Made by a program: the position numbers and the translations under genes
The notes under the pieces: model-generated
Seen by the model: only the letters and a program-made list of their open reading frames with translations
The model's database searches: none
Told to the model about the DNA's origin: nothing
Source: Microbotryum violaceum
Lineage: Eukaryota
Assembly (NCBI GenBank): GCA_001244265.2
Contig: CDLV01000005.1
Location: 1,612,001 to 1,676,000 of the forward strand
Direction of reading: 5' to 3'
DNA: 64,000 nt
Part shown: positions 1 to 64,000 of the stretch, piece by piece
How positions within the stretch are numbered: the first letter of the stretch is position 1
How the letters are laid out: each line of letters opens with the position of its first letter

Positions 1-2508
1 CCACTCTGCGGCCTTCGCAACGACCGAGCTGCTTCGCAACTCGTCCGGCTACCGAGACTGGTCCTCGCCATCCGTTCACGCCTGCCCTCCGGCGTCGTCC
101 GTTACCTCAACACGGGCGTACCACTCGAGTCTTGGCCTGCTTCGTATGTCCCTCTCTGGGACCACTACGCCTGCTCCTCCATTTGCGCCTCCGTCGATTC
201 GCAAACCGTCCTCCCGGGCCTGTCACCTTACCTCGACGAATCGCTCGCAGCACCCAAGGTCTGGCAGGCACTTCGCGAACGCTACGGCACCGTCTCTGCT
301 GTCGATCTGCTACCAGTCATCCAACGCCTCTTCAGCTCCGACCCTGTGCCGTCACTCCCGACCTGTTCCTGCAATTCCACGACAGTTTCGAAAACGACGC
401 CCGGCTGCTGCAGGACTCGCAGGTCACCGTGAACGCCCTTCTCGCCTCGCACTTGCTTGCTCGCCTTCCTTTGTCCTTCGACGCCTGGCGCACCACCTTC
501 GTTGCTGACCAGGGCGATTCCACTGCGATGCCCTCCGCCACCGAGATCTTCACGCGCCTTTACCGCGATGTCAAAGCCCGCCCGTCGATACTCCTGTTGC
601 CGCCGTCGCCACCCGCAGGCCCGCCACGGCTGTTCAAGGCCGTGCCCAAATCCGTCTTGTCGCAAGTTGCACTGGCTCCGGGAATGCCCAACACCGCCTG
701 GGCCGCCGCCTACCGAGCTCGTCGCACCGCTGAGAAGAAGGCCTCCCAGCCAGTCGCGTCACCAGCCGCAGTGGACACACCCAACTCTGTGTCGTTCACG
801 GCCTGTCTCCTCGCAACACCTTCGCCATTTCGCAAATCGGCTTGGCTTCTTGACTCGGGCGCTAATCGCCATATGACGAACGACAGGGGCCTTTTCTCCG
901 AGCTTCACACGGTCGCAGGCCCACGAGTTGGAGGCGTCGCCGGCTCCCTCCCTTCCACCGGCTGCGGCACCATTTGCATCCAGACTTCAACGGGTCCGAT
1001 CACTGTGTCCAATGTCCTCCTGGTACCGGATCTCCCATGCAACCTGCTGTCCGTCTTCCAGTTGGATCAACTTGGCTACCGCGTCTCCTTCGCATCTCGT
1101 TGTGCAAGCATCGCCCGTCCCTCGGGTGCCGTCGTCGCTACCGCTCAAGCCATCGGGAACAACCTGTACGCCTTGGCACTTGGACCTACACCCTGTACGC
1201 CCAAAGCCCTCCTCGCCATCCCTACCAAAGTGTCCTTGCTGACTCTGCACCGTCGCCTTGCGCACTTGCCCGTTGCGCAAATCAAAAACATTGTGCAGAA
1301 AGGCTTGGTTACTGGGGTGGATTGGGTGTATAAGGATCAGGAGCTCCGGGATTTTTACTGCAATGCTTGTCTCGCTTCCAAAGCGCATGCCCTCCCCTTT
1401 GCCCGGTCCAAGTCCATTGCCTCTGGCCGCCTGGATCTCCTCCATGTCAATGTAGCGCAAATGCCTCGCCCTACATTTGGTGGACATCGGTACATGCTGG
1501 TCATCATTGATGACTTCTCTCGCAAGCACTGGTGTATCCTCCTGGCACTCAAAAGTGACGTCTTCCCTTGCCTTCGCGACTGGATCCTTGAAGTCGAGAA
1601 TGCCACCGGCAACAAGGTGAAGACCATCCGCTCTGACAATGGAGGCGAGTTCACTCTGCGCAACTTTGTCGACTTCTGTACAAGCAAAGGCATTCGTCGG
1701 GAACTCACTATCCCTTACACACCCCAACAAAATGGGCGTGTCGAGCGCAGCAATCGCACCATCAAGGAGGGCATCCTTGCTCTGCTCTACTCCTCTGGCG
1801 CTGATTCACGCCTCTGGGGTGAGGCTGCCTTGTACTAGGTGCACTGCAAAAACCTGATGCCTCACGCCGGCATTGGTGGTGAGATCCCCGACACCCGTTG
1901 GCACGGCTTTGCGCCTGATATCTCCACCCTTCGCGCATTTGGCTGCCGCGCTTGGCACCACCTTCCCTCGGCCAAGCGCACGGACCTCGACCCCAAGGCT
2001 GTACCCCTCCTGTTCGTTGGTTTTGACCACCATGCCAAGGCTTTCCGACTCTTCGAGCCGTCCACGCGCAGGATACAACTCAGCCGCAATGTTGTCTTCC
2101 GTGAATCCGAGTTCCCTGCACTCCGGCCAGACACCGACGTTCGCGCTGAACCAATCCCACTCCCCGTCACTGTTGACGCATACCCTGACCAGGTAGACCC
2201 CCTTGAGCCTTCGCTCGTTGCTTCCCCTCGCTCACTCGCGCCTTGCGCTGAGCCACCTCGACCCGTGCCGGCAGCCCCTGACCAGGGCCCGCACCGTCCC
2301 GCCCCTGCCTGCGAGGTCCCTGACCAGGACTCGCTCGCACCCCTGCCCCTGACCAAGGCTCCCCTGCTCGTGAGCTCCCTGACCCGGAATCACCTGCATC
2401 AAGCGCCTCTGACCAAGGTAGCTCTGACTCGGCCATCTCCACGCCTTGTCCTTCCCCGCGCCCGTGGCCTCCCGTGCGTTGCCAGCGCCACCCTCACCCG
2501 CTCGGTCC
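1..2508 (+). mobile_element. Ty1/copia fragment A0 (gag end, protease, GAG-pre-integrase, integrase, linker), interrupted at 2509 by A1
   Basis: ORFs 132-1838 and 1839-2513 contain WLLDSGANRHM (protease), LHRRLAH..CNAC (IN zinc region), IRSDNGGEF and TPQQNGRVER (rve core); in-frame TAG at 1836-1838; similar to but diverged from A1. Confidence 0.93.
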
Positions 2509-2925
2509 TGTGAGAGTTACAACTCTCTGTACTTCCTTCTCACATCATCTCCCTCTTTCTGTCTTGTCCTCTCTGTGATTTTTGGCCTGTCCTTCACCCT
2601 GCTCTATCATCACTGGGCTTGGTCTGTGCACCTGCATCAAGCGCACGGACCTAGTCACTCTCTGCCTGGCTCCCCTTGCCTCTAGGCTGGGTCCGTGCGC
2701 TTGGCACTGGGGCACGGACCTGGTTGCGCACTTGCCCCAGCCAACTGGTTCCGCGCTTCTCACTCTCCTGCTCAAGCAACTTCATTGGTCTGGTCTCCCT
2801 GGTCCGTCGATCAGAGACTCACCACCGCTTGAGCAGGTGTGTAATCTCAAGCAACTTCATTGGTCTGGTCTCCCTGGTCCGTCGATCAGAGACTCACCAC
2901 CGCTTGAGCAGTTGTACGGTTCATA
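2509..2925 (+). repeat. Family A 5' LTR (TG...TA) with two 66-bp units (2771-2836, 2846-2911), lacking the 70-nt GTGAGC..CAG segment of other A LTRs
   Basis: Comparison with LTRs at 7899, 8151 and 26898. Confidence 0.9.
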
Positions 2926-5900
2926 GGTTATAAGCCACAACAAGCTACCAGCGCGGTCACCTCCGTGCCCGCCCTCGTCGTCGTCGTTTTTTTTTTTTTT
3001 TTCGCGCTTCGCACGACTCAGCCTCGCCCTGCACCCTGCACGCCTGGCATGTCCGACGACGCCATGTCCTTAACGCCTGGCATGTCCGACGACGCCAAGT
3101 TCTTAACGCTCGCGGTCCCCCCACCGCGCCCTCCCACACAGGTCGCAGCCTTCGCTGTTTCCGACCTTCTGCGCGACACCAACGGCTATCAAGACTGGGT
3201 CCTGACGCTATGCTCCCGTCTGCCCTCCGACGTTATCGACTACCTTCAGTCTGGCGTCCCTTCGTCGTCCTGGCCGCCATCTTACGTTTCATTATGGGAT
3301 CACTACGCCCGCGCCTCGATCTGCGCCGCCGTCGACCCTCGGATGGTTCTTCCCGGCCTCTCGCAATACTTCGGCGACCCTCGCAGCGGTCACAAGATTT
3401 GGGTAGCTCTGCGCATGCGATATGGCGCTGTTTCGGCGGTCGATCTTCTCCCTGTCATCTCTCGACTCTTCAGTCCCGACCCTATGCCCGACACCGTCGA
3501 CGAGTTCCTTCAGTTTCGCGACCGATTCGAGAACGACTCCCGCCTCCTCGACGACTCAAAGGTGACGACGGATTCCCTACTAGCGTCACACTTGCTCGCC
3601 CGGATGCCCTCCTCCCTCTCCGCCTGGCGCACTACGTTTGTCAATTCTCAGGGCACATCCCGTACACTGCCCCCTTCCGCCGAGATCCTCGACCGTATCT
3701 ACCGCGAGATCAAGGCTCGTCCGGTCGACTCCCCCGTTGCCGCCACTACCACCTCTCAGCAACGCGTTCCCCATAGCCCTTGCCCCAACCCCTCTTGCCG
3801 AAAGATGCACTGGCTTCGGGACTGTCCCGACACCGCCTGGGCCGCCGCCTTCCGCGCCCGCAAGGCTGCCGCCGGAGCGACTTTGCGAAATCACAAGAAG
3901 GGTTCCCGCGCCGTCGCCTCTCCTGCCGTCACCTCCCCTGCCGTCGACGAGAAGTCAGAACCCGCCACCTTCACAGCGTGCCTCCTCGCCACTCCGTCTT
4001 CCTTTCCTAAGTCGGCTTGGCTCCTCGACTCCGGCGCTAATCGCCACATGGCCAACGACAGCCAACTCTTCTCCACCCTCCGGCCGTTCGCTGGCCCGCA
4101 CGTTGCTGGAGTTGCCGGTTCTCTTCCGTCCACCGGTTGTGGCTCCGTCTGCCTCTCGACGTCAGCTGGCCCCGTTGTAGCGACCGACGTCCTCTTGGTA
4201 CCTTCGCTCCCGTGCAACTTATTATCGGTCCGCCGCCTGGATTGACTCGGTTTCACCACCTCCTTCGGTTCCGGCCGCGCCACGATCCGCAACTCCTCAG
4301 GCACCGTCGTCGCCACGGCACAAGCAATTGCAAATGACCTATACGCGTTAACCGTCGCACCCTCACCCTGTATGCCCAATGCCCTCCTAGCCACCCCCAC
4401 AGAGTTTCCTTACTGACTATGCACTGTCGCTTCGCGCATTTACCCGTCGCGCAACTCAAGAGCGTTGTGCAGAAAGGTTTGGTCACTGGGGTGGATTGGG
4501 TATATTCAGAGGAAGAGGTTAGGTCTTTCAATTGCAATGCTTGTCTCGCTTCCAAAGCGCATGCCCTCCCTTTTGCTCGTTCCAAGTCCATTGCGTCCGG
4601 TCGCCTGGACCTCGTCCACGTCGACGTCGCCCAAATGCCTCGGGCCAGCTTCGGCGGTCATCGCTACATGCTTGTGATTGTCGACGACTACACCCGCAAA
4701 CATTGGTGCATCCTCCTCACTCACAAAAGTGACGTCTTTCACCGTCTCCGCGCCTGGATTCTTGAGGTAGAGAACGTCACGGGTGACCGGGTAAAGACTA
4801 TTCGCTCCGACAATGGTGGCGAGTTCACTCTTCGGAACTTTGTCGATTTCTGTGTGGCCAAGGGTATACGTCGCGAGCTCACTATTCCGTACACCCCTCA
4901 ACAAAACGGACGTGTTGAACGCACCAACCGCACCATCAAAGAGGGTATCCTTGCTTTACTCTACTCGGCAGGTGCTGACACGCGCCTCTGGGCTGAGGCC
5001 GCCACGTACTTCGTACACTGCAAGAACTTGATGCCGCACGCAGGCATTCGCGGTGATATCCCTGACACTCGTTGGTATGGCATTGCACCGGATGTATCCT
5101 CATTACGTGCCTTCGGTTGTCGTGCGTGGCACTACCTTCCCTCGGTTAAGCGCACCGCCCTCGATCCCAAGGCTGTGCCGCTCATGTTCGTAGGGCTCGA
5201 CGACCACGCGAAGGCGTATCGCCTATTCGACCCGGCTACACGCAAAATCCTCCTCAGTCGCAACGTCGTCTTTCGTGAATCCGAGTTCCCTGCCTTGCAG
5301 AGCGTGGTCGACACCCACACTGGCACCACTCCACTTCCTGTGGCCGCCGACATTCACCCCGACCAGGTAGACCACTCTGAGCCGTCGCTCGTTGCTTCCC
5401 CTCACTCTCTGGCGCCTCGTGCCGAGCCCCAGGACCCGCGCCCGCTGCCTTTGACCAAGGCCCGCGCCGTCCACTCCCGCCCGCGTCCTCCCTGACCAGG
5501 ACTCACGCGCGCGCCCTGCCTCTGACCAAGGCTCTCCTGCCTCCGACCAAGGCTCTCTTCCTGCCTCTGACCAAGGCTCTCTTCCTGCCTCTGACCAAGG
5601 CTCCCTCATCAACCGTACGGGTGGCCTCCCTGACCAGGACTCCCCCGACACCCACGCCTCTGACCAGGGCAGCTCCGACTCGGCAATCTCCACGCCTTGT
5701 CCATCCCTCGACCGGTGGTGCCACGTCCGTTGCCCGCGCCGTCCTTGCCCGCTCGATCCGAGTCCCCCGACCCTATCGACCTCTTGCCACGCTCGGGTGA
5801 TATCGCTTCCGTCTGTCTCGCACCTGAATTCCCCGACGACCTGGACGACGCCCTCCACTCGCCTCCACCTGTCGCCCACCTTGCCTCCGGTGTCGTCGCC

Positions 5901-6161
5901 TTGCTCAACACCGCGCCTACGGACTCGACGGAACTGATCGCGCCCGCCCGGGATCCCCTCACTGGCGTGCTGCCATGGCAACCCCTCAAGCTGACGAGTG
6001 GCGTCTCGCTGCCCAGGCCGAATTCGACTCACTTTCTCGCGATTTCTCCGCTTTCACACCAATTGATGAGTCCCTCGTGCCTGCAGATGCTAGGATCCTC
6101 GGCTCTCGATTCGTCTTCCGTACGAAACGCAACCAGCACGGTGAGGTCAAGTCTTACAAAG

Positions 6162-6413
6162 TATTAGGAGCAATATACCACTGCACCAAAAGGAGAGGCA
6201 CCTCTACTTCAGGGAGCGCATATTGTCCTAGAAGTGAGATGGAGGGAGGTTCAACACCCCCTGTGCGCAAAGCTGAAGAGCTTGTGGCAGTGGGTGCGGC
6301 TTTGAAGGCAAGTGCGGGGCGCGCACGAAATTTGCCTGACCCAGGGGGTGCGGCTTTGGAGGCAAGTGCGGGGTGCGCGCAAAATTGCCTGACCCCAGGG
6401 GGCTTGAACCCAT

Positions 6414-6444
<31 letters not shown>

Positions 6445-6539
6445 TATCAGGAGCAATATACCACTGCACCAAAAGGAGAGGCACCTCTACTTCAGGGAGC
6501 GCATATTGTCCTAGAAGTGAGATGGAGGGAGGTTCAACA
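6162..6539 (-). mobile_element. TRIM (non-autonomous miniature LTR retrotransposon), 378 bp, inserted in the A1 RT
   Basis: 95-bp LTRs 6162-6256 and 6445-6539 (one difference seen); TSD caaag 6157-6161/6540-6544; PBS 6414-6444; PPT (ccccc on +) 6257-6261; internal two-copy ~54-bp repeat 6292-6400; host RT frame [11 protein letters not shown] is restored on removal. Confidence 0.95.
6414..6444 (-). promoter_or_regulatory. Extended primer-binding site complementary to the D-arm and anticodon arm (5' half) of a tRNA-Met(CAT)
   Basis: + strand reads gagc-agctggta-gctc-g-ttggg-ctcataa-cc: D-stem GAGC/GCTC, then anticodon stem and CAT anticodon loop. Confidence 0.85.
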
Positions 6540-8150
6540 CAAAGGTCGACTTGTTGCCCGTGGCGACTCTCAGCGCTCGGGCATCGATTTTGACGAGACC
6601 TTCGCACCCGTCGCTAAGTTCACATCCATTCGCGCACTCCTCGCCCTCGCAGCCGTCCATGGTTACCACATTCATCAGGCCGACATTGACAAGGCCTACC
6701 TCCACGGTAAATTGGACAAGCCACTCTACATTCGCGTACCCGATGGAGTCTACATGCCGGGCAAGGTTCTCCAGCTGCACCGCTCTCTCTACGGCTTGCG
6801 CCAGGCTGGACGTATTTGGAACGACGAGATCGACTCTGCCTTGTCGGCTCTCGGCTACACCGCCACGGAGTCGGACCACTGCGTTTACGTTCGGGCGGCC
6901 GGTGATGAGCGTCACTATATTGCGCTCTACGTTGACGACTTGCTCATGATCAGCCCTTCTCTCCCAGAGATCGAGCGTACCCTCCACGGTCTCGAGCAGC
7001 GTTACGGCGTCAAACGACTTGGTCAGGCGGAATACATCCTCGGCATCCAAATTCGGCGCTCCAACGACGGCTCCATCACTCTCAGTCAGGAGCAGTACCT
7101 CAAGGACGTTCTTGCTCGCTTTGGTATGTCCGATGCTCACTCTGTCGCCACACCCATGCAGCCCGATCTCCGCCTCGAAGTCGAACTCCAACCCACCCCA
7201 TTCCCGGATCGAACTCGGTACCTGCAAGCGATCGGCTCTCTTATGTATGCTTCTACCGGTACACGTCCCGACCTTGCCTACACCGTCGGATATCTGGCTC
7301 GCTTCTCTCGTTCACCGTCTGCTGCTGCCTGGGGTGCGATCAAGCACGCCTTCCGCTACGTTGCCGGCACTCTATCTCACGGCTTACGCTACACTCATGG
7401 TGATCCGGCTCCCTTGGTCGGCTACTCGGACTGCAATTGGGGTGCATGCCTCTTATCCTCCAGATCGACTATGGGTTACAACTTTACCTACGCAGGTGCC
7501 GCCGTCTCCTGGTCCTCCCGTCTACAGTCACGCGTCGCCGACTCCACTTGCGACGCCGAGTACCTCGCTCTGTCCCACGCCGGCAAGGAGGCCATTTTCC
7601 TACGTCAACTCTTTGGTGAGCTTGGTCTCCCTTCTTCACAGCCCGTCCTCATCTACGGCGACAATCAGGGTGCCAATGCTCTCACCAAAAACCCGGTCTT
7701 CCATGCTCGCACTCGACACATTCGGCTTCGCGAACACTTTGTCCGGGATATGGTCTCCATGGGCGACATTGTCGTCCAATACATTGCCACCAGCGAGATG
7801 ACGGCGGATATCTTCACCAAGGCCTTGTCTCGTGACCTCTTTGCTCGGCACCGCGGCCGACTTGGTGTCTGTGCTCCCTGATGTTTGAAGTAGGGGGGTG
7901 TGAGAGTTACAACTCTCTGTACTTCCTTCTCACATCATCTCCCTCTTTCTGTCTTGTCCTCTCTGTGATTTTTGGCCTGTCCTTCACCCTGCTCTATCAT
8001 CACTGGGCTTGGTCTGTGCACCTGCATCAAGCGCACGGACCTAGTCACTCTCTGCCTGGCTCCCCTTGCCTCTAGGCTGGGTCCGTGCGCTTGGCACTGG
8101 GGCACGGACCTGGTTGCGCACTTGCCCCAGCCAACTGGTTCCGCGCTTCT

Positions 8151-16661
<8,511 letters not shown>

Positions 16662-16976
16662 TGTGACAAGTCCACTCTCAGCTCGGCAGAGGCGCCTCGG
16701 TCGGTGCGCGCACCCGCTAGCCCGCCCCCCTGCGCTGGGGACTTAGACGCGCGCGACTGACTCAGCGCGCCAGCGCCGGGTGGATCCGTGCGCGTGCCCA
16801 TAGGCCGCCCCCTTTGCGGTGGGGACTTAGGCGCGCGCGACTGCCTAGCGCGCTAGCAACTTCACCCGCGACTGGGCCTATCCCAGCGCGGGTCCCCTTT
16901 CTATTTCTTAGCTTCCCTCTCACCACTTCTGTTCAACAATCGACCTCTCCTGACAGTAGTGGTGATTGTCTCATAG

Positions 16977-17045
16977 GTATGCTGAAATATACCACTTCTG
17001 TTCAACAATCGACCTCTCCTGACAGTAGTGGTGATCGTCTCATAG
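16977..17045 (+). other. Predicted 69-nt spliceosomal intron at the U5/PBS junction of the B2 5' LTR
   Basis: TAG|GTATGC donor at 16977, CCTGAC branch motif 17018-17023, TAG acceptor ending on the first G of the PBS (17045). Same 69-nt arrangement on - at 13704-13772 in B1. Confidence 0.75.
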
Positions 17046-17949
17046 GTTATTCGCCCATCGACCTACCGCTGGCATGGACACGTCGTCGCCCCTAACGACG
17101 GTGCCCACCCAACAATCCCCGCCGAACAGCTCGCCGCACTTACGTCGCTGCTGTCGGGTCTCACCACTGCCACATCCGCCACGTCGTCCGGCACCTCTCG
17201 CCCCGCCTTTCCCAAGCACGCACGCTTGGATGGGCCCAAGACGTTTGCGAGCTGGACACGCCAGCTTCGCCTCTGCCTCGCGGACGACATCCGCTCATAC
17301 GTCCTCGACGGGATTGTGCCGCCGACTGGACACCTTCGCACCGCTCTGCCCGCGATGTCGTGGCACGTGAGCTCCTAGCGAACTCGATTGACTCAGCCGA
17401 CATCTCGGCAGTCCTCGACCAAATCCCTACCGCCGACCTCACAGCGCCCAAATGTACTCGACGCTGAAATCGCGGTATGCTCCTGACGACGCCACTTGCA
17501 CGCTCGACTCTTCTCCCGACTGTGGAGCTTCCGGCCCATGCCTGGCACCGTTGGCGAATTCGACGGCTGGATCATGGAGTTCAAAGCTATTGCGCAAGAA
17601 ATCATCGATACGAAGACCACGATCAACGATGTTCTCGCCACACTCCTCCTCGCCATCTCTCACCCGTCCCTCGAGAGTTTCAAGGCGTCCTGTTCACCGA
17701 TGAACAGCGCCACTCAACGATCTCTCCCTGCCATCGATTCGCTCGCCGACCGCATGCGTGTTCAACTCCGGTCCACCAACGTCCCCAGCACCCAATCGGC
17801 CCTTCTTGCCTCGTCGTCGTCACGTCTACCCGTCCCAAGTGTCTCGCCTGTCGCAGCCCTTCGCACCGTGTGGCGGAGTGCCCTGTGAGAGCGACACACC
17901 CGCCGCCAGGACCCTGTCGCTCCTGCAAGCAGAATCACTGGTCTTTTGA

Positions 17950-18854
<905 letters not shown>

Positions 18855-21271
18855 TGAAGGTCCTCCGAACTGACAATGGTGGCGAGTACTGCTCGAGAGC
18901 ATTCACGGAGTTCTGCAAGGTGCGAGGTACGCGTCGACAATACTCTATCGGTCGCACGCCTCAACAAAACGGTCGGGCGAGCGGGTCAATCGTTCCATTG
19001 TTGAAGGTATTCTTGCCCTTCTGGCGGACGCCCATCTACCCAAGACATTCTGGGAGGAGGCTGCGGCTTACTTCGTTTACTGCAAGAACCTGGTTCAACA
19101 CTCGGCTCTCGACAAGGCAACACCGAACTCGGTCTGGCAGGGCGGACGCACTACAGCCTCCGCGCTTCATCCGTTTGGCTGTGCGGCTTGGCTCACGGTC
19201 GCGCCCGAATTCGCTCTAAACTCGACCCAAAAGCGGTTCGCGTTCTGTTCACACGGCTACGACTTGGCTTCCAAAGCCTTCCGCTTCTACGACACTACAA
19301 CAAAAAGGTCACCCTGGCAGAAATGCCACCTTCCTCGACACGAATTCCCCGGGTTATGTGGCGACTCCGCCGATCCAGACGATGACACGCACTTCGCCAG
19401 CGTCCCTTCGCCGACCCTCAAACCGCCGTCAAGTCATGGACCCCACTAGTAAGGTCGGCGCACATGGACGTCTCATCCCCTCTTGATGATTCTTCCATGA
19501 GCGCCGTTGACGTGGCCCCAGGGTACACTGGCGGATCCTTACTTAATCCCACAGATGCCGAATCGTCCGCGCACCGTCGCCTGCGCCGTCCTCGTCACTG
19601 TCTCCTGAACGGCCTCGTCCCCGCCGGCTGCACCATCGTCCGCGCTTCACCGTCGTTGGCTGCATGTTGTCACCTTCGCCTTACCCACTGAATCTGAGTA
19701 CTCCGCCGATCCTCTTGACCTCATCGGCTCACAGCCCCAGGCTCCCCTCGACCCCATGGACAACCCCCCCGACTTCAGCACGTACCGCGAGCCCGCATCG
19801 GCGAGGAGTCGCCCGAGAACTCGATCTCATTGGACGCCACTCTCACGACGAGTCCCCGACGAAATCGATTTCCTCACTCGCCATCACCGCGCGTTCATTG
19901 CGACTGACGACGACAACTCTGACACCGAGGCCATCGAACCCGTCAAATCCATTACGAGCGACCACAGACCTGGCGGGAAGCGATGTCGGGCGACAAATGA
20001 GGTATGGGCCAAGGCCGCTGCCGATGAGTTCAATTCCATGCGCGACGACTTCAAGGTCTTCACCATTGATGACCGTTCTACAGTACCTGCGGGCGCGACT
20101 GTCGTAACATCCAAGTTCGTCTGGCAAACAAAACGGAATGCACTCGGCGAGATCACCGGACACAAGGCACGGCTGGTAGCGCAGGGCAATCGGCAACGGG
20201 ACGGCATTGACTTCAACGAGACGTTCGCACCCGTTGCCCGCTTCTCTTCGATACGCTCACTCCTCGCGCTCGCGGCTGCCAACGGCCTGCATGTGCACCA
20301 AGCGGACATCGACAAAGCCTATCTTCACGGCGACCTCGATCACGACATCTGGATGACGGCACCAACGTTTGATCTTCCAGCAACAAGGTGCTTCGACTGC
20401 GCCGTTCCATCTACGGGCTCAAACAGGCCGGCCGAATCTGGAATCGACAAATCGACGCTTCGCTTCGCGACCTCGGTTACACGGTGACAGGCACCGATCA
20501 CTGCATATACTCTCGGCTCGATGATCGTCAACGCTCACACTACATCGCGCTGTACGTCGACGACCTTCTGATGATCAGCCCGGACCTGGCCGAAATCGAA
20601 CGCGTCATCTCGGGCCTGGAACAACGTTACGGTGTCAAACGCCTTGGACCGGCCGAGTACATCCTCGCATCCAGATCAGGCGTCTCAACGACGGCTCTAT
20701 CGCCCTATGCCAGGAACGGTACATCATGGACGTGCTCGCTCGGTTCCACTTCGACACTACGACTCGCGCGCACCATCCCCATGACCCCCGGTCTTTCGCT
20801 CACCGCCATTCCGGGCCAAGGCACGGAACAGATCAGGTCGTGGTATCTACAGGCAATCGTCGCTCCTCTTACATCTCGCTTGGCACTCGCCCCGACATCG
20901 CCTTCGCCGTATCTTACCTGGCCCGCTTTGCCAACAACCCGGGTCAGCGCCATTGGATTGCCGTCAAGCACGTCCTACGCTACCTCCGAGCCACTTATCG
21001 CGACGAGCTTCTCTACACTCGTGGAAAGACGGACATCAAGGGCGTGGTAGGTTACTCCGATGCCAACTGGGGTGCCTGCGTCGACACATCGGTCTCCACC
21101 ATGGGTTTTGTCTTCTACATTGCCGGCTCCGCTGTGTCCTGGTCCTCCAAGCGTCAATCGCGGGTCGCCGACTCTACCACCGACGCGGAATACCTCTCTC
21201 TCTCGCATGCTGGCAAGGAAGGGATCTACCTCAGTCAGCTGCTTGAGGAGCTCCATGTCCAGTCCGGTATC

Positions 21272-25659
<4,388 letters not shown>

Positions 25660-26636
25660 GATTGCTGTCAAGCACGTCCTACGCTACCTCCGAGCCACTT
25701 ATCGCGACGAGCTTCTCTACACTCGTGGTAAGACGGACATCAAGGGCGTGGTAGGTTACTCCGATGCCAACTGGGTGCCTGCGTCAACACATCGGTCTCC
25801 ACCATGGGTTTTGTCTTCTACATTGCCGGCTCCGCTGTGTCCTGGTCCTCCAAGCGTCAATCGCGGGTCGCCGACTCTACCACCGACGCGGAATACCTCG
25901 CTCTCTCGCATGCTGGCAAGGAAGGGATCTACCTCAGTCAGCTGCTTGAGGAGCTCCATGTCCAGTCCGGTATCCCCACTCACATCTACACTGACAACGA
26001 AGCTGCTGCCGCCGTCGCACGAGACCCTGTCTGCGCATCCGGGACTCGACATATCCGTCTGCGTGAGCACTTCGTTCGGGACATGGTGAATCGGGGTGAG
26101 ATTTCTCTTTTGCACGTGGGGACAAGCAACATGGTGGCCGACATTTTTACCAAGGCACTTGGCCCGAAGATTTTTTCCATGCATTGCTATGCTCTCGGCT
26201 TGCGCACTCGACATCCACGGCTTGGGTCTGCCTCGCATTCGCGTGGGGGGGGGTGTGACAAGTCTACTCTCAGCTCGGCAGAGGCGCCTCGGTCGGTGCG
26301 CGCACCCGCTAGCCCGCCCCCTGCGCTGGGGACTTAGACGCGCGCGACTGACTCAGCGCGCCAGCGCCGGGTGGATCCGTGCGCGTGCCCACTAGGCCGC
26401 CCCCTTGCGGTGGGGACTTAGGCGCGCGCGACTGCCTTAGCGCGCTAGCAACTTCACCCGCGACTGGGCCTATCCCAGCGCGGGTCCCCTTTCTATTTCT
26501 TAGCTTCCCTCTCACCACTTCTGTTCAACAATCGACCTCTCCTGACAGTAGTGGTGATTGTCTCATAGGTATGCTGAAATAGACCACTTCTGTTCAACAA
26601 TCGACCTCTCCTGACAGTAGTGGTGATTGTCTCATA

Positions 26637-26897
26637 GGTCGCGCCCGAACTTCGCTCTAAACTCGACCCGAAAGCGGTTCGCGTTCTGTTCACCGGCTAC
26701 AACTTGGCTTCCAAAGCCTTCCGCTTCTACGACACTACAACAAAGAAGGTCACCCTGGGCAGAAATGCCACCTTCCTCGACACCAAATTCCCCGGGTTAT
26801 GTGGCGACTCCGCCGATCCAGACGATGACACGCACTTCGCCAGCGCTCCCTTTGCCGACCCTCAAACCGCCATCAAGTCATGGACCCCACTAGTAAG
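26637..26897 (+). mobile_element. Family B internal fragment (integrase C-terminal region)
   Basis: Encodes ..[41 protein letters not shown].. as in B1/B2. Confidence 0.88.
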
Positions 26898-27492
26898 TGT
26901 GAGAGTTACAACTCTCTGTACTTCCTTCTCACATCATCTCCCTCTTTCTGTCTTGTCCTCTCTGTGATTTTTGGCCTGTCCTTCACCCTGCTCTATCATC
27001 ACTGGGCTTGGTCTGTGCACTTGCATCAAGTGCACGGACCTAGTCACTCTCTGCCTGGCTCCCCTTGCCTCTTGGCTGGGTCCGTGCGCTTGGCACTGGG
27101 GCACGGACCTGGTTGCGCACTTGCCCCAGCCAACTGGTTCCGCGCTTCTCACTCTCCTGCTCAAGCAACTTCATTGGTCTGGTCTCCCTGGTCCGTCGAT
27201 CAGAGACTCACCACCGCTTGAGCAGGTGAGCACTACACTTTCTAGTTCCTCTCTCCCTTCCATAGCCATGGTAACTTACTGTAGCACTTGAGCAGGTGTG
27301 TAATCCCAAGCAACTTCATTGGTCTGGTCTCCCTGGTCCGTCGATCAGAGACTCACCACCGCTTGAGCAGTTGTGTGGTTCATAGGTTATAAGCCACAAC
27401 AAGCTACCAGCACGGTCACCTCCGTGCCCGCCCTCGTCGTCGTTTTTTTTTTTTTCGCGCTTCGCACGACTCAGCCTCGCCCTGCACCCTGC

Positions 27493-27690
27493 ACGCCTGG
27501 CATGTCCGACGACGCCAAGTCCTTAACGCCTGGCATGTCCGACGACGCCAAGTCCTTAACGCCTGGCATGTCCGACGACGCCAAGTCCTTAACGCCTGGC
27601 ATGTCCGACGACGCCAAGTCCTTAACGCCTGGCATGTCCGACGACGCCAAGTCCTTAACGCCTGGCATGTCCGACGACGCCAAGTCCTTA
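27493..27690 (+). repeat. 33-bp coding minisatellite x6 (TPGMSDDAKSL) at the gag start
   Basis: Unit acgcctggcatgtccgacgacgccaagtcctta; 2 copies in A1 (3040-3105), 1 diverged copy in A2. Confidence 0.95.
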
Positions 27691-28602
27691 ACGCTTGCGG
27701 TCCCCCACCGCGCCCTCCCACACAGGTCGCAGCCTTCGCTGTTTCCGACCTTCTGCGCGACACCAACGGCTATCAAGACTGGGTCCTGACGCTATGCTCC
27801 CGTCTGCCCTCCAACGTTATCGACTACCTTCAGTCTGGCGTCCCTTCGTCGTCCTGGCCGCCATCTTACGTTTCATTATGGGATCACTACGCCCGCGCCT
27901 CGATCTGCGCCGCCGTCGACCCTCGGATGGTTCTTCCCGGCCTCTCGCAATACTTCGGCGACCCTCGCAGCGGTCACAAGATTTGGGTAGCTCTGCGCAT
28001 GCGATATGGCGCTGTTTCGGCGGTCGATCTTCTCCCTGTCATCTCTCGACTCTTCAGTCCCGACCCTATGCCCGACACCGTCGACGAGTTCCTTCAGTTT
28101 CGCGACCGATTCGAGAACGACTCCCGCCTCCTCGACGACTCAAAGGTGACGACGGACTCCCTACTAGCGTCACACTTGCTCGCCCGGATGCCCTCCTCCC
28201 TCTCCGCCTGGCGCACTACGTTTGTCAATTCTCAGGGCACATCCCGTACACTGCCCCCTGCCGCCGAGATCCTCGACCGTATCTACCGCGAGATCAAGGC
28301 TCGTCCGGTCGACTCCCCCGTTGCCGCCACTACCACCTCTCAGCAACGCGTTCCCCATAGCCCTTGCCCCAACCCTCTTGCCGAAAGATGCACTGGCTTC
28401 GGGACTGTCCCGACACCGCCTGGGCCGCCGCCTTCCGCGCCCGCAAGGCTGCCGCCGGAGCGACTTCGCGAAATCACAAGAAGGGTTCCCGCGCCGTCGC
28501 CTCTCCTGCCGTCACCTCCCCTGCCGTCGACGAGACGTCAGAACCCGCCACCTTCACAGCGTGCCTCCTCGCCACCCGTCTTCCTTTCCTAAGTCGGCTT
28601 GG

Positions 28603-33917
<5,315 letters not shown>

Positions 33918-35974
33918 CTTGGCTCCTCGACTCCGGCGCTAATCGCCACATGGCCAACGACAGCCAGCTCTTCTCCACCCTCCGGCCGTTCGCCGGCCCG
34001 CACGTTGCTGGAGTTGCCGGTTCTCTTCCGTCCACCGGTTGTGGCTCCGTCTGCCTCTCGACGTCAGCTGGCCCCGTTGTAGCGACCGACGTCCTCTTGG
34101 TACCTTCGCTCCCGTGCAACTTATTATCGGTCCGCCGTCTGGATCGACTCGGTTTCACCACCTCCTTCGGTTCCGGCCGCGCCACGATCCGCAACTCCTC
34201 AGGCACCGTCGTCGCCACGGCACAAGCAATCGCAAATGACCTATACGCGTTAACCGTCGCACCCTCACCCTGTATGCCAAATGCCCTCCTAGCCACCCCT
34301 CACAGAGTTTCCTTACTGACTATGCACCGTCGCTTTGCGCATTTACCCGTCGCGCAACTCAAGAGCGTCGTGCAGAAAGGTTTGGTCACTGGGGTGGATT
34401 GGGTATATTCAGAGGAAGAGGTTAGGTCTTTCAATTGCAATGCTTGTCTCGCTTCCAAAGCGCATGCCCTCCCTTTTGCTCGTTCCAAGTCCATTGCATC
34501 CGGTCGCCTGGACCTCGTCCACGTCGACGTCGCCCAAATGCCTCGGGCCAGCTTCGGCGGTCATCGCTACATGCTTGTGATTGTCGACGACTACACCCGC
34601 AAACATTGGTGCATCCTCCTCACTCACAAAAGTGACGTCTTTCACCGTCTCCGCGCCTGGATTCTTGAGGTAGAGAACGTCACGGGTGACCGGGTAAAGA
34701 CTATTCGCTCCGACAATGGTGGCGAGTTCACTCTTCGGAACTTTGTCGATTTCTGTGTGGCCAAGGGTATACGTCGCGAGCTCACTATTCCGTACACCCC
34801 TCAACAAAACGGACGTGTTGAACGCACCAACCGCACCATCAAAGAGGGTATCCTTGCTTTACTCTACTCGGCAGGTGCTGACACGCGCCTCTGGGCTGAG
34901 GCCGCCACGTACTTCGTACACTGCAAGAACTTGATGCCGCACGCAGGCATTCGCGGTGATATCCCTGACACTCGTTGGTATGGCATTGCACCGGATGTAT
35001 CCTCATTACGTGCCTTCGGTTGTCGTGCGTGGCACTACCTTCCCTCGGTTAAGCGCACCGCCCTCGATCCAAGGCTGTGCCGCTCATGTTCGTAGGGCTC
35101 GACGACCACGCGAAGGCGTATCGCCTATTCGACCCGGCTACACGCAAAATCCTCCTCAGTCGCAACGTCGTCTTTCGTGAATCCGAGTTCCCTGCCTTGC
35201 AGAGCGTGGTCGACACCCACACTGGCACCACTCCACTTCCTGTGGCCGCCGACATTCACCCCGACCAGGTAGACCACTCTGAGCCGTCGCTCATTGCTTC
35301 CCCTCACTCTCTTGCGCCTCGTGCCGAGCCCCCAGGACCCGCGCCCGCTGCCTTTGACCAAGGCCCGCGCCGTCCACTCCCCGCCCGCGTCCTCCCTGAC
35401 CAGGACTCACGCGCGCGCCCTGCCTCTGACCAAGGCTCTCCTGCCTCCGACCAAGGCTCTCTTCCTGCCTCTGACCAAGGCTCCCTCATCAACCGTACGG
35501 GTGGCCTCCCTGACCAGGACTCCCCCGACACCCACGCCTCTGACCAGGGCAGCTCCGACTCGGCAATCTCCACACCTTGTCCATCCCTCGACCGGTGGTG
35601 CCACGTCCGTTGCCCGCGCCGTCCTCGCCCGCTCGATCCGAGTCCCCCGACCCTATCGACCTCTTGCCACGCTCGGGCGATATCGCTTCCGTCTGTCTCG
35701 CACCTGAATTCCCCGACGACCTGGACGACGCCCTCCACTCGCCTCCACCTGTCGCCCACCTTGCCTCCGGTGTCGTCGCCTTGCTCAACACCGCGCCTAC
35801 GGACTCGACGGAACTGATCGCGCCCGCCCGGGATCCCCCTCACTGGCGTGCTGCCATGGCAACCCCTCAAGCTGACGAGTGGCGTCTAGCTGCCCAGGCC
35901 GAATTCGACTCACTTTCTCGCGATTTCTCCGCTTTCACACCAATTGATGAGTCCCTCGTGCCTGCAGATGCTAG

Positions 35975-36480
35975 TGTGATGTTGTCACACCTGCTCAAGC
36001 GGTGGTAAGTCTCTGATCGAAGGACCGAGGGAGACCAGACCAAGAAGTTGCTTTTTACACACCTGCTCAAGCGGTGGTAAGTCTCTGATCAAAGGACCGA
36101 GGGAGACCAGACCAAGAAGTTGCTTTTTACACACCTGCTCAAGCACTACAGTAAGTTACCACATCTAGAGGGGTGAAAGATGATAGGAAGAGTAGTGCTC
36201 ACCTGCTCAAGCGGTGGTAAGTCTCTGATCGAAGGACCGAGGGAGACCAGACCAAGAAGTTGCTTGAGCAGCAGCGAAACCAGAGTGGGGCCATTTGGCT
36301 GGGCCCAAGTCAGCCCAGCCAAAGTCAGGCGCACGGACCTGGCCCAGGTGCAGAGACCAGGCCCAGAGTGGAGAGCTAAGGTGGTGAAAAGTAGGCCAAA
36401 AGTGATCAAAACGAAGAGAGGAGGATGTTGAGGTAGGTACAAGATACAAGAAGGACATGAAGGAGATATTTGATCTCACA
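35975..36480 (-). repeat. Solo LTR related to family A (TG...CA), with three copies of the U5 unit and the GTGAGC..CAG intron-like segment; no TSD
   Basis: On -: tgtgagatc...acatcaca; unit ..gatcagagacttaccaccgcttgagcag x3; flanks gctag and aggcg belong to different elements (A3 and C1). Confidence 0.85.
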
Positions 36481-36653
36481 AGGCGCACAGAGCGAGGCTG
36501 GGACTTAGGCGCGCGGAGCGAGCCTGGGCCATTGGCTCACCCCCGAGGCTCGCTGGCTGTGGACTTGGCGCGCGTGGCTCTTTTGTTGTTAGCTTCCCAT
36601 TCATCACTCTTGGCTATAACTACACCGCTGACGTAGTAGAGTTGATCGAATAG

Positions 36654-36722
36654 GTATGTTGAAATGGATTCATCACTCTTGGCTATAACTACACCGCTGA
36701 CGTAGTAGAGTTGATCGAATAG
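36654..36722 (+). other. Predicted 69-nt spliceosomal intron at the U5/PBS junction of the C1 5' LTR
   Basis: TAG|GTATGT donor, GCTGAC branch motif 36696-36701, TAG acceptor completed by PBS G 36722; identical 55-bp units 36599-36653 and 36668-36722. Confidence 0.8.
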
Positions 36723-36820
36723 GTTATAAGCCCACGAGCTACCAGCCCCGCCGCTTGCGTTTTTTTTTTTCACTCGAGCCCAGCCACTCGAGCCGCACAC
36801 GTCCATTGCACCATCACATC

Positions 36821-39800
36821 ATGGACAGCTCTCCCGCCTCGCCTTTGGCCCCCAGGGATCCCAGCTCCCCTGAATCTTCGATCGGCGAACAAATCGCCAC
36901 TCTACAGGCCCAGCTTGCCGCTCTGCAGGCCTCGCAACCGCCGCCGCCGCCACCCCGGCCGTCACCGCCGTGCCGGGGAACGCCGCCACCGCATCCAAGG
37001 TCGTGTTTCCCAAGCACGCTCGTCTGGACGGCCCCAAGTCGTTCACCAACTGGTTGCGTCAACTCCGTCTTGCGCTTCCCAACCAGGTTCGCGGTTACGT
37101 TCTCGACGGTGTCATGCCCCCGACCTGGACCGCCGACCAGCTTGCCGCCCGTGACGACGCCGCCCGGGAAATCATCGTTGGCTCGATCGACTCCGCCGAC
37201 GTATCGGCCACCCTCGACGCCATCCCCAGCGACGACCTGTCGGCACCGCGCATCTTTGCCGCTCTCAAGGCTCGTTTTGCACCGGACGACGCTACATGCA
37301 CTCTCGAGTTGTTCGCTCGCCTTTGGGACTTCAGGACGATGCCTGCCTCCGTCGAGGCCTACGACACTTGGCTACGCGAGTACATGTCGATTGCTCAGGA
37401 AATACGCGACGCCAAAACATCGCTCAACGACGTGCTCGCCACCCACGTGCTCGCCATGGTCCCGTCTTGCCTCGACAGCTTCCGACTCACGTTCACGGAC
37501 GAGCAGCGAAACCGACGCGACCTTCCCGAACTCACGACACTTACGGACCGCATTCGCATCCAGCTTCGTTCGGCAGGACTCTCGACCTTGCATTCGGCCA
37601 TGCTTGCCACCAGCTCCCCCTGCCCCGCCTGCCGCGCTCCCGGTCACCGCCTGCGCAACTGCACTTCACGTGCGAAGCACCCGCCCACCGGCCCCTGCCG
37701 CCGATGCCAAAAGAAAGGTCACTGGGCACTTGACTGCAAGAACCGGGGTGAACAGGCACGTCGCAGCGACGACACCCAGGACGACACGTCTTCCTCCGCG
37801 GCTTTGCAACCGAACGTCGGCTATTTCGCCTCCTGCCTGTTCGCTCGTCGCCAACTCCCAACTGACGCCTTTGTAGTCGATTCGGGCGCCACGACACACA
37901 TGGTCGCCGACCGATCTCTGTTCACGACTTATCGTCAGACGGCACACACCAAGATCGGCGGCATCGCGGGTGGCATCACGGCTATCGGCGTGGGGGACGT
38001 GGCATTCGTCGCCAAGACTGGACACCCGATCACACTCCGTGGCGTTCTCCACACGCCTGGCCTCCACGTCAACCTCCTCTCTGTCGCTCGCCTCTGCAAC
38101 ACCGACCGGGTTCGCCTCGCCTTCACCAGCGACGGCATCGACATCACCAAGGACGGCCAGGCCATCGCTCACGGTACCAGGGTCAACGATGGTCTTTACC
38201 TTTTGGACGCGGATCACACCAAGTGTCAGCATCTTGCCTTTCTCTCACGCTCTGAGTCCCCCGTGCCCCTGCTTACCCTACACCGCTGCCTCGGCCATCT
38301 TGCCCCATCCTCTATACAGAAGATGATTGCTGCAGGTTTGCTGGACGGGTTTGGGGCCGGGTACAGTGACAAAGACGTGGAAGAGTTTGTTTGCAATGCT
38401 TGCCTTGGTTCCAAAGGCCACCGTCTCCCTTTTCCTGACTCTGAGTCGCATTCCCCCGAGAGACTTGGCCTCGTGCACAGCGATGTCCTGTCGTTTCCCA
38501 CTCCGTCCTTGACCGGGAAGCGCTACCTTGTCACATTCCTCGACGACCACTCTCGCAAACTCTGGGCATATGCGATCGATCACAAGAGCGACGTCTTCCC
38601 GATCTTCCAGACTTGGCTCGCCGAAGTGGAGTTAGCGACGAACGCGCGTTTGAGAATCCTTCGAACCGACAATGGCGGGGAGTATCGATCAAACGCATTT
38701 ACGGAGTTCTGCAAGTCCAAGGGCATACGTCGCCAATATTCTATCCCTTACACGCCTCAGCAAAACGGTCGCGCTGAACGTGTCAACCTCTCCATCGTCG
38801 AGGGCGTCCTCGCTCTCCTTGCGGACGCCCGTCTGCCGGCCACCTTTTGGGATGAAGCGGCTGCGTATTTCGTTTATTGCAAAAACAGATGCTCACACTC
38901 AGCTTTGGCCAAACAGACTCCAGAATTCGTTTGGAACGGCCAACGCACCACCGCCACCGCCCTCCACCCGTTCGGCTGCACAGCCTGGCTCACGGTCGCC
39001 CCGGACCATCGCAGCAAGCTCGACCCCAAGGCCGCGCGCGTGATCTTCACAGGTTACGACCTCGCCTCCAAAGCTTTCCGTTTCTTTGACCATTCCATCA
39101 ATAAGATTGTGCTTGGTCGCAATGCCACCTTCCTCGACAACGACTTCCCCGGCCTGCCAGTCACCACGCCCGTCGATGCGGACGACACCGACCGTCAGTT
39201 CGTCGTTCCCGCCGACACGCCCGCCCCTGCCGTCAAGACGAGGACCCCACTAGTAAGGTCGGCGCACATGGACGTCTCATCCTCCCTTGATGATTCTGCC
39301 ATGAGCGCCGTTGACGTGGCCCAGGGTACACTGGCGGATCCTTACTTAACTCTACAGACACTCGCTCTTCGTCGTCTCCATCGCTTTCCCCATTTTCGTC
39401 GCCGGCCACGTCCTCGGCCAGGGATCCGTCCCTCAACGACTCGGATGACCCGCTTGATCTCCTCAGCTCCAACACCGCGGTTCGCCTCAACCTGATGGAC
39501 GTGCATCGATCCGACGACGACACACCAGAGACGCAGGCACCAGCCGTTGACCCCGTTGGGCAGCCCTCCGATGACGACTCCCCCAATGAGATTGATTTCC
39601 TCTCTCGTCACCACCGCGCTTTCATCGCCACAGACGACGACGACCCCACCCTCGACGCCATCGAGCCCGTCAAATCGATCACTAGCGACCCCCAAACCTG
39701 GCGCGAAGCAATGTCCAGCGACGAGCACAACATCTGGGCTGAGGCTGCCGCCACCGAGTTCACCGCCATGCGCGACGACTTCAAGGTGTTCACCATCGAG

Positions 39801-41420
39801 CCTCGCTCATCCGTACCGCCGGGCGCCACCATCGTCACCTCCAAATTCGTCTGGAAGACCAAGCGCAACGCCAGCGGTGAAGTCACGGGGCGGAAGGCAC
39901 GTCTTGTAGCGCAGGGTAACCGACAGCGCAATGGCATCGACTTCTCAGAAACCTTCGCACCCGTCGCCCGCTTCTCCTCCATTCGCTGCCTCTTGGCTCT
40001 TGCCGCTGCCAACGGCTACCACGTTCATCAGGCCGACATCGACAAGGCTTACCTACACGGCGAGCTCGATCATGATATCTGGATGACGACACCACGAGGT
40101 TTCGACTTCCCAAGCGATAAGGTTCTCCGGCTGCGACGTTCAATCTACGGTCTCAAGCAGGCCGGTCGCATCTGGAATCGTCACATTGACACATCACTCA
40201 GGAATCTCGGGTACAAGGCAACAGGCACTGATCACTGCATTTACTCTCGCATTGACGATCAGCAGCGGCCTCACTATATCGCCTTGTATGTCGACGACCT
40301 CCTCATTGTCAGTCCCCACCTCGACGAGATCGAACGTGTCATCTGCGGCCTTGAACAGCGATACGGCGTTAAACGACTCGGCCCGGCGGAGTACATCCTC
40401 GGAATCCAAATCCGCCGCCTGGACGACGGCTCCATTGCTCTATCCCAGGAGCGCTACATCATGGACGTGCTAGCCCGTTTCCACTTTGACACCACGACAC
40501 GCGGCACTACGGTGCCGATGACGCCCGGCCTCTCGCTCACGGCAATTCCGGGTCAGGGAACGGAGCGCATTCGTTCGTGGTACCTACAGGCCATCGGCTC
40601 CCTCCTTTACATCTCCCTCGGCACTCGACCCGACATTGCCTTCGCCGTCTCGTACCTGTCCCGGTTCGCCAACAACCCCGGCCGCCGCCATTGGATTGCC
40701 GTCAAACACGTCCTTCGCTACCTTTGCGCCACGTACCGCGATGAGCTTCTCTATGCCCGCGGCCCAGCAAAAGTCACGGGTGTGGTTGGTTATTCTGATG
40801 CGAACTGGGGCGCCTGCGTCGACACATCCATCTCAACGATGGGCTACGTATTTTACTTGGCAGGCGCCGCCGTCTCTTGGTCGTCGAAGCGTCAGACTCG
40901 GGTAGCAGATTCCACCACTGATGCCGAGTACCTGGCCTTGTTGCACGCGGGTAAGGAAGCGATCTACCTTACCCAACTCCTCTCCGAGCTCCACGTTTCA
41001 CCAATCGCTGCAGCTCACATCTTCACCGACAACAAGGCCGCGGCCGCCGTCGCTCACGACCCCGTTTGCACCTCCGGCACCCGGCACATTCGCCTCCGCG
41101 AGCATTTTGTCCGTGACATGGTCAATCGAGGTGATATCTCTCTCTCACACGTTGGCACAGCAGACATGGTTGCGGACGTATTCACCAAAGCGCTAGGCCC
41201 CAAGATTTTTGGTACACATTGCTTTGCTCTAGGCCTCCGGACGCGACATCCACGGCTCAAGTCTACCTCGCGTTCGCGTGGGGGGGGGTGTGAGGAATCC
41301 ACTCTCTGCTCGGCTCAGGACTTAGGCGCGCGGAGCGAACCGGGCGCGGACTTAGGCGCGCGGAGCGAGCCGGGCGCCCCGGCCCAGGACTTAGGCGCAC
41401 AGAGCGAGGCTGGGACTTAG
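36821..41420 (+). CDS. Near-intact copia Gag-PR-IN-RT-RNaseH polyprotein of C1 (a few single-base frameshifts, possibly sequencing errors)
   Basis: ATG 36821 (MDSSPAS..); ORFs 36970-39495 (two CCHC-type knuckles, [14 protein letters not shown]) and 39495-41420 ([24 protein letters not shown]). Confidence 0.85.
39253..39357 (+). other. Conserved, self-complementary intron-like block in the IN-RT linker
   Basis: GTAAGG...CTTACTTAAC..ACAG; nearly identical at 11188-11291(-), 19449-19554(+), 23585-23690(-), 31000-31105(-), 47513-47618(-) although B and C flanks differ. Confidence 0.6.
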
Positions 41421-41587
41421 GCGCGCGGAGCGAGCCTGGGCCATTGGCTCACCCCTGAGGCTCGCTGGCTGTGGACTTGGCGCGCGTGGCTCTTTTGTTG
41501 TTAGCTTCCTATTCATCACTCTTGGCTATAACTACACCGCTGACGTAGTAGAGTTGATCGAATAGGTATGTTGAAATGGATTCATCA

Positions 41588-50252
<8,665 letters not shown>

Positions 50253-51578
50253 ACCAGGTTCTCCGGCTGTGGCACTTGATCTACGGTCTTAAGCAGGCCG
50301 GTCGCATCTGGAATTGCCACATTGACACATTGCTCAGGAGTCTTGGGTACACGGCAACGGGCACTGATCACTGCATTTACTCTCGCATTGATGATCAGAA
50401 GCAGCCCCATTATATTGCATTATATGTTGACGATCTCCTCGTTGTCAGCCCCGCCCTCAACGAGATTGACTGTGTCATCTCCGGCCTCAAACAGTGATAC
50501 GGCGTCAAACGACTCGGCCCTGCAGAATACATCCTCGGCATCCAGATTCGACGCCTGGAAGACGGCTCCATTGCTTTATCCCAGGAGCGCTACATCATGG
50601 ACGTGCTCGCCCACTTTCACTTCGACACCACAACGCGCGGCGCTACGGTGCCAATGACGCCCGGCCTCTCGCTCACGGCAGTACCGGGTCAGGGAACGGA
50701 ACGCATTTGGTCGTGGTACCTGCAAGCCATCGGCTCCCTCCTATACATTTCACTCAGCACTCACCCGACATTGCCTTTGCCGTCTTGTACCTGTCCCGGT
50801 TCGCCAACAACCCCGGCCGCTGCCATTGGGTCGCCGTCAAACACGTCCTTCGCTACCTTCGCGCTACGTACCGTGATGAGCTACTCTACGCCTGCGGTCC
50901 AGCCAAAATTACAGGGGTGGTTGGCTATTCCGATGCAAACTGGGGTGCCTGCGTTGACACGTCAATCTCCACAATGGGCTTCGTCTTTTACTTGGCCGGC
51001 TCCGCCGTCTCTTGGTCATCGAAGCGTCAGACTCGGGTAGCAGATTCCACCACTGATGCCAAATACCTCGCCTTGTCGCATGCTGGTAAAGAAGCGATTT
51101 ACCTTACACAACTCCTCTCCGAGCTCCACGTTTGCCCGGTCAATGCGGCTCACATTTTCACGGACAATGAGGCCGCGGCCGCCATCGCTCACGACCCCGT
51201 TCACACCTCTGGCACCCGACACATACGCCTCCGCAAGCACTTTGTTCGCGACATGGTCCACCAAGGCGATATCTCCCTCTTACACGTCGGCACAGCGAAC
51301 ATGGTTGCGGACATATTCACCAAGGCGCTAGGTCCCAAGATTTTTGGTGTACATTGCTATGCTCTAGGCCTCCGGACGCGTCACCCACGGCTCAAGTCTA
51401 CCTCGCGTTCGCGTGGGGGGGGGGGGGGGTGTGAGGAATCCACTCTCCGCACGGCTCAGGACTTAGGCGCGCGGATCAAGCCTGGGAAACTTGGGGTGCG
51501 TGGCTCTCACACTGTTAGCTTCCTATTCATCACTCTTGGCTAGAACTACATCGCTGACGTAGTAGAGTTGATCGAATA
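50253..51578 (+). mobile_element. Decayed family C RT-RNaseH fragment (C3) with a short 3' LTR 51430-51578 (single U5 unit)
   Basis: [21 protein letters not shown]; stop at 50495-50497; G-run PPT; LTR tgtgaggaatcc...gatcgaata. Confidence 0.88.
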
Positions 51579-56470
<4,892 letters not shown>

Positions 56471-57083
56471 AAACCCTCGGCTTCCGGCAAAAAGGATAGA
56501 TGGGATTGTTCAGGCCCGGCCCCGAGCAACTGTCCGGCCTGTGGTCAAGGCAAACACTGGGTGGACAAGTGCCCGGACATGCGCACGTGCGCCAAGTACT
56601 TCAAGCTTAGGAACGCAATGAAGGAACTTCAAGGCACATCATCATCGCAGGCATCCGCGTTCGTGGCCACCAAGGAGGCATCCAAGGATCTTGACATGTC
56701 CTTCTTCTTGTCCCCCACATTTGTCAGCTTCGGAGCGCCAAACATCTTCCTGCATGACTCGGCGTCCACCTGCCACATTGTCAACGATGCTTCCTTCTTC
56801 AACGGCCCCCTAGCACCTACCTTGCACATACTGCAAGGTCTTGGGGGGACGGTGAACGCCTCGGGAGTCGGCTTGGTCAAACTTGTCTTGGACATTGGCA
56901 CCGAGTTCACCCTCAACAACATGATTTACGCTCCCAAGAGCCCTGCAAACCTTGTCTCCGTCCGAGCCTTCGACCGCAAAGGGGTCCGCATCACCTTTGA
57001 ACGCGGACAAGCCGAGCTTTGCACGCAGCAAGGGCGCATAGCCACAGCCTCCGCCATCACATCACGCGTCTACAAGCTCAACG

Positions 57084-58800
57084 TGTAAGGCGCGGCTCCA
57101 CTAGCGCCTCACGACCGCCTCAAGCCACCCTGCGCGCGGCGCCATGGGCGCCTCTTGACCTTAGTCTTTGGAGTAGTCTTTCTTTGCCTGCAATTTACAC
57201 CGTTTGATCCTTTCTGTTCGGACTCGGAATCAGTGAGGCTCAAGAGCGATCTCGTGCCTTTCACTTTTTTTTTGAAAACGACAAGTTGGCTGTACAACTC
57301 CGTCCTCACCCGACGTTAAACCCCGATCTTCGCAACGCCCCCGGCAACGCATGGTGCGAACCCGCTCAGCCGCTGCAAAGAAAAAACCGAACACGAACCC
57401 GACACAGACAGATACCGATACCGAAACAGATATGATACAGACAAGAACCGATAGCGATACAATACAGATACAAGACACCAGAACCGGTACAGATACCAAG
57501 ATACCACTACCACAACACAAACGTGGCCCCCCTACCCCCACCCCTGCCCAGCCCCAAGAACACCAACCCGAACGCCGCCAAGACCAAGGAACGAATACAG
57601 CAATGTTGACCGGTACTTGTGACGGGCCGCCTCACACGGACAATGTAGCGCGGCGGGTCAAGCTTGAGCTGCCGACGCTGAATGCTGGTTTCAAATTGAG
57701 GGACGTGACACGTTGGCTGGCAGGCTGCGAAGACGCGATTGAGTCGGCGGAGTGGAATTACGGCGGCAAGATCGCTGCCGTGCACCTCATCCGCAAGGCT
57801 GGCTGCAAGATAGAGGGCAAAGGCGCGGACTGGTACATCGATTGCCGCAACAAAGTGAAGGCACTCAAGTTGTGGCCCGAGTTTGCCCAGGAGGTCAGGG
57901 CCCAATTTATCAACGAGAAGACCGGGCTGGAGGCAAAACATGCGTTCTACAATGCGCACCAAACAGGGACCCTCAGTGATTTTGTGGCAACGTTGATTGC
58001 AGCACGTGGCCAAGCGGGATCAATTGGCGGGACCCAGGTATTCTCGGACGAGCTCTTCAAGGATCATCTCCTACACCGCTGTGACGAGCTTCTTTACCTC
58101 CGCGCAACCGCCTCCCCGTTGTTCGATGTGGCCAAATTCACGATGAACCAACTTGTTGCGTATCTTCAGCCCTTGTGGGAAGCGATCACTCTTGAGCGCG
58201 CAACAACAGGGGTCCGACGCATGGGTTTGTGAAATGACCAAGTGCGCCAAGAACAGAACAACAGCGCAGCTCACCAGACGAGTGGTCGACCAATGGCTGG
58301 TTTGGACCGCACACCCAGGGACAAGGCTCTGCATGAGGGGCGCTGCTTCCACTGTGATGTTCACGGTCACATTGCGGCGGACTGTCCTTCCAAGCCAGGC
58401 ACTTCATTGACACCTGCTCCCTCATGACCAACACCTGGACCGCGAATGGTTGCTGCAATCCGAGAGTACCAGGAGTCAGGGGACTCGACAGCATTTGTTG
58501 GCATCTCAAGTGACTCAGAAGAGGATGATGCCCGTTGGCTTGCATTCCAAACTGATAAGGAGGACGCTTGTTCGTTTGGATTAGAAGCTGGATGAGGGGA
58601 TTGATTCAAGTTGGGGAGAGTGTAAGGCGCGGCTCCACTAGCGCCTCACGACCGCCTCAAGCCACCCTGCGCGCGGCGCCATGGGCGCCTCTTGACCTTA
58701 GTCTTTGGAGTAGTCTTCCTTCGCCTGCGATTTACACCGTTTGATCCTTTCTGTTTGGACTCGGAATCAGTGAGGCTCGAGAGCGATCTCGTGCCTTTCA
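57084..58800 (+). mobile_element. Non-autonomous gag-only LTR retrotransposon (1.7 kb)
   Basis: 180-bp LTRs 57084-57263 and 58621-58800 (TG...CA); TSD caacg/caaca; PPT ggggagag; host frame YKLN|TLVRT is restored on removal; no pol. Confidence 0.9.
57351..58427 (+). pseudogene. Gag-like ORF (57351-58232) with a CCHC zinc knuckle downstream of a stop (ORF 58242-58427)
   Basis: Retrotransposon-gag-like pattern (WY..WPEF..VRAQF..QTGTLSDF) and CFHCDVHGHIAADC. Confidence 0.7.
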
Positions 58801-61800
58801 CAACACTTTGGTCCGAACTCCCAGCCCAGGTGCAATTCACACGCTTGTCACCACCAAGTCCCATGGGATCCCTTTACTTACCCTTCACCGTCGCTACGGT
58901 CATGCCTCTGTTCAGACACTTAAAAAACTGGCGGCCTCTGGCCAGGTGGAGGGTTTGGATTGGACCTATAGTGACCTTGAGTGTGTAGACTTCACCTGCA
59001 ACGCGTGCCTTGCATCCAAAGCCCATCATTTGTCGTTCCCCCCTTTGTTGTTCCACGCCTCGGAGCCGCTAGCACTGGTCCACTCGGATGTCTTGTCCTT
59101 TCCAGAGGAGTCGTTCAGCCACAAACGGTACCTCGTCACATTCATCGACGACTTCTCGAGGAAAACTTGGGTCTACCCCATCGGGCACAAGAGCGAGGTC
59201 CTTCCGATGTTTAAGGACTGGCTTATGGAGACCGAAAACGAGACAGGTCGCAGGGTCAAAACGCTCCGCTCAGACAACGGGGGTGAATACGTCTCTACCG
59301 CCTTCAATGGTTTTTGCGTGGCTCGTGGGATCCGTCGCGAATTGACCATACCGTACACGCCCGAGCAAAACGGTCGAGCCGAGCGGCTCAACCAATCTAT
59401 TGTGGAAGGCATCCTGGCTTTACTGATTGACTCGGGACTCCCACGTACGTGCTGGGACGAGGCTGCCAAGTGTTACATCCACACCAAGAACCTTTCGCCT
59501 CATGCGGCTCTCAAGGGAGGAGTACCAAATTGTTGCTGGTCAGGCGCCCCCCCCCCCCCGACCGTGGGAGCGCTTTGAGCATTTGGTTGTCGCGCCTGGG
59601 CCACCGTGCTGGCTCATCGTCGGGACAAACTCGATCCAAAAGGGATTCCGCTGGTTTTTGTGGGTTACAATTGACATGCGAAAGCCTGGCGCCTTCTCGA
59701 TCCCTCCTCGATGCGCGTGAGTTTGAGCCGGAATGTGACATTCCTCAAAACCGAGTTCCCCTTTGTTGCCGTTCCCGCCCATGTCACACCGCCTTCCGTT
59801 CCGGGTTTCTATCCCCGTCCTCCACCTGCCAACGCTCCGGCAACGCCGTTACCTCCCTTGCTCGTCGAACCCACCCAGCCGCCTTCGCTCGACGACGATG
59901 CCACTTCTTTGATCCACCTGCCGCAGCGTCCTCCGGAACCAGCACCACCGGAACCAACTCCACTCGCCAAAGTCAAGCCCACTTGGGAGTACGGCAATGT
60001 TGCCAAGGTTGGTCCCGATCCAGGGAAGTACGGTGAAATCGACGCTTGGAACATCATTGCTGGCCCCTGGACTCTCCGCCAACTCGTTCCCACCCTCATC
60101 ATGCGGGAAGACCTTGTTGGCGGACCTGATGGACCCACTCCCGCCTTCCAGGGCATGCTCCGTGCCTTTGCGTCCACCAAAGCCGGCTTTGCGGAGCACA
60201 ACTTATCCGTTGTCCGAAATCCAGCCAATTGGGGCAATGTCATCCGATCGGGACAACAGGACACGTGGGGTGGCCCGGCACACGACGAATTCAATTCACT
60301 TCTCAACGAATATGAGGTGTTCAACGTCATTGACTCCTGTGAGCTCCTCGCGGGTGAGATCCTCTTACGGTCGGGCTGGGTGTTCCGAACTAAGCGCAAC
60401 CAGCACGGGGACATCATCGATCACAAGGCTTGTCTCGTTGCCCACGGGTGTGCCCAACGCCCTGGCATCAACTTCGAGCAGAACTATGCCCCCGTCGTCA
60501 AGTTCACGTCCATTCGGGCTCGCCGCGGCCAACGGCTACCATGTCCATCAAGCCAATGTCAACAAGGCGTACCTCCACGGCAAACTTGACAAGCCTCTCT
60601 ACATGTGCGTTCCACAAGGCATTGACATGCCTGGCAAGATCCTCAGGCTGTCCAAATCCATCTACGGACTTTGCCAAGCGGGCACCATCTGGAACGCGGA
60701 GATTGACTCAACTTTGTGCTCCCTTGGATATGTGCCCACCCGATCGGACATCTGCATCTACCGCCGCAAACACGACGGGCACTCTCATTACATTGCCTTG
60801 TACGTTGACGACTTGCTGTTGGTTGGACCCTCTACCGCCGAGATCGACAGGGTTCTCGACGTGTTGGAACTCGCATATGGTATCAAACGTCTCGGGCCTG
60901 CTAAATACATCCTCGGCATCCAAGTCAAACGGGGGCACAACGGGTCCATCACACTTTCCCAAGAACGCTACCTTCGAGATATCTTGGCCAGGTTCCAAGT
61001 CGCCGATGCCAAGCCGGCGAGCGTCCCCATGCAACCCGGTGTCGTCCTCGATTTCAAGAACTCGTCTGCTACCCCTGAGGATCGCACTTGCTACTTGCAG
61101 GCCATTGGTTCGTTGATGTACGCCGCGGTTGGCACTCGTCCGGACCTCGCTTTCATGGTCAGCTACCTCGCGCGCTTCTTGCAGCAACCCGGCCCGGAGC
61201 ATTGGACAGCCATCAAGCACATCCTCCGCTACATCAAAGGCACACTGGACTTGGGGCTCACCTACCGCAAGACCAACCAACCGCTCCATGGCTACTCGGA
61301 TGCAAACTGGGGAGCCTGCCTGACAACCTTGCGATCGACCATGGGCTACGCATTCATCTTGTCCGGAGCTGCCATTGCTTGGTGTTCCAAACGGGAGCAC
61401 AGGGTCGCCAAGTCTACTACCGACGCGGAATACCTCTCTCTTTTGTACGCTAGCGGGGACACCATTCACCTGAGCGAACTCCTGAGCAAACTCGGCGCTC
61501 CGGTTCCCGGTCCAGTCGTGCTCTATGGTGACAACCAAGGTTCGCTTGCTCTGGCACAACACCCGACCAACCATCAGGGATCTTGTCACGTTCGCATCTT
61601 GGAACATTACGTCCGCGAGAGGGTTGCTGAGAAAGAGATTGAGGTCCGCTACATCGCCACTGGCAACATGTTTGCCAACATCTTCACCAAGGCCTTGGGT
61701 CCCAAGCCATTCATCTTCCATCGGACGAATTTGGGCTTACGAGGTGCAGTGGTATGACAGCACGGGGGGGTGTCAGAGTGTATATTGCTGTTTCATCCCA

Positions 61801-64000
61801 CTTCTATTACCGATCACGATTAGTTACTAGTTGTTGAGATTAGTTGCCTCGCGCGGCTATTGCTTGCCTTGCGCGCTCCTACTCTGCGCTTCTCTTCTTT
61901 CTCCAACTGTCTTTACTATCATCCTTGGCTCTCGTACTAAACATATCTCGTGCCTCGGCTTTAGGTTCTAATACCCAAGATAAAGAGAGAAGTTGCGCGC
62001 GTGTATCGGACAACTAGCATATTGAAAAGCAATTGAGGCTGTTTCTCTTGGGCGACAAGCAGCCAATCTGTGACGGTCGCGGTCGGCGCCTTGGTGAAGC
62101 AGGAGCCCTTAGCTGGGTGGTGAGCTCGCCCAAAATGATGGCGTGGTTGATTGCCATCTTCAATACTCCGCCACGGTGAGCACAACTTGTCGACAAGAAG
62201 TCGGGTTTTTTGCCCGTTTTGTTGGTGGGGGATTTGCGGAGCGGCGTGTTAGATGTGCCGAAAAAGAACTTGAAGTGCCGGGCCGCTTGCGTTGGAATTT
62301 CGCCGGCCTGTTATGCAAAGTTGCAAGTCGCATGACAAAGCAGCAGCATGCGCTCCAACAAACGGTCAGTGTATGACCAATTCCGACGCACCATTGTACC
62401 GAGCTGATCAAACCAAGTGGTACTTGTTTCCCTGCTGGCACCTTTCCGTGACTCGGCGACGAAGGCCTGCTTCAGCTGCGCGATGTCCCTTGCCCTCTTC
62501 ACCCAGGCCGAGTTCCTCTCCCTCTCCGCCTGGTCCGGATCCCTCTCCCTCTTTGACCTCTTCGACTCCCTCTTCGAATCAAGGTCTTCCCCGGCCAGAT
62601 TTGTTGAAGTAAATTACTCTTGCCTTAAATCCGCACTACGCGCGTCTCCACTTTATATTAGTCGCGCGCGCGATTCGCGTCTTTGTCTCCTCTTCTTCAC
62701 TTGATTACGAACTCATTGGCTCGTCCCTGCCGCCAACTCGTTCAGCACATCGCTGTTCAGTTTCAATAAGATTCGCCGCGACCTTTTCCAATTCTCCGAA
62801 CCAGGCTCCACCGGCGTTGAGTGTTTCGTTTTGGTGAAGCATACGGAGATCGCTGATGAATTCTCCCAAAGACGTTTCCCGCACGCTTCCTTCCCCGTAC
62901 GACTGGGCCTTCTCCTCTGGAGTGCGAATGAAATCCTATTGGTCCGAGCTTTCGGAAATGGGAAAGAGCGGGGACAATGGGCGCTCTGGACGCTCCGACT
63001 CGAGGCTTGGGTCGGCACTCGATCGATCTCGCGCTGTCGCAACGCCTGGCAATTGCCGCGCGGTCCAAAGGCAGTGCACCACGTGCCTGATGCACATCAG
63101 CCGACTTGATCTTGGTTACGGGTGACACGCATAAGGAGGGATCATCATAATGAAAGAGTCTCACATTTACAAGGCGACCGCCGATTCGAAGCCATTCCAA
63201 AGCTGTCAATGGGACCAACGGCGCCTCCGAATCTCCGAGTCGCAAACTGGTGGAAGTAGGCAATACATTGGAGGTGGTGCGAGCGACATTGTGCTGCGCA
63301 GCTTGAGCTTTGCTTTAGATTGATACAAGACCGCTCATAGCTGAAGTGTGAGGTTGGGGGGCCGACCGAATCGCTGTGCGGGATCCGAAGCCACTAGGCG
63401 AGACTCGGAGCGAGGGGAGTTCGAGTCGAGCCGTTGGGAGAGGGGCGTGCAGATCGTCCTCCAGTCGGTCGAAAGCTCCTCGGCCGTCGACGTCACATGT
63501 GACTCTATCTCGTGAGTCGCCATCCATATCATCGGGTTCCTCATTAGATGGAGCACATCTCCCTTAGATGAATAGATCAGCTCCCGGGGGCTCTCTTGAA
63601 TATCTTTGGACGTTTTAGAGGTTTAAACTTTTTTTGTGTACAGACTCTAGATCTCGTGGTTTCCCCTAATAACGAGTTTCATGCTCTCTTAGCGAGGACA
63701 TCTCATTTCTGCCGCACGGCTCGGCCCTATCGACTGCAGTGAGTCCCACGCAATGGTTACACACGCTACACACAATCCTTGCCCCCCCCCCGTGCCAAAT
63801 TTTGACAGGACTTCAACAAAATCATGTGACAAATCAACCTCGAATTAGAACCATGTAACCTGTGCTAGATGGGTTTCCCGATCAATCGCGGACTCGGAAT
63901 CGGTTGTGAGAGGTCGAAGGAGGCCTCGGTAGACTTCTCGCCAGCGCCTGCCGCAACTCCGCACCTCACTAGTACTCATCGAAGATCGAACATGGCGCCC

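Follow-up and report, generated by a model that had tools for sequence, protein, structure and literature searches.

A conserved tandem duplication of the LTR tail in Ty1/copia retrotransposons of Microbotryum violaceum and its putative leader intron

The window analyzed here, a 64-kb stretch of Microbotryum violaceum contig CDLV01000005.1, has a GC content of about 60% and consists wholly of nested retrotransposons; neither host genes nor tRNA genes were found within it. Its long open reading frames (ORFs) contain the Pfam domains gag_pre-integrs, rve, and RVT_2 in copia order, and this domain order between LTRs, together with the 5-bp target-site duplications GGGGG and CCAAG, identifies the elements as Ty1/copia, while one region of the window is Ty3/gypsy-like. 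The reverse-transcriptase ORF of one copia element (C) is 77–96% identical, at a query cover of at least 90%, to proteins of Microbotryum saponariae and M. silenes-dioicae, with lower identity to M. intermedium and with Rhodotorula and Sporobolomyces proteins next at about 45–50%.

The downstream end of a B-family 5' LTR in this window, 99.5% alike to the B1 5' LTR, is arranged as unit, linker, unit, and primer-binding site (PBS) at 16922–17060 (Table 1), and direct reading of the sequence bears out the original prediction in this respect. The direct repeat is 57 nt long (the unit plus GGT) and has a period of 69 nt, with 12 unique linker bases at 16979–16990; the gag ATG lies at 17074. A g/t variation had also been predicted before the second B unit, and it is found: position 16990 is T in this copy and G in the other copies of the window, as well as in all covering contigs of three public runs (X1, X3, and X11; X4 has no depth there). 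The spacer between the units holds a three-codon upstream ORF (ATG to TAG in other copies). Directly upstream of unit 1, the pyrimidine-rich block may represent the core promoter or start region; CT-rich blocks precede start sites in fungi. The target-site duplications (GGGGG, CCAAG) place the end of the LTR proper at ATA in B and B', and therefore the G of the putative acceptor belongs to the PBS in PBS-adjacent LTRs.

Table 1. Features of the duplicated LTR tails in the 64-kb window (positions are those of the window; splice-related assignments are putative).
Feature	Position	Strand	Remarks
B-family copia 5' LTR	16662..17044	+	383 bp, TGTGA...ATA; self-BLAST and LTR start/end scan
Pyrimidine-rich block	16893..16921	+	holds conserved TTAGCTTCC; directly 5' of unit 1
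Unit 1	16922..16976	+	54 nt (16922-16975) plus G 16976; putative 5' exon; predicted hairpin
Spacer	16977..16990	+	GTATGCTGAAATAT; putative 5' splice site GTATGC at 16977-16982
Unit 2	16991..17044	+	54 nt, 1 mismatch vs unit 1; putative 3' part of intron
CTGAC, putative branch site	17019..17023	+	A at 17022, 23 nt before acceptor G; fits CTRAY
TAG, putative acceptor	17043..17045	+	G is first PBS base
PBS region	17045..17070	+	starts GGTTAT at 17045
Complete B element	8793..14086	-	5294 bp; target-site duplication GGGGG; two-unit LTRs at both ends, donors 13772 and 8860
B LTR with one unit	21272..21583	-	3' LTR type; G-run before
B' 5' LTR	33535..33917	-	unit 1 33657-33604, donor 33602, unit 2 33588-33535, acceptor G/PBS 33534
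C 5' LTR, 5'-truncated	36481..36722	+	unit 1 36599-36652, donor GTATGT 36654, unit 2 36668-36721, acceptor G/PBS 36722
C 3' LTR, two units	41289..41633	+	donor 41566; flank begins with A, hence no acceptor
C' 5' LTR, two units	48133..48524	-	donor 48200; 2 mismatches between units; perfect PBS
C'' short 3' LTR with one unit	51430..51578	+
B'' 5' LTR with one unit	52250..52563	-	then PBS
A LTR tail	27160..27384	+	unit 27160-27225, X 27226-27295, GTGTGTAAT 27296-27304, unit 27305-27370, 14-nt tail, PBS 27385

All B- and C-type LTR tails of the 64-kb window were retrieved by means of the conserved TTAGCTTCC motif, which is present in each of the 14 tails. Eleven of them carry two units (six B, two B', two C, and one C'), and three carry one (B, B'', and C''). 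The unit is 54 nt and the period 69 nt in all 11 two-unit tails, and this architecture spans five subfamilies. The linker motif has 10 matches in the window at two mismatches or fewer, where 0.45 would be expected by chance, and an eleventh linker copy (C', 48200, minus strand) has three mismatches. Outside the window, the motif matched 32 metagenome loci and six viral-contig loci. We rejected these 38 as relatives and regard them as chance matches, given that the flanking repeat is present in none of them and that at most 22 of 55 positions are alike.

In three intact young elements, the LTR pairs are alike at 381/382 (99.7%), 381/381 (100%), and 239/241 (99.2%) positions, and both LTRs have two units in all three; the second of these pairs belongs to the B' element, which runs from 33917 to 28603 between CCAAG target-site duplications. 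The elements with one-unit LTRs are broken or rearranged, and such LTRs are exactly the form that results when one period is removed. We considered whether the 5' LTR at 25659, which has two units, and the LTR at 21583, which has one, bound a single insertion, and rejected this because their target-site duplications disagree (CAATC vs. GATAC) and the internal region is rearranged. Among the two-unit forms, B and B' differ in nine columns over 56 nt, and despite these changes B' (33535–33660, minus strand) keeps the layout, CTGAC, and TAG, as had been claimed. The broader correspondence that had been drawn between families B and C likewise holds for unit length (54 nt), period (69 nt), donor, a CTGAC 22–23 nt upstream of the acceptor, and the PBS-completed TAG. 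It is also correct that the unit sequence differs between the two families: only 34–37 of 59–61 aligned columns are alike (~60%), and the LTRs as a whole are about 72% alike over aligned bases.

Units 1 and 2 of the same LTR, by contrast with units of different families, differ at only four of 594 positions (none in eight LTRs, one in two, and two in the old C'). Wherever the B, B', and C units differ from one another, both units of an LTR carry the difference, and the same is true of a G/A difference at unit position 21 of the B copies 25277 and 50252. This near-identity is concerted evolution and not the trace of a recent chance duplication. A copying mechanism is needed, because selection for splicing yields no identity between a unit in an exon and a unit in an intron. 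The simplest route would be strand transfer in a shifted register, which would require that the RNA 3' end carries both units and that the strong-stop cDNA is sometimes only one unit long. Such a one-unit cDNA could come from splicing of the leader or from a reverse-transcriptase jump between the units, and if it paired with the upstream unit, one-unit LTRs would be the outcome.

The edges of the repeat are also informative. Its left edge comes right after the pyrimidine-rich block, at a Y/A step in B, B', and C (a slash marks a junction here and below); in C this edge is shifted 4 nt toward TTAGCTTCC, which a shortening of the remainder of the unit by 4 nt offsets, so that length and period stay the same. 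On the right, the repeat ends in GGT, the three bases with which the PBS begins. The unit may thus correspond to the template of strong-stop DNA, the stretch between the 5' end of the RNA and the primer, and the duplication would then have arisen in an old reverse-transcription accident. Overall, the 69-nt feature amounts to a conserved tandem duplication that takes in the entire downstream portion of a Ty1/copia LTR.

It is worth considering whether such an array could be spurious. Sixteen public runs contain the element, none of them recorded as RNA, and contigs from four of these runs (X1, X3, X4, and X11) were placed on positions 16640–17400; they are short and break at the repeat. Short-read graphs collapse or cycle tandem repeats, and one contig of run X3 measures 99 nt, i.e., the period plus 30. 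This contig (record 18) was considered as a third unit and rejected, and it is probably a graph cycle. Contigs of independent runs (X1 record 4, and X11 records 12 and 13) bridge unit 1, linker, and unit 2, and therefore the two-unit array is not an assembly artifact of the window. Both LTRs moreover agree in three elements that have target-site duplications or near-identical LTRs, and 11 copies in five subfamilies share one linker. Chance duplication, as the original prediction had also argued, is ruled out by a linker that is common to families with such different units and by the near-identity of the units within LTRs. Taken together, an origin by chance, by independent recent duplications, or by misassembly is highly improbable. 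Another contig (X1 record 5, depth 13), which holds the CT-rich block, one unit, and PBS/gag, may reflect either a copy with one unit in the DNA or a walk through the assembly graph. No joint skipping the 69 nt occurs among the contigs of the four runs; the sole contig joint (X11, depth 5) skips 84 nt at 16739–16824, inside an 84-nt repeat of U3. Contigs of this kind are uninformative as to transcript starts, transcript ends, or splicing.

The duplicated tail carries a complete set of splice-like signals. We scanned both strands of the window for a GTRNGY donor, a CTRAY 8–40 nt before the intron end, and a YAG. The full set, with a donor-acceptor distance of exactly 69 nt, is present in all six PBS-adjacent two-unit LTRs and also in two of the five other two-unit LTRs, in which the flank happens to begin with G and thus supplies the acceptor G. 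The window contains 429 donor-like sites, 30 of which have a compatible partner at 50–100 nt; ten of these 30 are linker donors, and among the other sites the proportion is 20 of 419 (~5%). A GTRNGY donor after an exon-end purine is found in all 11 copies, as TAG/GTATGC in B and B' and as TAG/GTATGT in C and C', with GTATG invariant and variation at position 6 and in the linker. The A of the CTGAC, counted by eye, precedes the acceptor G by 23 nt in B and by 22 nt in C, within the 10–40 nt range for a CTRAY branch site, and the acceptor reads TAG in 6/6 PBS-adjacent LTRs. In a set of 2022 Fusarium introns, the corresponding values are G1 100%, T2 99%, A3 74%, and G5 93% for the donor, 91% for CTRAY, and 93% for YAG (PMC5677156). 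The B and C signals fit this fungal consensus, which is that of Fusarium and may not be that of the host genus, and T at donor position +4 (22%) and C at +6 (16%, B families) are minority choices in the same table (PMC5677156).

These signals partly support the intron interpretation in the original prediction, and they suggest, tentatively, that the duplicated tail is a spliced leader intron, a reading that we regard as possible. The left edge of the repeat would then be the transcription start, with transcription beginning at or near unit 1, and the repeat would cover the same stretch as minus-strand strong-stop DNA together with the first bases of the primer. A fraction of the transcripts would be spliced from GTATGY to the PBS-completed TAG, with CTGAC as the branch site. 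Splicing would remove the short upstream ORF, and the element, itself poor in introns, would gain a spliced leader in a basidiomycete that is rich in them. The acceptor of 3' LTRs would normally be incomplete. The near-identity of the units would not come from splicing; it would arise as strong-stop cDNA pairs in a shifted register with a 3' R that holds both units, and these shifts would also yield one-unit LTRs. A transcription start inside unit 2 would preclude splicing altogether. In addition, one-unit DNA copies give the same junction as spliced RNA.

The original prediction held that conserved signals amid diverged sequence argue for selection, and this stands only in part. The signals and the period of 69 nt are indeed kept in B, B', C, and C'. 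However, the GT and the AG are not independent evidence, because both come from the duplicated LTR-end/PBS junction ATA/GGT, whose doubling automatically puts AG/GT at both ends of one period. CTGAC, for its part, belongs to a more extended block of conserved bases in the 3' portion of the unit, and it is kept in all three one-unit LTRs, where the intron is absent; in a small TRIM-like LTR, the related block reads CTGAA. The proposed comparison of the splice motifs with their neighboring bases gave a mixed answer: counted by eye, 13 of the 15 bases between the units are alike in B and C, and the linker is more conserved than the unit at a one-sided Fisher p of 0.045, but at 0.16 if the 2-nt length difference of an earlier alignment is counted. 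Defining the unit as 54 nt leaves a linker of 15 nt in B and C alike, and the length difference disappears. The excess conservation of the linker over the unit is thus borderline and not secure.

An independent lineage in the same window, family A (LTRs at 26898–27384, 2509–2925, and 8151–8636, and at 36480–35986 on the minus strand), shows a comparable organization. Its 66-nt unit is unrelated in sequence and has a 7-bp closing stem (-21.9 kcal/mol, z = -1.48). The copy at 27385 reads unit, CAG/GTGAGC at the start of an insert of 70 nt (X), CAG/GTGTGTAAT at its end, unit, CAG/TTGTGTGG, and PBS; the copy at 2926 is without X, which is missing exactly from GT to AG, and the copy at 36000 is arranged as unit, X, unit, unit. 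The junctions in this family are CAG/GTGAGC, CAG/GTGTGT, and CAG/TTG, such that G (making GT) follows internal units and T follows the last unit in 3/3 5' LTRs. Family A units are identical within LTRs, and subfamily differences are present in both units. The three copies of X share an invariant first 11 nt, a 15-nt block near the 3' end, and the last 7 nt, with a variable middle, a profile that appears intron-like in these three copies. The units have no CTRAY, only CTCAC or CTTAC. Reverse-transcriptase jumps between direct repeats explain the X-less copy, like the one-unit LTRs of B and C, equally well. With more copies, one-unit forms, concerted evolution, and this second lineage, the architecture is more general than first seen.

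The same observations can be read without splicing. An unspliced tandem R/U5 repeat may be kept and homogenized in the region of minus-strand transfer, where it may aid reverse transcription (through longer homology, hairpins by the PBS, or packaging) or be merely tolerated, and the splice-like motifs would then be incidental. We consider this about as likely as a spliced leader intron. The near-identity of units within LTRs, in the face of the low identity between families, is a pattern that one would expect of R-like sequence rather than of an intron, and the position-21 difference shared by both units of two copies is of the same kind. The number of units also varies, from one to two in B and C and, in A, from two with or without X to three plus X, and the conserved 3' half of the unit reaches well past CTGAC. 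Each unit is predicted to form a hairpin, although the z-scores of single units are weak (-0.97 to -1.94; -16.2 kcal/mol and z = -1.83 for unit 1 at 16922–16976). The two-unit B leader folds at -38.2 kcal/mol vs. -29.5 +/- 3.8 for shuffles (z = -2.28), but this signal is weak or absent in B' (z = -1.11) and C (z = +0.92). The stem registers moreover differ between B and C, whose units MAFFT aligns inconsistently. An unspliced repeat also leaves unexplained the invariant first five bases of the linker and, in family A, the G after the first units and the T after the last. Direct repeats are readily deleted by reverse transcriptase, and their persistence through the divergence of B and C suggests a benefit.

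A further possibility is that the linker is a transcript-end or transcript-start module, with unit 1 as R, the linker as a poly(A) signal or cleavage site (TATG..GAAATA-like) or a second core promoter, and the linker plus unit 2 as U5. The linker is A/T-rich in a context of 60% GC and is well conserved between B and C, and its GAAATAG matches, in reverse complement, the CTATTTC that precedes unit 1 in B; an R of about 55–65 nt and a U5 of about 57–69 nt would be ordinary for copia elements. We nevertheless consider such a module unlikely, as one-unit LTRs without the linker occur in three lineages, one of them a 5' LTR with PBS, and as the layout alone offers no route to the homogenization of the units.

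To return to the spliced leader, LTR retrotransposons are expected to lose introns within the RNA that is copied. One way around this, which we regard as rather improbable but worth stating, would be a self-restoring leader intron, in which the intron removed by splicing is rebuilt in the progeny. Splicing in the 5' R would give a one-unit leader, whereas the 3' R copy would escape splicing, its acceptor being without the PBS G and an exon being absent downstream. The one-unit strong-stop cDNA would then pair with the downstream unit at the RNA 3' end, and further synthesis would recopy the linker and the upstream unit, by which the intron would be rebuilt and unit 1 would overwrite unit 2 in each cycle; if the cDNA paired with the upstream unit, one-unit LTRs would result. 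The repeat edges would be set by the RNA 5' end on the left and by the splice junction/PBS on the right. If true, a retrotransposon could keep an intron even with spliced RNA as the template, and the model would explain the concerted evolution and the sharp edges as well as why the feature has persisted and why one-unit copies occur sporadically.

The PBS, on which the putative acceptor depends, is probably a degenerate complement of the anticodon stem-loop and 5' half of a Met(CAU) tRNA, as judged from a loop complement that contains CAT. Perfect versions (GGTTATGAGCCC) are present at 6444, 48132, and 45717; the PBS is mutated in several families, and B differs at two loop positions. The linker reads ATG after GGT, and the resulting GGTATG equals the start of the perfect PBS, GGTTATG, minus one T; more speculatively, this missing T would face the modified base that adjoins the anticodon. 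Half-tRNA priming from the anticodon loop of the initiator tRNA is described for Drosophila copia and Ty5 (PMC5371799, which cites Ke et al., 1999). The proposed Met(CAU) complementarity and the position of the PBS directly at the LTR end resemble that system. By contrast, the PBS here is mutated in several families, and its first bases join the repeat and the putative splice sites.

If the leader is spliced, it would offer a clear-cut example from nature of an intron born by tandem duplication, made from a strong-stop-sized LTR end and with an acceptor that works only beside the PBS, and it would reside in recently active families of a fungus with much-studied non-recombining, transposon-rich regions. 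Even if it is unspliced, the strict co-evolution of the R/U5 units provides a sequence readout of the copia strand-transfer register. In a limited literature search, we came across no account of a fungal copia element with a short R/U5 intron next to its PBS. Several known systems nevertheless share parts of the pattern. Reverse transcriptase deletes direct repeats and shifts register in R regions, and such jumps account for the one-unit LTRs, the unit numbers of family A, and the concerted evolution, but they do not predict the conserved linker with GT first or the intact signal set. In Drosophila copia, BARE, and Arabidopsis EVD, genomic RNA is spliced to a gag-only mRNA, such that copia elements are known to tune their expression by host splicing; unlike the feature here, those introns remove pol, lie in the coding region, and have no duplicated exon end.

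Introns inside LTRs have been proposed in maize as well. A preprint reports spliced transcripts within maize LTRs, in what its authors claim as the first such evidence; these introns are read-supported, average 1303 bp, and lie in large LTRs that mostly give rise to non-coding, LTR-contained RNAs (bioRxiv 10.64898/2026.05.08.723830). The candidate here differs in being a 69-nt leader intron by the PBS that is predicted from the sequence.

The closest parallel in layout is the creation of introns by duplication of an AGGT-containing segment, of which a case is reportedly known from potato. Rogers proposed this route of intron birth, and Hellsten et al. (2011) reported that it works, at an efficiency of about 16%, in a construct in human cells (PMC3265369). 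The LTR tails show the same hallmarks: a 57-nt direct repeat that includes GGT, AG/GT at both junctions, removal of one period that restores exactly the one-unit leader, and existing one-unit alleles. They differ from that model in that the feature lies in a retrotransposon LTR leader and not in a coding exon, that it contains a 12-nt non-repeated linker and takes its acceptor G from the PBS, and that the two copies, known here from DNA sequence, have not drifted apart but remained identical through a long divergence.

The PBS, which follows the 5′ LTR directly and is a perfect or degenerate complement of the anticodon stem-loop of a Met(CAU) tRNA, differs among elements. The perfect CAT complement, GGTTATGAGCCC, is the PBS of three elements; TAA occupies the anticodon-complement bases in families A, B' and C (GGTTATAAGCC), while B and B'' carry GGTTATTCGCC and GGTTTTGAGCCC, respectively. 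Only GGT is invariant across these variants, a pattern that would fit a process in which little of the primer is copied back into plus-strand DNA.

Coordinates of features associated with the LTR elements in the window
Feature	Position	Strand	Remark
Family A LTR tails	2771-2915, 27160-27384, 8405-8636, 35986-36285 (-)		Module number differs
33-nt tandem repeat	27493-27694, 3040-3109		Just 3′ of family A PBS and leader
Long T run	2985-3002, 36761-36771, 8694-8703		Family A and C leaders
PBS variants	17045, 33534, 36722, 2926, 52249, 6444, 48132, 45717		Anticodon-complement positions vary
Miniature LTR element, TRIM-like	6162-6540	-	Two 96-nt LTRs around ~187 nt
Inverted pair, B LTR	16900-16906, 16984-16990		5′ of unit 1 / linker end
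B-element internal sequence, ~315 bp	20957-21271, 25660-25974		Either side of inverted B copy (25659-21272)
U3 tandem repeats, B/C LTRs	16677-16857; equivalents e.g. 13900-14071, 26296-26449, 41311-41441		

One of the three perfect PBSs (GGTTATGAGCCC, at 6444) lies, with a purine run ahead of the 3′ LTR, in the interior of a miniature element whose LTRs (6540-6445 and 6257-6162) are 99% alike. This element has no coding capacity and is therefore TRIM-like. Its LTR contains a block related to the repeated B/C tail unit, but with CTGAA in place of the putative CTGAC branch site. In sequencing run X4, a contig joins the miniature-element LTR end to a PBS (loose end at 17036).

Complementary pairs surround the upstream copy of the tail unit (unit 1). 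In other B copies, CTATTTC 5′ of unit 1 is the reverse complement of GAAATAG at the linker end, and in C unit 1 is flanked by a different pair, CCATT and AATGG. It is possible that such pairs form a stem enclosing unit 1, or they may have arisen by chance. Further upstream, the U3 tandem repeats of B/C LTRs, which are 83-84 nt long (65 nt in C) and have the motif GGACTTAGGCGCGCG as their core, are probably enhancer-like. Matching 5-bp target-site duplications are absent from both the outer B copy and the inner, inverted one (25659-21272), and the inner copy is missing ~790 bp; these copies form a rearranged nest, not a simple insertion.

In the unrelated LTR family A, a T run lies 40-60 nt 3′ of the PBS, as it does in C. 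One element (27493-27694) has 6.1 perfect copies of the 33-nt repeat beyond the PBS; a second (3040-3109) has 2.1. The LTR tails combine 66-nt units and a 70-nt segment, X, in the orders unit-unit, unit-X-unit and unit-X-unit-unit, with junctions reading CAG|GTGAGC and CAG|GTGTGT. X is followed immediately by the next GT, at zero distance, an arrangement that resembles a recursive splice site.

Follow-up and report, generated by a model that had tools for sequence, protein, structure and literature searches.

A conserved two-unit LTR end in Microbotryum-type copia retrotransposons and its possible reading as a self-renewing intron

Retrotransposons in the window

Retrotransposons are densely nested in the window, by which we mean the whole 64-kb stretch of DNA analysed here. 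One of them, element C, is of the Ty1/copia type (Pseudoviridae) and comes from a Microbotryum-type fungus. Its features, all on the plus strand, are as follows.

36481-36721 (+), C 5′ LTR, without the first 104 nt that are present in the 3′ LTR
36599-36652 (+), unit 1 of the 5′ LTR, 54 nt; together with G 36653 it is the 55-nt unit ending in TAG of the initial annotation
36653-36667 (+), linker of the 5′ LTR, 15 nt, with the donor-like hexamer GTATGT at 36654-36659
36668-36721 (+), unit 2 of the 5′ LTR, 54 nt, equal to unit 1 at 54/54 positions and forming the final bases of the LTR
36654-36722 (+), putative 69-nt GT-AG intron, composed of the linker minus its first G, unit 2 and the first base of the PBS
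36722-36739 (+), PBS of the tRNA anticodon-loop type, starting with GGTTAT and one base off the PBS of C′, an old copy of the C family
36821-41288 (+), internal region with gag, zinc knuckle, protease-like barrel, integrase and RVT_2 reverse transcriptase
41280-41288 (+), polypurine tract, a G-run
41289-41633 (+), C 3′ LTR, 345 nt, with the base A directly 3′ of it
41511-41564, 41565-41579 and 41580-41633 (+), unit 1, linker and unit 2 of the 3′ LTR, the units being identical at 54/54 positions

The Pfam domains follow the order zf-CCHC, Pol_BBD, gag_pre-integrs, rve, SH3_retrovirus and RVT_2, i.e. gag, protease, integrase and reverse transcriptase. The Gag of the neighbouring family B, used as a query, retrieved 44 proteins; 43 of them were named, and all of these come from four Microbotryum species. 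The LTRs are in direct orientation with a 5-bp target-site duplication on both sides (CCAAG in family B, GGGGG in family A), and a G-run lies ahead of every 3′ LTR start. They start with TGTGA and end in ...ATA, deviating from the TG...CA termini at the U5-side end only. Five of the seven matches to the PBS motif were found directly 3′ of a 5′ LTR, and the A family has PBS variants. The primer tRNA assigned to this PBS is our assumption, and the tRNA scan and the Rfam scan of the window resulted in 0 matches each. PBSs of the tRNA anticodon-loop type have been described in fungal elements (PMC10886601).

The window copy of C is damaged, with a truncated 5′ LTR and breaks in the gag-pol frame near 36937 and 39319. 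Contigs from other sequencing runs diverge from this copy at 36480/36481 and carry insertions of 10 nt and 1 nt near the two frame breaks, which would restore the frame. In element B, the differences seen between the two LTRs (28603-28984 and 33535-33917) are all length changes of short base runs. These look like long-read assembly errors, and such errors may in part be behind the broken frames of A and B.

Several other repeats were noticed in the window. A 72-bp tandem array of 3.9 copies (35986-36265) lies just upstream of C, and part of its unit occurs also near 8600-8630 beside element A. A repeat family of ~1.3 kb is present in four copies (959-2256, 4134-5430, 15106-16402 and 34036-35332). 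At 52559-56408 (minus strand), element D sits in an apparent Ty3/gypsy pol fragment, recognised by an RNase H-like motif in a translation read by eye. Two other copia families have the same PBS type and a single, unrelated LTR end with no linker (41585-45719, minus strand, PBS at 45704-45717; and 6431-6444); one of these LTR ends is the canonical ...ACA and the other reads ...GATA.

Anatomy of the LTR end

The preserved 241 nt of the C 5′ LTR are 99% identical to positions 41393-41633 in the 3′ LTR. The initial annotation had described the C LTR as ending in a unit, a linker with GTATGT and a second, identical unit directly before the PBS, with 69 nt in the linker and second copy, and this anatomy proved exact when the coordinates were rechecked. 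A pattern of 53 nt made from the unit matched six times in the window and 0 times in 100 shuffles, and the linker pattern matched 11 times, against a shuffle mean of 0.07.

The true end of the LTR is ...ATA, because the target-site duplication CCAAG of family B directly follows these bases, and the GGGGG of family A is placed in the same way. As the duplications abut ...ATA, the G that completes TAG is the first base of the PBS, which bears out the initial assignment of the acceptor G to the PBS. The layout of the LTR is U3, unit, linker and unit, without a separate U5, and it abuts the PBS. The accompanying claim that the 3′ LTR is devoid of the acceptor G was right for C, where AG is absent at the end of unit 2 and the next base is A, but it does not hold as a rule, since a G follows two of the five two-unit 3′ or solo ends by chance.

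The U3 of the C 3′ LTR (41311-41441) and the region 48300-48500 contain a GC-rich motif of 26-30 nt, starting GGACTTAGGCGCG, repeated in tandem in variable number. Contigs from other runs include LTR variants with fewer copies of this motif or with a replaced segment.

Census of LTR ends

The survey covered one 64-kb window and 14 LTR ends of this clade. Beside the two ends of C listed above, the following elements and ends were identified.

8793-14086 (-), element A, target-site duplication GGGGG, with two-unit ends at 13827-13705 (5′) and 8915-8793 (3′)
28603-33917 (-), element B, complete, target-site duplication CCAAG, with two-unit ends at 33657-33535 (5′) and 28725-28603 (3′)
16922-17044 (+), A2, two-unit end of a 5′ LTR, with 1 mismatch between the units
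25277-25399 (-), A3, two-unit end of a 5′ LTR
26514-26636 (+), F, two-unit end of the 3′ LTR of a fragment
48133-48255 (-), C′, two-unit end of the 5′ LTR of the old C-family copy, with 2 mismatches between the units
50130-50252 (+), G, two-unit end of an A-like 3′ LTR fragment, with 1 mismatch between the units
21272-21325 (-), single-unit end of family A, the 3′ LTR at A3
51525-51578 (+), E, single-unit end of a C-like 3′ LTR with a short U3
52250-52303 (-), D, single-unit end of a 5′ LTR with a B-like unit and the PBS directly after it

Eleven of the 14 ends have exactly the same build, with a unit of 54 nt, a linker of 15 nt and a period of 69 nt, and they fall into three diverged families: five in family A (A 5′, A 3′, A2, A3 and F) and one in the A-like G, two in B and three in C (C 5′, C 3′ and C′). 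A single unit with no linker was seen in three of the 14 ends and three units in none (0/14). The two-unit build of the LTR is confirmed as real and unusual, and it occurs more widely than the initial annotation had it.

Element A3 has a two-unit 5′ LTR (25277-25659) and a single-unit 3′ LTR (21272-21583). Its flanking sequences, CAATC and GATAC, are not the same, and the copy either arose by recombination between two elements or underwent a rearrangement once it had inserted.

We also searched for this build in other collections. Among metagenome contigs selected by Gag alignment there were 61 pattern matches, of which tblastn confirmed 0. The linker-plus-PBS pattern gave two matches in metagenome contigs, both of them AT-rich chance matches with no repeated unit, and two in viral contigs, one of which equals L002 in length and match position while the other is the same sequence.

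Apparent homogenisation of the two units

Within a given end, unit 1 and unit 2 are identical at 54/54 positions in eight of the 11 two-unit ends. The remaining three (A2, C′ and G) are older or fragmentary copies with 1-2 differing sites, all of them C/T or G/A. The positions involved (16967, 17036, 48228, 48221, 50175 and 50244) are all at CG sites. RIP-like hypermutation has been reported for Microbotryum transposons (PMC4469406), and the unit differences, being all C/T or G/A at CG sites, fit such a process. Variants of the C/T or G/A kind that are present in both units within a family could also stem from parallel RIP (repeat-induced point mutation)-type hypermutation. The variants at position 21 (A3 and G), which are present in both units, were set aside as evidence for this reason, as they are CpG transitions.

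Between families the picture is different. The units of A and B agree at 45/54 positions, and those of A and C or B and C at ~61% with indels. The U3 regions are 84% identical between A and B and ~60% identical between A and C or B and C, and the internal regions share only ~70-77% DNA identity across families. No part of the LTR is kept as well as the linker, with 15/15 identical positions between A and B and 13/15 between A and C or B and C; at background identity, the probability of at least 13/15 is ~0.03. Had the two units diverged independently from a time before A and B separated, the probability of 0 differences in 54 positions at the A-B divergence would be 5e-5. The identity of the units extends to within 3-4 nt of the PBS, and position 51/54 is family-specific and the same in both units.

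The common 15-nt linker all but rules out separate recent duplications, so the duplication should be older than the families. As the units are alike within families and diverged between them, one unit would have been repeatedly re-copied from the other, in the manner of an R region. We consider it well supported by these comparisons that the units are homogenised during replication, up to the final bases before the PBS. Uniformity of the kind that strand transfer imposes on an R region in each cycle is what the units appear to display, and they are 61-83% alike between families. The initial proposal that unit 2 is rebuilt from unit 1 in each cycle probably holds, with strong indirect support from the three families that keep the build and have units identical within and diverged between them. 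Moreover, direct repeats of such size are reported to be unstable in reverse transcription (PMC3187697), so their long persistence needs either renewal or selection.

Measured from a conserved AGCTTCC motif, the repeat begins 4 nt farther upstream in C than it does in families A and B, and in each family its 5′ edge is an A with a pyrimidine before it in the copy next to U3. The position of the edge thus differs by family, which fits an edge set by the 5′ end of the RNA of each family.

As to the origin of the linker, copying from elsewhere in the element was considered and rejected, as all 11 pattern matches are LTR ends. A derivation from the PBS or the primer tRNA has a weak hint in its favour, in that only the first three bases and ATG match the PBS.

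Splice-like signals at the unit edges

The edges of the units resemble splice sites. A GTATGY donor is present in all 11 linkers (GTATGC in eight, GTATGT in three), and the PBS base completes AG in 6/6 two-unit 5′ LTRs. The fungal branch motif is CTRAY. CTGAC was found in 25/25 units, 22-23 nt before the unit end, and in all 11 two-unit ends it is located 22-23 nt before the acceptor; in element C it occupies 36697-36701, with the candidate branch A 22 nt ahead of the final G. In family C, further AGs are placed at +5, +8 and +10 after the branch A, ahead of the proposed acceptor at +22 with which they could compete, and a first-AG rule would favour one of these over it. Families A and B are cleaner in this regard, with AGs only at +3 and +6 and then at 23. 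Given the GT, the other donor positions would fit by chance with a probability of ~0.06, and CTRAY would be found in a 30-nt span with a probability of ~0.11. Among the six joints listed for contigs from four runs of unrecorded kind (36290-41285), none skips the 69 nt (0/6), and these contigs are uninformative on splicing and expression. A structured RNA element at the site was considered and rejected, because the fold is no more stable than that of shuffles (z +1.28).

Part of the match to splice sites comes at no cost. GGT follows both units, so AG|GT is partly automatic once the LTR end and the start of the PBS have been duplicated. Tandem duplications are also common in LTRs, and the whole structure could therefore be thought of as a functionless tandem duplication, recent and independent in each family, with splice-like motifs due to chance. 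The families, however, have in common the linker (15/15 and 13/15), the unit of 54 nt and the period of 69 nt, while their units are only 61-83% alike; the linker pattern occurs only at LTR ends, which leaves no internal template for repeated acquisition; and the single-unit LTRs are without linker. We regard such a functionless duplication as most improbable, and on these comparisons it appears already close to refuted.

The signals could also belong to an intron of the conventional kind, which would be spliced only in translated RNA, for the removal of upstream ATGs or for the benefit of an intron as such, while unspliced RNA is packaged as in retroviruses and the units stay alike via occasional copying of spliced RNA or template switches. 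The splice signals match this explanation, and so do the upstream start codons: in A, A2, A3, B and C, the proposed intron takes in every ATG of the leader counted from unit 1. The upstream-ATG argument is weak alone, the probability of no ATG being 0.16-0.38 per leader. The PBS adds to this picture, as the ATG present in the PBS of C′ (48132-48119) was lost by three different changes in A (13704-13693), in B and C (33534-33523 and 36722-36733) and in D (52249-52238), which suggests that an upstream start codon is selected against even though a mismatch to the primer results. The copia-type element BARE has been described as keeping the RNA that it translates apart from the RNA that it replicates (PMC3735527), and introns raise mRNA levels in a basidiomycete (PMC3744415). 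An unspliced template, on the other hand, would have the units inherited separately, and their identity in eight of the 11 ends, in families that differ at at least 9 unit sites, would need frequent extra events. We consider this explanation improbable.

A proposed replication cycle

The reading that we prefer, tentatively, is that an intron lies wholly in the LTR end, that the spliced RNA is reverse-transcribed, and that the intron is rebuilt in both daughter LTRs in every cycle; we hold this to be quite possible, if somewhat short of probable. Transcription would start at the first A of unit 1 (A 36599 in C), as judged from the 5′ edge of the repeat, and unit 1 with G 36653 would represent both the R region and the first exon. 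An ordinary spliceosomal intron of 69 nt, which begins with the GT of the linker and closes with the AG to which the first PBS base contributes the G, would be excised, after which unit 1 would abut the PBS. At the other end, the RNA would extend into unit 2 of the 3′ LTR, where there is no built-in acceptor. The minus-strand strong-stop cDNA would then be a copy of unit 1 and could anneal to the terminal unit 2. Its extension through the linker, unit 1 and U3 would give new LTRs that regain the order unit, linker, unit, with unit 2 overwritten by unit 1. Landing on unit 1 instead would lead to progeny with single-unit LTRs. Inferred in this scheme are where the RNA starts and is polyadenylated, that it is spliced and serves as template in that form, and that the cDNA favours the distal unit.

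To see which templates renew the pair, we let the RNA start in either unit and end after either unit, and took each case through the standard reverse transcription scheme (PMC3187697). With unspliced RNA, the units are inherited separately in any in-register case and would drift apart, and out-of-register transfers yield one or three units, never a renewed pair. For renewal, the donor cDNA must carry only one unit beside the primer, and at the 3′ end of the RNA it must land on the distal unit. There are two ways to bring a lone unit up to the PBS: either the 69 nt are spliced out, or the reverse transcriptase switches template from unit 2 to unit 1 while it makes the strong-stop cDNA.

The second way would do without splicing. 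The units would be a tandem repeat within R, the reverse transcriptase would jump from unit 2 to unit 1, the short cDNA would land on the distal unit, and the linker would be kept for other reasons; unequal exchange of DNA may contribute as well, and the linker may be kept as a 3′-end formation signal or a mini upstream ORF. Such roles could account for the conservation of the linker more generally: in A and B it can be read as an ORF of three codons, and TATGT with the A-rich stretch after it could presumably act as a 3′-end signal. In retroviral vectors direct repeats are deleted often, in 41% per cycle for a 110-bp repeat, and LTR repeats of 50-75 bp vary in copy number (PMC3187697). Single-unit ends, three of 14 and spread across families, agree with this behaviour. 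A homology-guided jump, however, retains the part of unit 2 already copied, so the bases adjacent to the PBS should escape conversion, yet they are family-specific and identical in both units. Template switching also predicts three-unit products from out-of-register transfer, and 0/14 were seen. Moreover, it gives no account of GT, CTGAC and AG exactly at the edges in all three families. Template switching with no splicing is rather unlikely in our view, and of the alternatives it is the one that we take most seriously.

A spliced template, with unit 1 abutting the PBS, would convert all of unit 2 and so account for the identity up to the PBS-adjacent bases, and a donor cDNA with one unit makes the absence of three-unit ends (0/14) expected. 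The position of the splice-like signals, exactly at the unit edges in all families, also speaks for splicing, and so, more weakly, do the upstream ATGs confined to the proposed intron and the loss of the ATG from the PBS. Splicing as the cause of unit renewal is the best explanation that the sequences offer, albeit unproven. It has its own demands. The cDNA has to prefer the terminal unit, possibly a partial one, over the complete internal unit 1, and the poly(A) site has to fall in the final 54 nt of the LTR or farther downstream. If the linker carries a 3′-end signal, the cap-proximal donor may silence its 5′ copy. Taken as a whole, the interpretation as a self-renewing intron appears partly supported.

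Implications

If true, this arrangement would be a natural solution to an old conflict, in that a retroelement is spliced like a host gene and the intron is passed on nevertheless. Packaging of unspliced RNA is enough for retroviruses and some retrotransposons to keep their introns, and the premise of the initial annotation that retroelements normally lose introns is too strong in this light. To our knowledge, such packaging is the only answer to the conflict described so far. An element with a renewed intron would gain the benefits of splicing in an intron-dependent host without losing the intron. It would also represent a new variant of reverse transcription, with an LTR that has two copies of R and no U5, and a test case for introns that aid transposon expression or escape from surveillance in intron-rich basidiomycetes. 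That introns aid expression in basidiomycetes, as the initial annotation had put forward, finds support in Cryptococcus, where mRNA accumulation is reported to depend on introns (PMC3744415) and RNAi to be fed by poorly spliced transposon RNA (PMC5851062). Even without splicing, a 54-nt direct repeat held at two identical copies across diverged families would be an unusual feature of strand transfer.

Comparison with known systems

Spliceosomal introns are known from the internal region of Ogre elements of legumes and of Penelope-like elements, where they persist via copying of unspliced RNA. We know of no proposal of a rebuilding step for either of them. In some complex retroviruses (deltaretroviruses and foamy viruses) a splice donor is located within R, in the LTR-derived leader upstream of the PBS. 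The acceptor is a long way downstream, so that splicing takes the PBS out of the RNA and with it the capacity for replication, and it is the packaging of unspliced RNA that preserves the intron. The introns of Penelope are mentioned also in PMC4209133. In open-access papers and preprints we found no description of an intron that occurs naturally inside an LTR and is restored by strand transfer.

The deletion of direct repeats and changes in the copy number of LTR repeats (PMC3187697) are a second point of comparison, and the single-unit ends look like products of such events. The known cases are unstable enhancer repeats in U3, whereas here two units and a conserved linker are kept over three diverged families, and ends with three units are absent.

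The closest natural parallel is the R region of retroviruses and LTR retrotransposons, a sequence at both RNA ends that guides the first, strong-stop transfer and is made uniform by it (PMC3187697), much as we propose for the units. The differences from a classical R region are that the repeat is present twice per LTR with a conserved 15-nt linker between the copies, that no U5 precedes the PBS, and that the proximal unit would be the donor and the distal unit the acceptor.

Finally, the design that comes closest is that of the split-intron retroviral vectors of Ismail et al. (2000), which likewise reconstitute an intron involving LTR sequence by LTR copying (PMC3182074). These vectors are engineered, with the donor between U3 and R of the 3′ LTR and the acceptor downstream of the packaging signal, and their aim is that the packaging signal is spliced out in target cells (PMC3182074). 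The intron proposed here would instead be a natural one, contained wholly in the LTR end and one base of the PBS, and would be renewed in every cycle.

Follow-up and report, generated by a model that had tools for sequence, protein, structure and literature searches.

A conserved, structured GT..AG block between integrase and reverse transcriptase of Microbotryum copia elements, a possible retained intron

In Ogre, a plant Ty3/gypsy element, an intron lies within the pol region and splicing is required to join the open reading frames (ORFs). In retroviruses, a packaging signal lies downstream of the major donor, where structured RNA over the 5′ splice site would mark full-length, unspliced genomes. 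The plant Ty1/copia elements EVD of Arabidopsis and BARE1 of barley use splicing to shift the frame into an early stop, and in EVD-type elements spliced and unspliced RNAs coexist, the spliced RNA making the upstream proteins only, while in Drosophila copia host splicing yields less Pol than Gag (PMC5580714). The balance between structural and enzymatic products in single-ORF copia is one that is known for fly and plant elements, not for fungi. Within the literature covered on introns in fungal and Microbotryum copia, mostly titles and abstract openings, no intron between integrase (IN) and reverse transcriptase (RT) is described.

Here we analyse a GT..AG block of about 106 nt located between IN and RT in copia elements of Microbotryum violaceum. 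We tentatively read the block as a nucleotide-constrained, structured and mostly retained intron, the removal of which would give an RT-less product; we place this reading somewhat short of an even chance. On the same tentative footing, the block would be a variant of the splice-plus-frameshift strategy of plant and fly copia. What EVD and BARE1 share with the present case (PMC5580714) is a single ORF of Ty1/copia type, a short intron placed inside coding sequence, and a frameshift followed by an early stop, the latter two being predictions here. In those elements, however, the intron is located at or around the protease (PR) and gives a Gag-only message, whereas the present block is not centred on PR but follows IN, such that the predicted product is Gag-PR-IN and RT-RH is lost. 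Further differences from EVD and BARE1 are that the block is fixed at the nucleotide level throughout, that its retention yields protein-coding sequence and that the predicted fold pairs its donor. The Drosophila copia intron spans about 3 kb and removes the whole of Pol, in contrast to a block of 101–106 nt with a predicted frameshift. With Ogre the block shares a position inside pol, but the roles are opposite: the ORF of the present element is intact with the block retained and would be disrupted by splicing. Compared with the retroviral packaging signal, the block is found mid-genome between IN and RT rather than in the 5′ leader, and a packaging role is hypothetical here.

The window, that is, the whole 64,000-nt stretch of DNA analysed, contains no host genes. 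Within it, the block is held by a Ty1/copia element of family C, c39 (36481–41633, + strand), which is bounded by LTRs at 36481–36721 and 41393–41633 that are 241 bp long, with 2 mismatches (99.2% identical). Pfam reports zf-CCHC, Pol_BBD, gag_pre-integrs, rve and SH3_retrovirus within 36970–39492 and RVT_2 at 39495–41417 (E 1.7e-59), yielding the domain order CCHC, PR barrel, gag_pre-integrs, rve, SH3 and RVT_2. Frame analysis indicates that the Gag-PR-IN reading frame (36970–39495, + strand) runs across the block and that its stop at 39495 is due solely to the loss of 1 nt inside the block, while the 3′ part of the block is already in the RT(-RH) reading frame (39495–41420, + strand). Relative to the donor, frame 0 is open from -2382 to +240 and the RT frame from +59 to +2165, with the overlap spanning the lost base; once this loss is allowed for, c39 is a single-ORF Ty1/copia element. 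The block of c39 (39253–39357, + strand, 105 nt) resides about 100 nt past the end of the SH3-like integrase domain (ORF amino acids 657–727) and about 560 nt before RVT_2.

A blastn search of the window with 39243–39360 as query, which in c39 matches itself, recovers all six block copies at 94–100% identity. The second copy of family C is c47 (47513–47618, - strand, 106 nt; match 47512–47628), and family B contributes c11 (11188–11291, - strand, 104 nt; match 11187–11301), c23 (23585–23690, - strand, 106 nt; match 23584–23700), c31 (31000–31105, - strand, 106 nt; match 30999–31115) and c19 (19449–19554, + strand, 106 nt; match 19439–19555). A seventh, internally deleted B copy (26627–26897, + strand) ends after GTAAG, and the LTR of another copia family starts at 26898. 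As the first-pass annotation had reported, the length is 106 nt in four of the six copies and 105 (c39) and 104 (c11) in the others, where the missing bases are single bases within short runs; an extra C behind 39319 is present in contigs of two sequencing runs. The LTRs of c11 and c31 are 99.0% and 99.2% identical, respectively, which, together with the value for c39, identifies these copies as young, so that most of the divergence between copies arose in replicating lineages. All seven copies of the window lie at one homologous copia site, and with a covariance model of the block no homologue is found in the window's remaining copia families, as delimited by Pfam (A, 2509–8721 and 33950–35974; D, 42166–45713; E, 58808–61754).

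The block is conserved at the nucleotide level and evolves more slowly than any other part of the element. Over 100-nt sliding windows it forms the top peak of B versus C identity of the entire element (0.92), within a surrounding region that is the least conserved of the element (0.2–0.6); the IN and RT cores of the two families are 80–89% identical. Blastn, alignment and sliding window together define a conservation island that comprises the block and 10 nt of upstream coding sequence (39243–39358, + strand). Between families B and C, 5 substitutions are found in the 105–106 sites of the block compared with 26.5–27.5% in the flanks (1.5 kb upstream plus 1.3 kb downstream), corresponding to a binomial p of about 2e-9 to 5e-9. 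Within family C, the block differs at 2 of 105 sites versus 12.4% in flanks (p 1e-4), and within family B at 0–1 of 104–106 sites versus 2.6–9.4% (p 0.06 to 3e-5), the copy pairs in all of these tests being non-independent. The near-identity of the six copies, third codon positions included, had been noted at the outset and is borne out: between c39 and c31, third positions match in 32 of 35 codons of the block, 176 of 363 in IN and 114 of 246 in RT.

Such a pattern could also arise without any function, if co-resident families had exchanged sequence again and again by template switching or gene conversion and so kept a homology island alike, an explanation that we regard as quite improbable. 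The families do recombine, with one crossover at the block in the chimeric gene models described below, and the identical B/C runs of 41 and 52 nt inside the block would be flagged in a conversion test. Nevertheless, the block tree is the family tree, with the B variants fixed in four of four copies and the C variants in two of two, and the drop in rate is roughly six-fold and similar in both within-family comparisons and in the comparison of B with C, unlike the outcome of one recent transfer. The presence of this drop within each family also speaks against the alternative, raised earlier, of a conversion tract limited to these copies. In addition, the flanks (0.2–0.6 identity) are too unlike to seed a tract limited to the edges of the block, so that prior conservation would be needed anyway, and the IN and RT cores are without comparable homogenisation.

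Constraint on the encoded 35-residue peptide, which might for example be a docking motif or the site where a protease separates IN from RT, is very unlikely to account for the island. The peptide (VRSAHMDV...LLNST) hardly varies among 52 read-through gene models, which come from three species and of which 39 belong to three haplotypes, and it is located where IN/RT cleavage would be expected. Yet synonymous sites are equally fixed (32 of 35 third positions versus about 48% in IN and RT), a cleavage site requires about 8 residues rather than 35, and the block has four codons at which B and C differ, two of them with a changed residue (S/P and A/S), which indicates that the protein is not what is protected.

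A Y-shaped minimum free energy (MFE) fold is common to all six copies, in which the donor region pairs with the CCTTACT arm. The stems proposed in the first-pass annotation, namely the closing stem AGTAAGG/CCTTACT as well as GGCGC/GCGCC, CATGG/CCATG and TCATC/GATGA, all recur in the MFE fold of each copy. The core of the fold is a long imperfect hairpin (39260–39310, + strand), which is also present in the RNAalifold consensus computed with flanks, where a partly different fold is otherwise preferred. Relative to shuffled sequences, the fold energy of family B reaches z-scores of -2.7, -2.7 and -2.85 in the three 106-nt copies and -2.06 in the fourth; in family C, the values are -1.12 and -1.27, such that the energy is unusual in family B only, and the C-specific changes weaken the hairpin. 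Among the window copies, RNAalifold finds compensatory changes at 0 of 36 pairs. Of the seven variable positions, most are loop positions, terminal positions of a stem or positions beyond the closing stem; seven are too few for more than an estimated p of about 0.1. An Rfam search, suggested previously as a check, returned no curated family for the block region (no match at E up to 1 in 38000–41000 on both strands). The covariance model of the block itself matches the six copies, their palindromic hairpin on the opposite strand and the seventh copy (E 0.44), followed by five further weak matches (E 1.7–9.2).

The limits of the block resemble splice sites. Two candidate donors are invariant in all six copies, GTAAGG (39253–39258, + strand), which forms part of the closing stem's 5′ arm and is paired in the MFE fold, and GTCGGC (39258–39263, + strand). 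The equally invariant 3′ arm of the closing stem, CCTTACT (39340–39346, + strand), pairs with 39252–39258 and contains the branch-site-like CTTAC, the A of which, at 39344, sits 14 nt before the AG of the invariant candidate acceptor ACAG (39354–39357, + strand). The four pyrimidines preceding ACAG vary between copies only as C/T. As in U2-type GT-AG introns, the GT at the 5′ end and the AG at the 3′ end are thus conserved among copies. As a putative branch site, CTTAC fits a loose yTnAy pattern, not CTRAY. The literature provided nothing on GTNNGY and nothing usable on a splice-site consensus of Pucciniomycotina. For a gene finder with Microbotryum training genes, either GT can serve as a donor and ACAG as an acceptor (method in PMC9004411), which weakly suggests no more than compatibility of the signals with host introns.

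The GTA of GTAAGG is a phase 0 codon of the IN frame and ACAG closes the block, both as first described. With the 106-nt form retained, IN, block, linker and the start of RT are in one frame in c23 and c31 (and in c39 allowing for the 1-nt loss); in c23, a single frame runs from IN via block and linker to '...HHRAFIAT'. The earlier proposal that unspliced RNA provides the full polyprotein frame is supported by these copies and by 52 of 117 gene-model sites. Because stops interrupt frames 1 and 2 within the block, an overlapping ORF in another frame was dropped as a candidate. Retention preserves the ORF, whereas removal breaks it before RT. In silico, removal of 106 nt leads into an Arg-rich frame that stops before RT; after removal of 106 or 101 nt, c39 stops at +240 or +193 relative to the donor, again before RT, and the 101-nt cut in family B copies gives a stop after 18–19 codons. 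Splicing in silico would accordingly produce the EVD/BARE1-type outcome of a frameshift and a stop before the downstream domains. The Arg-rich tail predicted at the outset is therefore reproduced by the 106-nt removal, but the sole joined molecule, described below, corresponds to a 100/101-nt removal with a short hydrophobic tail. Two further candidates were set aside, a ribosomal-frameshift slippery site, since no X XXY YYZ heptamer precedes the hairpin, and a tRNA-primer-like reading of TGGCGGATCC, on inspection of the sequence.

Gene models of Microbotryum are divided over the block, which is read through at 52 of 117 anchor sites and absent at 55 of 117, one of the block-less models representing 43 sequences; if these models reflect DNA, the block would be dispensable. 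A read-through model of 1576 aa, P0061, stands for 110 sequences, and relatives have models of 1466–1595 aa. Many ab initio models use GTAAGG as donor; four models contain 'TPLVRC', consistent with a cut at 39258. However, the models cut the block region in more than 20 ways, often stepping round frameshifts, and being ab initio were rejected as evidence for splicing. As PMC9004411 describes, EuGene built these Microbotryum models on protein similarity and no RNA was used. Three models, P0001, P0002 and the 110-member P0061, are inter-family chimeras that consist of a family C IN, the block, a family B linker and a family C RT.

Among the sequencing runs listed as containing the sequence, none is recorded as RNA; X1, X2, X3 and X5 were examined as contigs, three of them being guessed to be RNA. 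One X3 contig joins 39257 to sequence after 39357, such that the block from 39258 to 39357 is missing with GT..AG edges. This contig is 390 nt long and has a depth of 9, compared with about 100 for block-holding contigs, and the joined form is seen as this one low-depth contig in one of the four runs, which is probably DNA. The 11 letters at the joint match the post-block sequence of family C, with 9 of 11 identical to c47 by manual count. The 3′ edge coincides with the acceptor predicted beforehand, and the 5′ edge lies 5 nt downstream of the GTAAGG donor, at GTCGGC and not at the stronger-looking GTAAGG; the corresponding GTAAGG junction, 39252|39358, is not among the joints listed for these four runs. 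The joint would fit a spliced RNA that was reverse-transcribed. The same contig set contains a messy GT..AG-ended deletion in the IN core, from 38222 to 38320 with two unrelated letters at the join. Gene model P0003 has a gap to match, and GT..AG-ended deletions are thus seen without clean splicing.

Alternatively, the block may be a cis-acting RNA or DNA replication element that serves, for instance, packaging or dimerisation, export from the nucleus or a step of reverse transcription; its GT..AG limits would then be incidental, and the joint a deletion left by a jump of RT over the fold. We consider this somewhat unlikely. Nearly all bases are fixed, which is better suited to a folded or protein-bound element than to an intron, and the long hairpin is stable in every fold computed. 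The island begins 10 nt before the GT and declines some 8 nt ahead of the AG; being offset from the GT..AG limits and coinciding with the closing stem plus 10 upstream bases, its conservation fits the fold better than an intron. A signal common to families would moreover permit co-packaging, in agreement with the chimeras P0001, P0002 and P0061, and a 2-nt AG microhomology is present at both deletion edges. On the other hand, the deletion edges are off the stem base, the 5′ edge lying within the 5′ stem arm and the 3′ edge 11 nt beyond the 3′ arm, exactly at the predicted acceptor and with GT..AG. The known packaging and dimerisation signals of Ty1 and retroviruses sit near the 5′ end, unlike this mid-element block, and the unexceptional fold energy of family C, the lack of compensatory pairs and the lack of an Rfam match also count against such an element.

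Fungal introner-like elements (for introners in general, see PMC12130899) are about 100 nt long, with a stable predicted structure, full splice signals and near-identical copies, all of which the block recalls. That it is a mobile intron of this kind that entered both copia families is nevertheless exceedingly unlikely. Introners are scattered in unrelated host genes and are spliced out to restore the ORF, whereas the block is confined to one copia site, shared by all seven window copies, and must stay, its removal breaking the ORF. Read depth at the block bin is not above that of its neighbours in X1, X3 and X5, and 24 of 25 protein matches are copia polyproteins, with the remaining one being low-complexity. 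A gapped pattern of both block ends found no match in viral contigs and one in metagenome contigs (L001). This looks like a chance match and was rejected as a relative of the block; blastn of it against the window gave nothing (E 1e-3, word size 7), its two 12-nt pattern ends probably being too short to score in blastn at this threshold. Judged from its flanks, L001 gives the impression of bacterial coding sequence.

We therefore return to the mostly retained intron as the preferred reading, which is supported by the constraint at the nucleotide level, by the retained form being the coding one and by the invariant splice-like signals, as well as by the GT..AG-edged joint in X3, the same MFE fold in six of six copies and the precedent of EVD and BARE1. 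Against it stand the use of GTCGGC rather than GTAAGG at the joint, the unexceptional fold energy in family C with 0 of 36 compensatory pairs, and the single low-depth, probably DNA contig considered together with the messy 38222–38320 deletion. The near-complete fixation of bases likewise argues against it, since for an ordinary intron conserved ends and a branch site suffice, without some 100 fixed bases.

Were the block a retained intron, it would double as a weak spliceosomal intron within coding sequence, the retained 106 nt providing 35 codons plus one base and allowing Gag-PR-IN-RT-RH to be translated as one polyprotein from what would also be the full-length genomic RNA. Pairing of the donor region (GTAAGG at 39253, GTCGGC at 39258) with the branch-like CTTAC at the base of the Y fold would render splicing inefficient. 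Occasional removal from the GT at 39258 or 39253 to the AG at 39357 would shift the frame and lead to a stop 18–45 codons on in family C, or, in family B, up to about 125 codons on in its Arg-rich frame; RT would never be reached, and the spliced RNA would thereby encode Gag, PR and IN but no RT-RH. We infer that the joint may be made by the spliceosome, that splicing may proceed at a useful rate, and that it may be used to restrain RT-RH or to apportion RNAs to translation and packaging; the block might in this way control the dosage of RT. The setting of a Gag:RT ratio, as first proposed, would suit the usual logic poorly: the truncated product would retain PR and IN, such that an excess of Gag over Pol would be served only partly. 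A more elaborate version, which we would call unlikely, is that the block acts as an RNA switch in coding sequence, where the conserved Y fold locks donor and branch site and sorts replicated RNAs encoding RT-RH from spliced, RT-less Gag-PR-IN messages. Such a switch, if true, would constitute a third way in which LTR retroelements restrain their polymerase, beside ribosomal frameshifting and gag-only subgenomic RNAs, and, being common to families, would promote co-packaging and hence the inter-family chimeras of Microbotryum genomes.

If the preferred reading is true, a folded, coding and mostly retained intron at the IN/RT border would split off the polymerase alone, unlike the cases described so far, and the block would offer a clean example of selection at the RNA level within a disordered protein linker. 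If it is instead a packaging or export signal, this would be the first proposal of an internal signal of that kind in a fungal copia element. The block may also, if true, serve as a marker for recombination between retrotransposon families on the TE-rich, non-recombining chromosomes of anther-smut fungi.

The block lies at 39253–39357 within a Ty1/copia element of family C (c39, 36481–41633, forward strand), which is bounded by an LTR pair (241 bp, two positions different) and displays the Pfam domain order CCHC, protease barrel, pre-integrase, integrase core, SH3-like domain and RVT_2. It starts ~100 nt past the SH3-like end of the integrase and ~560 nt ahead of the reverse transcriptase (RT) domain. 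The window (58% GC) is made up of LTR retrotransposons nested within one another, with at least five copia families (A–E) and one gypsy-type element, the Pfam assignments including family D (42166–45713, reverse strand), family E (58808–61754, forward strand) and the gypsy-type element (53165–56303, reverse strand). No host gene was recognised in a Pfam scan of 20 ORFs (retrotransposon domains in 17, no match in three), with 16 further ORFs of at least 250 aa lying outside the scan. Two tandem copies of a 57-nt unit, with 100% identity inside any one LTR, occur in family C and B LTRs (36599–36724, 41511–41633 and 26514–26639), and the family A LTR carries 66–72-nt tandem repeats (35986–36370, 2656–2915, 8380–8628 and 27045–27376), one array being inverted directly upstream of c39.

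Six full copies of the block were located using blastn, two in family C (c39, forward strand, 105 nt; c47, 47513–47618, reverse, 106 nt) and four in family B (c11, 11188–11291, reverse, 104 nt; c23, 23585–23690, reverse, 106 nt; c31, 31000–31105, reverse, 106 nt; c19, 19449–19554, forward, 106 nt). The length is therefore 106 nt in four of six copies, as the first-pass annotation had it, and the C that c39 lacks from a C-run is present in contigs from two other sequencing runs. Near-identity inside a poorly alignable linker, extending to third codon positions, had also been claimed. Indeed, the block forms the highest B-versus-C identity peak in a sliding window (0.92) amid a stretch that aligns worse than any other in the element (0.2–0.6), and third positions match at 32 of 35 codons, compared with 176/363 in the integrase domain and 114/246 in the RT domain. 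Between families, the block has five differences in 105–106 sites versus 26.5–27.5% for the rest of the element (p ~2e-9 to 5e-9), within family C 2/105 versus 12.4% (p 1e-4) and within family B 0–1 in 104–106 versus 2.6–9.4% (p 0.06 to 3e-5), the p values not being independent since copy pairs share a common history. The conservation exceeds chance. LTR pairs are 99.0–99.2% identical in three of the elements, and therefore most divergence between copies arose in replicating lineages rather than by decay in place.

The rate drop is roughly six-fold at all three depths, as steady purifying selection on nucleotides would predict and a single recent conversion event would not. Family-specific variants also agree with the family tree; this and the uniform drop argue against a homology island maintained by recombination, which we consider unlikely. 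Two of the four block codons that differ between B and C alter the amino acid, and a peptide motif appears quite improbable. In more distant proteins from M. intermedium and a third family (P0077, P0023 and P0014), the block peptide is much altered or partly missing, and many of the changes resemble transitions (C-to-T and G-to-A). Decay may account for these copies, and fixation of the block does not extend to all lineages.

The integrase frame reads the GTA of the block as a codon, consistent with the proposed phase 0 start. In c23 and c31, integrase, the block and a linker rich in Ser, Pro and Ala share a single frame that stays open as far as a conserved DPLDL motif and, in c23, as far as HHRAFIAT, where the RT region begins. 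In c39, the frame past the lost C is open from within the block to the RT end and overlaps the integrase frame across the lost base, and therefore that region contains no other ORF-breaking lesion. Thus, apart from this C, unspliced RNA would keep the full polyprotein, as had been suggested. Removal of 106 nt in silico leads into the anticipated Arg-rich frame with a stop ahead of RT, and removal of 101 nt yields a short hydrophobic tail. Relatives in protein databases, all bearing Microbotryum names, point the same way; 117 anchor sites could be classified in 110 of 140 proteins (30 having no anchor). The anchor is followed by the complete 35-residue peptide, read through, at 52 sites, by a partial or frameshifted block at six, by TPLVRC at four and by no block at 55. 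The read-through group contains a 1576-aa model representing 110 sequences. High-copy models without the block also exist, one representing 43 sequences, and if these reflect the DNA, the block is dispensable for replication.

All six copies share one minimum-free-energy architecture, in which the pairing noted previously between AGTAAGG and CCTTACT is predicted as a 7-bp closing stem around a long imperfect hairpin (39260–39310) and a second, small hairpin, placing both candidate donors (GTAAGG, 39253; GTCGGC, 39258) and the branch-like CTTAC in paired regions. The fold beats shuffled sequences in the three 106-nt family B copies (z −2.7 to −2.85; 1–3 of 200 shuffles equal), is weaker in the 104-nt copy (z −2.06) and is no better than shuffles in the two copies of family C (z −1.12 and −1.27), the hairpin there being weakened by C-specific substitutions. 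With 20-nt flanks, RNAalifold retains the long hairpin and loses the closing stem, upstream coding sequence pairing instead with mid-block and GTAAG lying in a small loop; none of the 36 pairs in this model shows compensatory change. The few variable positions fall mostly in loops, at a stem end, at G-U wobbles or outside the closing stem. No Rfam match to the block was found, nor did a covariance model detect anything comparable in the window's three other copia families. That the block is an introner seems very improbable. The main rival to an intron is a cis-acting RNA element with incidental splice-like ends, which we regard as possible but doubtful; in its favour, some 100 fixed bases exceed the needs of an intron. 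Both may hold, by analogy with retroviruses, where structure inside an intron marks unspliced, full-length RNA.

None of the sequencing runs recorded as RNA contains the sequence, and junctions were sought in contigs of four runs, which the depth pattern and total contig sizes suggest are genomic DNA. The originally predicted junction, 39252|39358, is not among the joints in these probably genomic contigs. One 390-nt contig in one run, X3 (depth 9 versus ~100 for block-bearing contigs), joins 39257 to 39369 with 11 letters between. These match family C post-block sequence (by letter count, 9/11 agree with the copy at 47512), and therefore the missing stretch is exactly 39258–39357, which starts with GT and ends with AG. 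The predicted acceptor (ACAG, 39354–39357) thus coincides with the 3′ edge, whereas the 5′ edge is not GTAAGG but GTCGGC, 5 nt downstream. If the runs are DNA, this contig would be an intron-less genomic copy, the expected trace of reverse-transcribed spliced RNA, and we infer that the spliceosome made the joint. Caution is warranted, however, as the joint comes from a single contig, a 2-nt AG microhomology flanks the cut and X3 shows a second deletion with GT..AG ends (38223–38319, 97 nt, 38222 to 38320), which is replaced by two letters and is not a clean splice. Gene model P0003 lacks the same part of the integrase core, suggesting a deletion derivative at DNA level that the data sets share or that has recurred in them. 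A seventh, internally deleted family B copy (26627–26898) has its own LTR (26280–26639) fused directly to the last ~260 nt of the integrase region and stops at 26897, having kept only GTAAG from the 5′ end of the block; an LTR belonging to a different copia family follows directly (TGTGAGAG..., also at 2509 and 7899). The X3 contig that lacks 39258–39357 has its 5′ edge at this very bond, which may reflect chance, a fragile site or a preferred target.

Gene models of M. silenes-dioicae, M. saponariae and M. intermedium cut the region in many ways. Where the cut follows TPL (donor GTAAGG), no fewer than ten in-frame acceptors are used; where it follows TPLVR (donor GTCGGC), the acceptor is ACAG or an AG 7 nt beyond. 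One model has exactly the junction first predicted. These genomes were annotated using Microbotryum-trained, protein-similarity-guided EuGene without RNA (PMC9004411), and the models plainly detour round frameshifts. They were therefore set aside as splicing evidence and show no more than that a model trained on the host rates both GTs and the ACAG as splice sites. P0001, P0002, P0061 and relatives are inter-family chimeras, combining family C integrase and block, a B-type Ser/Pro linker and C-type RT, with crossovers at the block 3′ end and in an 11-residue protein stretch. As P0061 stands for 110 M. saponariae sequences, the predominant lineage in that species seems to be a recombinant.

With the conservation, frames and signals observed, together with the predicted fold and a single molecule joined at GT..AG edges, we tentatively favour a nucleotide-constrained, folded, mostly retained intron, which we rate at slightly below an even chance. 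Functional logic is its weakest link: the spliced RNA would lose neither protease nor integrase, such that restraint would be limited to RT-RH, and both a meaningful splicing rate and use of splicing by the element are inferred. The plant Ty1/copia elements EVD and BARE1 are described as single-ORF elements with a short intron whose removal leads to a frameshift and early stop (PMC5580714). The predicted splicing of the block would act likewise, and also resembles the gag RNA of fly copia as outlined there (PMC5580714). Unlike EVD and BARE1, the block sits at the IN/RT border rather than in the protease region, with a predicted Gag-PR-IN rather than Gag product, is read as protein when retained, is nucleotide-fixed throughout and has a donor that pairs with a branch-like arm in the predicted fold, and resides in a basidiomycete. 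In open-access literature, mostly titles and the starts of abstracts, we found no description of a comparable intron in a fungal copia element.
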